Origin: an uncultured Chloroflexia bacterium
GTDB taxonomy: Bacteria; Chloroflexota; UBA6077; JACCZL01
Reading direction: 5' to 3'
Length of the DNA stretch: 64,000 nucleotides
Assembly (NCBI GenBank): GCA_963765765.1
Contig: CAVXYC010000032.1
Span: 1 to 64,000, forward strand
Shown: positions 1-64,000 of the stretch, one piece after another
Numbering within the stretch: position 1 is the stretch's first letter
Layout: the number at the start of each line of letters is the position of its first letter
Program-made: the position numbers and the translations under genes
Notes under the pieces: model-generated
The model's input: the letters and a program-made list of their open reading frames with translations, nothing else
Told to the model about the DNA's origin: nothing
Databases searched by the model: none

Positions 1-152
1 GAGATGGATGACTCCTTTGATGGTCTCAGGACTGGGTGTGCGTCGGGCTGGGATTTCGGTGGTGCGGGTCTCCGTACCCGCGAGTGCCGGCATTCCGTTT
101 AGAGCAGCCGTCGTCTCGGTAGCGCCGACGCAGACCGTCGATTGCCGCACTA

Positions 153-1283
153 CTAGCGGCTTGCCAGACTGATTGCTACCGCCGTGTCGTTGCCGTGTGC
201 CGCGATGACCTTCTGGACGATCGCGTTGTAGCGATTGTCGAAGGTCGCACTGACGTCGACTGGTTTGTTGATGATCTCCGCCTCCAGCAGCAGGTCGGCG
301 AGGCCCTGCTGGACTTTGATGACCGGCGGTTCGATGGGCTCCAGAAGTTGTGCGCCGGCCGCTTCGTACAGCTTTCGCCCGAGCGGCAGGTCGATGCTGT
401 ACGCCTTGACGTAGCGCTCTTCGATCCAGGTGTCCGGATGCGACTTGGCCCAGTAGCGGGCGTTACCGAGCCGTTGAATGAACTCTCCGATCGCGGCTAC
501 CTTCACGGGGTCCTCCAGCGACTTCCGCGAGCTGATGAGCCACTCTTTGCCGGTGGCCAGACCTACGTCGTCGCGGAGCTCCCTGGCGGTGGGATTGCGG
601 GACACGTAGTTGTCGAACTCAGGGCTCTGGATGGCCCCGGCGTCGACGCTGCCGGAGATCAGCGCGGGTTGGACGTTGGCATTGGGAATGTCCACCAGCT
701 CCACGTCTTTGCCCAGGGTCAATCCCGCCTCGCTGAGTGCTTTTGCGACAAATGAATGTGTGGAGGTGCTCTTCTGCACGGCGACTTTCTTGCCGCGTAG
801 ATCCGCCAGGGATGTGAGTGTGGTGTTGGGCGCGCTTACGAGATGACGCTGGCCCTGGCCGACGCTATTAAGCGACGCGACAATTACCACATCCTGGCCG
901 GCGGCCTGGGCGTTGATCGGCGGAGCGTCGGCAACCCAGCCCACGTCCACTGCGCCGGACTGGAAGGCGACAATCATCGGCGGCCCGCCGGCGAATACTG
1001 ACCACTCCACATCGAAGGGCAGGCCTTCGCCGGCGTTGGAGAGGTCCCACGGGAGGCGAAGATTGCCGACCACGGCGCCCTGGTCGGCGACTCGTAGGAC
1101 GGTGCCCTTTGGAAACGTTGGCGCCGTGGACGCATTAGTCCCGGCTGTATCCGCATTCCCATCGGCAGGCGCCGCGACCTTCGGGGATGCCTGCGGCGCC
1201 GCGGCGGGAGCTTGACTGCACCCACTCACGAGCATGGCTGCGCCGGCGAATGTCATGAGATATCGAGAGAGCATGTGATTCAT
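153..1283 (-). CDS. ssuA: ABC transporter substrate-binding lipoprotein, aliphatic sulfonate (SsuA/NMT1-like) family
   Basis: Lipobox LVSGC; motifs FAGGPPMIVAFQSGAVDVG and LADLRGKKVAV; last gene of the permease/ATPase operon with ATGA overlap. Confidence 0.8.
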   Translation of the reverse strand: MNHMLSRYLMTFAGAAMLVSGCSQAPAAAPQASPKVAAPADGNADTAGTNASTAPTFPKGTVLRVADQGAVVGNLRLPWDLSNAGEGLPFDVEWSVFAGGPPMIVAFQSGAVDVGWVADAPPINAQAAGQDVVIVASLNSVGQGQRHLVSAPNTTLTSLADLRGKKVAVQKSTSTHSFVAKALSEAGLTLGKDVELVDIPNANVQPALISGSVDAGAIQSPEFDNYVSRNPTARELRDDVGLATGKEWLISSRKSLEDPVKVAAIGEFIQRLGNARYWAKSHPDTWIEERYVKAYSIDLPLGRKLYEAAGAQLLEPIEPPVIKVQQGLADLLLEAEIINKPVDVSATFDNRYNAIVQKVIAAHGNDTAVAISLASR

Positions 1284-2113
1284 CGGACGGAGACCTCAGA
1301 GCTCCGATGCTTGGGCGCTTGCGATCCTGAAAGGACGGGATCGGGTTGACCCCTGTGATTTGATTCGGAGGTACCGCGCTCATCGGGGGGTTCTGGCACC
1401 CCGAGCTCCGAGAGCAGCAGTGAGCGCAGCGCATTGAATTCGTTGTCGTCACGGCGGCGAGGCTTGGGAAGGTCAACCGGCTGACTGAGAGTGAGCTGGC
1501 CGTCCTTGAGCAGCACCACCCGGTCGGCCAGCAAGAGCGCCTCGTCGACATCGTGCGTGACCAACAAGACCGCGGGGCTGTGTCGCTGGCAGATCTCCTT
1601 GAGGAGCTGGTGCATCCGAATCCGTGTGAGCGCATCCAGGGCGCCAAATGGCTCGTCCAGGAGCAGCAGAACCGGTTCGCGAACGAGCGCGCGGGCCAGC
1701 GCAACGCGCTGCGCTTCACCGCCTGAAAGGGTGGCCGGCCAGGTCAGCTCGTGGTCGGCCAATCCCACCTCGGTCAGTGCGTCGCGGCCCACATCGCGGG
1801 CATCGCGGCAGCCTAGACCAATGAGCACATTGTCAATCACACGCTTCCAGGGGAGCAGGGACGCTTCCTGAAAGACGGTGGCACGACGAGCCGGGACGCG
1901 AATCGTTCCGTCGTCCGCGGTATCGAGCGCAGCCAGGATTCGAAGCAGCGTGCTCTTGCCGGAGCCGCTGCGACCCAGCATCGCTACGAACTCACCGCGA
2001 TGGATTGCTAGGTCCACATTCGTGAGCACGGATCGCTGGCCGAACGCGCGGCGTACGCTACGTGCATCGACCACCAGATCATCCGAATACTCCGTGACTG
2101 GGTCGTATGTCAT
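1280..2113 (-). CDS. ssuB: ABC transporter ATP-binding protein (SsuB-like)
   Basis: Walker A GRSGSGKST, signature LSGGEAQRVALAR, LLLDEPFGALDALTR; start placed at ATG 2113 overlapping the permease stop. Confidence 0.88.
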   Translation of the reverse strand: MTYDPVTEYSDDLVVDARSVRRAFGQRSVLTNVDLAIHRGEFVAMLGRSGSGKSTLLRILAALDTADDGTIRVPARRATVFQEASLLPWKRVIDNVLIGLGCRDARDVGRDALTEVGLADHELTWPATLSGGEAQRVALARALVREPVLLLLDEPFGALDALTRIRMHQLLKEICQRHSPAVLLVTHDVDEALLLADRVVLLKDGQLTLSQPVDLPKPRRRDDNEFNALRSLLLSELGVPEPPDERGTSESNHRGQPDPVLSGSQAPKHRSSEVSVR

Positions 2114-2965
2114 GCGGAAAAGCCTCGCCGCCATGAGAGCAGTAGTCGCTCGAGCCCGCGCACGATCCCCACGGAGAGCAGTCCGTAGAGCCCGTAGAGC
2201 GTGAGTAAGAAGATGATGACGTCGGTCCTGAAGAGCGCCTGAGCCTCGTTCATGAGTACGCCAATGCCGCGGACAGCGTTGATCTGCTCCACGAAAATCA
2301 GAATGAGCAGCGAGCCCACTAATGCGGTGCGAAGTCCCACGAGAAAGCCGGGCACGGCACCCGGAAGGATGACGTCGCGCACGAGCCTGACTTGTGTGAC
2401 GCCAAAGCTACGAGCCATATCAACCAGCCGGCTGATCGATGTTGCGGATGGCGCCGTAGGTATTGATGTAGATCGGATAGGCCGTCCCGATAGCGATGAC
2501 GGTGATCTTGGTCTGCTCACCGATACCCATCCAGACGATGAACAGCGGAATGAGCGCGACCACCGGAAAGGAGTGCCAGACCTGGACGGTGGAATCGATC
2601 AGGTCGTCACCGAGCCGGGTGAGTCCTGCAATCGTGGCCAGCGTGAGTCCGATGATGATCCCGTAGGAAAGCCCTGTGAGTGAACGCTGGAGCGAGGCGA
2701 GGAGATGACCGCCGAGATTGCCGGATTGGATCAGTTGGGCTCCGGCGGCAACAACGTCGCCCGGCGTAGCGAAAACGCGGGAGTTTACGAGGCCCGAGTA
2801 GGTGATCGCGGCCCAGATGAGCACGAGAATGCCTGGCCCGGCCAGTTTTCGAAGCTCTCGCGGCACGCGTATCCGCGGCCTGTGAATGTGGGCGCTGACG
2901 GAAACGTCGACGAGCTCGACTCGCTCCGCGCGGATCGAAGCTCTGGTTGCAGTAGCGACTGCCAA
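2110..2965 (-). CDS. ssuC: ABC transporter permease (SsuC-like), frameshifted near 2430
   Basis: N-part (ALIPLFIVWMGIGE...GAIRNID) in ORF 2420..3025 and C-part (RLVDMARSFG...VILPGAVP) in ORF 2110..2520; AGGAGG RBS before TTG at 2965. Confidence 0.82.
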
Positions 2966-3223
2966 GTGTGTCCTCCTGAGATGATCGCGGCGAATGTCCA
3001 ACCGCCGGCTGCTCGGGTACGTCATCCTGAACGGGGGAATGTGCTGCCCGTCGGCGTCGGCGCCGCAATTGATTGCAGGGTGAAAAAGATAGTTCCGGCG
3101 CAGGGAGTAGTGCGTCCTGAACCGAGGGGCTCCGGACTGCTATGACCTGATTGCGCCGCCGCCGAATGGGGCTCGCCCGCCGACACTTTGAGGTAGTCGA
3201 ATTACGCCAATGGTCGGGATACT

Positions 3224-3254
3224 GGCGAGCTTCGCGGGAGGAGCGAAGCTCGCC
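3224..3254. terminator. Perfect 12-bp GC-rich hairpin in the ssu leader (candidate attenuator or terminator stem)
   Basis: ggcgagcttcgc-gggagga-gcgaagctcgcc; no clear U-tract on the minus strand. Confidence 0.4.
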
Positions 3255-3321
3255 GCGGGACGAGCCTTGATGGGCCCCGAACGCGCTGCTCGGCGATGAT
3301 CACGGATGCCTGTGCAGAAGG

Positions 3322-3471
3322 CTACCGAGACGCTGGGTGACGCGCTGGGTCAGTCGGCCGCAGCCGAGAGCAACACGACCAGAGGCCGCCGTGAGCGCCC
3401 CAATGCGAAAGAGCAATCGCAAGGGGAATGCTCACGAGCGCAAGGGGCTCATTGGCGGTGTATTGCTTCAT
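3322..3471 (-). CDS. Putative leaderless Cys-Cys leader peptide (49 aa)
   Basis: MKQYTANEPLALVSIPLAIALSHWGAHGGLWSCCSR...; ATG lies 6 nt after a GACAAT -10-like hexamer; upstream of a sulfur-uptake operon. Confidence 0.55.
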   Translation of the reverse strand: MKQYTANEPLALVSIPLAIALSHWGAHGGLWSCCSRLRPTDPARHPASR

Positions 3472-3477
3472 GTCCAC

Positions 3478-3508
3478 ATTGTCTATCAGTTTAGTGAGGA
3501 ATGTCAAC
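3478..3508 (-). promoter_or_regulatory. Sigma70-type promoter overlapped by a putative Rrf2 operator
   Basis: TTGACA-N18-GACAAT on the minus strand; 3478-3502 matches 5241-5265 at 17/25 positions. Confidence 0.6.
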
Positions 3509-3599
3509 AGTTAAGGTGGTGCTAGTTGTCTACCCACACGTTTGCTAGCTTGGGCGCGCCGGACGAGATGTGCTGACTGAAGTTCTTCATTAACGGTCA

Positions 3600-3900
3600 G
3601 TATGGCCAGTAGTCTGTCGTGGACGGCATCTGGAGGCACAAACTACATTGGTGATGAAGTAGTGATCGATGTCCTGGATGAGCAAGTTGCGTTTCGCGGG
3701 GTCGGACGTCGGACGCTGCTGATCCATAGTTCCGTGCGGCGCCGATAACGCGCGAAGATGTAATCGGCGGGATCGGGATAGCTGCGCGCGTAGAGGCCAT
3801 ACGAGAGGGAGAAGTCGCCCTTCTGGAATCGGTCGTTCCGAGGCATATTCACGGCTGTCGATCCGTAACGTGATGTTGAGTGGGCGCGTGAGAGCGCCCT
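3600..3900 (-). pseudogene. C-terminal remnant of a peptide/nickel ABC substrate-binding protein (family 5)
   Basis: Pieces in different frames: LNITLRIDSREY / RFQKGDFSLSYGLYARSYPDPADYIF / GAARNYG / SDPAKRNLLIQDIDHYFITN / DYWPY. Confidence 0.55.
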
Positions 3901-3970
3901 GGGGGAGTGAGATTCGGGCCAGCGATTCGTCCCCGGAGTAGCGGTTGAGGGTCGCCCATTCAAGCTAAGT

Positions 3971-5194
3971 TTATGAGACGTTTCGCACAGCGCGAACGTC
4001 GGGCGCATGGTCTTCCAGCGAACCATCGAAGAGTCGGTCGAACGCAAAGCCCCACGGAGGTCGAAGAAATCCCAGAGCCCGCACATCTTCAAACCAGAAG
4101 CTGATCGGCGATTGACGCGAGAAACTGTTGCCCCCGATGACCCGACTGAGACGCGTCAGGGCGGCTTCGGCTAGCTGAGCAATGGCGACCTTGCCCTGAA
4201 GGATATCTCGCGATGGGCGAGATTTGCATTCGATGGCGCTGATCATGCCCTCGTAGGCTTGCATAGTGAGCCATTCGTCCTGCGTCGCCTGACTCCACTC
4301 AACACGTTCATAAGCGCGCAGGCTCATGGCTCGCCGGCCGAGATGAGATCGCGCATTCTGGAATGCGGCCTGGACGATACCGACGATGACCGAGGTGAAG
4401 AGCAACGTGCCCAGACCGCCGGTGCCCGCCTCCAGACTCTCTCGAGTGCCTGGCCATGCCTGGCGTATCACCGGGAGGCAATCAAAACGCATCGAGTGGC
4501 TCTGGGTCGCGGTCATGCCCTGACCGTCCCATTCGCTCAGAAGCTTCACGCCGCTCGAGCCGTCCCATGGTCTGCCCCGAAGGTCGAGCATGAACGTGGC
4601 GGGGGTGGTCTCACCCTCTGGGATCGCGGTGGTAATCATGAACGAGGCGATGCCGGAGCCGCTACCGAAGTGCTTCGTGCCGCTGAGCCGATATCCGCCA
4701 TCGCGTTGCAGAGCCACAGCTCGCGTCTTACCCGGATCCCCGCCGGTGCCCGGCTCCGAGGTAATCGTTCCCCACCAAGCGCCCCGTTCGACGGTGTTGA
4801 AGATCATTTCTCGCTGGGTTTGCCAAGCGTCGTCTTCGGACGGGGCTCTGGGATTTGCCAGCCAGGCGCTGAGGACGGAAGGATGCATGGCAGCGACCAG
4901 GGCCACCGATGAGTCGCCGCCGGCGAGTGTTCGGACCACATTACACATTGCACGAGCTGAGCGCTGGCGGTCTTCCCAGAGTCCACCACGATCCACCGGC
5001 AAAGACATATCGAGATAACCAGCCTCGCGCAGCCGTGCGAAGTCGTGCTGTTCCAGTGATCGCCGGCGCTGTCGCTCGGCTCGATCCGTGGCAAACTCGG
5101 CGGCCACGCGTTGAATGGAGTCCTGGAGCATGGACCAGCGGTGGTCAAGCGACGTATCAACGCTAGAACTGGACGTGGTAAATGATGCGCTCAC
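3971..5194 (-). CDS. Acyl-CoA dehydrogenase-family flavoprotein (SfnB/DszC-like monooxygenase)
   Basis: SEPGTG, YRLSGTKHFGSGS, WDGQGMTATQSHS, FWFEDVRA motifs; sulfur-locus context. Confidence 0.8.
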   Translation of the reverse strand: MSASFTTSSSSVDTSLDHRWSMLQDSIQRVAAEFATDRAERQRRRSLEQHDFARLREAGYLDMSLPVDRGGLWEDRQRSARAMCNVVRTLAGGDSSVALVAAMHPSVLSAWLANPRAPSEDDAWQTQREMIFNTVERGAWWGTITSEPGTGGDPGKTRAVALQRDGGYRLSGTKHFGSGSGIASFMITTAIPEGETTPATFMLDLRGRPWDGSSGVKLLSEWDGQGMTATQSHSMRFDCLPVIRQAWPGTRESLEAGTGGLGTLLFTSVIVGIVQAAFQNARSHLGRRAMSLRAYERVEWSQATQDEWLTMQAYEGMISAIECKSRPSRDILQGKVAIAQLAEAALTRLSRVIGGNSFSRQSPISFWFEDVRALGFLRPPWGFAFDRLFDGSLEDHAPDVRAVRNVS

Positions 5195-5240
5195 TCTTCA
5201 GGTTCTCCTGCCACCGTGGGTGCAAGTGAGATAATGTCAC

Positions 5241-5265
5241 GTTGTCTATAGAATTACTGGAGAAT
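5241..5265 (-). promoter_or_regulatory. Putative Rrf2 operator, second copy
   Basis: AT-rich attctccagtaattctatagacaac about 46 bp upstream of the flavoenzyme start; similar to 3478-3502. Confidence 0.5.
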
Positions 5266-5486
5266 ATGATGCATCGATTTGCCCCGAAGGTGCAAGGGGG
5301 TGCTGTGTTCGTAGAGAGCACTTTGATGCTTTTTCGGCAGACAACTCCAAGCGAGCGCAGCGATGCGGGCTGCGCTCGCAGTGGTGCGATCAGTTCTCGG
5401 CTGACATCGTGTCCCGCATCGCTGTGCTCGCTTGAGTTTGCTCGCCAGGAAAGCACTGCAGTGCTAACTACGAGCGCGACGCGATC

Positions 5487-5942
5487 TTAGTGTGACACCC
5501 AAGCGTCGGAATCACGCGTGAGCTGCATCACGGCTTCGGGGAGTGCGCCTTTCACGAGGTCGGCGATAGTGACTTGCTCCAGCACAGCACGGAGGTTGGC
5601 ACGCACGGCGATCCACACGTCTTTCAAGCTACTTGCCGCGCCTGCGTACTCCACCCGCTCAGGTCGGACGCCGCGCACATTGGCCAGAGGACCGTCTATG
5701 GCACGGATTACGTCTGCGAGTGTCACTTCATCCGGCGGTCGAGCCAGCCAGTAGCCGCCTTCAGCACCCCGTTGTGATTGCACGATATTGGCGTGCTTCA
5801 GCTCCACCAGGATGTTCTCGAGAAACTTGGAGGGGATGCTCTGAAGCTGCGAGACGCGCTCAGCCTTGACCGGCTGTGGATTGCACGAGGCGATTTCCGC
5901 CAGTGCACGGATCGCGTAGTCGGCTTTGGCAGAGACTCGCAT
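5487..5942 (-). CDS. Rrf2 family transcriptional regulator (CymR-like, no Fe-S Cys triad)
   Basis: MRVSAKADYAIRAL, SQRGAEGGYWLARPPDEVTLADVIRAIDGPL. Confidence 0.93.
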   Translation of the reverse strand: MRVSAKADYAIRALAEIASCNPQPVKAERVSQLQSIPSKFLENILVELKHANIVQSQRGAEGGYWLARPPDEVTLADVIRAIDGPLANVRGVRPERVEYAGAASSLKDVWIAVRANLRAVLEQVTIADLVKGALPEAVMQLTRDSDAWVSH

Positions 5943-5989
5943 TACTCTATTGTGCGGGACTGTGTGTTCGCGAGGAGTCCCGCATGCGA

Positions 5990-6108
5990 CCGGCTCCCTC
6001 TCCCCCTGGGAGAGGGTTGGGGTGAGGGGGCTGCGATAGGGGACAAGCTTGTGGATGACCTTGTTCTGCCCTCACCGGCTCCCTCTCGCAGGGGGGAGGG
6101 GGAGCCGG
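5990..6108. repeat. REP-like inverted-repeat doublet
   Basis: ccggctccctctccccctgggagagggttggggtgaggg ... ccctcaccggctccctctcgcaggggggagggggagccgg; 34-bp core recurs at 37152-37185. Confidence 0.75.
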
Positions 6109-6146
6109 AATGAACCGGAGAAATCTTGATGGATAACTCAATCGGG

Positions 6147-7106
6147 TCAATTCCCCCGCTGCACTGCGCCAACGGGGGCGCTCATGGCGTCGATCTCCGC
6201 GACTTCGTCCGGCGTGATGCGCCATTCGGATGCCTTTACGTTGGCCTCGATGTGAGTCACTGACTCAGGCCCGGCGATGACCGAGCTCAGCATGGGACGG
6301 GTCAACAGCCAGGCGACCGGTAAATCGTTGATGGGGTGTCCGTGTTCGTTGGCCCAAGCTTCTAGCTTGTCCTTGAGAGCCCAGTTACGGTCGTTGGTCC
6401 AGCGGGAGAACGTGGGGCGCCCCGCTCCACGCGTGCCTGCGGGCGGCGCGACATCGCGCTTGTAGACGTCGGTGAGGAATCCACCGGCCATCGGGAAGTA
6501 TGGAATAAAGCCCAGGCCCCTGGACTGGCAGAACGGCACCATCTCATGCTCCACCTCGCGATGGATCAAGTTGTAGTGCATCTGCACCGCGACAAATTGT
6601 GCCTGGTGCGCGACTCGAGCGTAGGAATTGTGCTCGCTCACTTCCCAGGCCAGAAAGTTCGATGCGCCGATGTAGCGCGCCTTGCCTGAGCGGACGATGT
6701 CGTTCAGCGCGTCCATCGTCTCTTCCATGGGCGTGTTGTAATCGATGTGATGAATCCAGAAGAGATCCACGTAGTCGGTCTTGAGTCGATCCAGGCTGGC
6801 CTCGAGACTCTGGAAAAGATGCTTGCGGGACGTGCCGCCGCCGTTTGGGCCGGGATCGAATTTGCCGCCGGCCTTGGTGGCCAGAACCACATTGTGTCGA
6901 TACCCCAGCAAGGCGTTGCCCAGCATCGTCTCCGATTTGCCATGGTGATAGATGTTGGCCGTGTCGAAGAAGTTGACGCCCAGATCAATAGCCCGCCGCA
7001 CGATGGCCGTGGCGGTCTCCTGACTGACCTCGAGTCCAAATGGGTTTGCCCCGAGCCCCAGCGCTGAGACGGTGAGCCCGGTGGTGCCTAGCTGTCGATA
7101 CTCCAT
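6147..7106 (-). CDS. Aldo/keto reductase
   Basis: MEYRQLGTTGLTVSALGLG, FFDTANIY, LKTDYVDLFWIH, GKARYIGASN. Confidence 0.95.
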   Translation of the reverse strand: MEYRQLGTTGLTVSALGLGANPFGLEVSQETATAIVRRAIDLGVNFFDTANIYHHGKSETMLGNALLGYRHNVVLATKAGGKFDPGPNGGGTSRKHLFQSLEASLDRLKTDYVDLFWIHHIDYNTPMEETMDALNDIVRSGKARYIGASNFLAWEVSEHNSYARVAHQAQFVAVQMHYNLIHREVEHEMVPFCQSRGLGFIPYFPMAGGFLTDVYKRDVAPPAGTRGAGRPTFSRWTNDRNWALKDKLEAWANEHGHPINDLPVAWLLTRPMLSSVIAGPESVTHIEANVKASEWRITPDEVAEIDAMSAPVGAVQRGN

Positions 7107-7224
7107 CGTGGTGCCTCCCGCGAACGGTGGCCATTATAGATGGAGCAGAAGGGCAGTAAGCTTGTCACATGGATCGTGTGCTTCCCCCTCAGCCCGTGTG
7201 GACCATCGACCTCTTTCCGCCCGA

Positions 7225-7330
7225 GCGTACAGGACCGCGCTATACCTTGATTCAGTTCTTCGACCACCGTGGTGACGATGGCCCGCTCCTTTGAAACGTC
7301 ATTCGGCGAGGCAAGCACGATACGTTCCCT
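7225..7330 (-). pseudogene. Short remnant resembling a DUF4062-type N-terminal domain
   Basis: RIVLASPNDVSKERAIVTTVVEELNQGIA, then similarity is lost. Confidence 0.4.
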
Positions 7331-7387
7331 TGTCGGGTGGATTGCGTCAAGCCGTGCTCCAGGGGGCTGCAACCAACTTCGATCCAC

Positions 7388-8032
7388 TCACTCTGATTCT
7401 CGGTTCACTTTCCCCCAAACCGCGAATAGCGGCTCACTCCAGCCTGGCTCATAGGCTCGATCATTGACCTCGCCCCAGACGCCCGAGCGATCAAAGTAAT
7501 CTCGAACCAGGGCCCGATGCTGCTCGTCAGCGCCGTATAGCCAGCCGGCCACGGCCTTAGTCGGGAAACAGCGATTGGAGAACGAGACGATGAACGGCGC
7601 ACCCGGCTTCAGCACTCGCCCAACGTCGCGAAAGGTCTCTACCGGACGCGTCATGTACTGCACGCTCACGGCGCAGACGGCCCCGTCAAAGGCCTTATCC
7701 TCAAACGGCAGCACCGGATTCACGTTGAGATCGTGCACCAGGTGATTCGATAGCTGCGGATTGGCGGCCATCTCCTCGGCATTCATACCCAGGCCGGTAA
7801 CGCTCACGCCCGATTTCAGAATGCCGTCAGGGAGATGGCTTCGCCACGAGCTCATGAGATCGAGCACCTTGCCGCTCGCGGGCAACAGCTCCGCGTATAG
7901 ATTGCGCAGCGCGGTGATGGCGCCCTCGTCGATGTGGACCACCATGCGCGGCCAATCGTAAAAGCGAGCATCGTTGGTCGAATCTTCTCGCTCGAAGAAT
8001 CGATCTGGATATGGAGCTCCTGACTGAGTCAT
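7388..8032 (-). CDS. Class I SAM-dependent methyltransferase
   Basis: VLDLMSSWRSHLP, LPFEDKAFDGAVCAVSVQY, SFSNRCFPTKA. Confidence 0.9.
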   Translation of the reverse strand: MTQSGAPYPDRFFEREDSTNDARFYDWPRMVVHIDEGAITALRNLYAELLPASGKVLDLMSSWRSHLPDGILKSGVSVTGLGMNAEEMAANPQLSNHLVHDLNVNPVLPFEDKAFDGAVCAVSVQYMTRPVETFRDVGRVLKPGAPFIVSFSNRCFPTKAVAGWLYGADEQHRALVRDYFDRSGVWGEVNDRAYEPGWSEPLFAVWGKVNRESE

Positions 8033-8108
8033 TGCCTTCTCATGGTACAGCGGACGCCGAGTTTGCCAGGCACAGAGCCTGCATGGTTCGGATGCGGAGG
8101 TTTTTCAC

Positions 8109-8303
8109 ATGCCACAAAAGGCCAGCTACAAGACCCGCGGCGGAAAGAAAGATTCCGCCGCCAAGCGATCGATGAATCAACCAATTCCAGGTACTGACGA
8201 AGTTCCGCACAAGGGCGGCACCAATGAGCCCGGTGAGCAGGACCCCAAGCGCAGAATCGGACAATTCGGGGGCGAAGGCCAGCCCCACCTCATCAAAAAG
8301 TAG
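8109..8303 (+). CDS. Small hydrophilic hypothetical protein (64 aa)
   Basis: GGAGG RBS upstream; coherent ORF ending RRIGQFGGEGQPHLIKK. Confidence 0.6.
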   Translation: MPQKASYKTRGGKKDSAAKRSMNQPIPGTDEVPHKGGTNEPGEQDPKRRIGQFGGEGQPHLIKK

Positions 8304-8359
8304 CGTGGTACGGCCCTTGCTTCGCGGATCACACGAATTACATGAGGAGCAATTGGAGA

Positions 8360-8603
8360 ATGCCAGTAGCACGATCAGAGATTCTTCCAGGATATGAAGT
8401 GATCAGCGCCGATTCGGTAGTGGTTGGTCACACGCTTGAAGTGCGTGAAAATGACGTGCTCATCAAGAATGACCGTGACCATGACGTTTATCGTGCCACT
8501 CTCCGTGGTTGAAGACGTGTCCGAAGGCAAGCTGACCCTCGGCGTTACGGCGGACCAGGTCGCAAACAACAACTGGCCTGAGCCGCCGGGAGGAGCGGTG
8601 TAG
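8360..8603 (+). CDS. DUF2171/PRC-barrel-like small protein, frameshifted near 8490 (absent from ORF track)
   Basis: MPVARSEILPGYEVISADSVVVGHTLEVRENDVLIKNDRDHDVY + VPLSVVEDVSEGKLTLGVTADQVANNNWPEPPGGAV; paralogous to the next gene. Confidence 0.65.
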
Positions 8604-8932
8604 TGGCTTCAACAGGAAACGACTACGAGCAGATCCGAGAAGGCATGACCGTGGTGGACCTCGGCGGTGCCCACGTCGGCACGGTCAAGGAGATCGTCGG
8701 TGAGATGCCCATGGCCGTTGGGGGCCGCGAGTCGGCACCGGTGGGGCGCAACCAGGAAGCACGCCGAGCGGGCGAAGGCTTCAAAGGGTATCTGACTATC
8801 GATCACGCCGGTGGCCCGCTGTACTTGCCGTTCAGCATGGTCAATCGCGTGAACCAGGACCGAGTGGAGCTCATCGCAGCTGCAGACGGACTTGACACCC
8901 TTACCTGGGGCAGGCCGCCAGACATCGACTGA
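8603..8932 (+). CDS. DUF2171/PRC-barrel-like protein
   Basis: IREGMTVVDLGGAHVGTVKE, LYLPFSMVNRVNQDRVEL, WGRPP. Confidence 0.7.
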   Translation: MASTGNDYEQIREGMTVVDLGGAHVGTVKEIVGEMPMAVGGRESAPVGRNQEARRAGEGFKGYLTIDHAGGPLYLPFSMVNRVNQDRVELIAAADGLDTLTWGRPPDID

Positions 8933-9065
8933 ATCAACCCCATCCAGTGCGCGCTTCGGCGCTTTCCTTCCTAGGTCCAGACGTATGGGAGGAACGTGCT
9001 GAAGCGCACACTCCATCCTATGAGGCCTATGATGCTCATTGCCGCGAGACGCGGGGGAGTAGGCA

Positions 9066-9989
9066 ATGGGCGATTTACTCAAGGGCAAAGTGGCTGTCGT
9101 CACAGGCGCGGGTCGGGGTATCGGCCAGGCTGAGGCGCTGGCTCTGGCGGCTGAGGGCGCGAGCGTCGTCGTGAACGATCTGGGTGTGGAGCGCGGCGGC
9201 GGAGGCGGGGTCGGCGGTGGACCGGCTGACGAGACGGTGGCTGAGATCCACAGGCGCGGTGGCGAGGCTGTGGCCAGCTACGAGTCCGTAGCCGACTATC
9301 AAGCCGCGGGGCGGATCATCCAGACCGCTCTGAATGTCTTTGGGCGACTTGACATCCTGGTCAACAATGCCGGGATCTTTCGAGACGGGCTATTCCACGA
9401 GGTGACTGAGGATGATTGGGACAACATCGTCACAGTGCACCTCAAGGGCACCTTTAACACCTGCCATCACGCCATACCCATCATGATGAAGCAGCGGTCC
9501 GGCCGGATCATTAACACGGCTTCCAGCCAATGGCGGAATCCCGAGGGACGAGCGTCGTACGCCGCGGCGAAGGGCGGAATCGTAAGCCTGACCTACGATC
9601 TTGCCTGGGAGATGCGGCCGTACAACGTGACGGTGAACGCCATCGCCCCGATGGCTTTGACGCGCAGCTCAGCCAATACGTCGGACTACGCAGCCCACGT
9701 GGCCGCCGCTGGGCTGACACGCAACAAGCCCGCCGATGAGGCCAATCGTCCCGCCCCGGAATTCGTCGCACCGATGGTCGTGTATCTTGCGACCGATCTT
9801 GCACCCGAGGTCACCGGATGCGTCTTCCGCGTAGGCGCGGGAAAGATCGGCCTGTACTCGCACCCTTCAGAGATTCGCTCAATCTATCGGAATCACCTGG
9901 AAACTGGCCCCTGGCCGATCGAGGAGCTTCAGGCGCTGTTGCCATCCACAATCCTGCAGGGCAATCCGAAGGCACCCCACATCTCATAG
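9066..9989 (+). CDS. Short-chain dehydrogenase/reductase
   Basis: TGAGRGIG, VNNAG, YAAAK catalytic motif. Confidence 0.95.
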   Translation: MGDLLKGKVAVVTGAGRGIGQAEALALAAEGASVVVNDLGVERGGGGGVGGGPADETVAEIHRRGGEAVASYESVADYQAAGRIIQTALNVFGRLDILVNNAGIFRDGLFHEVTEDDWDNIVTVHLKGTFNTCHHAIPIMMKQRSGRIINTASSQWRNPEGRASYAAAKGGIVSLTYDLAWEMRPYNVTVNAIAPMALTRSSANTSDYAAHVAAAGLTRNKPADEANRPAPEFVAPMVVYLATDLAPEVTGCVFRVGAGKIGLYSHPSEIRSIYRNHLETGPWPIEELQALLPSTILQGNPKAPHIS

Positions 9990-10025
9990 CCACTCGCTCG
10001 AGTACATACACCTGGGGTGCACTGG

Positions 10026-10943
10026 TTACATGTCTTGCGCGTCTGACGTCGCTTCATCCAGCGCCTCCACGGCCTGCTGAACTTGCAGTGGGAGACGGAG
10101 CGCGGAAGACCCCGGGCTCTTGTCTGGAACTTGAGCGAATCCCTGACCGCCCACCGCGAGCATGGTCTCGTGCGATGCCAGACGTGGCGCCAGTCGGTCG
10201 CAGATATCGTTGGCCTGGCGCGCGGCAGGAAACTGCGTGGCGGATAGGATGACAACGGTCGGGCGGAGCGCTTCCGAGACACGCTCGATCTCGCGCAGCG
10301 GAGTGTTCGCGCCAAGCGAGAGCACGCGCCAGCCACGCCGGCGTAGAAAGAGCCCCAGCATGGCCGGGCCTATCTCGTGAAGCTCGCCAGGAGGACACGC
10401 CTGGACCGCGAATCTGTTGGATTCGATGAACGCAAATGATCTGCTGAGTGTGGCGATCCGGTCGCGTATGAGACTACTGGCGATGTGCTCGGCCGCCACT
10501 GGCAGCTCTTCCCTCCACCAGAGCTCACCGATCCGTCGGAGCATCGGCTCGATCACGTCGATACACACGCGCTCCACCGAATACACGAGAAACGCGTCGC
10601 TCAAGATGGCGTCCGCACGGGTCTCGTCGTAGGCGATGCAGGCGCTGACGAGTCGCTCGGCATATCCCTGAGCCAGTCGAGGGCTGGATGTCGCGAGCTG
10701 CGAGCCGCCCGCATCCAGGCCGCGCACGTGTCGTGCGGCAACGGATGGAGCAACACCCTCGGCCACGAGCTGGCGCATGCGTATGACTGTGGATAGGTCC
10801 TCTTCTGAGTACTGGCGCCGCCCTGTTTTCGTGCGCGCGGGCTTTGGCACTCCGTAGCGTCGTTCCCATGCTCGCAATGTGACGTCCGGTATTCCTGAAC
10901 GTCGCGCAAGCGCTCCGATGTTGAACGAAACGGACTCACTCAT
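10026..10943 (-). CDS. carH: MerR-family cobalamin-binding photoreceptor repressor (CarH/LitR)
   Basis: MerR HTH (TLRAWERRYG), Wx9EH motif (WWREELPVAAEH), B12 motif ELHEIG and SLGANTP. Confidence 0.88.
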   Translation of the reverse strand: MSESVSFNIGALARRSGIPDVTLRAWERRYGVPKPARTKTGRRQYSEEDLSTVIRMRQLVAEGVAPSVAARHVRGLDAGGSQLATSSPRLAQGYAERLVSACIAYDETRADAILSDAFLVYSVERVCIDVIEPMLRRIGELWWREELPVAAEHIASSLIRDRIATLSRSFAFIESNRFAVQACPPGELHEIGPAMLGLFLRRRGWRVLSLGANTPLREIERVSEALRPTVVILSATQFPAARQANDICDRLAPRLASHETMLAVGGQGFAQVPDKSPGSSALRLPLQVQQAVEALDEATSDAQDM

Positions 10944-10949
10944 CAATTC

Positions 10950-10968
10950 ATTGTAGATATTTTGTCTA
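10950..10968 (-). promoter_or_regulatory. CarH-type operator overlapping the carH -10 box
   Basis: Minus strand TAGACA-aaata-TCTACA: two TnnACA units with an 11-bp period; TACAAT lies 6 nt before the ATG. Confidence 0.6.
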
Positions 10969-11032
10969 GATATGCACTGACTTGCCCGTCTGGGACTGCG
11001 CGCACAAATGAGATGTGAATTGAGGTGATGAG

Positions 11033-11683
11033 ATGAAGAGTGTCGCGGTCGCCTCCGGTGCAATGTCTGCAAGCAGCTCACTTCTCTCGAAGGTGTTGTC
11101 ACGCACCGCGGCGCGGCCATCTCAGCAGTACGGAGCAGACGGAGGGGTCAACGCCGTCATTGAGCATCGGATGCGTGCCGGATCCACGTTTCTGGATCCG
11201 TGGTGGCTTCTTACTCAGACGCAGCATGTGCCTCGCCCATTGGACGAGGTCTTCGAGTTCTTCAGTAACGCGGAAAATTTGGAGACACTCACACCGAGCT
11301 TCCTTGGATTCGAGATTCAGAGCCGCACGCCGATTCAGATGAGCGTAGGCTCGCGCATCGCGTATCGATTGCGTCTGTGCGGAATTGGCGTGCGGTGGCT
11401 CACTGGGATTGAATGTTGGAACCCGCCGGAGTCCTTTGTCGACGTGCAGCTTCGAGGACCGTATCGACGTTGGCGTCACCATCATCACTTTCAGACAGCC
11501 CCAGATGGGGGAACGATCATGACCGATCGAGTTGAGATCCAGCTTCCGTTCGGACCACTCGGGATCGTTGCTTACTACGCCTTCGTACGAAAGATGCTCA
11601 CTGAGATCTTCACGTACCGAGCAGCCGTTCTCGATCGGTTGTCCCGCTACGCTCGATTTCGAGATCCGGCGGTGACCGAATAA
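11033..11683 (+). CDS. SRPBCC family protein (start uncertain)
   Basis: VFEFFSNAENLETLTP, FVDVQLRGPYRRWRHHHHF, LPFGPLG. Confidence 0.85.
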   Translation: MKSVAVASGAMSASSSLLSKVLSRTAARPSQQYGADGGVNAVIEHRMRAGSTFLDPWWLLTQTQHVPRPLDEVFEFFSNAENLETLTPSFLGFEIQSRTPIQMSVGSRIAYRLRLCGIGVRWLTGIECWNPPESFVDVQLRGPYRRWRHHHHFQTAPDGGTIMTDRVEIQLPFGPLGIVAYYAFVRKMLTEIFTYRAAVLDRLSRYARFRDPAVTE

Positions 11684-11752
11684 CAATGCCGCCCGCCCCG
11701 CGCCCTTATGTGTGGGAGGACTGGCTGCATTCCGCCAGAATGGTTCCGCTAA

Positions 11753-13107
11753 ATGACCGTCGTCTGGCCGAGAACCGGGTCTTGCGTGGTGTACTGGGCG
11801 CAGAACGCCCATCGCGGAGTGGATAACGAAGCGCTCAATGCTGCGATTGCGTTGGGCGATGACCTGGGCGTTGGTGTCGTCGTGTACGTCGCCGTGCACA
11901 CGGGTTTGCCACACGCCACGGAGCGGAGCTACTCATTTCTCATCGATGGACTACGCGATATGGCCGGATCGCTTCGGTACCGGGGCATTCGGCTTGTGGC
12001 GCGGATTGAGAAACCCGAGATTGGGGTTCCGCGGTTCATCCATGAGATCGACGCGGCCGCGTTAGTTACCGATCGATCGGCACTTCAATTCGGTCGAGCC
12101 TTGCGCGCTCTGGTTACCGATCGAGTGGAAATCCCGTGCTTTGAGGTCGATTCTGAACACGTAGTACCGCTGCATATTCCGGCCGTCCGTTCACGAACGC
12201 CTGGTCATTGCGGAAGTATCTTGAAGAGCGTCTGGATTTCTGGCTCTGGTCCCGGCATGATCCGGTTCCGAAGGTGTGTCATGAGGGCGCGGATGGTCTC
12301 AACCTGGCGCGGCCTGTCGGTCGATTGTTAGATGAGCTCGATATCGATCGATCGGTGTGCCAGGTCCGAGGCCTCTCTGGTGGGACTTGCGAGGCAAGCC
12401 GTCGACTCGGTCTCTTTCTCACCGCGGCGCCTTCTGAAGCTGATTCGCGGGATAGCGCTCATTCGCGCCTGTCGCCGTATCTGCGATTCGGGCATTACTC
12501 ACCTATCGCCGTTGTTCGCGCTCTAAGAGTGGCTCAGAGTGAAGAACTCCGGCGGACGCTCGAGGAAGTGTTGACGCGGCGAGAGCTCGCCGCGAACTTC
12601 ACGTGGTATACGCCCAGGTACTGGACGCTGAGTGCCACGCCGAGTTGGGCCAGAGAGACTCTGCGTAAGCATGCTGATGAACGTCTACCGCAAACCTATG
12701 CGCTGGAGGAGCTTTGCGCGGCCGCCACGGACGACCTACTCTGGAACGCTTCCCAGCTCGAGCTGCTGCACACCGGTCGTATTCGGCCGTACATGAGAAT
12801 GTACTGGGGCAAGCGCCTGGTGGAGTGGTTCGCCGATCCATCGGAGGGACTACGAACGACGCTCTGGCTCAACGACCACTATGCGCTGGATGGTCGCAGT
12901 CCAAATGGTGTCGCCAATATCCAATGGTGCTTCGGACTTCACGACCGGCCATTTCCGGAACGGGCTAGGTTGGGCCAGGTGCGCCCGCTGGGCACCGCCG
13001 GGGTACGCCGACACCTGGACATGGAAGGATATATACGCTGGGCATCGGGGCTTGGTGAGGCGGCGTCGCGGAGTTTCCGCGAGCGCGTAGCACAGCCAGC
13101 GGTCTGA
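11753..13107 (+). CDS. phr: Class II CPD photolyase, frameshifted near 12190
   Basis: N-part VVYWAQNAHRGVDNEAL; C-part SRLSPYLRFG, YMRMYWGK, YALDGRSPNG, GLHDRPF. Confidence 0.85.
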
Positions 13108-13187
13108 CCGTCGCGCTGAATCAGATGCGCGGCATTCTTGGCGAAGACGCATGCGGCCGCCGACAATAACAGTGGCCGTTGGTGTCC

Positions 13188-13853
13188 ATGCAGTCCGAAC
13201 CGCGATCCAGCATCCCATCACTTACCTGGCGCTCTGCTCTGCCATCGGTGAAGCGGGCGCTTGTCAGGTTCGCGTTCGTCGGGATGACCCCTATCGTCGC
13301 GTTCTACCTTGTGTACCGGATGCTGGGGCCTATCGAGGGTATGCTCGCGGGGACGGCGACTGCCACTGTGGCGCTTGGCATACAGGCGATTCGGATGCGT
13401 CGGTTCGATCCTGTGGGATTGGTCCCAATTGGCGCCGTGCTCATTCAAGGCGGCGTTGGGATTGCATTCCAATCCGTTGATTTGTACCTGGCTGCGCCAG
13501 CACTTGAAACATCACTCTGGGGCGTAGTGCTACTTGGCTCGGTTCTCGTGGGGCGTCCGCTCATCTTGCTCGTGGCTAACGAGCTCGAGCTACTCCCGTC
13601 GAGTATTCGAGGCGCTCCAACCGTGCGGCACGCGTCCCGGCAGTTGACGGTCTGTTGGGGGCTACTGGCCTTTTTAAAGGCGGGCACGCGCTTGTTCCTG
13701 CTGGACATATTGCCTCTGGAGCTGTTCCTCATCGCCAATTCGGTCGTGATTTCCAGCATGAACGCTCTCATGCTACTTTTTACGATGTGGTGGGTCGCCC
13801 GAGCTGCTCGGAGGGTTGCACCACCCACCTCATTAGCCGCCTCAACAGCCTGA
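13188..13853 (+). CDS. Membrane protein (VC0807/septation protein A-like)
   Basis: About six hydrophobic segments; LLGSVLVGRPL motif; cotranscribed with the photolyase. Confidence 0.6.
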   Translation: MQSEPRSSIPSLTWRSALPSVKRALVRFAFVGMTPIVAFYLVYRMLGPIEGMLAGTATATVALGIQAIRMRRFDPVGLVPIGAVLIQGGVGIAFQSVDLYLAAPALETSLWGVVLLGSVLVGRPLILLVANELELLPSSIRGAPTVRHASRQLTVCWGLLAFLKAGTRLFLLDILPLELFLIANSVVISSMNALMLLFTMWWVARAARRVAPPTSLAASTA

Positions 13854-14101
13854 TCTGCCCGCGAACGGGCAGGGGTGGTAGAATCGCGAACTGATGCGTT
13901 TTCGGTCGCCAGCCCTGAGCGGGCGGGGCCGGGCGGACCCAGTACCCGATGACGGCTGCCAGCTGGGCGTCGCGGATGAATTGCCATCCCGGATGAGCTT
14001 TGTGATCCCAGTGATGTTCGTGCGTCAGATGCCCCATTGTGTGGCTTCGTGACAGCGCCCTCTCCAAGACATGCTGAATTGACGCTCCAGGAGCGCGGAT
14101 A

Positions 14102-15533
14102 GTGATTGCCAGCCGGACCATGGAAGCACGGTCTTTTGACTACCGTGCTCTGGCGGGGCTCATCACTCTCGGCTTGATGGCGCTTGCGATAGCGGCGATC
14201 GCGGTCATACCGACGCTCGAGATCAGCCTCGCCATCATGGCCGTCACGTTCGTCGTCATCGGCACGCTAATTCGGCCCGGATTGGGAGTGCTTCTACTCC
14301 TTGCTCTGGTCCCCTACTCGGGAATCTTCAAACTATCGCTTGGCGACTTTGACCTCTCTCCCACGGAACCACTCTTCGCCCTCTTCCTCGTGTCCTGGGC
14401 GCTGCGTTCAACCATCACTCATGGCGTCCAGCTTCCAAAGGGTCGCTATCTTGCACCGGTCGCAACCCTGCTACTCGTGGTGATCGCGTCATCGCTCGCA
14501 ACGACCAAGCTGTCGCTTACGCTCAAGGAAGGGATTAAATGGCTAGAGATCGTACTGCTAGCCAGCTATGTCTCGGTGTACTTCAGGGAGGGCCGCGCAA
14601 TACTCGCTCTCCTGAGCGCGTTGTTCGTGGCGGCTAGTGCTGAGGCGCTGTACGGCGTGTTTCAGTTTGTCACGGGGTCAGGACCTGCGTCGTTTGCACT
14701 CGGCCCGTTCATTCGCTCATTCGGCCACTTCGGTCAGCCGAACCCATTCGCCGGTTATCTCGCGTCGGTATTGCCGCTGGCTCTTGTATGTGCGTTCACA
14801 AGCTCGCACCGTTGGTTTCGCATTCTGTCGATCGGGTGCGCGGGTGTCACAGCCATGGCCATCGTGATGAGCCTCTCACGTGGAGCCTGGCTGGGCTTAA
14901 TGATTGCCCTGGTGGTCATGCTATTGAGCTGGAGGAAGTCCGCCGCTCGCGCCGTGGCCGGCCTGGGGTTCGTGGTGCTACTTGTGGGAATACTCGCGGA
15001 AACGAATCTTCTGCCTCCTGTTCTGGCCGATCGGCTCGCGCCAATGGTTGAGTATTTCGGGGTTTTTGACGTTCGTGGAGTCAGTCCCACTCCGGAGAAC
15101 TTTGCGCTGATCGAGCGGCTCGCACACTGGCAAGCGGGTTGGGAGATGTTCCTTGAGAATCCCATCCTGGGAGTTGGCGCGGGGAACTATCCCGCTCGGT
15201 ACATTGACTATTTCTTGCCGGGGTGGCCGGATTCGCTTGGACACGCTCACAACTTTTACTTGAACATGGCAGCTGAAACCGGGGTTGGCGGCATGCTTGC
15301 CCTTGTATGGGTGTTGGGATCGCTTGATGGCTACGGCTCGCGGAGCGTTCGTGCGATCGGAAGGGTTCTCGCGAGGGTTGGCACTGGGTTTACTCGGGGC
15401 CACGGTGGTATTCGCAGTGCATAGCTTCTTCGATAACCTGCTAGTGAACAGTATGGCAATACAGATTGGCGTATTTCTGGGTCTGGCGATGATGATGCAC
15501 GATTCCACGGAGAGGGACATGACGGTTGGCTAA
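14102..15533 (+). CDS. O-antigen ligase family membrane protein, frameshifted near 15320
   Basis: FGQPNPFAGYL, SLSRGAW, ERLAHW, GVGAGNY, HAHNFYLNMAAETG; C-terminal VHSFFDNL in ORF 15285..15533. Confidence 0.85.
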
Positions 15534-16596
15534 AGAGTCCGCCACGCTTCCACCCGAGCCGGATGAGATGCTGGTCGCGGAGGTGGAGACGGCGCCAGAG
15601 CCCCTTTCACGACGCTTCCTAAACAAGCGCACGCTTCTCTCCTTCCTGATCGCGTTCGGCATTCTGGCTGTCGTGATGAGCCGAATCAACGTGGAGGCGG
15701 GGGCCATTTGGGCGCGACTCTCCCAGGCGGACCCGCGTTGGTACGCGCTTGCATTTTTGACGTACTACATCACGTTCCCCCTGCGAGGACTCCGATGGCG
15801 GAAGCTTCTGCAGAATGCCGGTATGGAGCAAGACGTTGGTATCAAGCTCCCGTCGCTGCGCGAAATCTCAGAAATCATCATGCTCTCCTGGTTCGCCAAC
15901 TGCATCGTGCCCGCGAAGCTGGGGGATGCATACCGCGCATTTCTCCTCAAGCGCACTTCCATGGCGTCATTTGCCATGACCTTCGGAACGATCCTGGCTG
16001 AGCGGATCATCGATACACTGCTGGTCTTCTTGTTGCTGGGCGGCGCGGCCCTGGTCGTGTTCAGCGGACATCTTCCCAATACCGTTATGACCATTCTCCA
16101 GGCGGGATCAGTTCTCGCGGTACTTGTCATCGCCGGACTGGTGGTGATGCGCAATTTCGGCGGGTTTATCGTTCGGCTGGTTCCGGCGCGCTTCCAGAAG
16201 CACTATGGGAGCTTTGAGAAGGGTACGCTGGGCTCGTTCAAGAGCTTGCCTGTCGTACTGTTGTTCTCGCTCGGCGCGTGGGCGGTGGAGGCATCGAGGC
16301 TGTACTTCGTGGGACTTTCACTTGGTGTGGAGTGGAGCTCTACAACCATGATCGTCTTTGTTGCCATGGCCTCGGCGCTCCTCACCACGCTCCCGATCAC
16401 TCCCGCCGGCCTCGGCTTTGTCGAGTCAGCCATGGTGGGCATCCTGCTGGTGGCGGGCCGCATGGGCATCATTCCTGGGATGGATGAGTCGCTGGCGACG
16501 TCGGTGGCGATTCTTGACCGCAGCATCAGTTATTGGAGCCTCGTGCTGGTGGGCCTGGTGCTGTATCTGGTGCGGCGTCGCAAGGCGCTCATTTAG
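15526..16596 (+). CDS. Lysylphosphatidylglycerol synthase TM-domain / flippase-like protein (UPF0104)
   Basis: LRGLRWR, PAKLGDAYRA, ERIID, TPAGLGFVE. Confidence 0.88.
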   Translation: MAKESATLPPEPDEMLVAEVETAPEPLSRRFLNKRTLLSFLIAFGILAVVMSRINVEAGAIWARLSQADPRWYALAFLTYYITFPLRGLRWRKLLQNAGMEQDVGIKLPSLREISEIIMLSWFANCIVPAKLGDAYRAFLLKRTSMASFAMTFGTILAERIIDTLLVFLLLGGAALVVFSGHLPNTVMTILQAGSVLAVLVIAGLVVMRNFGGFIVRLVPARFQKHYGSFEKGTLGSFKSLPVVLLFSLGAWAVEASRLYFVGLSLGVEWSSTTMIVFVAMASALLTTLPITPAGLGFVESAMVGILLVAGRMGIIPGMDESLATSVAILDRSISYWSLVLVGLVLYLVRRRKALI

Positions 16597-16627
16597 TGAC
16601 TCACTCGAGTCATCGGGCGGGCGTCTG

Positions 16628-17785
16628 ATGCGCATCGCCGTCGACTACACCGCCGCGGTTAATCAGACGGCGGGGATTGGGCGATTCGTCCGCTCGCTCA
16701 TCAAGGGCGTGGTAGATATAGACCAGCGCAATCAGTACCTGCTTGTCCACGCGCGGCCGAATGAGGACGCCGTCCTGGACTTTCCAACCGCCAGCAATGT
16801 CTCGCGTAGGCAGCTGCCCATTTCCGAGCGGCTGCTCACGATTCTCTGGCATCGAGCAAACTTGCCATTGCCGGTCGATGTCTTTACCGGCGCCGTCGAC
16901 CTTTTCCATTCTCCCGATTTTGTTCTGCCGCCCCTTCGGGGTACGAAAAGTATCCTGACCGTTCACGATCTAGCATTCCTGCTCTTCCCCGAGTGCGCCC
17001 ACGAGGCATTGCGCGAGTATCTCCTGCGTGTGGTGCCTCGCTCAGCCCGACGTGCTTCGTTCATCGTTGCCGATTCGGAGAATACTGCCAATGACGTGAT
17101 CTGCTTGCTGGGGGTCCCTCCAGAGCAGGTGGCCGTGGTGCCCGGCGGTGTTGATCCGCGATTTCAGCCCATAACAGATCCCGAACGCCTCCGCGTGATG
17201 CGCCGACTGCTCGGAGTGGAGATCGCGCCGTACGTGCTATTCGTGGGCGTGATAGAGCCGCGAAAGAATCTCCAGGGGCTGATCCAGGCCTTTGAGCTCA
17301 TCAAGAAGCGCCATCGATTGCCACATAAGCTCGTCGTGGTGGGTCGTAAGGGCTGGCTTTCTGATGGCATTTACGAGAAGTATGAGCAATCGCAAGTGCG
17401 CCAGGACATCGTCTTTCCGGGCTTCATTCCGGACGAAGATCTGCCCACTCTTTACTCGGCGGCCTCCGTGCTGGTGATGCCGTCGTTCTATGAAGGATTC
17501 GGTCTTCCGTTACTCGAGGCGATGGCCTGCGGTACGCCAGTGGTGGCGTCCAACGCCGCGTCCCTCCCGGAGGTAGTCGGTGATGCGGCTCCGCAAGTGG
17601 ATCCTAACGACATCGACGCACTGGCCGAGGCACTGGCCCAGGTACTCACGGACGACACGCTTCGAGCCGTAAATCGAGCCCGCGGTCTCGAGCGCGCCGC
17701 CCAATTCACCTGGCAAGCCGCCGCGCAGAAGCTCCTGGACGTATACGAGCGTGTGGGCGCCGACGCGAAGGTCGGCGTAGCGTAG
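16628..17785 (+). CDS. Glycosyltransferase family 4
   Basis: TVHDL, EPRKN, YEGFGLPLLEAMACG. Confidence 0.93.
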   Translation: MRIAVDYTAAVNQTAGIGRFVRSLIKGVVDIDQRNQYLLVHARPNEDAVLDFPTASNVSRRQLPISERLLTILWHRANLPLPVDVFTGAVDLFHSPDFVLPPLRGTKSILTVHDLAFLLFPECAHEALREYLLRVVPRSARRASFIVADSENTANDVICLLGVPPEQVAVVPGGVDPRFQPITDPERLRVMRRLLGVEIAPYVLFVGVIEPRKNLQGLIQAFELIKKRHRLPHKLVVVGRKGWLSDGIYEKYEQSQVRQDIVFPGFIPDEDLPTLYSAASVLVMPSFYEGFGLPLLEAMACGTPVVASNAASLPEVVGDAAPQVDPNDIDALAEALAQVLTDDTLRAVNRARGLERAAQFTWQAAAQKLLDVYERVGADAKVGVA

Positions 17786-17846
17786 TCCTCAACCAACCTC
17801 AGAGTCGCATCCGATCAGAATGCGGAGCCTCTCGCGGGAGGAACGC

Positions 17847-19544
17847 CTAGTGCGTGTTGAATATCTCCTGGTACTCGTCCAGCTTTGACTTGATGGCCGC
17901 GAGCTCCTCTTTCGTTGGCGAATGGGGATCAGCGGCCGGTGGAAGCGCACCAAGCTTGAGCATGGCCGCCATGAGCAGCAGTCGAGCTTTGTTGGCGGTC
18001 AGATTCAATCCTGAGACGTAGAGATAGGGCGGATTGCGCGGCACCATACCGTCCGCGTTACCACGACCGACCTTGACGACCGGCATCCCTGAGCACACGG
18101 CCGTGAGCAGCGCCGCCTCGATGGCATTGGTGAGGCCCCCAAACGGGGCGGAGCCCTCGGCAACAAACCCGGCCAGCGGAGCTTCGGCAAGGTTGCGTTC
18201 GATGCGCGCCAGAAGGTCGACCTCTGTTTCCGCGGCGCCGCTGCTGTCGACCGGCTGGTATCGACCGCTCTTGACGAACGTGACCGACGGAATGGCGCTC
18301 GGCAGAAGTTTCCCTGATCCGTCTTTCACTGCCACGTCTGATGCAACGATCCGCCCTTGCTCGTTCCGTACTCCCGGGACGCTATGAGGCAGGACTGACG
18401 TTCGGACCTGTGACTTGTAGGTGTGTAGTCGCGCGGGTCGGTAGGTGAGGATGGGCGGCCCGGGCTGACCGATGGAGCCCAGCACCCCGCCATGCCCGCC
18501 CGTGGTCACATAACCGCCGGGTCGCGCGTCACCCTTTTGCGTATCACGCGAAGAGAAAATCATCTCGTCCAGAATCAGCACCGCTCCGAGCGTGTCACGT
18601 CCCTGCTCGTCTTGCCAGATGCCCGATATGACGTAATCCACAGAATCCATGAGATTACGATCGCCATCATTGGAGAGCGATCCGTGTGGTCGCTGAGATG
18701 AGTTTCCGCAGATAGGCGCCGTTGTATCGATGAGGAGGTTGAGCCAGTAGGTCGTCTCATCGACAGATGGGCTGCCTTCCAACCAGATTCCGGCGGCGTA
18801 TTGCCCGGATCCCATTGCTTCCTGGACGGTATTTGTAATTCGGGCAAGTACGCCCATGGGCGGCTCGCTCCGGAGGTGCGGCGGACGATATCCCCAGAAG
18901 TGCTCGTTCATCGTCTCCGGAGAGATGTCGCCCTCGCCCTCATCGGTTCGCTCGGCCGCGCTTTTGCCCTTCTTGTAGCCACCGGACGGAGCCGCGCGAT
19001 AGAAGTGGAAGTCGGCTTTGGATGAGAGTGTATTGGCCAGGCCATCATCGTCTAATCCAAATCGGTCGATCTCCTCGACGATGCGCTCGGCGTCTGGATA
19101 GAAGGTCTGGCGGCAAAGCTCCGCGGACGCCAGCGGGTAGGCACATTGAGAGTCCCACGCAGAGCCGTCCTTCTGCCGCGCCATGTACGGAAACCAGTAA
19201 AGGCCGTCGCTTGGCTCGAGCGTGATCTCGTAGACGGGTGTATCAGTCTCAGACTGCCGCTCCTGGTGAAACTGGCCGTCAGAGTTGATGTAACCATCTG
19301 GCGAGGCGTAGAGCTCCGCGGCGTCACGTTCCAGCGGGTGCGCCGAGAATTGAGTGACATAGACGGTCACGGGCGCGGCCAATCGCTGAGGACGTACTGC
19401 GTCGAACCGAATTGGCGAGCCATCCGAATAGGTGAGTAGCGGCAGGCCGTATTTCGCGCGGGCCTTATTGGAGGTCACCAGCGGCTCGGAGTTCTGAATG
19501 GTGGCGGTTGGTCCAGAGAAGATCGCAATGCGGGGTTTAGGCAT
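17847..19544 (-). CDS. Divergent asparaginase-domain protein (565 aa)
   Basis: ETTYWLNL..DTTAPICGNSSQRP, DGDRNL, MPVVKVGRG, LTANKARLLLMAA, YQEIFNTH. Confidence 0.7.
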   Translation of the reverse strand: MPKPRIAIFSGPTATIQNSEPLVTSNKARAKYGLPLLTYSDGSPIRFDAVRPQRLAAPVTVYVTQFSAHPLERDAAELYASPDGYINSDGQFHQERQSETDTPVYEITLEPSDGLYWFPYMARQKDGSAWDSQCAYPLASAELCRQTFYPDAERIVEEIDRFGLDDDGLANTLSSKADFHFYRAAPSGGYKKGKSAAERTDEGEGDISPETMNEHFWGYRPPHLRSEPPMGVLARITNTVQEAMGSGQYAAGIWLEGSPSVDETTYWLNLLIDTTAPICGNSSQRPHGSLSNDGDRNLMDSVDYVISGIWQDEQGRDTLGAVLILDEMIFSSRDTQKGDARPGGYVTTGGHGGVLGSIGQPGPPILTYRPARLHTYKSQVRTSVLPHSVPGVRNEQGRIVASDVAVKDGSGKLLPSAIPSVTFVKSGRYQPVDSSGAAETEVDLLARIERNLAEAPLAGFVAEGSAPFGGLTNAIEAALLTAVCSGMPVVKVGRGNADGMVPRNPPYLYVSGLNLTANKARLLLMAAMLKLGALPPAADPHSPTKEELAAIKSKLDEYQEIFNTH

Positions 19545-19767
19545 GGAGTAACGGCCTTCTTGATAGTGTTATCGGACAGTCTAGCGCCGCAGGCTCAGTG
19601 GAAGCGCTTCGCCCCAAGACATAAGAATTGCCGCCTTGATCACCTCCGCGGTGCGCGCTTTCTACTTGACATCCTCATTTGCTGGTATCCTCGCTGAGCC
19701 CGCGTGCGATGACGCCGCGATGCTAATTCACTTGTCATGCGCCACAGGGCCGTGATGGATGACGTGA

Positions 19768-20952
19768 ATGACTGACGGACAACCGATGCGCATCGGAATG
19801 AATGCTCTTTTTCTTCAGCAGCCCACCACGGGCAGCGGGCAGCATCTCTTTCACCTGATTCGTGGGCTCCACGACTGCGATCAAGAAAACAGCTATACGC
19901 TGCTGAGCCCGAAATTCCGACGTGCCTACCCGATCTCGTACCCCCGGTTTTCCGAGTCGGATCGATTCCGGAACGTTGAGGTCTGGAGTGCCGTGGTGCG
20001 CTTCAACGAGCATCTGGAGAAGCTCTGGTGGGAGCAGGTCGGTCTGGTTCAGGCCTGCTCCAAGGAAGGTGTGGACCTGCTCCACATCCCATACTTCGCC
20101 GCGCCGTTACTTTCGCCGGTCCCTACGGTAGTGACTATTCACGACGTAATCCCGCTGATTCTCAAGGAGTATGCGTGGCGGCGGCAGAGCAAAGCCTACA
20201 CGTGGTTGGTATCAGAGTCGGCCAAGCGCGCCCGCGCCGTCATTGCCGTATCTGAATGCTCCAAGCGCGATATCGTACGAACGCTCGGTATCCCGGCGGA
20301 TCGCATTCACGTCATCGGCAACGCGGTTGACGAAGAGCTCAAGCCGGTAACGGATCCGTGGGCGCTCTCCAAGGTACGCGAGCGCTATAGCATCGGCGAA
20401 CGATACATTCTTTATTTCGGCGGCTTCGATCTACGGAAGAACGTCTTGCGGCTGATTCGATCGTACGCGGCGCTGCCGGAGCGGCTCCGTAATGAATATC
20501 AGCTCGTGATCGCCGGCAGAATTCACCAGCTTGGACACCCACTGTATCCCGATCCGCGACCGTTGGTGCGTGAGCTGGATCTCGAGGACCAGGTCATTTT
20601 CACGGGCCAGTTTCGGGAAGAGGACAAAGCCAGGTTGTTGAGCGGGAGCACAGCGTTCATCTTCCCGTCGTTGTACGAAGGCTTTGGTATTCCGGCGCTC
20701 GAGGCGATGAAGTGCGGTGCGCCGTTGATCACATCCAATACCTCCTCACTTCCGGAAGTGGTGGGCGACGGGGGTTATCTCATCGATCCGACGAGCGAGT
20801 CCTCCATTACCGAAGCAATCGGCTGTCTGTTGGATAGTCCCGATCGCCGCGCCGAGCTCAGTGAGCGCGCACAGGAGCGCGCCGGCCATTTCAGCTGGCG
20901 GCAGGTCGCTGAGCAAACTCTCGAGGTGTACCGGAGAGCACGCGCGGCGTGA
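19768..20952 (+). CDS. Glycosyltransferase family 4
   Basis: [28 protein letters not shown]. Confidence 0.93.
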
Positions 20953-22046
20953 ACATTGTCATGGTCTCAAAGGCGCTGGTTGTGGGCGAATACCAGCGCA
21001 AGCTCGAGGCAATGGCTGCCTATGACGACGTCAACCTCGTCTGCGTGGTGCCTCATAGTTGGAAGACCGAAGGCGGTGAGCTCAAGCTGGAGGCGAGCCA
21101 CACGCGCGGCTACCGGCTCGCTGTTCAGCCTATTCGGTTCAACGGCAACTTTCATCTATTCCATTTCCCCACGCTGGGACGTCTCTTCCGAGCGCTGAAG
21201 CCCGACCTCGTGCACGTGGACGAGGAGCCATATAACCTGGCGACGCTCCTCGCCGTTCGTGAAGCACGCGCGGTGGGTGCAAAGACCGTCTTCTTTACCT
21301 GGCAAAACCTGCCGCGGCGTTACCCGCCGCCGTTCTCGTTGATAGAGCAATGGATTTATCGGTCGGTTGACGCGGCGATCGCGGGCACGGAAGAAGCGGC
21401 AGGTGTTCTGACTGAGAAGGGATATCAGGGGCGCGTCGACGTGATTCCACAGTTCGGTGTGGATGCCGAGCGATTCACTCCAGGCGAGAGCGCCGAGGGT
21501 CCGCCATGGACCATCGGGTACGTCGGTCGGCTCGTGCAGCAAAAGGGACTGATGACGCTCGTCGAGGCGGCGGCTCGACTTGATTGCGATTGGCGATTAG
21601 AGCTCATTGGCAGCGGGCCGTTTCGAGTTGACATGGAATCGCGTGCGGCGGAGCTTGGAGTGGCCGACCGTTTGCAGTTTCGCGATCAGGTTCCGTCGGG
21701 CGAGATACCGGTTGCGCTACGTGGATTGCACGCACTCGTCTTGCCATCTCTGACGCGCTCCTTCTGGAAGGAGCAGTTTGGCCGGGCGCTCGTGGAGGCT
21801 ATGTCTTGCGGCATCCCGGTCATCGGCTCCGATAGCGGCGAGATTCCCCGAGTCATCGGCGATGCGGGATTGGTAACGCCGGAGGGTGACGTTGATGCGC
21901 TTGCTTCGACCTTACAGCGGTTGATTTCCGATGATGCTCTGAGGGCGGATCTGGCGCAGCGAGGCCGCGCCCGAGTCCTGGAGCAATTCACCCACGAGCG
22001 CATTGCGGAGCGGACCGTGGAGCTTTACCGAGAAGTCTTGCGTTAG
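20949..22046 (+). CDS. Glycosyltransferase family 4
   Basis: HVDEEPYN, YVGRLVQQKG, EQFGRALVEAMSCG. Confidence 0.93.
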   Translation: MNIVMVSKALVVGEYQRKLEAMAAYDDVNLVCVVPHSWKTEGGELKLEASHTRGYRLAVQPIRFNGNFHLFHFPTLGRLFRALKPDLVHVDEEPYNLATLLAVREARAVGAKTVFFTWQNLPRRYPPPFSLIEQWIYRSVDAAIAGTEEAAGVLTEKGYQGRVDVIPQFGVDAERFTPGESAEGPPWTIGYVGRLVQQKGLMTLVEAAARLDCDWRLELIGSGPFRVDMESRAAELGVADRLQFRDQVPSGEIPVALRGLHALVLPSLTRSFWKEQFGRALVEAMSCGIPVIGSDSGEIPRVIGDAGLVTPEGDVDALASTLQRLISDDALRADLAQRGRARVLEQFTHERIAERTVELYREVLR

Positions 22047-22083
22047 CTCGAGATAGCCAGGCTACCTCCAGATCGGCGGCGGG

Positions 22084-22400
22084 TCAACCTGCGTGCATGC
22101 GGCCCAGCTCTTCATAGGCCGAGAGCTGCTCTGAGTACGAAAGCATGTCCTCGCTGGGAGCTCTCGGATCACCGCGCCGGTAGACGGATCGATGATCTTA
22201 ATGCTCACACGGTCCGCTGCTTCGTATTGCTGTACTCGGCATAGACCATTGGCTGTAGGCCTGTGCCGAGATCGAGCTGCGCGGCCCAGGACACGTGGAA
22301 GTTTGTTTGCTCGGGTTCGCGCTTGCGGGCCGCATCAGAGGGGCGCACAACCTGCGCCGCGTGGTTTTCGCCCGGCTTGCGGTAACGACCGGGCCCTAGA
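22084..22400 (-). pseudogene. flaG: FlaG-like protein with two frameshifts (absent from ORF track; start uncertain)
   Basis: VYAEYS / EAADRVSIKIIDPSTGAVIRELP / EDMLSYSEQLSAYEELGRMHAG matches the FlaG D..TG.VIR.IP.E motif. Confidence 0.55.
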
Positions 22401-22439
22401 CTGGCTCTCTCTGTTGCCGATCAGGTACACAATCACGTG

Positions 22440-23240
22440 ATGAACCGAAGCATGAGTTATTCACCGACCGTGCAGGATGTTCGGGAGTTCTGGAACGAAA
22501 CGCCATGCGGGACCTATGGCAAGGACTTACCGGAGAGCACGCCTGAATATTTCGCCGCAATCGAGGCGGAGCGCTACGCGATGGAGCCCGAGATTCCACG
22601 GTATGCGCAGTTCTCGCGCTGGCGTGGAAAGCGAGTGCTGGAAGTAGGCTTCGGCGCTGGCTCGGACCTCATGCGGTTCGCTCGTGCAGGTGCGGACATT
22701 GTCGGCATAGACCTAGGATTCAAGGGTGCGACGCTCGCACGCAAGCGCATCGATCTCGAGAATGCCTCGGCGCACGTACTCGTCTCGAACGCCGAGCATA
22801 TGCCGCTTGCCGATGACTCATTCGACTTCATCTATAGCTGGGGAGTCATCCATCACTCGCCGGACACAGCGGCGACCGTGCGTGAGATTCACCGGGTGCT
22901 CAAGCCCGGTGGACGCATCACCGTCATGATTTATCACACCCTCTCATGGGTCGTGTTCAAAATTCTCCTCAAGCACGGAATCATGCGAGGCGAGCTGCTG
23001 AATCGTTCCTGGGGCGAGGTGTTCAGTCGGCATTCCGAATACGCGCCGGATAACCCTTTGACCCGCTCCTACACCGTGGCTCAAGCTCGGCAGCTCTTCA
23101 GCCAATTCGAAGACGTCCGTGTCAACGTGGTGCCCACGTTCCACGATGAATCAGGTCTCCCGTGGGCGCCATCCTTCGGCGGCCGCATGGGCTGGTTCTT
23201 AGTAGTGCGAGGTCGAAGGCGGGCTGAGCGCCCAGCCTGA
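22440..23240 (+). CDS. Class I SAM-dependent methyltransferase (glycan-cluster type)
   Basis: VLEVGFGAGSD, FDFIYSWGVIHH, RVLKPGG. Confidence 0.9.
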   Translation: MNRSMSYSPTVQDVREFWNETPCGTYGKDLPESTPEYFAAIEAERYAMEPEIPRYAQFSRWRGKRVLEVGFGAGSDLMRFARAGADIVGIDLGFKGATLARKRIDLENASAHVLVSNAEHMPLADDSFDFIYSWGVIHHSPDTAATVREIHRVLKPGGRITVMIYHTLSWVVFKILLKHGIMRGELLNRSWGEVFSRHSEYAPDNPLTRSYTVAQARQLFSQFEDVRVNVVPTFHDESGLPWAPSFGGRMGWFLVVRGRRRAERPA

Positions 23241-23299
23241 GCGAGCCCCAAACTTCGGTAGAATCCAGCCCGTGGCCCGCGCGGCGGGTCGGGAGGCTG

Positions 23300-24214
23300 G
23301 TGATGCGTGTAACCGTGTCCGATACTGTGTCCCCGTCGTACTTTGTGGCGACGGCGGCAGTTGAACTGGGCTTTTTCAAATCCGAGGGTCTGGACGCGGA
23401 GTTCGTTCCGACGCCAGCCGAAGCGTCGCAGTCGTTGCGTGACGGTAGCGTCGATTTCGTCGGTGGGTCGGCCTACACTGGACTACGCGCTTTCCCAGGC
23501 TGGCGCGGCGGCAAGCTGTTGTGCGCGCTCTCCCAGTACACGTATTGGTTCCTAGCCATCAGAGCCGACATCCCGGCAGAGCAGGGCGATGTCGCGGCGG
23601 TAAAGGGACTGCGCATCAGCGCCTCGCGCGGGCCCGGACAGGCGCTGCGGAAGGTGCTCGAGGACTCGGGTATCGACCTCGATCGGGACAATGTGAAGAT
23701 CGTCGACACAGGACACGCTCCGGACGGCAACTGGGCCTGGGACGGCATCCGGGCGATCGAGTCCGGGGAGGCGGATGCTTACTGGGGCAATGGCATGCGC
23801 GCTGATCTCGGCGTCAAGCACGGTGTCGCGAAATTACTTCTCGACATACGTCGTGGCGATGGTCCGTCCGTGGCACGGAGTTACACGTTCCCGGCGCTCG
23901 TCACCACCGATCGCCTGATAGAGGAAAGGCCTGACGCGGCTGCCGGAGCTGTGCGGGCGATTGTAAAGACACAGCAAGCGCTACGTTCCGACCCATCGCT
24001 GGCCACTCAGGTGGGCCAGCGACTTTTCCCGCCGACGGAAGCGGAGTTGATTGCCGGGCAGATTGCCCGAGATGCCGAGTTTTACGATCCGGTCATCACC
24101 GAGACCATGGTCGATGGGGCGAGCCAATTTGCTCAACGAGTGGGCATGCTAGACCGCCCGGTCATGTTCGACGAGGTGGTGGCGACGCAGTTTCGCGATT
24201 TCTGGCAACCATAG
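23300..24214 (+). CDS. NMT1/THI5-like substrate-binding protein
   Basis: AAVELGFFKSEGLD, LRDGSVDF, VKGLRI; no signal peptide or cognate permease seen. Confidence 0.75.
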   Translation: MMRVTVSDTVSPSYFVATAAVELGFFKSEGLDAEFVPTPAEASQSLRDGSVDFVGGSAYTGLRAFPGWRGGKLLCALSQYTYWFLAIRADIPAEQGDVAAVKGLRISASRGPGQALRKVLEDSGIDLDRDNVKIVDTGHAPDGNWAWDGIRAIESGEADAYWGNGMRADLGVKHGVAKLLLDIRRGDGPSVARSYTFPALVTTDRLIEERPDAAAGAVRAIVKTQQALRSDPSLATQVGQRLFPPTEAELIAGQIARDAEFYDPVITETMVDGASQFAQRVGMLDRPVMFDEVVATQFRDFWQP

Positions 24215-24252
24215 GGGGCTGGATCTAATTGGTTGGCGTTCGTACGTAGAAG

Positions 24253-25698
24253 TCAATCGTTCCTGGACCGGGCCCAGCCAATCAGTGCGGCGATAGCACC
24301 AAGCCCGGCTGCCGCCGCTCCCCAACCGAACTGTCCCGTGAAGACCTGGTGCGCGCCATCGCGAACCGCCTGTACGTATGTCTCCACATCGCCTATGGAA
24401 AGGTCGGCGACGAGCGCGTTGAACTGGTCGAGGCCGAAGCTCGCCAGCGCCGCACTGGCCAGGGTCATTCCAACGAGACGGGCCGCCTGGACCAGGCTGG
24501 CTGCTGTGGCGGCATTGACGAGGCCGGCCGCGCGGATCGCCACAGCGTTCGTGGGGGCGATCATCAACCCGAACCCCAGTCCCGCCAGCAGTAATGTGGG
24601 CGTCATCGCGTCAGGAAGAACATCCACCGACCACTTGCTCATGAGCCCCAATGCGATCGTCGTCAGTGCCATGCCCGCGCTCGCTAGCGCGAACAACGGC
24701 ATGCGGGTCCCGAGGCGGCTGCCCAACAGTGCGCCCAGCGGGATGGTCAAGGTAAGTCGGGAGAGCAGCAGCGCAGCATGAGTTGGCTCCTCACCGAGGA
24801 GCGTGTTACCCCAGATGGGCACCAGCAGAAGTGGCACCATGAGGGCCACGCCGCCCAGCACGTGAATCACCAGGCTGATCACGACCGCGCCATTCTGAAA
24901 CATTCCGCGAGGCAACAGTGGGGCAGCGGCGCGGCGCTCGATGGTACCGGCACCGATTGTTAGCATTAGCCCGGTGACAAGGAGCACCGGGCGAGCCAGT
25001 CCCGCGCCGAGCGTTGACGCTTCACGTGACATCGCCAGCGTCCATGCGGCGAGCGCGCCGCCCAGGAGAGCTGCACCTGGCCAGTCTAACGGTCCGATCT
25101 GGCGATGCTCCGAATTACGCTCCATGCGAAGCGCCAGCAAGCTCAGGATGAGCACGCAGGGCAGGTTGATCAGGAAGACCCACCGCCAGCTCAGGAGCTG
25201 CATCATGGCTGCTCCATATACTGGACCAAGGACTGCGCCCCCCTCCGCTATAGCAGTCACCCAACCAATCCTGAGGATCAGGCCTTCAAGCCCACCTCGC
25301 GCGCTGACCCGGCCCAAAGCGATTGGCAGTAGTGCTCCTGCACCGACAGCCTGAACGAAGCGTCCAAGCACAATCGTGAACAGGTCCTGACCTAGCCCGA
25401 CCAATCCAGATCCTACTCCGAAGGTAACCAGGCAGGCGATGGTGAACAGATCCCGGCGGTGTACTCGGTCTGCAAGGTGACCGGCGATTGGCAGCACCAG
25501 CGCGTATCCGGCCAAATACGCGGTTATGGCCCACGACACGTCATCCAGCCGATTGAGAGGTAATCCGAGCTCCAGCACAATGGCCGGAAGCGTCGCGGCC
25601 ACAACGGTCTGGTCCAATGCACCCAGGAGAACCGCGGCGAGAAGGGGAAGAAAGTCCCGCTCTGCCGGGAAGGCGCGCGTCAATGCATTCACGGACAT
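24253..25698 (-). CDS. MFS transporter, 14-TMS DHA2 type (P55/Rv1410c-like)
   Basis: GALDQTVVAATLP, WAITAYLAGY, GAVLGPVYG, WRWVFLINLP. Confidence 0.85.
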   Translation of the reverse strand: MSVNALTRAFPAERDFLPLLAAVLLGALDQTVVAATLPAIVLELGLPLNRLDDVSWAITAYLAGYALVLPIAGHLADRVHRRDLFTIACLVTFGVGSGLVGLGQDLFTIVLGRFVQAVGAGALLPIALGRVSARGGLEGLILRIGWVTAIAEGGAVLGPVYGAAMMQLLSWRWVFLINLPCVLILSLLALRMERNSEHRQIGPLDWPGAALLGGALAAWTLAMSREASTLGAGLARPVLLVTGLMLTIGAGTIERRAAAPLLPRGMFQNGAVVISLVIHVLGGVALMVPLLLVPIWGNTLLGEEPTHAALLLSRLTLTIPLGALLGSRLGTRMPLFALASAGMALTTIALGLMSKWSVDVLPDAMTPTLLLAGLGFGLMIAPTNAVAIRAAGLVNAATAASLVQAARLVGMTLASAALASFGLDQFNALVADLSIGDVETYVQAVRDGAHQVFTGQFGWGAAAAGLGAIAALIGWARSRND

Positions 25699-25732
25699 GA
25701 ATGCGCCAAAGCGTTTGCTCTTAACGCGGGGA

Positions 25733-26462
25733 TCACCCGGCCGCTGAAGGTGTTGGAAGTGGCGGAATGGACACTGGCTCATTCCAGTTGGAGAGTGTGA
25801 TCAGCCGCACCGCCTCCGGCTCGATCACCCTGCAGCGCCGCGCCGGCCAGGCGCAGTCGCGCAATCTGCCAATCCGTCTCACGCACCAGAGCGTCCACGG
25901 CGATGCTATTACCCGTGGCCGTTCCGCCGATCAGCTTGGATACCGCGGCCGACGAAACGTGACCCTGGATGTTTTGCTGTCTGACGCCGTTCTCCGTCCG
26001 AGGCTCCAGCAGCTTGGGCTCCGTGATCGTGGGTACTACACTGGCGATGCCCGTCTCCGGGTCCAGGAGGGCGATTCGCTGCGTCCCCGTCATCTCTTCG
26101 TAGCGTGCGCCAAGGGGGTTGCGGACATAAGTTTTGCCATCAAACGCTCGCAGCTCGGTCTCCAGGACGTTTGTTCCAAACATCAGCCGAAGCTTGAGTT
26201 GCGCGTCGTTCGGTCGCTTGAGTTTTCCCTCAGCGCGCGCCAGCCCCAGGCCGTTCGCAATCGGAGCGGTCACGCCCTCATTTGCAAGCACAATTTGCAC
26301 TGTCTCTAGACCGCGAGCGGCATCGGCGGCTTTCTGCACCACCTCTTCAGCCGTAGGCGGCCTGGCCGGCGGAGTCTGCTGACATGCCGCCAGTAAAACT
26401 GTGACGACAAGTTCGAGCGAGAGTGACCATCTACGCAGACGCCGAGTGGGAGTGGCAGGCAT
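25733..26462 (-). CDS. LppX/LprAFG family lipoprotein, frameshifted near 25822
   Basis: Lipobox LLAAC; ALLDPETGIASV; shifted C-terminus LITLSNWNEPVSIPP. Confidence 0.75.
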
Positions 26463-26496
26463 GGGACCTCTAGGTGGTGAGGTTGGAGACTCCGAA

Positions 26497-27040
26497 ATGA
26501 TAACCGGAAGAAGGGACATAAAGGACGGCGGATACAAGAACCTGCTTTCTTGCCAGAAGGCGGAGATCGTGTTTGACGCCACTGTGTCATTCTGCGATCG
26601 TTTCGTCGATAAGCGCAGCAGGGACGCATGACCAGATGGTTCAGGCAGCGCTCCGGTAAGCAGAACATCGTTGAAGGCAGCATGGCGTCCGGTACCTCCA
26701 AGGAGATGGAGATCAAGCTGACCAATGTGGCCCGCGCCAGTCCAGAGGAGCTGCTAACGGACTACTGCGACTTCCCGCGTGTACGCGGCCTCAGTGAATG
26801 GCCCACAGATCATCCCTATGCGCAACGGCTGCGCGCCCTAAACAGGGCGAACGCTGTTTATGAAGCGTTAAAGGACCGGCGTTGAGCACGCAGAGCCCGA
26901 GATCGCAGCCAAGGTGATCTGGCCTCATCCGTGTGACGGGTTACCTGCTGGACTGCCAGATTCGTCGTCCGGAGAGCACGTTTGTCAAGGAAGGCGGTCT
27001 GCGAGAGCGCATCACACGCGCTCGGCTAAAGGAACGCTAA
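26497..27040 (+). pseudogene. Four helix bundle (suffix-domain type) protein, several frameshifts
   Basis: GGYKNLLSCQKAEIVFDAT, DQMVQAA, RSGKQNIVEGSMASGTSKEMEIKLTNVARAS, FVKEGGLRERITRARL. Confidence 0.75.
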
Positions 27041-27061
27041 GGCCAACGAGCCTAACGGTCA

Positions 27062-28411
27062 CTAACCCCGACCAATCCCCGCATTCAACAGCCTCGGCGA
27101 CTTCCACGCCAGCAAGCCGGCCAGCAGCAATGTGATCCCGCCAAAGGTGGCCACGGTAAACGGCGCGCCAATCACCTGGGTCAGCACGCCGGCCAGAAGA
27201 GAGCCGGCTGGGCCGAGGCCGTGGTCGGCCATGAATATCGCGTTGACGCGGCCACGGAGCTCATCGGGCACGATGCTCTGTAGCAGCGTGTGATTGAGAG
27301 TGAAGAAGGCCATCTGGAAGATGCCCACACCGACCAGTGCGATGACTGCCAACGGCAGCGTGGGCGCTTGCGAGAAGATGATCATCGCGATTCCCAGCAA
27401 TACCAGGTCGATGAGCATCAAAAGGCCCTGACGCTTGACGCGATGCGAGATCGAGGCCAGCCCAAGCGTGGCAATGACCGCGCCAAAGCCCGGGCCGGCC
27501 ATCAATGCTCCCAGGCCTTCAGGGCCCACGCCATACACATCCTTCTGGAAGACTGGCAGCATCGCCATAGTCACTGGCAGTGAGAACAGTGGCGGCACCA
27601 ACGCCGCCACGAGCATCGCCAGAATCATCGGGTCACGCCGAACATAGGACAGGCCCTCGCGGAAGTTGGCTGCCACCGATGACTTGCGCGCGTTGGGCGG
27701 TGTCGGCGGAACGCGCATCATGCTGAACAAGTACAGCACCATGCCGTAGAACCCGGCTTGAACGAAGAAATTCTCCGATGGGCCCATGGCGGCGATGAGC
27801 AGGCCTCCGATGGCCGGGCCAATCACTTTTTGACTGTTAAATCCAGCCGAGTTGAGGGCAATGGCGTTCATCAGGTCCCGGCGCGGTACTAGGTTCGGCA
27901 CCAGAGTCTGACGGACCGGGTTGTTGATCGCCCAGATCACCGCGGTGAAGCCAGAGAAGAGCAGAATGTGCCACACGCCCAGTTGTCCCGATGCAACCAG
28001 TAGCCCCATCAGCACGCATGAGACGATCATGATAGGCACGGTCACCAGCAGAATTCCGCGCCGATCGAATCGGTCGGCCGCTACGCCGGCAAATGGGCCG
28101 ATGAACAGGAACGGCAGGGCCCGTACCGCGTGCATGGCGCCCAGAAGCACCGCAGACCCCGAAAGCTCGTAGAGTAACCAGCCCAGGGTCACCTGTTGAA
28201 TCCACTGGCCGGCGCTCAGAAAGAGGGTGCCGATCCAGAGGAAGCGGTAATCCCGGTGTCTCAGTGATGAGAAGATGCTCCACGGACCCGTTTTATGGAT
28301 CGATTGTGAGCCGGTATCGTGATCGCGGTCCGATGGCTCGACCGACGAGTCATGCTGCTTCGACGAGACCTCGGCTGCTGGCCCCGTTGCAGATTGCTCG
28401 TTGACCGTCAT
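27062..28411 (-). CDS. MFS transporter, fourth of four tandem paralogs
   Basis: FSSLRHRDYRFLW, AGQWIQQVTLGW, GVAADRFDRR, VPDELRGRV; ATGA overlap with upstream paralog. Confidence 0.9.
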   Translation of the reverse strand: MTVNEQSATGPAAEVSSKQHDSSVEPSDRDHDTGSQSIHKTGPWSIFSSLRHRDYRFLWIGTLFLSAGQWIQQVTLGWLLYELSGSAVLLGAMHAVRALPFLFIGPFAGVAADRFDRRGILLVTVPIMIVSCVLMGLLVASGQLGVWHILLFSGFTAVIWAINNPVRQTLVPNLVPRRDLMNAIALNSAGFNSQKVIGPAIGGLLIAAMGPSENFFVQAGFYGMVLYLFSMMRVPPTPPNARKSSVAANFREGLSYVRRDPMILAMLVAALVPPLFSLPVTMAMLPVFQKDVYGVGPEGLGALMAGPGFGAVIATLGLASISHRVKRQGLLMLIDLVLLGIAMIIFSQAPTLPLAVIALVGVGIFQMAFFTLNHTLLQSIVPDELRGRVNAIFMADHGLGPAGSLLAGVLTQVIGAPFTVATFGGITLLLAGLLAWKSPRLLNAGIGRG

Positions 28412-29728
28412 CGGGCTGGTTTGCGCTCCACGCTGTAATTCCACAAACTCGGTGCGCGCCAGAATAGCACGAATGCCAGAACGATCACCGCCGCGCCCAT
28501 TGCGGCGAGCGTGGGTTGTGGTCCAACCACCTCAATCGCGGCCCCCGCGAAGATGGTGCCCACCGGCCCAATGCCCCATTGGGTCATGAAGATGCTGTTG
28601 ACCCTGGCCGCGAAGCTGGTCCGGCACGATGATCTGAAGCATCGTGTTACTCACGGTGTAAAAAAACATCTGAACCGCGCCGCTGAGAAACAGAACCAGG
28701 CACGCGGACCAGAGCTCAGTCATGAACGCGAACGCTGTGACGGTGGCTCCCATGAGACCTATGACGGTGATCAGGATTACTCCGTGATTGCGCAGGCGCG
28801 CATCCGCGCCTGCAAGTACGATGGTAGAAACCACCGCTCCGACGCCTCCGCTCGCCATTAGCAAGCCCAGGCCTTCTGGACCGACGTGCAGTACGTCCTT
28901 CTGTATGACCGGAAGGAGCCATTGAACAGCGGGCACGACGAAGATCGGTGGTACAAGTGACGCGATCAACAGCGCACGGAGCATTGGTTGCCGCCAGATG
29001 TATACCCAGCCCTCTTTCAGGTTCTGCAGGGCTGACTCACTTCTGGCGTTTGGTGGGGTGGGCGGGACGCGCATGCGGAAGAAGAGCAGCAGAACCAGCA
29101 TCCAGATTGCGAACTCAAGAAAGAAGTTTCCGCCCGGGCCGAACCATGCGATGAAGATGCCCCCAAGCGCGGGGCCCACGACTTTGAAAATGTTGAACGC
29201 CGCTGAGCTCAGGGCGATGGCATTCATCATGTCTTTTCGGGGTACCAGATTGGGAACAAGCGCCTGGCGTATAGGGTTGTTGAAGGCCCAGATTGTCGAA
29301 GCGAAAAGCGTGAATGTAAGGACGTGCCACACCTGCAGCCAGCCATTGACGGTCAGAATGCCCATGATCAGCGCCGCGGCGGCGACGAGTGGCTGCATCA
29401 TAAGGAGCAGTTTCCGTCGATCCATCCGATCGGCCGCCACGCCCGCGATCGGTCCGGCAAAGAGAAACGGCGTGGAGCGTAAGGTGTGCATGAGCCCCAA
29501 CATCACGGGTGAGCCGGTCATCTCGTACACCAGCCAGCCGAGGGTGACTTGCTGAATCCACTGGCCCGCGCTCAGCATACAGATGCTGTACCAGAGTGCT
29601 CGAAAGTCTCGGTGCTGGAGCGATGAGAGGATAGCTGGGAGGCGGCTCCGCTCGGGCGTAGGCGGATCGCTGATGGACGGCGATGCCGTTATGCTGATCT
29701 CGGCCCGAGTTGTCTCAAGGCTCGCCAC
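28408..29728 (-). CDS. MFS transporter, third tandem paralog, frameshifted near 28605
   Basis: Same motifs; C-terminus ...LFWRAPSLWNYSVERKPAR in a shifted frame ending at 28408. Confidence 0.85.
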
Positions 29729-29776
29729 AAATGTCCCATTCGCTGGAGGTACCCAGCCGGGCGCGGTGACCCACGC

Positions 29777-31120
29777 TTACGTCTCGATTTGCCGGATGCG
29801 GGGTACTCGCCAGGCCACGCCTAGTGCCAACAGAATGACCACGGCGCCCATCCAGGTTGCTGTGTAAGGCGCACCGATGAGCTCTGTACTGATTCCAGCG
29901 AATAGGGCCCCGATGGGTCCAAGGCCTTGATCCAGCATCCAGATACTCATGACCCGTCCCCGGAGCTGGTCTGGAACTACCACCTGGACAACCGTGTTCG
30001 CCGTGGTCATGTACGACATCTGGCACGCGCCCATGAAGAATAGCGCAAGCATGGCCATTGGAAGCGAGCGCATTTGTGCGAACAAGATGATTGACGCACC
30101 AAGCATTCCCAATCCTACCAGCATGACTACGCCCTTACGCTTCACCCGACTGGCCCAGGCAGCGAGAACAAAGGTCGCGGTGACCGCTCCAATTCCGGGA
30201 GCCGCCAGAAGCAGCCCGAGTCCCTCGGGTCCAACGCCCAACACATCTTTCTGAAATACCGGCATGAGCGCGTTGGTGATGGGTAAGGACAGCATGTGGG
30301 GAATGAGTGAGATGATGATCAATGTCAGGACCACAGGGGTGGACTTGACGTACAGAAGTCCTTCTTTCAGATTGGAGAGGGGTGAGGACTTTCGTGCGTT
30401 TGCCGGGGTTGGCGGCGCCTGCATGAAATAGATCGTCAACATGAGCACGCTGTACACGAGACCCTGGACGAAGAAATTGCCGGCCGCGCCAAAAGCGGCG
30501 ATGAGCAGTCCCCCGAGTGCCGGGCCTACCACCTTCATGCTGTTGAAGCCCATTGAGTTGAGCGCTAGCGCGTTCATCAGGTCGCGCTTCGGGACTAAGT
30601 TTGGCACGAGTGTCTGACGCACGGGCTGCGTAATGGACCACATCGAAGCGGTGAGGAAGGTGAATAGAAACAGGTGCCAGACCTCGGCCATGTGGAAAAG
30701 CACAAGGACGCCCATCACCGTGGTGATAACGGCCAGAGCAGGCTGAATGAGCAAGAGTAATCCGCGTCGGTCGAACCGATCCGCCGCAACCCCTGCGAGC
30801 GGACCAAAGACCAGGAATGGGAGCGCTCGGAAGCCATTGAGTGCCCCGAGCAGCACCGCCGAGCCGGTCAGGTCATAGAGCAGCCAACCAAGGGTCACTT
30901 GCTGAATCCACTGGCCAGCACTCATGAGCAGTGTGCCGAACCAGAGAAGTCGATAGTTTCGGTGACGCAGCGACGAGAAGACGCTCCCAATACCGGCCGG
31001 TGGCGCGGGCGTGCCGTGATGGAGCCCCGGATCAACGGTGTTCGTTTGGGGTACCGTGCTCGACGGTGCCCGGGATTGTTCATTTGTGGACGGAAGAGTT
31101 CCTTGTGCGACCGGCTCCAA
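29777..31120 (-). CDS. MFS transporter, second tandem paralog
   Basis: FSSLRHRNYRLLW, AGQWIQQVTLGW, VPDQLRGRV. Confidence 0.9.
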   Translation of the reverse strand: MEPVAQGTLPSTNEQSRAPSSTVPQTNTVDPGLHHGTPAPPAGIGSVFSSLRHRNYRLLWFGTLLMSAGQWIQQVTLGWLLYDLTGSAVLLGALNGFRALPFLVFGPLAGVAADRFDRRGLLLLIQPALAVITTVMGVLVLFHMAEVWHLFLFTFLTASMWSITQPVRQTLVPNLVPKRDLMNALALNSMGFNSMKVVGPALGGLLIAAFGAAGNFFVQGLVYSVLMLTIYFMQAPPTPANARKSSPLSNLKEGLLYVKSTPVVLTLIIISLIPHMLSLPITNALMPVFQKDVLGVGPEGLGLLLAAPGIGAVTATFVLAAWASRVKRKGVVMLVGLGMLGASIILFAQMRSLPMAMLALFFMGACQMSYMTTANTVVQVVVPDQLRGRVMSIWMLDQGLGPIGALFAGISTELIGAPYTATWMGAVVILLALGVAWRVPRIRQIET

Positions 31121-31151
31121 GAGCGCTCCTAATGTGGAATAACGGGCAGCT

Positions 31152-32468
31152 TTAGGCGGTTTCGATGCTTCTCAGATGGGGGACTCGCCAAGCCAATACC
31201 AGGGCCAGTGTCAGGACAATCGAGCCCATAATCGTGACTGTGAGCGGAGCGCCGATCAGGTGCGCGCCCAAGCCAGCCAGCAACGCGCCTATGGGAGCAA
31301 GTCCTCGATCGAGCATGTAAATGCTCATGACGCGGCCACGCAGCTCGTCCGGAACGATGCTCTGAAGCATGGCGTTCGTGCTATTCATGAAGATCATCTG
31401 GCACGCACCTACACCGGTCAGCGCTAGCATGGCCAGCGGGAGAGATGTCGTTCGCGAAAAGAAAATCAGGCAGGCACCCAGAGCTACAAGTCCCACAATG
31501 AGAATGGAGCCGTTACGCTTCATCCGGTGCGCCGTGGCTGCCAGCGACACGAGAGCAATGACCGCACCAACCCCCGGTGCTGCCATGAGCAAGCCCAGCG
31601 CCTCGGGCCCCAGGTTCAGGACATCTTTCTGAAACACAGGCATCAGGACCTGATACGGGAACGAGAAGACGTGTGGGATAAGCGCCGCGGTCATAAGCGC
31701 CAGGACCGAGGGTGTCTTGGCGACGTAGCGGAGACCTTCCTTCATGTCTGCCAGCGCGGAAGTCTTCCTCGCTCGTCGAACCGTATCGCTCATTGGAACC
31801 GCTATCTGGAAGGTAAGCCAGACCACAAACGCGTACGCCACGGCCTGAACATAGAAATTGCCACCCGCCCCAAATAGGGCGATGAGCAGACCGCCCAGTG
31901 CCGGGCCCACCATCTTGGTGCTGTTCATCGCCATGGAGTTGAGCGTGATGGCGTTCATCAAATCGGTCCGCGGCACCACGTTGGGAATCATGGCCTGCTT
32001 GACCGGCTGATTGCAGGAGAAGATCGTAGCCGTGATAAGCGTGAAGGCGAAAATCTGCCACACTTCCAGAGTGCCGGACGTCACCAGCACGCCCATCAAG
32101 AAGGTGGCGACAACCAGTATTGGGGAGTACACGAGTAGCAGTCGGCGGCGATCCATCCGGTCGGCTATGACGCCGGCGATGGGGCCGGAAATCAAGAAGG
32201 GCGCTGCTCGCAGTCCATTGAGTGCGCCTAACAGAACGGCTGAGCCAGAAAGGTCATACAACAGCCAGCCAAGCGTGACCTGTTGAATCCATTGGCCTGC
32301 GCCCATGAAGAACGAAGCTGACCAGAGCAGTCGGTAGTTGCGATGTCGGAGCGAGGAGAATACTGGACCAAAGAAACGCGCACCGGGCGCGGACGTCGCC
32401 TCGCTGACTCCGCCGGGCCCATGTGGAGCTGAATCTACGACTGCCTGCTGTACAGCTTCGAGGCTCAA
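31152..32468 (-). CDS. MFS transporter, first tandem paralog
   Basis: FSSLRHRNYRLLW, AGQWIQQVTLGW; start overlaps the MerR stop. Confidence 0.9.
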   Translation of the reverse strand: MSLEAVQQAVVDSAPHGPGGVSEATSAPGARFFGPVFSSLRHRNYRLLWSASFFMGAGQWIQQVTLGWLLYDLSGSAVLLGALNGLRAAPFLISGPIAGVIADRMDRRRLLLVYSPILVVATFLMGVLVTSGTLEVWQIFAFTLITATIFSCNQPVKQAMIPNVVPRTDLMNAITLNSMAMNSTKMVGPALGGLLIALFGAGGNFYVQAVAYAFVVWLTFQIAVPMSDTVRRARKTSALADMKEGLRYVAKTPSVLALMTAALIPHVFSFPYQVLMPVFQKDVLNLGPEALGLLMAAPGVGAVIALVSLAATAHRMKRNGSILIVGLVALGACLIFFSRTTSLPLAMLALTGVGACQMIFMNSTNAMLQSIVPDELRGRVMSIYMLDRGLAPIGALLAGLGAHLIGAPLTVTIMGSIVLTLALVLAWRVPHLRSIETA

Positions 32469-32932
32469 ACTCCGGCCTGTCCCGCTGGCACCTTCTCCAG
32501 CTCGTTGAGCTGTTCTAGCCGCTGACGGTAGCGATCAAGTTTGGCCCGCCATTCTGATCCAAGCATCTGAAGCTGCTCCACTTTTTCGTTGAGGAGCTGT
32601 TCCTCGCGTTCGAGCAGCTCAACGGCCTGAAGAAGCTGCTGCCGCTTGGCTTCCACGTCGGATTCCTGGCGTGCCTGCTGACCGATCTCAGAGATGGTCT
32701 CCTCTGCTTCGATCATGCGCTTGGTTTCAGGAATGCTCAACTTGAGCACATTCCGAAAGCGGGCGATGCGCTCAACGCGACGAAGATCGTCCTGCGTATA
32801 CAGTCGAAATCCTCCGTCGAGGCGCGTCGCGGGCTGTAGTAACCCACGCTCCTCGTAGAAGCGCAATGTGCGCTGGGTGAGACCCGTGCGTTCGGCGATT
32901 TCGCCTATCTGCATAAAGGGCTTGTCCATCAT
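32465..32932 (-). CDS. MerR family transcriptional regulator
   Basis: IGEIAERTGLTQRTLRFYEERGLL, GGFRLY; coiled-coil C-terminus with no Cys. Confidence 0.92.
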   Translation of the reverse strand: MMDKPFMQIGEIAERTGLTQRTLRFYEERGLLQPATRLDGGFRLYTQDDLRRVERIARFRNVLKLSIPETKRMIEAEETISEIGQQARQESDVEAKRQQLLQAVELLEREEQLLNEKVEQLQMLGSEWRAKLDRYRQRLEQLNELEKVPAGQAGV

Positions 32933-32979
32933 TCCTCGCTCCGCGGGCGTCGGCGAGTGCGTACTCTGCCAGCCTTTAT

Positions 32980-33008
32980 ATTATCGACAACTCTTCCGTT
33001 AACGTCAA
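32980..33008 (-). promoter_or_regulatory. merR-MFS promoter with a palindromic core over the -35 box
   Basis: TTGACG-N17-GATAAT; box TTGACGTTAACGGAAG with CGTTAACG palindrome. Confidence 0.6.
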
Positions 33009-33175
33009 GGTGATAACCATCGCGGTAAGGTGCGGCCTGAATTGCTAGCGCAGGCGTCTCTGCCTCTCCACTTTCCGATCGCGCTGTGATGCACCGGACA
33101 AGCAGAGACGCATGCTGCACGGGTCCGGAGCCCCTTTTCGGTGCCGTTGATCGGAGCGTGCGACAATGTCTCGAT

Positions 33176-34177
33176 ATGCAGCTTGGAGATAGCAGCGCTT
33201 CACGCGCCATTGACGTTGACAGCCTGACCAAGCGATTCGGGAACTTCACGGCCGTCGACGATGTGACTTTCAACGTGGATGAAGCTGAAGTCTTCGGATT
33301 TCTTGGCCCAAACGGAGCAGGCAAGAGCACGACGATAAGTGTGTTGTGCACGCTCCTGCGTCCGACGTCCGGACGCGTCCAAGTGAATGGTTTCGATGTG
33401 GCACGCCAGTCTGATGACGTCCGTCGGTCCATCGGATTAATCTTTCAAGATCCCAGTCTCGACGGCCAGCTCACGGCCAAAGAGAATCTAGAGTTCCACT
33501 CGTTCCTTTACAACGTTCCCCGCCGTGACGCAGCGGAGCGGCAGGAGTCACTCCTACGGATGGTGGACCTCTGGGATCGTCGTAATGCCATCGTCAAGGC
33601 GTTTTCCGGAGGCATGAAGCGTCGGCTCGAGATCGTACGCGGCCTGCTCCATCGGCCTCGGATCCTCTTTCTGGATGAGCCCACGATTGGTCTGGATCCA
33701 CAAACGCGGCGCCTCATCTGGCAGTACATTCTTGACCTTCACAAGAGTGAGGGGATCACGCTGTTCCTGACGACGCACTATCTGGAAGAGGCCGAGTACT
33801 GTGACCGGATCGCGATCATCGATCACGGACAAATCGTGGCTCTCGATACACCCAAGCGGCTTAAAGAGCGTGTCGGTGGCGACGTCATCACGCTACGGAC
33901 GCCCGACAACGAGAGCGCTGCCGGGCGTATCCAGGCCGCGCACGGCCTCATCCCTGAGCGGCAGGACGGAATGCTGCGCATCGAAGTGCCGCGCGGCGAC
34001 GAGGTAATTCCTCGATTGGTGCAGACCCTGGGCGGCGACATCAGCTCCATCAACCTGAGCCGCCCGACGTTGGACGACGTCTTCTTGAAATTGACGGGGC
34101 ACGCAATTCGAGATGAAGACAGCAGCGAGATGGACACGATGAGGCAGGGGATGCGCATGTGGGGCGGGAGACGCTAG
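33176..34177 (+). CDS. ABC exporter ATP-binding protein (DrrA-like)
   Basis: GPNGAGKST, FSGGMKRRLEI, LFLDEPTIGLDPQTR, PTLDDVFLKLTG. Confidence 0.92.
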   Translation: MQLGDSSASRAIDVDSLTKRFGNFTAVDDVTFNVDEAEVFGFLGPNGAGKSTTISVLCTLLRPTSGRVQVNGFDVARQSDDVRRSIGLIFQDPSLDGQLTAKENLEFHSFLYNVPRRDAAERQESLLRMVDLWDRRNAIVKAFSGGMKRRLEIVRGLLHRPRILFLDEPTIGLDPQTRRLIWQYILDLHKSEGITLFLTTHYLEEAEYCDRIAIIDHGQIVALDTPKRLKERVGGDVITLRTPDNESAAGRIQAAHGLIPERQDGMLRIEVPRGDEVIPRLVQTLGGDISSINLSRPTLDDVFLKLTGHAIRDEDSSEMDTMRQGMRMWGGRR

Positions 34178-34197
34178 GGCACAATGAAGACTGAAAT

Positions 34198-35097
34198 GTG
34201 CAGAGTAAAACATTGAATCAAGCGAACACTGCGTCGGAACTGGTGCGTTCGGAGCGTAAGCAGACTTCCGCGGGCCATTCGGCGCTTTTCACCCTCCACT
34301 CTTCACTCCGGGGCGTCTACATCATCTGGTATCGCGATGTCCTACGCTTCGTCCGCGATCGACCGCGGATCATTGCCGCCATGGCCCAGCCCGCACTGTA
34401 TCTGCTCATCTTTGGCAGCGGTGTCTCTTCGGCCATGCGCGGTCCGACCGCGTCCGGGGCCGATTACCTTCAGTTCCTCTTTCCGGGCGTGGTTGGGATG
34501 ACGGTGCTATTCACATCTGTCTTCACGGCCATGTCCATTGTCTGGGACCGCGAATTTGGCTTTTTGAAGGAAGTGCTCGTGGCGCCCGTAAGCCGAACCG
34601 CTGTAGCCATTGGCAAGGCGCTTGGTGGAAGCACCCAGGCGGTGCTGCAGGGAAGCATTGTGCTGCTGCTTGCCCCGCTGGCCGGAGTGTCGCTCAGCCT
34701 CGCCACTATCGTGACCGTGCTTCCGCTGATGTTCTTGCTCGCCTTCGCCCTCACGAGCCTCAGCATCGCACTGGCCGCACGGATGCGCTCCATGGAGGGA
34801 TTTCAGGTCATGATGAACTTCTTCATGATGCCGCTGTTCTTTCTCAGCGGCGCTCTTTTCCCGCTCGATGGGCTTCCCGTCTGGCTGACTGTACTTACGC
34901 TACTGGATCCAGCAACCTACGGCATCGATCCAATCCGGCGAGTCATCATGATCGGCTCAGGCTACAGCCCCGACGCTCTACCGGCCCTGGAGATCTTCGG
35001 CTTCCCGCTCACGATCGCGCATGAGGTCGCGATTCTCGCGTGCTTTGCGGCTGTAATGCTGGCGCTCGCGGTGCGCTCCTTCGCGCAGCAGGACTAG
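34198..35097 (+). CDS. ABC-2 type permease (DrrB-like)
   Basis: WDREFGFLKEVLVAP, FFLSGALFP. Confidence 0.9.
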   Translation: MQSKTLNQANTASELVRSERKQTSAGHSALFTLHSSLRGVYIIWYRDVLRFVRDRPRIIAAMAQPALYLLIFGSGVSSAMRGPTASGADYLQFLFPGVVGMTVLFTSVFTAMSIVWDREFGFLKEVLVAPVSRTAVAIGKALGGSTQAVLQGSIVLLLAPLAGVSLSLATIVTVLPLMFLLAFALTSLSIALAARMRSMEGFQVMMNFFMMPLFFLSGALFPLDGLPVWLTVLTLLDPATYGIDPIRRVIMIGSGYSPDALPALEIFGFPLTIAHEVAILACFAAVMLALAVRSFAQQD

Positions 35098-35120
35098 GCG
35101 CGGCGTTGCCAGTGCGGAGT

Positions 35121-35627
35121 TTATTCCGCCAGTGCCCGCAACGCTTCGCCATCCACGCGACAGGTGGTCCAGTCGTCCATGAGCCGTGCGCCCAGCCGTT
35201 GGTAGAAACCGATTGCCGGAGTGTTCCAGTCCAGCACAGACCATTCCAGTCTGCCGCAGCCGCGTTCAACCGCGATGCTCGCCAGACGTTGGAGTAACGC
35301 TTTGCCGAGTCCGCGTCCGCGTCGCTCAGGGAGCACGAAGAGATCTTCTAAATAGAGGCCGGGCTGCACGCGAAACGTCGAATAATTATGGAAGAAGAGT
35401 GCGAAGCCGGCCGGCCCGGACTCATCTTCAACGATGATCGCCTCGCAAAACACGCGCCTTCCAAACAGGTGCTCGCGAAGATCATTAGCTGAGCCGATCA
35501 CCTCATGGCGGAGCTTCTCGTAGTCAGCAAGTCCACATATCAACTCGAAGATCAGCGGAACGTCGTCACAAGTGGCGTTGCGAACCTGAATATGCCGTTC
35601 ACTGTGCTTGGCAAGTTCGGACATCAT
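35121..35627 (-). CDS. GNAT N-acetyltransferase (SSAT/diamine acetyltransferase-like)
   Basis: LYLEDLFV, RGRGLGKALL, WSVLDWNTPAIGFY. Confidence 0.92.
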   Translation of the reverse strand: MMSELAKHSERHIQVRNATCDDVPLIFELICGLADYEKLRHEVIGSANDLREHLFGRRVFCEAIIVEDESGPAGFALFFHNYSTFRVQPGLYLEDLFVLPERRGRGLGKALLQRLASIAVERGCGRLEWSVLDWNTPAIGFYQRLGARLMDDWTTCRVDGEALRALAE

Positions 35628-35737
35628 GACGCCAAATGGTACAGCCTTCATTCTGGTCTGCGGAGCCCGAATTCTCGATAATATGTCAAGTTCAATCCGG
35701 GCCGGCGTGCCCGCGATTCAGGTTTGATCCCCCACGT

Positions 35738-36451
35738 ATGACCCTACTCCCACTTTTGCGCCCGCGCGCGTATCGGCGCGCGCCTTCAGGTCCACTTATT
35801 TCCATCGTTCTCGGTGTCCTGGCTGTTGCAGTCCTGACCATCGGTTGCTCGCGGCCGGTGGTCGCGGCGACGCCTATGACCTACGTTGCCATTGGCGCTT
35901 CAGATGCGGTGGGTGTGGGCGCGGCCTCGCCTGAGCATGAAGGTTGGGTTCCGCGCCTTGGGGCGCAGCTGGGATCCGACGTCCGAGTGGTCAATCTGGG
36001 TATCAGCGGCTCAACCCTGGCGCAGGCGTTGAAGGAGCAGGTTGAGCCGGCTGTCGATGCGCAACCGGAGCTGGTGACAATCTGGCTAGCTGTCAATGAC
36101 CTGAACGCCCGCGTGCCCCTGACGCGCTACGAAGCAGACCTTGACCGTCTTCTGGCTACTGTGAGCCAAGACGGTCGTTGTGTACTGGTGGGAAACGTTC
36201 CGGATCTCACCCGAGCGCCCGCTTACGCGCGGGTCGACCCTCAGGTGCTACGCGCGACGATCCAGGAATGGAATTCCGTCATTGGGTCCGTAGTGAGCCG
36301 CCACGGCGCCAGGCTCGTGGACCTCGACGCGCGGTGGAAGGAGCTGACTGAACGACCGGAGCTCATCTCAGCGGACGGGTTCCATCCGAGCAGCGAAGGG
36401 TATGAGCTGCTGGCCACGCTGTTCCTGGAGGCGTATCGTGGTGGCTGCTGA
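35738..36451 (+). CDS. SGNH/GDSL hydrolase, probable lipoprotein
   Basis: [23 protein letters not shown]; LTIGC lipobox-like. Confidence 0.85.
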
Positions 36452-37184
36452 GATGGTGGTCGCCGCTCATGGGCTCAGCAAGACCTATAAGTCCGGACGC
36501 CTGCGGGTACATGCGCTGAAACGTGTCTCATTGGGGATCGCGAGGGGCGAGATCGTGGCGATTGTGGGACCCAGCGGCTGTGGGAAAACGACGCTCCTGC
36601 ACTGCCTGGCGGGACTTGAGGACTTCGACGAAGGGGAAGTCTGGATCGAGCACCAGGATCTTCGCCGACTTGACGATGGTCAGCGGGCGAACCACCGCGC
36701 GCGGCGTATGGGGTTCGTGTTTCAAAATTACAACTTGCTGCCCGTGCTGGATGCGCTGGAAAACGTGGAGCTTCCGCTCCTACTCGCTGGGCGCTCCGGT
36801 GCCGATGCACGCAAGCGGGCAATGCGGGCACTCGAATCGGTGGGCCTCGAGCATCGGCTGCGTCATCGCCCCAATGAGCTCTCCGGAGGACAACAGCAGC
36901 GCGTTGCCATTGCTCGCGCACTAGCTCCGGAGCCAGCCGTCATCTGGGCGGACGAGCCCACGGGGAATCTTGACACAGAATCCGCCGAGGAGATCATGCA
37001 GCTCGTGGAGAGGCTGAACCGCGAGAACGGTCAGACCTTTGTCCTCGTCACGCACGCATCAGAAGTGGCGGCCCGGGCTCATCGGATTATCCGCATGAGG
37101 GATGGCGAAATTGTGTCGGACGAAGCCCGTGGCCTTACTGGACCTACGCCCGCTCCCTCTCCCCCTGGGAGAGGGCTGGGGTGA
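36438..37184 (+). CDS. ABC transporter ATP-binding protein (LolD-like)
   Basis: [31 protein letters not shown]. Confidence 0.92.
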
Positions 37185-37185
37185 G
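37152..37185. repeat. Single REP-like copy forming the 3' end of the ABC ATPase gene
   Basis: 33/34 identical to 5993-6026. Confidence 0.75.
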
Positions 37186-37214
37186 AATAGCCAGCACACT
37201 CTCCCTTAACTAGC

Positions 37215-40200
37215 ATGCGTTCACTCTTCGGGCTCTCTCAGGACGCACTCGTTGTCGGCGTTGGCGCGGCAATGCTGGTTCTCGTCCTTGTACTCGGCGT
37301 GCTCACGTTTCGTCAGCCTCTCTTTGCCCGTCTAGCCGTCCGACGAGCTTTCAGGCGTCCCGGGCTCGCGGTGCTGATCACGGCTGGTCTGACCGTCAGC
37401 ACGATCGTTCTTTCCAGCGCGTTCACGACCGGAGACACGGTCAGTCTGTCCGTTCGATCGGTTGTAGCCGGCGTGGTGGGCTCGGCGGACGAAATCGTTT
37501 TTCTGCCAAAGCGCCAGCGGCGCTCCGGGGCGGAGCTTGCCCAGGCGCTCGCCAGCGGAACTTTTCTTACGGGCTGGAATGAGTACTTCTCAGAATCTGA
37601 GCTCGGCCGCATCCAAAGCGCGTTGGCTGATAACCCGCGGGTCGCCTCGGTGATGCCCGCGATATTAGAGCATGTGGCAGTGTCCACCGCGGATCTGGGA
37701 TTCCGTGGACAGGTTGCCGTTCTGGGCCTGCCGGTGGACGAGGTTGCGTCGGCTGGTGGCCTGTGGACGACGGACGGACAGGCCATAGATCTCAGCAAGT
37801 TAGCTGACGATGCAGTCCTGATGAACACCGAGGCGGCAGCGGCGCTTGCCGTGGCGCCGGGTGATTCGCTCCGCCTGCTTGGTCTGGCGCGTGAGACGGA
37901 CCTTCGTATTGCGGCCATCACTCGCCTAGGGGACATTGGCGGCGGACAGGCCGCGATGTTCCTCCCGCTTCCGCGGCTGCAGGCAATCGCCGAACGTACC
38001 GGAGAGATCAATCAGATCCTCGTCAGTAATCGCGGCGGCGCCACCGAGCGCATCCGCGGCTCCTGGCCCGTGACAGTGGCACTTCGATCGGCGTTGCTTG
38101 ACGACGAAGCTGGCGCCAGGCTCTTCCAGGCCCTCTCCCAGCCCGCGGTGCGAGATGCGCTGGCGCGTGAGTCGATTCGGAGCCCCGGCAGTGGTCGAGC
38201 TCAGGAGAAGCTGAACCTTCTGGTGCAATCTCTCCAGCGCGATCAGGCCAATCCAGAGTTCGAGGCGTTGGTGCAAGACCCTGAGCTGTTGGGCAGGGTG
38301 GCGTCCAGCCTGAACGTCAGCCCGGGTGCGCTCGAGCAGAGCCCGCTGTTTGGGCCGGGTGGAGGGCGACGTCTCCGTGTGCTGGATGTTCAACAGATGG
38401 CGCAGGATCAGGCAGATCGCTGGGCAAGTGCGTTCACATCTCTATTCGTTGCTCTTGGCCTCTTCTCACTGAGTACAGGAGTGCTGCTGATCGTGCTCAT
38501 CTTCTCGCTGCTGGCGCTCGAGCGTCGTGGCGAGCTGGGCACCGTCCGCGCACTTGGAGGGCGCCGCTCCGACGTGGTGACGATGCTGGTGTTCGAGGGT
38601 GTGATTCACAGCGCGTTGGCGGCCGCGGTGGGGTTGGCTCTTGGTGTTGCACTCGCGCTTGCGCTTCTGGCGGTGGCTGGCGGGCTGCTCTCTCAGTACG
38701 GCTTCCGCCTGGAGCCCGCCATCGAGCCGGCGAGCCTGCTGGTAAGCGCTGGGCTGGGATTCCTACTTACCGCGGTGACCGTGGCATACGGATCCTGGCG
38801 AGCGAGTCGTTTTTCGATCGTCGCAGCGATCCGCGATCTGCCCGATCCTGGCGACCGAGCGACCACCTGGCTCGGGCTCGTGCCGGGGGTTATTACTGTG
38901 ATTGCGAGCTTTGCGGTGGGATGGCTTGGAGTCGTTCGAAGCTGGTCTCTGGCCTATGTGGTGGGCGCCGCGCTAGCGGTCGTCGGCGCGGCGCTGCTCG
39001 GCCGATTTGTGTTGCGACGATTCCTCAGTGGGCGTGGTGAGCGTGTGTTGTGGAGCCTGGCGGGCATCGTACTCGTCCTCTTTGGGTGCGTTCCAGCGGA
39101 GTGGCTTCGTACGTTAGGCGTCACTACCGTGCAGAGCTCTGTTGAGCTGAGTGTCTGGCGGGGTTTGTGCGCGGTGCTGGGCGGAGTGTGGGCGCTGGCC
39201 ATGAACGCAGGTGTAATTCGCCTGGCAGCACGCCGATTCATCGCGCTGCGTCTCGGGGCAGCTGAGCTGGCGGCACATCGATTTCGAACCGGCATGACAC
39301 TGACTATGTTTGCGTTGGTGGTGCTGAGTCTTACCGTGGCCGGCGTGCTGCTTACCGTGACTCACGTGGCATTTGGGGATCCCGAGGTAACGAGTGGCGG
39401 CTGGCATCTTCGCGGTGAGAAAGACGGTCCGCCGTTGGATCTCACCACCGCCCTCGAGAGTGGTCCGGTCGATCCTGAGTGGTTCAAAGGCACGGCGACG
39501 GCCGCAACCATTCCTGTTCAGGCAATTCAGACCGGCGCTCCGGGCGCACGTTGGGGCACAGCAAACGTCACGTTGGTCGATGACGCGTTCACCGAATCAG
39601 TCACCTCGCTGGCGCGGGCCGGCGCGGAAGATTCACGGGCGCTCTGGCGACGTCTCGCCGAAACGCCTGGAAGCGCCATCGTAGGGCGCGGGCCTGCTCA
39701 CTTCCACGGGGAATGACGCGCGCATAAACGCGAGCGACGGCGCGGGGTTCCAGCCGTTCTCCATCTGGGTTCGGGATACTCGATCGACGCAGCCGGCTAT
39801 ACGACTCGAAGTTATCGGTATCGCAGATGGACGCGGACCGTACAGCCGGACGATCGTCGTGGGTCAGGACGGACTTCAAGCCTGGCCTGAGCCTGACCGG
39901 TATAGCTACCTGTTTGCAATGAAGGACCCTGAGCTGGCGCGCGACACGGCGTTGGCGGTGAGTTTCGCGGTGCCCGAGCTCAATATCCTGGTCATCGGCG
40001 ACGAGCTTCGCTTGATGCAAGGCGTGCGCGGGCTGCTCACTACGGTGCTCCAGGGCTACATGGCCATAGGGCTCATCTCGGGGCTAGCCGCCCTGGCGGT
40101 CATCAGCGCGCGTGCCGTAGTGGAGCGTCGTCGTCAGCTCGGCACGCTCAGAGCGCTCGGCGCGAGCGGCCGATCGATCACCATCATGCTCTTGCTCGAG

Positions 40201-40434
40201 GCAGGGCTCGTGGCCGTCGCCGGTGCGCTCCTCGGTGTCGCCGTCGGGCTGGTGGTTGCAAACCAGATCGTAGGTGTCCTCGTGCGTCAGACGCCGGAGC
40301 TTCGATTCACAATTCCGTGGGATCAGCTCGGGATTTTGATCGGAGTGGTGCTCATCACCGGCCTGTTGACCACGGTCGTTCCAGCCCGCCAGGCCGGCCG
40401 CCTGGCGCCAGCGGAGGCGTTGCGGGAGGGCTGA
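37215..40434 (+). CDS. Large FtsX-like ABC permease, frameshifted around 39700-39760
   Basis: Two FtsX motifs ERRGELGTVRALGG and ERRRQLGTLRALGA; C-terminal PARQAGRLAPAEALR. Confidence 0.82.
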
Positions 40435-40451
40435 GTATGGCTCCTTAGTGG

Positions 40452-40478
40452 TACGATAGTATTACTCTTACCAGTAAG
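40452..40478 (+). promoter_or_regulatory. Putative TA promoter and operator
   Basis: TACGAT -10-like box followed by palindromes agtattact and cttac-ca-gtaag just upstream of the antitoxin. Confidence 0.45.
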
Positions 40479-40485
40479 GATTGGA

Positions 40486-40730
40486 ATGGCGATGCGAATT
40501 ACCTCAAAAGGCCAGGTCACGATCCCGCAGCACGTTCGGGAAGCGGCCGCTTGCTGCCCAATACAGAAGTCGATTTTGTGATCGAGCCTGCTGGCGTTCG
40601 TATCGTGAAAGCCAAATCAGCCCAACGACCTACCCGTGGTGACCTGGCTGTCGAACGACTGCGCCGCGCCCGAAGCCATTTCTCAATGACCACCGAAGAG
40701 ATCATGGAGCTCACGCGAGGAGACAATTGA
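40486..40730 (+). CDS. vapB: AbrB/MazE-type antitoxin, frameshifted near 40548 (absent from ORF track)
   Basis: MRITSKGQVTIPQHVREAA + LLPNTEVDFVIE...MTTEEIMELTRGDN. Confidence 0.8.
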
Positions 40731-41131
40731 CTGCCGTGATGGTCGACAGCAATGTGCTCATCGATGTCACCGCCGGTAACCCGACCTGGGAGGATCGGTC
40801 CAGCTCGAGGATCAAGCGGCTGGCAGACGAGGCCCTGCTTCTTATCAATCCGCTCATCTTTGCTGAAGTGTCGATTGGCTTCGACTCGATCGAGGCACTC
40901 GACGATGCTCTTCCCACGGACCTATATCAACGAGTGGAGCTGCCGTATGAGGCAGCATTTCTGGCTGGCAAGGCCTTTCGCGATTACCGCCGCGCGGGGA
41001 CTTCGAAGCTCACCGATGCCGGACTTCTACATTGGCGCACACGCTGCTATCGCAGGCTACCGCCTTTTGACGCGCGACCGGCTCGATACCGTACCTATTT
41101 CCCAAGGTTGGAGCTCATTGCTCCTGAATGA
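40727..41131 (+). CDS. vapC: PIN-domain toxin with compensating frameshifts near the C-terminus
   Basis: VDSNVLID, INPLIFAEVS, PMPDFYIGAHA..LLTRD (alternate frame), RYRTYFP. Confidence 0.85.
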   Translation: MTAVMVDSNVLIDVTAGNPTWEDRSSSRIKRLADEALLLINPLIFAEVSIGFDSIEALDDALPTDLYQRVELPYEAAFLAGKAFRDYRRAGTSKLTDAGLLHWRTRCYRRLPPFDARPARYRTYFPRLELIAPE

Positions 41132-41141
41132 AGGAAGTGTC

Positions 41142-42010
41142 ATGACGATCAACCTGGCGAACGTGCAGGGCATCGACGTCCACGTCCACATCACCACCGG
41201 CGACCGCGCCCGCGCGGCGAGCGAGGGAACGAGCGCACGTCCGCGGCGCTGGCATACTTCAAGGTCGAGAAAATGCACGCGTCCGGCGAGGAGATCGCCG
41301 AGCTGTATCGCGGGCTCAACCTGGCCGCGGTGATCTTCGACGTGGACAGCGAGACGCGCGGGGGCGCGCGAATCTCGAACGACGAGACGGCGGACGCGGC
41401 CCGCAGCAATCCGGATGTCCTGATTGGCTTTGCCAGCGTGGACCCGTGGAAAGGCGAGCTGGCGATCAAGGAGGCGCGGCGGTGCGTGGAATACCTCGGA
41501 TTGAAGGGCTTCAAGTTCCATCCGCCCATCCAGGCATTCGATCCGTCCGACCCGCGCTTCTTCCCGCTGTTCTCGGCAATTTCCGAGCTGGGCGTCCCGG
41601 CCATCTTCCATACCGGCATGAGTGGCATCGGCGCGGGCACGCCCGGCGGCAGCGGCATCCGCCTGCGCTACGGCCAGCCGATGCTGCTGGACGACCTGGC
41701 CGTGGAGTTCCCCGAATTGACGATCATCGGCGCGCACCCGTCCTGGCCCTGGCAGGAGGAGATGCTCGCCATTGCCCGTCACAAGTCAAACGTATACCTG
41801 GACATGTCCGGCTGGGCGCCCAAGTACTTCCCGCCGTCGCTCGTCCAGCAGGCCAACTCGCTGCTCCAGGACAAGTGCCTCTTCGGCAGCGACTTCCCCG
41901 TCATCTCCCCGGAGCGCTGGCTGAACGAGTTCGCCGAGCTACCGTTCAAGGAGTCCGTGCGGCCGAAGATCCTAAAGGAGAACGCGGCGAGGGTGCTGAG
42001 TCTCGGATAG
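41142..42010 (+). CDS. Amidohydrolase family protein (CouO-like), frameshifted near 41240
   Basis: IDVHVH, KGFKFHP, FHTG, AHPSWPW, DMSGWAPKY, FGSDFP. Confidence 0.85.
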
Positions 42011-42024
42011 CGATTCCCGTCAGC

Positions 42025-42227
42025 ACGTACAAAGTGATCTTGCCGCGACGGTCGATATTCATCGGCCGCAAGTGCGGAATTCCTCTCCCATCTTCGTTGT
42101 GCTCGCCACTGGCGAAGCCAGCCCGAATATCGTCGACTACATCTCCGAGCAAAACTACCGCCCAAGAGGGCGGTAGTTTCAACACGTCAATTGGGTAGTG
42201 TGGGTCAATCTGAAAGGTCGTGGTCAT
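42025..42227 (-). pseudogene. hsdS: N-terminal remnant of a type I restriction specificity subunit
   Basis: LPPSWAVVLLGDVVDDIRAGFASG...GIPHLRPMNI, truncated after about 66 aa. Confidence 0.6.
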
Positions 42228-42350
42228 CGACTTCCGGGTGTCACAAAGCTGAGACGCACTGCTGGACGGCCCAAGGCGGTTTACCAAACAGATCGGAAAG
42301 CTGACTGTCGGAAGGACGACGATTCGCCCGAACTGGTGAGAACTCAGCTT

Positions 42351-44318
<1,968 letters not shown>

Positions 44319-44388
44319 ACGGTGCCTCCCGGCTCTGAAGCTGATGATAGCGCGAGATGGCCGAATTCGCGGAGTGCGGCGGATCGAC

Positions 44389-44646
44389 CTAACGCAGTGC
44401 CGGCAGCAGCACCAGGCGCAACGCCAGCAGTACGAGAATGGCCAGCATCGGAACGAAGGCGGAGCTGATGAAGCGTGGTGTCACACGTCGCACCGCGCTC
44501 AGGACCGGTCTAGTTGCAGTATCGAACAGATCCGTGATGAAGTTCCGTCGACCACGCGCAAGTATGCGTAGCACGCATTGGCCGATGATGAGCCAGATCA
44601 GCAGCGATAGTGCGAAGTTCAGGAGGTGCGCAACGATGGCGAGCAT
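44389..44646 (-). CDS. YggT-like small membrane protein
   Basis: LSLLIWLIIG, NFITDLFDTATRPVLSAVRRVTP. Confidence 0.65.
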   Translation of the reverse strand: MLAIVAHLLNFALSLLIWLIIGQCVLRILARGRRNFITDLFDTATRPVLSAVRRVTPRFISSAFVPMLAILVLLALRLVLLPALR

Positions 44647-44721
44647 GAATTGGTTATTCGGAAAGGACGCGTGACGGTGAGGCCGGTATGCATACCGGCC
44701 TCACCGCACGTTCGGTATCTC

Positions 44722-46659
44722 CTACTTACTCCCTCCCACTGCCGGTGAGGGCGCCGTGGCAGGTCGTCCGCCGGAGCTGGAGTCCCGGATGGTGGCTCGT
44801 CCATCTCGCCTACGGGCATGCGTAGGGCGTCGACCATATCCTGGATGTGCTTCGGCGGCGGCTCCGTGGCCAGGCTGACGACGATCTGACACACGAAGTT
44901 CACGATCATCCCGAAGATCCCCGCCGAGAGGTGGGTGAGCCCGAGCACGTGAAGTACGGGTTCGTGTAGTTAGCGCCATGTAGATGATGCAGGCGATCAT
45001 GCCGGCGATCATGCCGGCGATGGCGCCATTGGCGTTGGCGCGCCTCCAGAAGATGCCGAGCAAGATCACCGGGAAGAACGACGACGCGGCCATCGAGAAC
45101 GCCCAGGCGACCATCTGGGCGATCAGCGCCAGCCGTGGGATGGCCGCCAGCGCCGCCAGCAGCGCCGCCACCAGGATCATCACGCGGCTGATCATGAACC
45201 GGCGTGCCGTACGACGCGTTCGGGTTGATCAGCTTGGCGTAGATGTCGTGGGAGACGGCCGTCGCGATCACCATCAGCAGGCCGTCGGCCGTCGAGAGCG
45301 CCGCGGCCAGGCCGCCCGCCGCGACCAGCGCCGAGACCGTGTACGGCAAGCCCGCGATCTCGGGCGTCGACAGCACGATCAGGTCCGGCGACGATGCTCA
45401 GCTCGGCAAACTGCAGGATGCCGTCGCTGTTGGCGTCGCGGATGGTCAGCAGGCCAGTTCTGCCCCAGTTGGCGACCCAGTCCGGCAGCGCGGCGATCGG
45501 CTGGCCGACCAGGTTCTGGAGGATCTCCCAGCGGGCGAACGCCGCATAGGCGGGCGCGGTGAAGTAGAGCAGGTAGATGAAGAAGAGCGACCAGCCGACG
45601 CTCATCCGCGCTGCCTGCGGGTTCGGCACCGTGTAGTAGCGGATCAGGATGTGCGGCAGGCCGACCGTGCCGCCATCAGGCAGAGCGTCAGCGCCATGAA
45701 CTCCCAGGGCGTGCCGACCCAGTCGTCGATTCGCGACCAGCTCGGGCGGCGATCGAGGCCGATCTGACGCAGCGCTATCGATGCCAAGAGGCGTTCGAGA
45801 GCGCGTGCGTGAACGGCTGGACGTACTGGGCGGCAGAGCCCTGGGCTGCTCCAAGCTGAACGATGTTCTGGAGCGCCTGCCCGTACATGATCTCGGAGAT
45901 CGGCACGCCGGTGAAGCGCGTCGAGAGCATCGAGACCGGGATCAGGTAGGCGATGATCAGGATGATGTACTGCGCCACCTGGGTCCAGGTGATCGACTTC
46001 ATCCCGCCCAGGAACGAGCACAGCACCACGCCGGCCAGGCCGAGGAAGCACGCCCAGGACGTAGTCGACACCGAAGAACCGGCTCATGATCAGGCCGACG
46101 CCGACCACCTGGGCGGTGACGTAGGTGAACGAGGCGAGGATGGCGCAGATCGCCGCGACAACACGCGAGGCTTCGGCCGTTCGGCGAACCGCGCGGCCAC
46201 GAAGTCCGGGATCGTGAACTGGCCGAACTTCCGGATGTACGGCGCGAAGAAGAGCGCCAGGATGACGTAGCCGCCGGTCCAGCCCATGATGTAGGCCAGG
46301 CCGTCGTAGCCGAGCAGCCAGATCGTGCCGGCCATCGAGATGAACGAAGCGGCGCTCATCCAGTCGGCGCCCGTGGCCATGCCGTTGAAGAAGGCGGGCA
46401 CCTTGCGGCCGGCGACGTAGTACTCGTCGAACTTGCGTGTGAAGTTCACGACGCCGATGACGCCGTACAGCGCAAAGCTGAGCAGGATGAAGAACACCGC
46501 GATCAAGCCGCGCGGTAGCCCGGCGTTCAGCTCCAGGAACATGACGACCGCGACAAGAGGAGGACGACAGCGTGAACAGCCCGTAGCCTTTGTAGAGCTT
46601 CGCTTCCAAGGCCTTCATCTCCGCGCGGGAGAGCTTGGTAGCGGCGACTCAGCGGCCAT
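44722..46659 (-). CDS. Sodium:solute symporter (ActP-like acetate permease), heavily frameshifted
   Basis: NGMATGADWMSAASF, GGMKSITWTQVAQY, GLPHILIRYYT, AAALSTADGLL, WAFSMAASSFFP spread over 6 or more frame segments. Confidence 0.82.
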
Positions 46660-46668
46660 GACTCTGCC

Positions 46669-46972
46669 TTACTCCTCCTCGTTGAAGCCGTACTTCGGGA
46701 TCGATCACGCGGTTCATCACCAGCGCGTAGACGAAGATCAGGATGACGAAGACGGTGATCGAGAACTGGCTTGCGAGCCAGTATCCGAGCGGGAAGCCGG
46801 TGAGGATCTGGATATTGTTGAGCGCTTTGGCGAACGGCGGATGCAAGTATCCGCTGACGAACCAGATAACCAAAAGGCCCGCAATAAGCTGCAGGTTGGC
46901 TTTCCAATAGCCACGTAATCGCTCGTTTTGGTCCGAGCTGCTGCCGGAACGATCTGGTGCTTGAGCTGCCAT
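46669..46972 (-). CDS. DUF4212-type small symporter subunit, frameshifted near the C-terminus
   Basis: YWKANLQLI, GFPLGYWLASQFSI, shifted end DPKYGFNEEE. Confidence 0.78.
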
Positions 46973-47317
46973 AGACTCTACCTCTCGCCTCGATGCGAAT
47001 GATCTCTGTGGCGCGACGCTGCGGGCACACGTGATGCCACAGATCTCAACAATGTTGAGTTGGGATCAGCGCTCCTCCCTTCAGCGGTAGACGTTTGGCG
47101 CTACCGCGATTGCGTGTGGAACCATGCTTGCCCAATCCATAGAAATCTGCAAGTGTTCTGATCTCGTGTTGTTCTAGGGCGGGAATCTAGTGCTGCCAGA
47201 CCTGGGTCGTTGCGTATGCATCCGCCAGCGCCCGATCAGACTCAAGGAGGCGGACTTTACGGGTTCCTGAGCTTGACAGTATGATGCTCACACCGTAAGC
47301 CGATCTCGGAGGCAGCG

Positions 47318-48598
47318 ATGTTACCGGTCCAGGACAATGAGCTCATCACGCGTGTGAGTCCAGGCACCCCCATGGGTGACTTGATGCGACGTTACTGGCA
47401 GCCTATTGCCGCGTCGGCGGAGCTCGACGACAGCCCCTTCCGCACCAAGGAAGTCAAGATCATGGGCGAGGAGCTCGTCCTCTATAAGGACCGGAGCGGC
47501 ACCCTTGGACTCATTGAGCGATATTGCTCGCACCGCCGAGTGAACCTCGCTATCGGTGTGGTCGAAGATGACGGCATCCGTTGTCAGTACCACGGCTGGA
47601 AATTCAACGAGACAGGTAAATGCGTCGAGCAGCCTTTCGAGGACACGATGCATCCCGAGGCGGCATTCCGCTCCAAGTGCAATCTGTCCGGCTATCCGGT
47701 CAAAGAGCTGGCCGGTCTGGTCTGGGCCTACCTCGGTCCAACACCGGCACCTGAGCTACCCAACTGGGGGCCGCTGGTGTGGGGCGAGACGGTGCACGAT
47801 ATCTGCATCACCAATCTCCACTGCAACTGGCTCCAGTGCCAGGAGAATTCGCTGGATCCGGTCCACACCGAGTGGCTCCATGGCTACTTCGCTCGATACT
47901 TCACCGAGATCATGGAAGGCCAGGCGCCGACCTGGACCAATCGCAGCAAGCCCCACCAGAAGGTCGGGTTCGATGTGTTCGACTACGGCATCATCAAACG
48001 ACGTGTCTCGCTGGGTGATGGTCCGGACAACGACGACTGGAATATCGGTCACCCGATTCTTTTCCCGAACATTCTCCTGGTGGGCAGCCAGTATCAGGCC
48101 ACGATGCAGTTCCGTGTGCCCGTGGACGATGAGAACACGCTGCACATCTCGCTGTACACCTGGCGTGCCGCGCCCGGTATGACCGCGCCCGAGCAGCCGA
48201 ATGTGCCGTACCGCCACATCTCACTGCGAGATGACTCCGGTCAGTGGAACCTCAGGAACACCTTCAACCAGGACTACATGGCCTGGGAGACGCAAGGCAC
48301 TATCGCCAAGCGACACCTCGAGAAGCTGGGGGAGTCGGACCGCGGCATCATCCTGTTCCGTCAGCTCTTGAAGGATCAGATCCAGAAGATGCAAAACGGC
48401 GAGCCGCTCATGAACGAGTTCCGCGATCCCGCTCAGAATGTCTGCCTGGAGCCGCCGCTGGAGAAGATCAAGTTCAGCAACCGTGAAGGTCCCAGGAGCT
48501 ACATCCCGGGTGAAGTTGGTTACAGCCGCGACGGGAAGCTCATCGAAGAGGTTTTGAAGACCTGGAGCAGCCCGGCGAAGGAGCTCGTGACCGCTTAG
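47318..48598 (+). CDS. Rieske non-heme iron oxygenase alpha subunit (phthalate 4,5-dioxygenase/LigX-like)
   Basis: CSH...CQYH Rieske motif; ENSLDPVHTEWLH and QD iron ligands; EKLGESDRGII. Confidence 0.9.
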   Translation: MLPVQDNELITRVSPGTPMGDLMRRYWQPIAASAELDDSPFRTKEVKIMGEELVLYKDRSGTLGLIERYCSHRRVNLAIGVVEDDGIRCQYHGWKFNETGKCVEQPFEDTMHPEAAFRSKCNLSGYPVKELAGLVWAYLGPTPAPELPNWGPLVWGETVHDICITNLHCNWLQCQENSLDPVHTEWLHGYFARYFTEIMEGQAPTWTNRSKPHQKVGFDVFDYGIIKRRVSLGDGPDNDDWNIGHPILFPNILLVGSQYQATMQFRVPVDDENTLHISLYTWRAAPGMTAPEQPNVPYRHISLRDDSGQWNLRNTFNQDYMAWETQGTIAKRHLEKLGESDRGIILFRQLLKDQIQKMQNGEPLMNEFRDPAQNVCLEPPLEKIKFSNREGPRSYIPGEVGYSRDGKLIEEVLKTWSSPAKELVTA

Positions 48599-48649
48599 AG
48601 TTGATTCATCGCCTCAGATAGCGACGCTACTGAGGGGACCATGGGATTA

Positions 48650-48713
48650 GAACCGCCCCAAGGGCCTTCCTGCAGGAGATTGAGTTCCTGCGGGAAGGCT
48701 CTTGGGGCGGTTC
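48650..48713. terminator. 28-bp stem-loop between convergent genes
   Basis: gaaccgccccaagggccttcctgcagga / tcctgcgggaaggctcttggggcggttc; both mismatches are G-U pairs on the + strand. Confidence 0.55.
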
Positions 48714-48850
48714 ATTGGAACGAGAGACTGGGACCGCCGACATCCTGTCGGCCCGGCCCCTGAGGGCCGCCTCGCAGGTTTCCGGGACGCGCACAGGGCC
48801 CAGGTCATCTCCCCTGGGCCTGAGTCATTGTTGCGTGGTGGCCGTTCTTA

Positions 48851-49270
48851 TCAGTCGCTGTCAGTAGTGATCTCGATGTTCACGGTGGTCGCGACCGCGA
48901 CCGCACGATAGAGCGGTCAAACGGATTGCCAGTGCTGAACGAGCGCCTCGGCTTGCACGGCATTCGGTCCGTCCATGCGGAAGCGCACGTCGATGCGCAG
49001 GAAATCCGCCGTGTTCTGAGCCGAGCGGACGCCGTCGATCTCCACCTCGACGTGCTGCAGGGGCACCTGCCGTTGGCGCGCCGCTCCGTTCACCACATTG
49101 ACACCGCAGGACGAGATGCCGGCCAGAAATGCTTCACCTGAGGTCACAGCCTCGGCCGGACCGCTGGAGGAATCGATGACGAAGTGATTCGCTCGGGCGC
49201 TATTGAGCGTCCGTCCTAACGTGTCTGTGTTGACAGATTGGACAGAGTCGACTTTCAGATCATCGGGCAT
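48851..49270 (-). CDS. OsmC/Ohr-family protein, probable selenoprotein (139 aa, Sec118)
   Basis: EAFLAGISSC55; in-frame TGA at 48917-48919 followed by PLYRAVAVATTVNIEITTDSD and TGA TAA. Confidence 0.8.
48887..48902 (-). promoter_or_regulatory. Candidate bacterial SECIS hairpin
   Basis: GGUCGC-GGUC-GCGACC; first loop G is 21 nt after the UGA. Confidence 0.6.
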
Positions 49271-49282
49271 GCGGATCGCCTC

Positions 49283-49732
49283 CTAGGGTGTATGGCGTCG
49301 GTCTTCGTCGCGACGCTCTTCTGTTTCGTCCGGGCGGTGGTAATCGTCCTCCAGACGGTAGGTCGTACCGACCTCAGGCGTGGACGCCTCGAAAATGACG
49401 GCGTCCGCATCCGGGGCGGCGCACAGCCGGTGACGTTGGCCAATGGCCACGGAGTAGCCCACATGCGGCTCCATCACCACGTCATGAAGCTTGCCATCGG
49501 GCCCTTCGAGCACTAGGATGCCTTTTCCATCGATAAGCGTCTGGGTCTCGGTTTTGGCATCGTGCAGCTGCAGGCTCAACCGATGTCCGGCCTTCACGTG
49601 AATCAACTTCGATGTGTACGGAGCGTCCTCCGGTGAGAGCAGCACCTCATGTCCCCATGGCTTCTCCACGCGACGTGCGCCGGGCAGAAGCGAGAACGCG
49701 GTCGGATCATAAGTAGGCGGCTGCTCTGGCAT
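49283..49732 (-). CDS. Cupin domain protein (mannose-6-phosphate isomerase C-terminal-like)
   Basis: EKPWGHE, RLSLQLHDAKTET, GQRHRL, EASTPE, RLEDDY. Confidence 0.85.
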   Translation of the reverse strand: MPEQPPTYDPTAFSLLPGARRVEKPWGHEVLLSPEDAPYTSKLIHVKAGHRLSLQLHDAKTETQTLIDGKGILVLEGPDGKLHDVVMEPHVGYSVAIGQRHRLCAAPDADAVIFEASTPEVGTTYRLEDDYHRPDETEERRDEDRRHTP

Positions 49733-49830
49733 CGACGTCGAGTTCCTTCATAGAAGCGTGGCATGTGGAAGCTTCTCTATTCCGAGTGTAGCACCCAGTG
49801 CCTGGATGCATAGAGACTCGGTCAGCAGGC

Positions 49831-51084
49831 TTAGCTCTTGATTTCCTCAGGCGGTCGGATCAATCGAAACGTGCGCCAGAGTGCGATGTCATACGCAATT
49901 TTGATCGCTCCACCAACCACGAATGTCAGCCCGATGAATGGGGATTGGAGAGCCAGGCCAGCGAGAGGGGGAGCAATGGACTGCGCGATATTTCGGCCTA
50001 CCGTGGTGAACCCAGCCGCGGCCGTTCGCTCTGACGGATCTACCACCGCCATGAGATACGACTGACGAGTGGGTACGTCCATCTGTGAAAGACCAGACCG
50101 AATGAGCTGCAGCAAGATAGCGATCTCTACGGAAGGAACCATTGCTTGAAGAATGACCAGAGCGTTGGCCGGAATGTGGCTCCAGACCATCGTGTTGATG
50201 AGACCAATGCGAGTGGCCAATCGCTCGGCGATAAGTAGAGACAGCGCCGAAAGCAAGTTCGATGCAGCGAACACCGGGCCAAGAGCGTCCACTCCAAGAC
50301 CGAAGCGCAGCGTGAACCAGTACGCCACGATGCTTTGAACAATGAAGCCACCGCCAAACGAGTCCATCCCAAAGAGCGCTGTTAGGCGGAAGACGATACG
50401 CCGCGACTGATGGATGCCAAGAGCGCTCTTGAGCGCCGGCGGTGAACCGAGCTCCACGGCTGGCGAAAGGCCGAATGCTATGACCAGCGCGGCGAGTGCC
50501 CCAACGGCGTAGACGCCAAATAGCCAGCGATGGGCAAGGAGAGGGTCCATGCCCAGTTGGCCAGTGAGCGCTGCAACGCCACCTGCGAACAGCGCCCCCA
50601 CGGAGCCAGAGGCGATGCCAACGAGGTTGTAGATCGTGAAGACTCGAGTTCGTCGGTTATCTGGCGCCATTTGAGACATGACAGCTTGCTCGAGTGTGAC
50701 AAAGGGGCCGACCTCCTGGATCCCGGCGCTGATGGTTCCGCTCAGGGAGGCGAGCACAAGTAGCCAGAACTGATCGCTCAGCGCATAGGCGGCGCCGGTA
50801 ATCATCATTAAAGCGCTGAAGATCACCAGTACTCGTCGACGGCCAAACCGATCGGCTGTGAGCGCGACCACAATCGTCAAGACACTGGAGCCGAGGAACG
50901 CGGCTCCCAGGAGAATGCCAAGCTCCACGCCGCCTAGACCCAGGTCCGCGACGTGCACGCCAAGGACCACCGAGACGATTCCGTAGCCGAAGCTACGGAA
51001 TGCCCGTGCGGCCAGCACGCGCCGCCCGTCCACGCCTAGCCAGCTGGGGCCTGGGAATCGCGTCGTGGTCGACATCTCACTCAC
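49831..51084 (-). CDS. MFS transporter
   Basis: ADRFGRRRVL, RSGLSQMDVPTRQSY. Confidence 0.9.
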   Translation of the reverse strand: MSEMSTTTRFPGPSWLGVDGRRVLAARAFRSFGYGIVSVVLGVHVADLGLGGVELGILLGAAFLGSSVLTIVVALTADRFGRRRVLVIFSALMMITGAAYALSDQFWLLVLASLSGTISAGIQEVGPFVTLEQAVMSQMAPDNRRTRVFTIYNLVGIASGSVGALFAGGVAALTGQLGMDPLLAHRWLFGVYAVGALAALVIAFGLSPAVELGSPPALKSALGIHQSRRIVFRLTALFGMDSFGGGFIVQSIVAYWFTLRFGLGVDALGPVFAASNLLSALSLLIAERLATRIGLINTMVWSHIPANALVILQAMVPSVEIAILLQLIRSGLSQMDVPTRQSYLMAVVDPSERTAAAGFTTVGRNIAQSIAPPLAGLALQSPFIGLTFVVGGAIKIAYDIALWRTFRLIRPPEEIKS

Positions 51085-51190
51085 GGAGCAAGCGTACTGG
51101 AATCGCTCATTCGAAATGACCCGCGGTGGAGCATGGCATACTGACTAAAGCTGGCTCTTGAGCTGGCTTGGGGACGAGGGAGACATCGGG

Positions 51191-51622
51191 ATGCCAGTGC
51201 GTTATCAACGGTTTACCTACCGTTATCTGCAAGGGCGGCCGCGCGGCGCGGATACCGCGTTTGAGCATGTTTGGCTTACGAGTGTGCAGCCATCTCCGGT
51301 TACGGCCGCGCGCCGTCCCCCCGTCGACGTGTGGGAGACGGCCTCCGCGGTGTTCGTCAAGGTGATGCTGCCCGGCGTCCAGGAAGATGAGATCAAGGCG
51401 CTGCTCTATGAAGACGTTCTGCTGATCAGCGCGACTCGGACGGACACCGAAGGTGAGGAGGAGCGTCGATTTTATCGCGCGGAGGTGCACTATGGACCGC
51501 TCGAGGTCACGGTACCGCTGCCGGTTGTGGTTGAAGCAGACGGTGTGGATGCAACTTTCAAGCAGGGAGTCCTGACGATTCGCTTGCCCAAGAGCAGCGC
51601 CGCCCAGGGAGCGCAAGCATGA
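51191..51622 (+). CDS. Hsp20/alpha-crystallin family protein
   Basis: PPVDVWET, MLPGV, ATFKQGVLTIRLPK. Confidence 0.9.
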   Translation: MPVRYQRFTYRYLQGRPRGADTAFEHVWLTSVQPSPVTAARRPPVDVWETASAVFVKVMLPGVQEDEIKALLYEDVLLISATRTDTEGEEERRFYRAEVHYGPLEVTVPLPVVVEADGVDATFKQGVLTIRLPKSSAAQGAQA

Positions 51623-54204
51623 CCATGGAGCAAGAGGCGCAAGCTCAGACTCCAGAGCCAGAGATGGAATTCCCAAAGGAGCTACCGGTATTGCCGCTTC
51701 GCGGCACGGTGATCTTTCCCTTTACCGTGGCACCCTTGACCATCGGTCAAGAGCGCTCCGGCCAGCTCGTGGACGCCGTGATGCGCGGCAACCGACTTCT
51801 CGCGGTCGTCGCTCAGCGCGCGGCCGAAACTGAAAGCCCCGGGCCGGAAGATCTCTACACCTTTGGTACGGCTGGTCGCATCGCCCAGATGGCGCGCAGC
51901 CCAGAAGGCCAGCTCGTCGTGCTGATTCAGGGTGTGCAGCGTGTTCGCATCCCCTCGTACGCATCGACATCACCGTATCTCGTCGGTCAGATCGAGCCCG
52001 CTCCAGACCAACTCCCGGATCTGACCAATGAGCAGGCGGCAATGGAGTTAACGGCGCTGCAGCGAAACGTGGTGCAGCAGTTTCAACGTCTTGCGGCCCT
52101 TGCCAATCTGCCTCAAGAGATGGCCCAAATGGCCAGTCAGCTCGAGGACCCGTTGCAGACGGTGTACCTCCTTGGCTCGGCAACGAGGCTCGAACCGGCA
52201 GTCCGCCAGGAGCTGCTCGAGCTGGAGAGCATCGGCGATAAGCTTCAGCGGCTCTCCACGGCGCTCGGCCGTGAGATCGAGATTCTGGAGATTGGTCAGC
52301 GCCTCCAGAACGAAGCCCAGACGGAGATGAGCAAGGCGCAACGCGAGTACTTCCTGCGCGAGCAGCTCAAGGCAATCCAACGCGAGCTGGGTGAAGATGA
52401 TCCAGCCCAGGCCGAGACCGCGGAGCTGCGGCGTAAGCTGGAGGCCGCTCACCTCCCGGAAATACCGCGGCGTGAAGCCGAGCGTGAGCTGGAGCGCATG
52501 GAGACGATTCCGTCTGTCTCCCCCGAGCGCGGCATGATCCGTACATACCTTGATTGGATGGCCGCGCTGCCCTGGCAAATCAGCACTGGCGGAAGCATCG
52601 ACGTGGAGCGTTCGCGGGCGATTTTAGACGAGGACCATCACGGGCTGGAAAAGGTCAAGGAGCGCATTCTCGAGTATCTGGCCGTCCGGAAGCTCAAGCA
52701 GGAGCGGCGAACCGAGGGCGAGATCACTGAAACCGGTGCAAGCTCCGGATCGATGGAGGCCGTCGCGCCGCTCACCCCCACGGATGAAGCGATGCACGAG
52801 CCGATTCTGTGTCTGGTGGGCCCGCCCGGTGTGGGGAAAACCAGCCTTGGCCAATCTATTGCCCGGGCCATGGGCCGTAAGTTCGTTCGAATCAGTCTGG
52901 GCGGAATTCGAGACGAGGCAGAGATTCGCGGCCATCGCCGTACCTATATTGGGGCCCTACCAGGCAGGATTATTCAGGGCCTTCGTCGAGCCGAGACGAA
53001 CGACCCAGTGTTCATGTTGGATGAGCTCGACAAGCTCACGGTGGGATTCCAAGGTGATCCAGCAGCGGCTCTTCTCGAGGTGCTCGATCCGTCGCAGAAC
53101 AGCACGTTTGAAGATAACTATCTGGCCGTTCCTTTCGACCTGAGCAAGGTGCTCTTCGTCTGTACTGCCAACGTGCTTCAGAACATTCCGGGCCCCCTGT
53201 GGGACCGTTTGGAAGTGCTGGAGATTCCCGGTTACACGGACGAGGAGAAGATCCAGATTGCCGAGCGTTACCTCGTTCAGCGTCAGCGTGGTGCCAATGG
53301 CCTGCGCGAGGACGAGATCACATTCGAGCGAGATGCATTGCGGCGTATCGTGCGCGACTACACGCGCGAGGCCGGCGTGCGCGATCTCGAGAGGCAAATC
53401 GGCACGATCATACGCAAGGTCGCGCGGGATGTGGCCGCCGGCCGTGAAAGTGCCTCCACAAATGGCGCAGCTCGGCCCGTGAAGATCACAACCGAGCGGG
53501 TCGCCGAGCTGCTCGGTCAGCCGCGGTTCACCGATGAGACCGTGGAGCGTGTGGATCGACCCGGTGTGGTCACTGGGATGGCCTGGACACCGGTGGGGGG
53601 CGACATTCTCTTCGTAGAAGCAGCCATGCTTCCGGGTCAGTCGGATCGGTTGATCGTCACCGGGCAGCTCGGCGACGTGATGCGCGAGTCGGTTCAGGCC
53701 GCGCTGACGTATCTTCAGTCCAGCGCCGAAAGCTATGGGCTGGACCCCAAGAGTGTCCAGGGACGAGGCGTCCACGTCCACGTCCCGGCTGGGGCGATCC
53801 CAAAGGATGGTCCATCGGCGGGAGTCACCATGCTCACCGCCCTGGCTTCGGTCATGACCGGCCGTCCGGTTCGACACGATCTGGCCATGACGGGTGAAAT
53901 CACTCTACGCGGCAAGGTGCTGCCGGTCGGTGGCATCAAGGAGAAGGTCATGGCCGCCCACCGCGCCGGCATCAGGACTGTGCTCCTACCGCGCCAGAAC
54001 GTGCGGGACCTTGACGGGGTACCGGAGGAGCTTCGCAATGAGCTCAAAGTCATTCCCATCGACACGGCTGAGCAAGTGCTGAGCGAGGCGCTGGATCTGA
54101 AAAAGGTGGAGAAGGAGAAAGCGAAGTCAGCCAGGTCATCCGCGGCGAGGAACGGATCGGGCTCAACCAGACCGAAGGCCGCGCGATCTCGAGCTCAGCC
54201 CTGA
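51619..54204 (+). CDS. lon: ATP-dependent Lon protease
   Basis: LPVLPLR, GPPGVGKTS, RGHRRTYIGALPG, PKDGPSAG, GGIKEK. Confidence 0.97.
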   Translation: MTMEQEAQAQTPEPEMEFPKELPVLPLRGTVIFPFTVAPLTIGQERSGQLVDAVMRGNRLLAVVAQRAAETESPGPEDLYTFGTAGRIAQMARSPEGQLVVLIQGVQRVRIPSYASTSPYLVGQIEPAPDQLPDLTNEQAAMELTALQRNVVQQFQRLAALANLPQEMAQMASQLEDPLQTVYLLGSATRLEPAVRQELLELESIGDKLQRLSTALGREIEILEIGQRLQNEAQTEMSKAQREYFLREQLKAIQRELGEDDPAQAETAELRRKLEAAHLPEIPRREAERELERMETIPSVSPERGMIRTYLDWMAALPWQISTGGSIDVERSRAILDEDHHGLEKVKERILEYLAVRKLKQERRTEGEITETGASSGSMEAVAPLTPTDEAMHEPILCLVGPPGVGKTSLGQSIARAMGRKFVRISLGGIRDEAEIRGHRRTYIGALPGRIIQGLRRAETNDPVFMLDELDKLTVGFQGDPAAALLEVLDPSQNSTFEDNYLAVPFDLSKVLFVCTANVLQNIPGPLWDRLEVLEIPGYTDEEKIQIAERYLVQRQRGANGLREDEITFERDALRRIVRDYTREAGVRDLERQIGTIIRKVARDVAAGRESASTNGAARPVKITTERVAELLGQPRFTDETVERVDRPGVVTGMAWTPVGGDILFVEAAMLPGQSDRLIVTGQLGDVMRESVQAALTYLQSSAESYGLDPKSVQGRGVHVHVPAGAIPKDGPSAGVTMLTALASVMTGRPVRHDLAMTGEITLRGKVLPVGGIKEKVMAAHRAGIRTVLLPRQNVRDLDGVPEELRNELKVIPIDTAEQVLSEALDLKKVEKEKAKSARSSAARNGSGSTRPKAARSRAQP

Positions 54205-54289
54205 TTCGACTTTCCTCCAGACGATCGCAGCAAGATGCCATTCCCGGTGGTTGACGATGCGTTACTGTGACCGCTAGCCTCCCAATACG

Positions 54290-56171
54290 ATGATGCTGCA
54301 ATCGCCCGGACTACCTTACGTCGTCAATCCATACGCGTACGCCCGCCGCAAGACTCGGGAAGTCATGGTCGGCGATGTCGGCGTGGGCGGGGCCAACCCT
54401 ATCCGCGTTCAGTCCATGACCACCACGCGCACGCAGGATGTGGATGGCACGGCCGCTCAAGCGATCGCGCTGATTCGGGCCGGGTGCGAGATCGTGCGAA
54501 TCACCGCGCCGACTGTTCAAGATGCGCGAGCAATTGGCAAGTCGCGCGCGATCATTCGCGCGGCTGGCTATAAAACGCCGCTCGTGGCGGATATTCACTT
54601 CTCTCCTGAAGCGGCAATGGAAGCGGCCAATCACGTTGAGAAAGTACGCATCAACCCCGGTAATTACGCCGACTCACGCAAGTTCGCCATCCTGGAATAC
54701 ACCGACGCCGAGTATGAGGCTGAGCTGGAACGCATCCGTGAGCGGTTCTCGCCGCTCGTGAGACGTTGCAAAGAGCTTGGCATCTCTATGCGTGTGGGGA
54801 CGAATCACGGGTCGCTGTCCGATCGAATCATGAATCGATTCGGCGATACACCGCTTGGGATGGTGGAGTCGGCGCTGGAGTTCCTCCAGATCGCTCGCGA
54901 CGAAGGGTACCTCGACATCATCTTGTCGATGAAAGCGTCGAATCCCAAGGTCATGATCCAGGCCTATCGCCTGCTGGTCGCTCGGATGGATGCGCTCGGG
55001 TGGGACTATCCGCTGCACCTTGGCGTGACCGAGGCGGGCAACGGTGAAGATGGGCGCATCAAGTCCGCCGTTGGCATCGGCTCGCTCCTCGACGACGGGC
55101 TAGGCGATACGATTCGCGTGTCGCTCACGGAAGATCCCGTGGCAGAAGTGCCCGTGGCACAACGACTGGCGGGCTGGTACTCGGACCGCCCGGATGACGA
55201 GTCGGATGCCGCTGATGTCTGACCCGCGCGATCCCTACGAGTACACCCGACGGCTGTCCGATGAGGTTCACGTGGGCACAGTGTCGTTCGGAGGGCGCGA
55301 ACCCGCGGTCCTGATACATACCACGACTGACGGCGCCGCGGTCAGCGAGTCCATGGACACCAGCGGACAAGTACCGCCTCCGGATATCCTCCTCAACGTC
55401 CATAACCAAAGTGGGATGACATCGCCGCCACAACGGTTCGCGGGCGACTCGACAGAGCTCTCATCCGAGCAGATCGCGGCGCGGCCGTTCCTGCTCGTTT
55501 ACGAGCGTGATGACGATGACTTCGTCCGTGCGGTTGACGTGCTCCTAGGCTGGGCGAAGCAGTGTGAGCAGGACGGCCATACCTCGTTCGCATTGGGTTT
55601 TCGTCTAGGCTCGGTAGGTGCGACGATTCGTGCTGGTCGGCACTTGGCAGCCCGCCTTCACGAGAGCGGACGCGCCTATCCCATTCACGTCGTGTCGCCG
55701 CCGGCCGATACGTTTGGCGATCTGCAGCTTGGCGCATCCGTCGCGCTAGGATCATTGCTGTGTGACGGCATCGGAGATAGCGCGGAGATCCGTTGGTTGG
55801 ACGATACGGACGCTGTGCGGCTTGGTTTCAACATCCTGCAAGCAGCGAGTGCCCGAATCACCAAGACCGAGTACGTCGCCTGCCCGGGTTGTGGCCGAAC
55901 GCTCTTCGAGCTACAACCGACGACAGACCGCATCAAGTCCCGCACTGGTCATCTAGTGGGCGTGAAGATTGCAGTCATGGGCTGCATTGTCAATGGCCCA
56001 GGCGAGATGGCGGACGCCGACTTCGGCTACGTTGGCGGCGCTCCAGGCAAGGTGAACCTCTACGTTGGCAAAGAGTGCGTCGAACGTAATGTGCCCCAGT
56101 CAGACGCGGACGACCGTCTTATTGAGCTCATCAAGGCGCACGGCCGCTGGACGGAGCCTGCCAGGGTTTGA
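54290..56171 (+). CDS. ispG: (E)-4-hydroxy-3-methylbut-2-enyl diphosphate synthase, long form, split near 55195
   Basis: [31 protein letters not shown]; C-part CPGCGRT and [10 protein letters not shown]. Confidence 0.92.
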
Positions 56172-56253
56172 TCGTGGCCTTTGAGGGTTCATCCGCGGAC
56201 GCGGGCCGTAAGTATCTCCGGAACGTATGACATACTGATTCTGGTGAACTGAA

Positions 56254-57621
56254 GTGGAAACGTCCTGGTTATTTGGGATCGCCTCCGTCCTGGTGCTGGT
56301 GCTGGCCAATGGATTCTTCGTGGCCACCGAATTTGCGATCGTCGCGGTCCGCGGCAGCCGGCTGGAGCAGTTAGCTCGCGAAGGTAGTGGCACGGCTCGG
56401 CTCGCTCGAAACATCGTTGAGCATCTCGACGCCTATATCGCCGCCTGCCAGCTCGGGATCACAATGACCTCCTTGGCGCTTGGCTGGATCGGTGAGCCAG
56501 CCCTGGCGGCCGTGATTGAGCCACCAATGGAGGCTCTCGTGGGAACCTTTGCTCCGGCCGCTTCCCATGCCGTCTCCACGGGAGTGGCCTTCGCCTTTAT
56601 CACTAGCTTGCACATTGTGATAGGTGAGCTAGCTCCAAAGGGCGTGGCCTTGCAGCGAACCGAAGCAACCACGCTCGCAGTGGCACGTCCGATCCATCTC
56701 TTTTACGTCATATTCCGCTGGCCCGTGACGCTCCTGAACAACGTGGGTAATGGCGTGCTGCGGATCTTTGGCATGGCTCCGGCGTCGGGCCACGAGATGG
56801 TGCACAAGGTTGAGGAGCTACGTCTGTTGGTGCTCAGCAGCCAGATGGCCGGTGAAGTGGAAGCATCAGAGGCGCGCATCGCATCACGAGCGTTCTCATT
56901 TGCTGACTTGACCGCCGAGGAGCTGATGACGCCGCGCACGGAGATCGAAGCGATCCCTGTCGATGCCACTCCGGCGCAGCTACTGGAACGGATCACATCG
57001 ACGCGCCACACCCGAGTTCCGGTCTTTGAGGGCTCACTGGACCGAATCGTTGGTGTGTTACTGGCGCGAGACCTTCTGCCCTTCCTCACTGCGAGGCGAC
57101 CGCTGCCACCACTCGAACGACTCATGCACCCGCCGGTGATCGTCTTCGCAAGCTGGCGTGCCGACACCATCCTTGACCAGATGCGGACAGGTCCGCACCG
57201 TCTCGCGGTGGTTCAGGACGAGTACGGCGGCACCGCTGGTATCGTCACGTTCGAAGATTTGGTGGAAGCGCTTATTGGTCCAATCGCTGAGGAGTCCGCT
57301 CGGGGTAACCTTGCGGCTCTGGACGACTCACAGCCCGACCGAAACGTCCCTCAAGTCATCGATGGTCTGACCCGTCTGGCTGAGTGGGAGGAGCTCGCAG
57401 GCGTCACGCTGCCTGAGGAAGATCACGAAGCCGTTGATACGCTTGGCGGCCTGGTCATGACCCGCCTCGGCCGCATCCCGGAGGTGGGAGACAAGGTTGA
57501 GGTCGATGGACTCACTCTGCGAGTCGAGGAGCTGGACGGTCGACGGGTTGCGCTGGTGAGGATGGAAGCATCTCCTGAGAGAGAGGCGACCAGTCCGGTC
57601 AGTGAGTCCACCGAGCACTAG
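56254..57621 (+). CDS. Hemolysin family protein (CNNM/CBS/CorC domains)
   Basis: NGFFVATEFA, QLGIT, GELAPK, DEYGGTAGIVTFEDLVE. Confidence 0.93.
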   Translation: METSWLFGIASVLVLVLANGFFVATEFAIVAVRGSRLEQLAREGSGTARLARNIVEHLDAYIAACQLGITMTSLALGWIGEPALAAVIEPPMEALVGTFAPAASHAVSTGVAFAFITSLHIVIGELAPKGVALQRTEATTLAVARPIHLFYVIFRWPVTLLNNVGNGVLRIFGMAPASGHEMVHKVEELRLLVLSSQMAGEVEASEARIASRAFSFADLTAEELMTPRTEIEAIPVDATPAQLLERITSTRHTRVPVFEGSLDRIVGVLLARDLLPFLTARRPLPPLERLMHPPVIVFASWRADTILDQMRTGPHRLAVVQDEYGGTAGIVTFEDLVEALIGPIAEESARGNLAALDDSQPDRNVPQVIDGLTRLAEWEELAGVTLPEEDHEAVDTLGGLVMTRLGRIPEVGDKVEVDGLTLRVEELDGRRVALVRMEASPEREATSPVSESTEH

Positions 57622-57634
57622 GGGCGCGAGCTCG

Positions 57635-58594
57635 CTACATCTTCAGCAGTCGTTTCACATTCCCGTGCAGAATTTTGTTCCTATCCTCAGAGCTGAGTGG
57701 AATGCCTTCCATCCACTCGGTGCCGGGTGGATTCTCCACAAACGGATAATCGATGGAGAATAGGATCCGATCGATGCCCATCTCCATCATGCTGCACAGC
57801 ACGGCGGACGTGGAAAAGTTACCGCTGGTGGTAATCCAGAAGTGCTCGCAGAACGTGTCCTTGAACGCCATGGGCATGTTGCCGGGGCGAGAAAATGAGT
57901 GATCGATGCGCCACAGTGAGAATGGCAGCCCCTCGCCCAGATGGCCCAGGATGATCTTGAGGCGCGGGTAGGCTTCGAACACGCCGCTGAGGACCATGCG
58001 GATCGCCTGCGTGGCGGTCTCCACAGTGAAGCCCCATCCCGCCGTGTTGATCTGCGGGAAGTCCTTGACATAGTCACCGTAATAGAGCTCGGTTACCGTC
58101 GGATGCGGCGTTGCCGGATGGAGGTAAATCGGAACGTCCAGCTCCTGGGCGCGTTCGCAGATGGGCCAGAAGCGCCTGTCATCGAAGAACACGCCGTTGG
58201 TCAAACCGTGCACCATGGCGCCCTTCAGCCCGAGCTTCGTCACGGCCCGCTCCAGCTCATCAGCGGCCGCCTTCGGATCTGGCGTGGGCAGCGCCGCGAA
58301 GCCCGCAAACCGATCCGGCCGTCCATCGATGGTGGCTTTCAGGCGATCGTTGGCTCCGCGCGCCATTCGTACGGCGGTTTCGGGATCCATTCGTTGAGTT
58401 GATGGCGCTCCATGGGAAAGCACCTGAACGTCGATGCCACCCTCGTCCATCTCCTTCAGTCGGAACTCACCAACGTCGTCAAGTCGCTCGCGAATGCGCG
58501 CCGGCTGGCGATCGTTGCCATAGCTCGCGGCGACTTCCGGATCGTAGTAGTGCTCTTCCAGCGCAATCACCAATCGGCCATCTTTCGTAGCCAT
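57635..58594 (-). CDS. Amidohydrolase family decarboxylase (ACMSD/dihydroxybenzoate decarboxylase-like)
   Basis: IALEEH, PIYLHP, LGHLGE, TTSGNFS, FSIDYPF. Confidence 0.88.
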   Translation of the reverse strand: MATKDGRLVIALEEHYYDPEVAASYGNDRQPARIRERLDDVGEFRLKEMDEGGIDVQVLSHGAPSTQRMDPETAVRMARGANDRLKATIDGRPDRFAGFAALPTPDPKAAADELERAVTKLGLKGAMVHGLTNGVFFDDRRFWPICERAQELDVPIYLHPATPHPTVTELYYGDYVKDFPQINTAGWGFTVETATQAIRMVLSGVFEAYPRLKIILGHLGEGLPFSLWRIDHSFSRPGNMPMAFKDTFCEHFWITTSGNFSTSAVLCSMMEMGIDRILFSIDYPFVENPPGTEWMEGIPLSSEDRNKILHGNVKRLLKM

Positions 58595-58693
58595 GCGCTT
58601 TCCCTCCCTGGGCGTACAGTCGTGGGTTGGGGTACTGTAACAGGAGCCCGAAGATTCACTCGGGCTCCTTTCAGCAACCATGTGGAGTAAATC

Positions 58694-59173
58694 ATGCTCG
58701 ACTACACGATGAAGCGGCTGGACGGGCAGGAAGAGAACCTCAAAAATTACAAGGGTAAGGTCCTTCTGCTGGTCAATGTGGCGAGCCAGTGCGGTCTCAC
58801 GCCTCAGTACAGTGGCCTTCAGGCGCTTTATGCCGAGTACAAGGATCAGGGGTTCGAAGTTCTTGGCTTTCCCGCCAACAACTTTGGCGCACAGGAGCCT
58901 GGGAGTGACTCGCAGATCGCGCAGTTCTGCGAGACCAATTACGGTGTAACGTTCCCGCTGTTCTCAAAGATCAGTGTCAAGGGCGCTGATAAGCACCCTC
59001 TTTATTCGGAGCTCACATCCATGCCCGCGCCAATTGGCGGGGAGGTGGAGTGGAACTTCCAGAAGTATCTTGTGAACCGTGAGGGCGAGGTGGTCGCTCG
59101 GTTCGCCCCTCCCACCACGCCGAGCGATCCCGCATTGGTGGGGAAGATCGAAGAGCTGCTAGTGGCGAAGTGA
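58694..59173 (+). CDS. Glutathione peroxidase family protein (Cys type)
   Basis: NVASQCGLTPQY, GFPANNFGAQEPG, WNFQKYL. Confidence 0.93.
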   Translation: MLDYTMKRLDGQEENLKNYKGKVLLLVNVASQCGLTPQYSGLQALYAEYKDQGFEVLGFPANNFGAQEPGSDSQIAQFCETNYGVTFPLFSKISVKGADKHPLYSELTSMPAPIGGEVEWNFQKYLVNREGEVVARFAPPTTPSDPALVGKIEELLVAK

Positions 59174-59255
59174 ATCGCGCCTCACGGGGCATGCACGGGA
59201 TGAGGCTCTCATGACGCTGCTTTTCAGGAGCCGGACACCACCGCGCGGGCTGTAA

Positions 59256-60047
59256 TCAAAGCCGCTGAAGGAGCGCTGGAAGCTCTACTACTGAGCCAAT
59301 CTCCGTGACTGGACAAGGCCCGACTTGCTGGGGCAGCGGGCGACCAGATGGATTGATCCAAATCGGACGAATCCCGGATCGAACCGCTCCGAGCACGTCT
59401 CGGAGCGGGTTGTCCCCCACCATCAGTGTCTCGTGCGGCGTTGATTGTAGCTGCCGTAGGGCGAAGCCGAACACATCAACGCAGGGCTTTCCCATACGAA
59501 GGTCTCCGGAGATGGCGACTGCCTGGAAAAAGGCGCCGAGTCCGGTATGTGCCAGCTTGTCAAACTGAAGGTCGGACGGACCGTTGGTGACCAGGCCGAT
59601 TTTGAAATCTGGCGAGAGCTCAGTGAGCACTCGATCAGATTCCGGAATGAGCGAATGGTGCCGCCGTCGATGGGTTCGGTAGATGTCTGTCATCTCGCAA
59701 GTCAGGTTCGGATCCTCGATCCCCAGATCACGAAGGACCTCTCGCCAGACTGCTTGCTGATACGTCGGCAACCATGCCTGTAGCTTGCTGAGATCACGAT
59801 GCCAGCCTGGACGCGTGGAGCATAGACCTTCCATTGCGCTGATCCCCAGCGCATGGCAGAGCGGGTGGGTGGGGCTGGCCCACCAGATTGATGTGGCATG
59901 CTGGCGAGCGAGTGATGCCAGGGCCGCAACGTCACATTCGTACCGATCCGCGGCAGGTCTGGCGGCGGCGCACAGCGCGCTCTCCACCGAGGCGTGCTCA
60001 ATGAGCAGCGTATCGTCAAGGTCGAAGAGGACTGTTGTAATCGGCAT
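59256..60047 (-). CDS. HAD family hydrolase
   Basis: FDLDDTL, VTNG, GKP, MVGDNPLRD. Confidence 0.9.
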   Translation of the reverse strand: MPITTVLFDLDDTLLIEHASVESALCAAARPAADRYECDVAALASLARQHATSIWWASPTHPLCHALGISAMEGLCSTRPGWHRDLSKLQAWLPTYQQAVWREVLRDLGIEDPNLTCEMTDIYRTHRRRHHSLIPESDRVLTELSPDFKIGLVTNGPSDLQFDKLAHTGLGAFFQAVAISGDLRMGKPCVDVFGFALRQLQSTPHETLMVGDNPLRDVLGAVRSGIRPIWINPSGRPLPQQVGPCPVTEIGSVVELPALLQRL

Positions 60048-60112
60048 GCGCGAACGATCCAGGATTCACCCCCGAAATTTCAATGTGACGGGAGCCCTCT
60101 GCTACGTCAGAC

Positions 60113-61570
60113 TCAGCGAACGCCCACTTCGTGACGTTCTCCTTTGTACGTTGAATGAGCGAGGCGCTCGATGAGCGGCAGATGGATGACGAACGTACTT
60201 CCGTGGCCTAGCGAGCTGCTTACCGAAACGCTGCCACCATGCGACTCCGTAATGCGGTTGACAATAGCCAGGCCCAGGCCGGTACCCCCAGGCCCCATGC
60301 CCGCGCGACCCTCCACGCGATAAAAGCGATGGAAGATGTAGGGTAGCTCTTCGTCAGGGATCCCGTGGCCATTGTCGCGAACCTCAATGACACAGTTGGG
60401 CCCATCCGAGCGAACCGTCACGTCCACTTCGCCGCCGTCTGGTGTGTACTTGAGCGCATTCTCCACAAGATTGCCGCACGCTTGAACCAGGCGGTGGTGG
60501 TCCGCCATGACCCATGCGTCCGATCCGATCCTGAGCTCCAGGTGCATGGACCTGGAGGCGGCCTCGGCGGACCATTCTGAGACAACTTGCTCTACCACGG
60601 CGCGAATCGAAGTGGGTTCTAGTGTGAGCGAAAGTCCGCCAGTCTCCAGGCGTGCCAGCTCCAGCAGGTCGTCGGCGAGCCGACCGAGGCGCCCCGTGTG
60701 TGCCACGAGTCCATCGACCAGGCGATGTCTCAGCGGCGGATTCTGATCAGCCCCTTGCTCCAGGGCGACTGCGGCGGTCTGCATAGCTCCAGCCAGTGAG
60801 TGCAGCTCATGGGAGATGTCTGAAGCGAATTCTCGGCGAGCCGTCTCGAGTTCGCGAAGTCTCGCGGACATATCGTTGAAGGCGTTGACCAGCAGGCCAA
60901 CCTCGTCGCGCGAGCTGGCTGTAACGTGTTGATCTAGATCTCCCTTCGCGAGCCCCTGGGCCGCCTGGCTCAGCGCACGCACCGGAGTCGTGATCGCTGA
61001 GGCGAACCAGGCAGCCACAATGCCGGCGATGGCGGCCGTAGCGGCGGCTCCCAGGGCAATGCCGAGATAGAGCTGGGAGATGGTTTGATCGATGTCTTGA
61101 AGCTGATACGCCAGTCGGATGGCTCCGACGATCTCCCCGTCATGCTGGATTGGCATGGCCACGTAGAGCACCTCACTCTGAGGGCCAAGTCTCGGGAAGA
61201 CGCCACGGTTCTCCTCACCCGTGAGAGCCCTGCTCAAACCGGTCTGGAGCTCGGCGGCGCGGCCAATGTCCCGCGGATCTGAATCGACCTCTCCCAGCAC
61301 TTCCCCGTGGCGATCGATGATCAGCGAGCGAGCTCCAATGGCCTCGTCGATCGTCATCAGGGCGTGCTTGATATTCTGCTCGTTGTCTGTTGCAACGTCT
61401 TCGGCCACGAGGCTGGCTACGACGGCAGCTTGCCCCTTAAGGTCCAACGAGAGACGATCGAGCAGGAGACGCTCGAGAGTGTTCGCCACAACCGCGGCGA
61501 ATGCCACCACCGCGACAAGAGTCAGACCACCGAATGTCAGGATGAGCCGAGCGCGAAGGCTACTGGCCAT
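60113..61570 (-). CDS. HAMP-domain sensor histidine kinase
   Basis: Two TM segments, HAMP, SHEL, NLVENALKY, DNGHG, GTGLGL. Confidence 0.93.
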   Translation of the reverse strand: MASSLRARLILTFGGLTLVAVVAFAAVVANTLERLLLDRLSLDLKGQAAVVASLVAEDVATDNEQNIKHALMTIDEAIGARSLIIDRHGEVLGEVDSDPRDIGRAAELQTGLSRALTGEENRGVFPRLGPQSEVLYVAMPIQHDGEIVGAIRLAYQLQDIDQTISQLYLGIALGAAATAAIAGIVAAWFASAITTPVRALSQAAQGLAKGDLDQHVTASSRDEVGLLVNAFNDMSARLRELETARREFASDISHELHSLAGAMQTAAVALEQGADQNPPLRHRLVDGLVAHTGRLGRLADDLLELARLETGGLSLTLEPTSIRAVVEQVVSEWSAEAASRSMHLELRIGSDAWVMADHHRLVQACGNLVENALKYTPDGGEVDVTVRSDGPNCVIEVRDNGHGIPDEELPYIFHRFYRVEGRAGMGPGGTGLGLAIVNRITESHGGSVSVSSSLGHGSTFVIHLPLIERLAHSTYKGERHEVGVR

Positions 61571-62294
61571 CGAGTGAGGGATCAAGTCTATACCCGACGC
61601 CGCGGACCGTCTGGAGATATTGCGGGCGTTCCGGGTCGGGCTCGATCTTCTTTCGAATAGCGTGAATGTACACGTCAAGTGCGCGCTCATCACCGTAGAA
61701 GTCAGGGCCCCAGATCGTATCTATCAGGAAGCGGCGGGTCACGACGTGGCCGGGCCGCTCTACGAGCAGCATGAGTAGGTCGAACTCACGCGCTGAGAGA
61801 TAAACCGGAACTCCACGGACGGTCACGGCACGAGCGTCGCGGTCGATCTGCAGCTCGCCGAGCATGGTGACTCCTAGTGGCAATCCGCCTCGACCCGTTT
61901 GAACACGTCGCAAGGCCGCCCGTACTCGGGCAAGAAGCTCGGTGGAGACGAACGGCTTGGTCACGTAGTCGTCGGCTCCAGAGTCAAGGCCAATGACCTT
62001 ATCCGCGTCCTGTCGACGTGCCGTGAGCATGATGATTGGCCCGGCCCAATCGATTCGCATGCGACGGCATACCTCGACGCCGCCCAGGTCCGGTAGGCCT
62101 ACGTCAAGCAGGACGAGGTCTGGCGACCAGCGGCGCATCAGGCCAAGCGCCTCCGACGCCGTGCCGGCCACCGTCACATCGTAGCCTTCTTGCTTGAGCA
62201 GGAATCCTAACGAGTCGGTGAGAAGTGTGTCGTCGTCAACAACGATGATTCGCGCGGGCATGCGTCCATCTCGAACTGGTTGAGCCGTGCTCAC
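61560..62294 (-). CDS. OmpR-family response regulator
   Basis: VVDDD, LLDVGLP, GADDYVTKPF, TVRGVGY. Confidence 0.95.
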   Translation of the reverse strand: MSTAQPVRDGRMPARIIVVDDDTLLTDSLGFLLKQEGYDVTVAGTASEALGLMRRWSPDLVLLDVGLPDLGGVEVCRRMRIDWAGPIIMLTARRQDADKVIGLDSGADDYVTKPFVSTELLARVRAALRRVQTGRGGLPLGVTMLGELQIDRDARAVTVRGVPVYLSAREFDLLMLLVERPGHVVTRRFLIDTIWGPDFYGDERALDVYIHAIRKKIEPDPERPQYLQTVRGVGYRLDPSLDGQ

Positions 62295-62760
62295 GGTTGA
62301 AGTCTACGCCCTGGGACGGACCAGGATCGTTGTTGTTTCCTTAAAGAACAAAAGCCTCTGTTAGCCATCACAGGGACCGCACCCCGGACCTTCCCAGCCG
62401 CCGCGGAGCGTGCGTGTTTAGGAACAATGAAGAATACGGCTCGCTCCGCAGCAGCGGGGAGGACCCGGGTGATGCCCATTCGCAGCTAGTGCCTCGCCGT
62501 CTTGCAAAACTCGCGGCTTCCCATGAGCCCCTGAGAATGCACATTTCAGCGTTACCCTGACGGCGCTTGGGGCGCCGTCAATGAGCATCGAGAATGTTGG
62601 TGATAAGCCGGTCACGATGACCACGGGCAGCGTGAATGGAGGTGGAACAGCCGAGCCGCATCCCGTCAGGTGCGGTCCTCTCACCGCCATCCACGCACAC
62701 AACCGGGGATATCGAGAAGGACCGATCCTGGAGGGATGCGGCTCTGCTGGTCAGTGGCTG

Positions 62761-64000
62761 CTACTGCTTCTCGAAGGCGAACCTCATGTCCGTATTCGGA
62801 AGCTGTGCAGGCCGCGCAACGCCATTCGGCTGGTTGTTGTCATACTGCAGGTAAAACGGGCTGTTAGCCATGTCCGCACTGAGATCGCCCGGTAGTCCCT
62901 GGCCGGTGATGACTGTCCGGAACCAGTCGGCCAGGAGGATACGCTCCGTACAGCGACAGCTCGTCTGGTAGTGCATGATCGATCGCTGGAACCGCTGGTA
63001 GATGAACCCGCCATTGCTGGGGTCCGCCTGCGGTTTCGAGGTGGGCACGCCCCAGATCTCGAGGTTCAGAAGCGGCAGGAGGCTGGCATTACCGCCACCG
63101 CCGGGGAACGCCATCGCCAGGTCCACCGTTCCCATGAAGCGATCGAAGAAGCGCACCGGTTGTCCATTGAACTCGTTGGGAGCGTTTCGCCGAGTGAACT
63201 CGACCACGTCGGTTGCGTACGTCGGGCTGCCGACCTGTGGAGCCGAGCCGGTCAGCGATGGATCGCTCGCGGGGAATGTGGAGCCGTTTACGCGGGTGGC
63301 GGGCATGATGTCTCCCTGGAGGAGGTTCATGGAGCCCACGCTTCCATCCGGACGAAGCTGCAGGATGTGACCCTGGAAGAACTGCACCGTGAAGCCCATG
63401 AACGTGAACTCACGCGAGATGGGGTAGCCAAAGCTATTCTGGCGGCCGCGCAGGTTGTAGTACTCCCAGAATCGATCGTTGCTAATCCGGAAGCCGGTGT
63501 TGGAGAAGTAGCGCTCATCGTGAGGGACGTTGCCGGCCGGTGCCGGTGGTTGTGGCCCGCGGGTCGCTGTCGCGGCTGGTGTCGCCGTGGCGGTGCCGCC
63601 AAGTGCCACCTTTGCGCCGCGGATATCGCGATCGCCGCCACGCGCATCCTGCCAGACCAGCGTAGAGCCTGTTAGAGCAGGCGCGTCCTGGTCGCTTCCA
63701 TCGTCTTGGATGCGGAAATCTGCTCCGCCATTGACCAGGTCGTACGCGTAAATATTGCGGTCGCCATCCCGCGCGTCCCACCAGGCAACGAGTGTCTGAG
63801 AGATGACAGGGTTTCCCCGTTTGCCCGCGCGGGTGCTGCTGATCTGATTTGGTGAACGGGTGGTGGTGTCGTAGAGATAGATGCCGGCGTCTTGCGGGTC
63901 GTCAGCGGAACCGCCGGATCGGAAGACGATGTACTTGCCACTGACCGATGGCTCATACGCTGAGCTGACACCGTCAATCTGCTGCAATGAGCCCGATGAC
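62761..64000 (-). CDS. Secreted or surface protein with beta-propeller repeats and a Chloroflexota-type C-terminal domain (5' end outside window)
   Basis: Repeats WWDARDGDRNIY and WQDARGGDRDIR; Thr/Pro linker; FGYPISREF, VQFFQ, YQRFQR. Confidence 0.7.
   Translation of the reverse strand, partial: SSGSLQQIDGVSSAYEPSVSGKYIVFRSGGSADDPQDAGIYLYDTTTRSPNQISSTRAGKRGNPVISQTLVAWWDARDGDRNIYAYDLVNGGADFRIQDDGSDQDAPALTGSTLVWQDARGGDRDIRGAKVALGGTATATPAATATRGPQPPAPAGNVPHDERYFSNTGFRISNDRFWEYYNLRGRQNSFGYPISREFTFMGFTVQFFQGHILQLRPDGSVGSMNLLQGDIMPATRVNGSTFPASDPSLTGSAPQVGSPTYATDVVEFTRRNAPNEFNGQPVRFFDRFMGTVDLAMAFPGGGGNASLLPLLNLEIWGVPTSKPQADPSNGGFIYQRFQRSIMHYQTSCRCTERILLADWFRTVITGQGLPGDLSADMANSPFYLQYDNNQPNGVARPAQLPNTDMRFAFEKQ

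Follow-up and report, generated by a model that had tools for sequence, protein, structure and literature searches.

An uncultured Chloroflexia bacterium carries an intact gene of 139 codons that very probably encodes a selenoprotein of the OsmC/Ohr fold, with the UGA at codon 118 decoded as selenocysteine (Sec). From the comparative sequence evidence set out below, we infer that selenium is inserted at residue 118, the position at which OsmC/Ohr proteins carry the second of their two redox cysteines. SelB and tRNA-Sec would decode this UGA, guided by a hairpin of the form GGUCGC-NGUN-GCGACC that lies within the coding sequence for VAVAT.

Gene Structure, Family Membership and Fold

All positions refer to the window, the whole 64,000-nucleotide stretch of DNA that was analysed, and the features of the gene and its surroundings are collected in table 1. 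The called ORF (48917..49270, minus strand) is 117 residues long, ends in ...QHWQSV and takes the TGA at 48917-48919 as its stop. A preliminary description of this DNA had pointed out that the frame stays open beyond that codon up to a double stop TGA TAA, and the sequence agrees: the in-frame continuation reads PLYRAVAVATTVNIEITTDSD and is followed by TGA (48851-48853) and TAA (48848-48850). Its placement of the Sec at residue 118, 63 residues after Cys55 (TGC 49106-49108), is likewise correct, as is that of a GGUCGC-GGUC-GCGACC hairpin (48887-48902) with its loop G 21 nt downstream, the distance being counted from the A of the UGA.

Table 1. Coordinates of the predicted selenoprotein gene, its elements and the gene upstream of it
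Feature	Position in window	Strand	Remarks
Gene of the probable OsmC-fold selenoprotein	48851..49270	(-)	139 codons, ATG 49268-49270 to GAC 48854-48856
Terminal stop TGA of the OsmC-fold gene	48851-48853	(-)	Followed directly by TAA 48848-48850
UGA very probably read as selenocysteine, residue 118, motif V-U-P-L-Y	48917..48919	(-)	Column is TGA or Cys in relatives
Candidate SECIS apical hairpin GGUCGC-GGUC-GCGACC	48887..48902	(-)	Inside the codons for (A)VAVAT
Cys55 codon TGC, first redox cysteine, motif GISSCGV	49106..49108	(-)	Aligns with Ohr first Cys 'SAC'
Shine-Dalgarno-like AGGAGG	49279..49284	(-)	8 nt 5' of the OsmC ATG; overlaps the cupin stop codon
Cupin-like gene, 149 aa, upstream of the OsmC gene	49283..49732	(-)	Weak PF01050 match

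The Pfam OsmC model (PF02566) matches the 139-residue product with 52.5 bits (cut-off 27.5), residues 37-133 corresponding to model positions 1-100 of 100. Because this match runs across the TGA, the OsmC domain is complete only when the TGA is read through. An AlphaFold model of the same product, built with 20 family sequences as input, has a mean pLDDT of 87.8. Searched with Foldseek against the PDB, the model gave 39 matches at E up to 0.001, and all 33 of the matches listed (ranks 1-50) are OsmC-fold proteins, either named as OsmC/Ohr or unnamed structural-genomics entries. The Pfam score and the OsmC/Ohr fold of the model uphold the original assignment of the gene to the OsmC family.

In alignments made with phmmer and a family profile, Cys55 falls on the first redox Cys of Ohr (…SAC…) and residue 118 on the Cys of …VCPYS…, …RCPAH… or …KCPVH… in solved Ohr/OsmC chains. 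The claim that Sec occupies the second, CP-motif cysteine is thus supported by alignment with the Cys that is called resolving in Ohr. In Ohr/OsmC proteins the first Cys is peroxidatic and the second resolving, and the two redox residues adjoin in the active site of the solved structures; OsmC itself is a textbook homodimer. Conservation within the family is high at Cys55 (81/81 members), G19 (81/81), R20 (80/81), D33 (81/81) and E/D46 (81/81); HMMER left the N-terminus unaligned and placed E46 one position off the Ohr Glu, and R20 and E46 are no more than candidate counterparts of the catalytic Arg and Glu.

A check of the TGA in reads, which the preliminary description had proposed, came out only in part. 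Contigs from soil-metagenome run X1 extend over the TGA with no listed difference; they end 1-3 bases past it, so the codon is not properly bridged and the read-level check is weak. In the best DNA run of this check, 0.47 of the sampled words were present; run X2 left the OsmC gene uncovered.

The UGA Column across Relatives

A six-frame search for the family covered 60 relatives and the source genome, 61 genomes in total, of which two (G006 and G048) contribute to counts only. The family was found in 24 of the 61. Outside the source genome there were 24 strong matches, 21 with one TGA inside the match and three without, and a further partial match in a genome of the same genus also has a TGA. 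Family members among the relatives searched thus comprise 22 of the TGA form and three of the Cys form, in addition to the source genome. When 20 loci were translated, one of them the window's own, the stop always fell at one and the same column, with TGA in 17 loci and Cys in three; the TGA loci read U-PLY (one U-LLF) and the Cys loci C-PLY.

A wider scan, of one genome per GTDB species, yielded 249 relatives. The best 80 of these have TGA (77) or TGC (3) at the Sec column. By label, these 80 loci belong to Chloroflexota (35, including Thermomicrobiales, Limnocylindria, Dehalococcoidia and Chloroflexia), Rokubacteria/Methylomirabilota (19), Dormibacterota (10), Acidimicrobiia (3), Binatia (2) and ANGP1 (2), with one each from Acidoferrum, Planctomycetia, Verrucomicrobiia, 'Firmicutes' and 'Nitrosotalea' and four unclassified. 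Homologs had been expected to show either Cys or TGA at this column and conservation beyond it, and this is what both sets contain (17 + 3 of 20, and 77 + 3 of the best 80). The family member from the metagenome-assembled genome (MAG) labelled 'Nitrosotalea sp.', an archaeon (locus L041), closely resembles family members in MAGs of Methylomirabilota and Dormibacterota, and probably reflects a binning error instead of archaeal use of the family.

The frame after the TGA stays open for 19-29 codons, most commonly 21. Positions +1 to +3 are Pro, Leu and Tyr in 75 of 75 distinct sequences, encoded by four, three and two synonymous codons, respectively (CCG/CCC/CCA/CCT, CTC/CTT/CTG and TAC/TAT). 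Synonymous changes make up 0.367 of the codon differences after the TGA when these are read in frame, whereas the two alternative frames give 0.169 and 0.073. This comparison indicates that the 19-29 codons past the TGA are under coding constraint.

If the TGA were a true stop, the gene would be either a nonsense pseudogene or the source of a 117-residue truncated OsmC-like protein such as those in public databases. Public protein calls of the homologs are indeed nearly all 117 residues long, cut at the Sec codon and named just 'OsmC family protein', translation table 11 has TGA as a standard stop, and a TGA also ends this gene at its 3' terminus. Against this, 94 loci from other species, spread over several phyla, retain this TGA, the frame past it is open and constrained as described above, the Cys forms are continuous through the column, and a 117-residue product would be missing the last helix and strand of the OsmC fold. 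Taken with these observations, termination at codon 118 is highly improbable and decoding as Sec remains by far the better reading of the gene.

The Hairpin Downstream of the UGA

The hairpin GGUCGC-GGUC-GCGACC starts 14 nt after the UGA. In the SECIS element of E. coli fdhF, the apical loop is GGUC, with an essential G23 and U24 as counted from the U of the UGA. We take the loop G and U of the OsmC-gene hairpin, at positions 25 and 26, to correspond to these two nucleotides.

Pairing was evaluated for seven named pairs in an alignment of 83 Sec-form sequences, 82 of them distinct. The named pairs are formed in 98.6% of cells; shuffles average 93.4%, and none of 500 reached the observed value. 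With the partner shifted by 1-3 columns, 20-72% remain paired. All 82 distinct Sec-form sequences counted have a hairpin of this type after the TGA. Four stem pairs (31-44, 32-43, 34-41 and 35-40) are invariant and therefore uninformative for or against the hairpin, and another stem pair departs once, to a non-pair. Covariation is limited to two pairs, namely 33-42, with CG in 81 sequences and UA in one (a single CG-to-UA double change), and the loop-closing pair (GC 50, CG 18, AU 6, GU 1, other 7), which if formed leaves a loop of only 2 nt. Both covarying pairs lie at third positions of Val/Ala codons, which places the signal at the level of the RNA. Third positions that take part in pairing hardly vary (GTC in 74/75, GCG in 74/75 and ACC in 75/75), while nearby unpaired third positions vary freely. 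The loop reads N-G-U-N in 71 of 75 sequences; the remaining four read GC and encode AAAT. All six Cys forms lack the hairpin, encoding AVVKST, AVSKGT, VADAT, VEKAW, AVAKGA and the like in its place.

Folding of the isolated 21-nt hairpin gives -11.1 kcal/mol, moderately better than shuffled sequences (z = -2.16, 5 of 200 shuffles as good). Single-sequence folding of a 66-nt context is not significant (z = -0.95), a competing GACCGC/GCGGUC helix being preferred, and the weight of the SECIS claim consequently lies on the comparative data and not on folding energy. No Rfam family matched 48780-49000 at E up to 10. Searching the whole genome for this hairpin motif downstream of a TGA retrieved the OsmC gene alone, so there is no shared SECIS type of this kind within the genome. 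The hairpin had originally been called SECIS-like from a single sequence; by its pairing and covariation across 82 distinct sequences and its absence from the Cys forms, it behaves as a SECIS.

Selenocysteine Machinery in the Source Genome

The source genome (6.49 Mb in 33 contigs, 91.8% complete) encodes all four of the components for which the preliminary description had suggested a search. The selA gene lies at C14:161648-162733 (472.7 bits), with selB directly downstream on the same contig (312 bits, or 337 bits together with neighbouring same-frame matches). A single tRNA-SeC(tca) gene, the product of selC, was located by ARAGORN at C15:168062-168147. The selD gene (C21:109702-110619, 381.6 bits) has one in-frame TGA, in the context GAG-U-ACKLSP, which marks selD itself as a selenoprotein gene of the Sec type; the hairpin downstream of its TGA differs from that of the OsmC gene.

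SelA is present in all 25 relatives with a family member (22 of the TGA form and three of the Cys form). As a test of the Sec reading, co-occurrence of SelA with the TGA form proved uninformative: SelA is found in 56 of the 61 relatives, including the three Cys-form genomes, and so does not discriminate.

Readthrough of the UGA without Sec, by near-cognate suppression (Trp, Cys or Arg) or under a reassigned code, would by itself explain the downstream constraint but has nothing specific in its favour, and it is rendered scarcely credible by the fact that 39 of 77 family genes, and this gene as well, terminate with TGA, from which it follows that the code is not reassigned, by a hairpin at fixed distance that is conserved at synonymous sites and missing from precisely the Cys forms, as expected of a requirement for SelB-dependent decoding, by the complete Sec machinery of the source genome and by the identity of the replaced residue, a redox Cys.

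Comparison with Known OsmC-Fold Proteins

Selenoproteins of the OsmC type have been described before, as the preliminary description had stated, but the published ones carry Sec at the first cysteine. The entries in the Sargasso Sea study of Zhang, Fomenko and Gladyshev (2005; PMC1088965) include an 'OsmC-like protein' selenoprotein (COG1765) with the motif UxxT, an entry repeated in the GOS paper (PMC2398784), a 2022 review (PMC9312934) and a 2026 review (PMC13188914). Table 1 of the 2026 review gives 119 selenoprotein families and subfamilies, in which a difference in Sec position is enough to define a separate subfamily, and its sole OsmC entry is PF02566 with UxxT (PMC13188914). The same review (PMC13188914) cites Deng et al. 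2026 (Cell Rep) for a Methylomirabilota MAG with 63 selenoproteins, a set that might include the present family. Among the main texts covered by our full-text literature search, none describes Sec at the second OsmC cysteine.

To place the UxxT type, we searched 401 genomes of the phylum with the NCBIfam model NF041052, 'OsmC-related (seleno)protein' (cut-off 95 bits), and obtained matches over the cut-off in 22. Eleven of 12 translated loci read …GF-U-LLT-Q… and one has Cys at that place, and all 12 have a later …G-C-F/Y/H-… cysteine, which puts the Sec of the published type at the first cysteine. The NF041052 type and the present family occur in one phylum, are similar in size and share the PF02566 domain, a pairing of one Sec with one Cys at the redox positions and a SECIS in the coding region. 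They are mirror images in the arrangement of these residues: the NF041052 type has Sec first (GF-U-LLT-Q) and Cys second (G-C-F/Y-TMQ), whereas the present family has Cys first (GISS-C-GV) and Sec second (U-PLY), with no UxxT at the first position. The 139-residue product scores 18.4 bits against NF041052, far below the cut-off of 95, and a search of the source genome with NF041052 gave nothing at E up to 1e-10. In genome G029 both types are present, on contigs C37 (L115, NF041052 type with Sec first) and C3 (L031, present family with Sec second).

Ohr (PDB 1n2f, 6mjn) has the same fold as the modelled product, with Cys55 corresponding to its first Cys and U118 to the Cys of VCPYS; the GR that the present family conserves close to its N-terminus, and its acidic residue ahead of the first Cys, resemble those of Ohr. 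Unlike Ohr, to which identity is 14-21%, the present family has Sec for the second Cys and an H29/D33 motif specific to itself. The Ohr subfamily models give 25.3 bits with the 139-residue product, well under their cut-offs of 88.85 (TIGR03561) and 240 (NF052637). OsmC proper and YhfA-like proteins (PDB 1qwi, 1lql, 1vla, 1ml8) also share the fold and are among the best structural matches, 1lql being the best Foldseek match of all (rank 1, TM 0.65). Their second Cys likewise sits in a C-P motif (RCPAH, KCPVH), but they lack Sec. No NCBIfam OsmC model matches the 139-residue product at E up to 0.01.

Proposed Mechanism

The product is most likely a thiol/selenol-dependent hydroperoxide reductase. 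We predict a cycle in which Cys55 would attack the peroxide, the Sec118 selenolate would quickly resolve the resulting Cys55 sulfenic acid to a selenenylsulfide, and a cellular dithiol reductant would then reduce the Cys55-Sec118 selenenylsulfide. We infer all three elements of this scheme, the peroxidase activity, the identity of the first attacker and the reductant.

Sequence conservation moderately favours Cys55 over Sec118 as the attacking residue: Cys55 itself is invariant, and the family also keeps a GR motif and an acidic residue reminiscent of the Arg and Glu with an activating role in Ohr. The roles may instead be swapped, with Sec118 attacking the peroxide as in glutathione peroxidase to form a selenenic acid that Cys55 resolves. 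Where Sec occurs in an enzyme, it usually stands in for the most reactive of the catalytic cysteines, the other OsmC-fold selenoprotein family (NF041052) has its Sec at the canonical peroxidatic position, and the adjoining of the two redox residues in Ohr/OsmC active sites speaks for such a swap as well. Set against these points are the presence of Cys55 in every family member, the near-invariance of G19-R20 and E/D46, which resemble and may correspond to the Arg/Glu environment of Ohr, and the Cys forms, which keep both cysteines at the canonical places. The swap is accordingly a possible but rather unlikely arrangement, and attack by Cys55 with resolution by Sec118 is the mechanism that we would propose for the family.

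Cupin Neighbour and Genomic Context

Upstream of the OsmC gene, on the same strand, a cupin ORF (49283-49732, minus strand) stops 12 nt before the OsmC ATG; it scores 23.4 bits against Pfam PF01050, just below the cut-off of 23.6. RNA contigs of two soil/rhizosphere metatranscriptome runs span the junction between the two genes (X15, 49079-49399; X16, 49232-49382), a weak hint that the cupin and OsmC genes are co-transcribed in this genus. At 95-99% identity, contigs of two soil/rhizosphere metatranscriptome runs match positions 49079-49612 of the window, which fall in the cupin gene and the OsmC gene's 5' part. Close relatives thus appear to be present in soil RNA libraries, carry-over of DNA being possible.

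According to the preliminary description, the cupin-OsmC(Sec) pair may be an undescribed redox module. The short same-strand gap with a Shine-Dalgarno-like sequence overlapping the cupin stop, the recurrence of the pair in a genome of the same genus (L035) and the RNA contigs across the junction agree with such a module, but a contig across two genes is not proof of one transcript, RNA libraries can contain DNA, and the arrangement is not conserved. Of the 76 loci that extend more than 500 nt upstream, the cupin adjoins the OsmC gene in one, that of L035. In a tblastn search of the 80 loci, the cupin, the MFS transporter and the Rieske protein of the window each had a match solely in L035, and clustering of 290 neighbouring ORFs from these loci gave a largest recurring family that is present in only 6-7 of the 80. 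With adjacency in 1 of 76 loci and no neighbour family in more than 7 of 80, we rejected a conserved cupin-OsmC module, and a dedicated two-gene pair is very improbable. The OsmC selenoprotein gene thus normally stands alone.

The flanking genes in the window encode a Rieske [2Fe-2S] oxygenase with LigXa/KshA-like C-terminal domains (47318-48598, plus strand) and an MFS transporter (49831-51084, minus strand). Between the convergent Rieske and OsmC genes lies a 28-nt inverted repeat (48650-48713, 93% complementary, 8-nt loop), which might act as a bidirectional terminator or represent a REP-like element.

Significance

The genes described here may represent an unlisted, widespread subfamily of soil and groundwater selenoproteins with Sec in place of the second cysteine; we hold this with middling confidence, together with its corollary that, as the sister subfamily NF041052 replaces the first cysteine, selenium was recruited independently at both positions of the OsmC redox pair. 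An OsmC-fold selenoprotein with Sec at the first cysteine is known, and it is Sec at the second that would be new. Since public calls stop at 117 residues, the whole family would be mis-annotated and selenoproteome sizes undercounted, which touches soil and groundwater Chloroflexota, Methylomirabilota, Dormibacterota and others. The location of the hairpin in the VAVAT codons, with both hairpin and VAVAT lost in the Cys forms, would make the family a clear case of an RNA element constraining protein sequence. Sec at the position of a resolving cysteine is unusual, and if our reading is correct, the two OsmC-fold selenoprotein types would provide a natural pair for asking what Sec adds to peroxide attack as against resolution and recycling in a thiol peroxidase.
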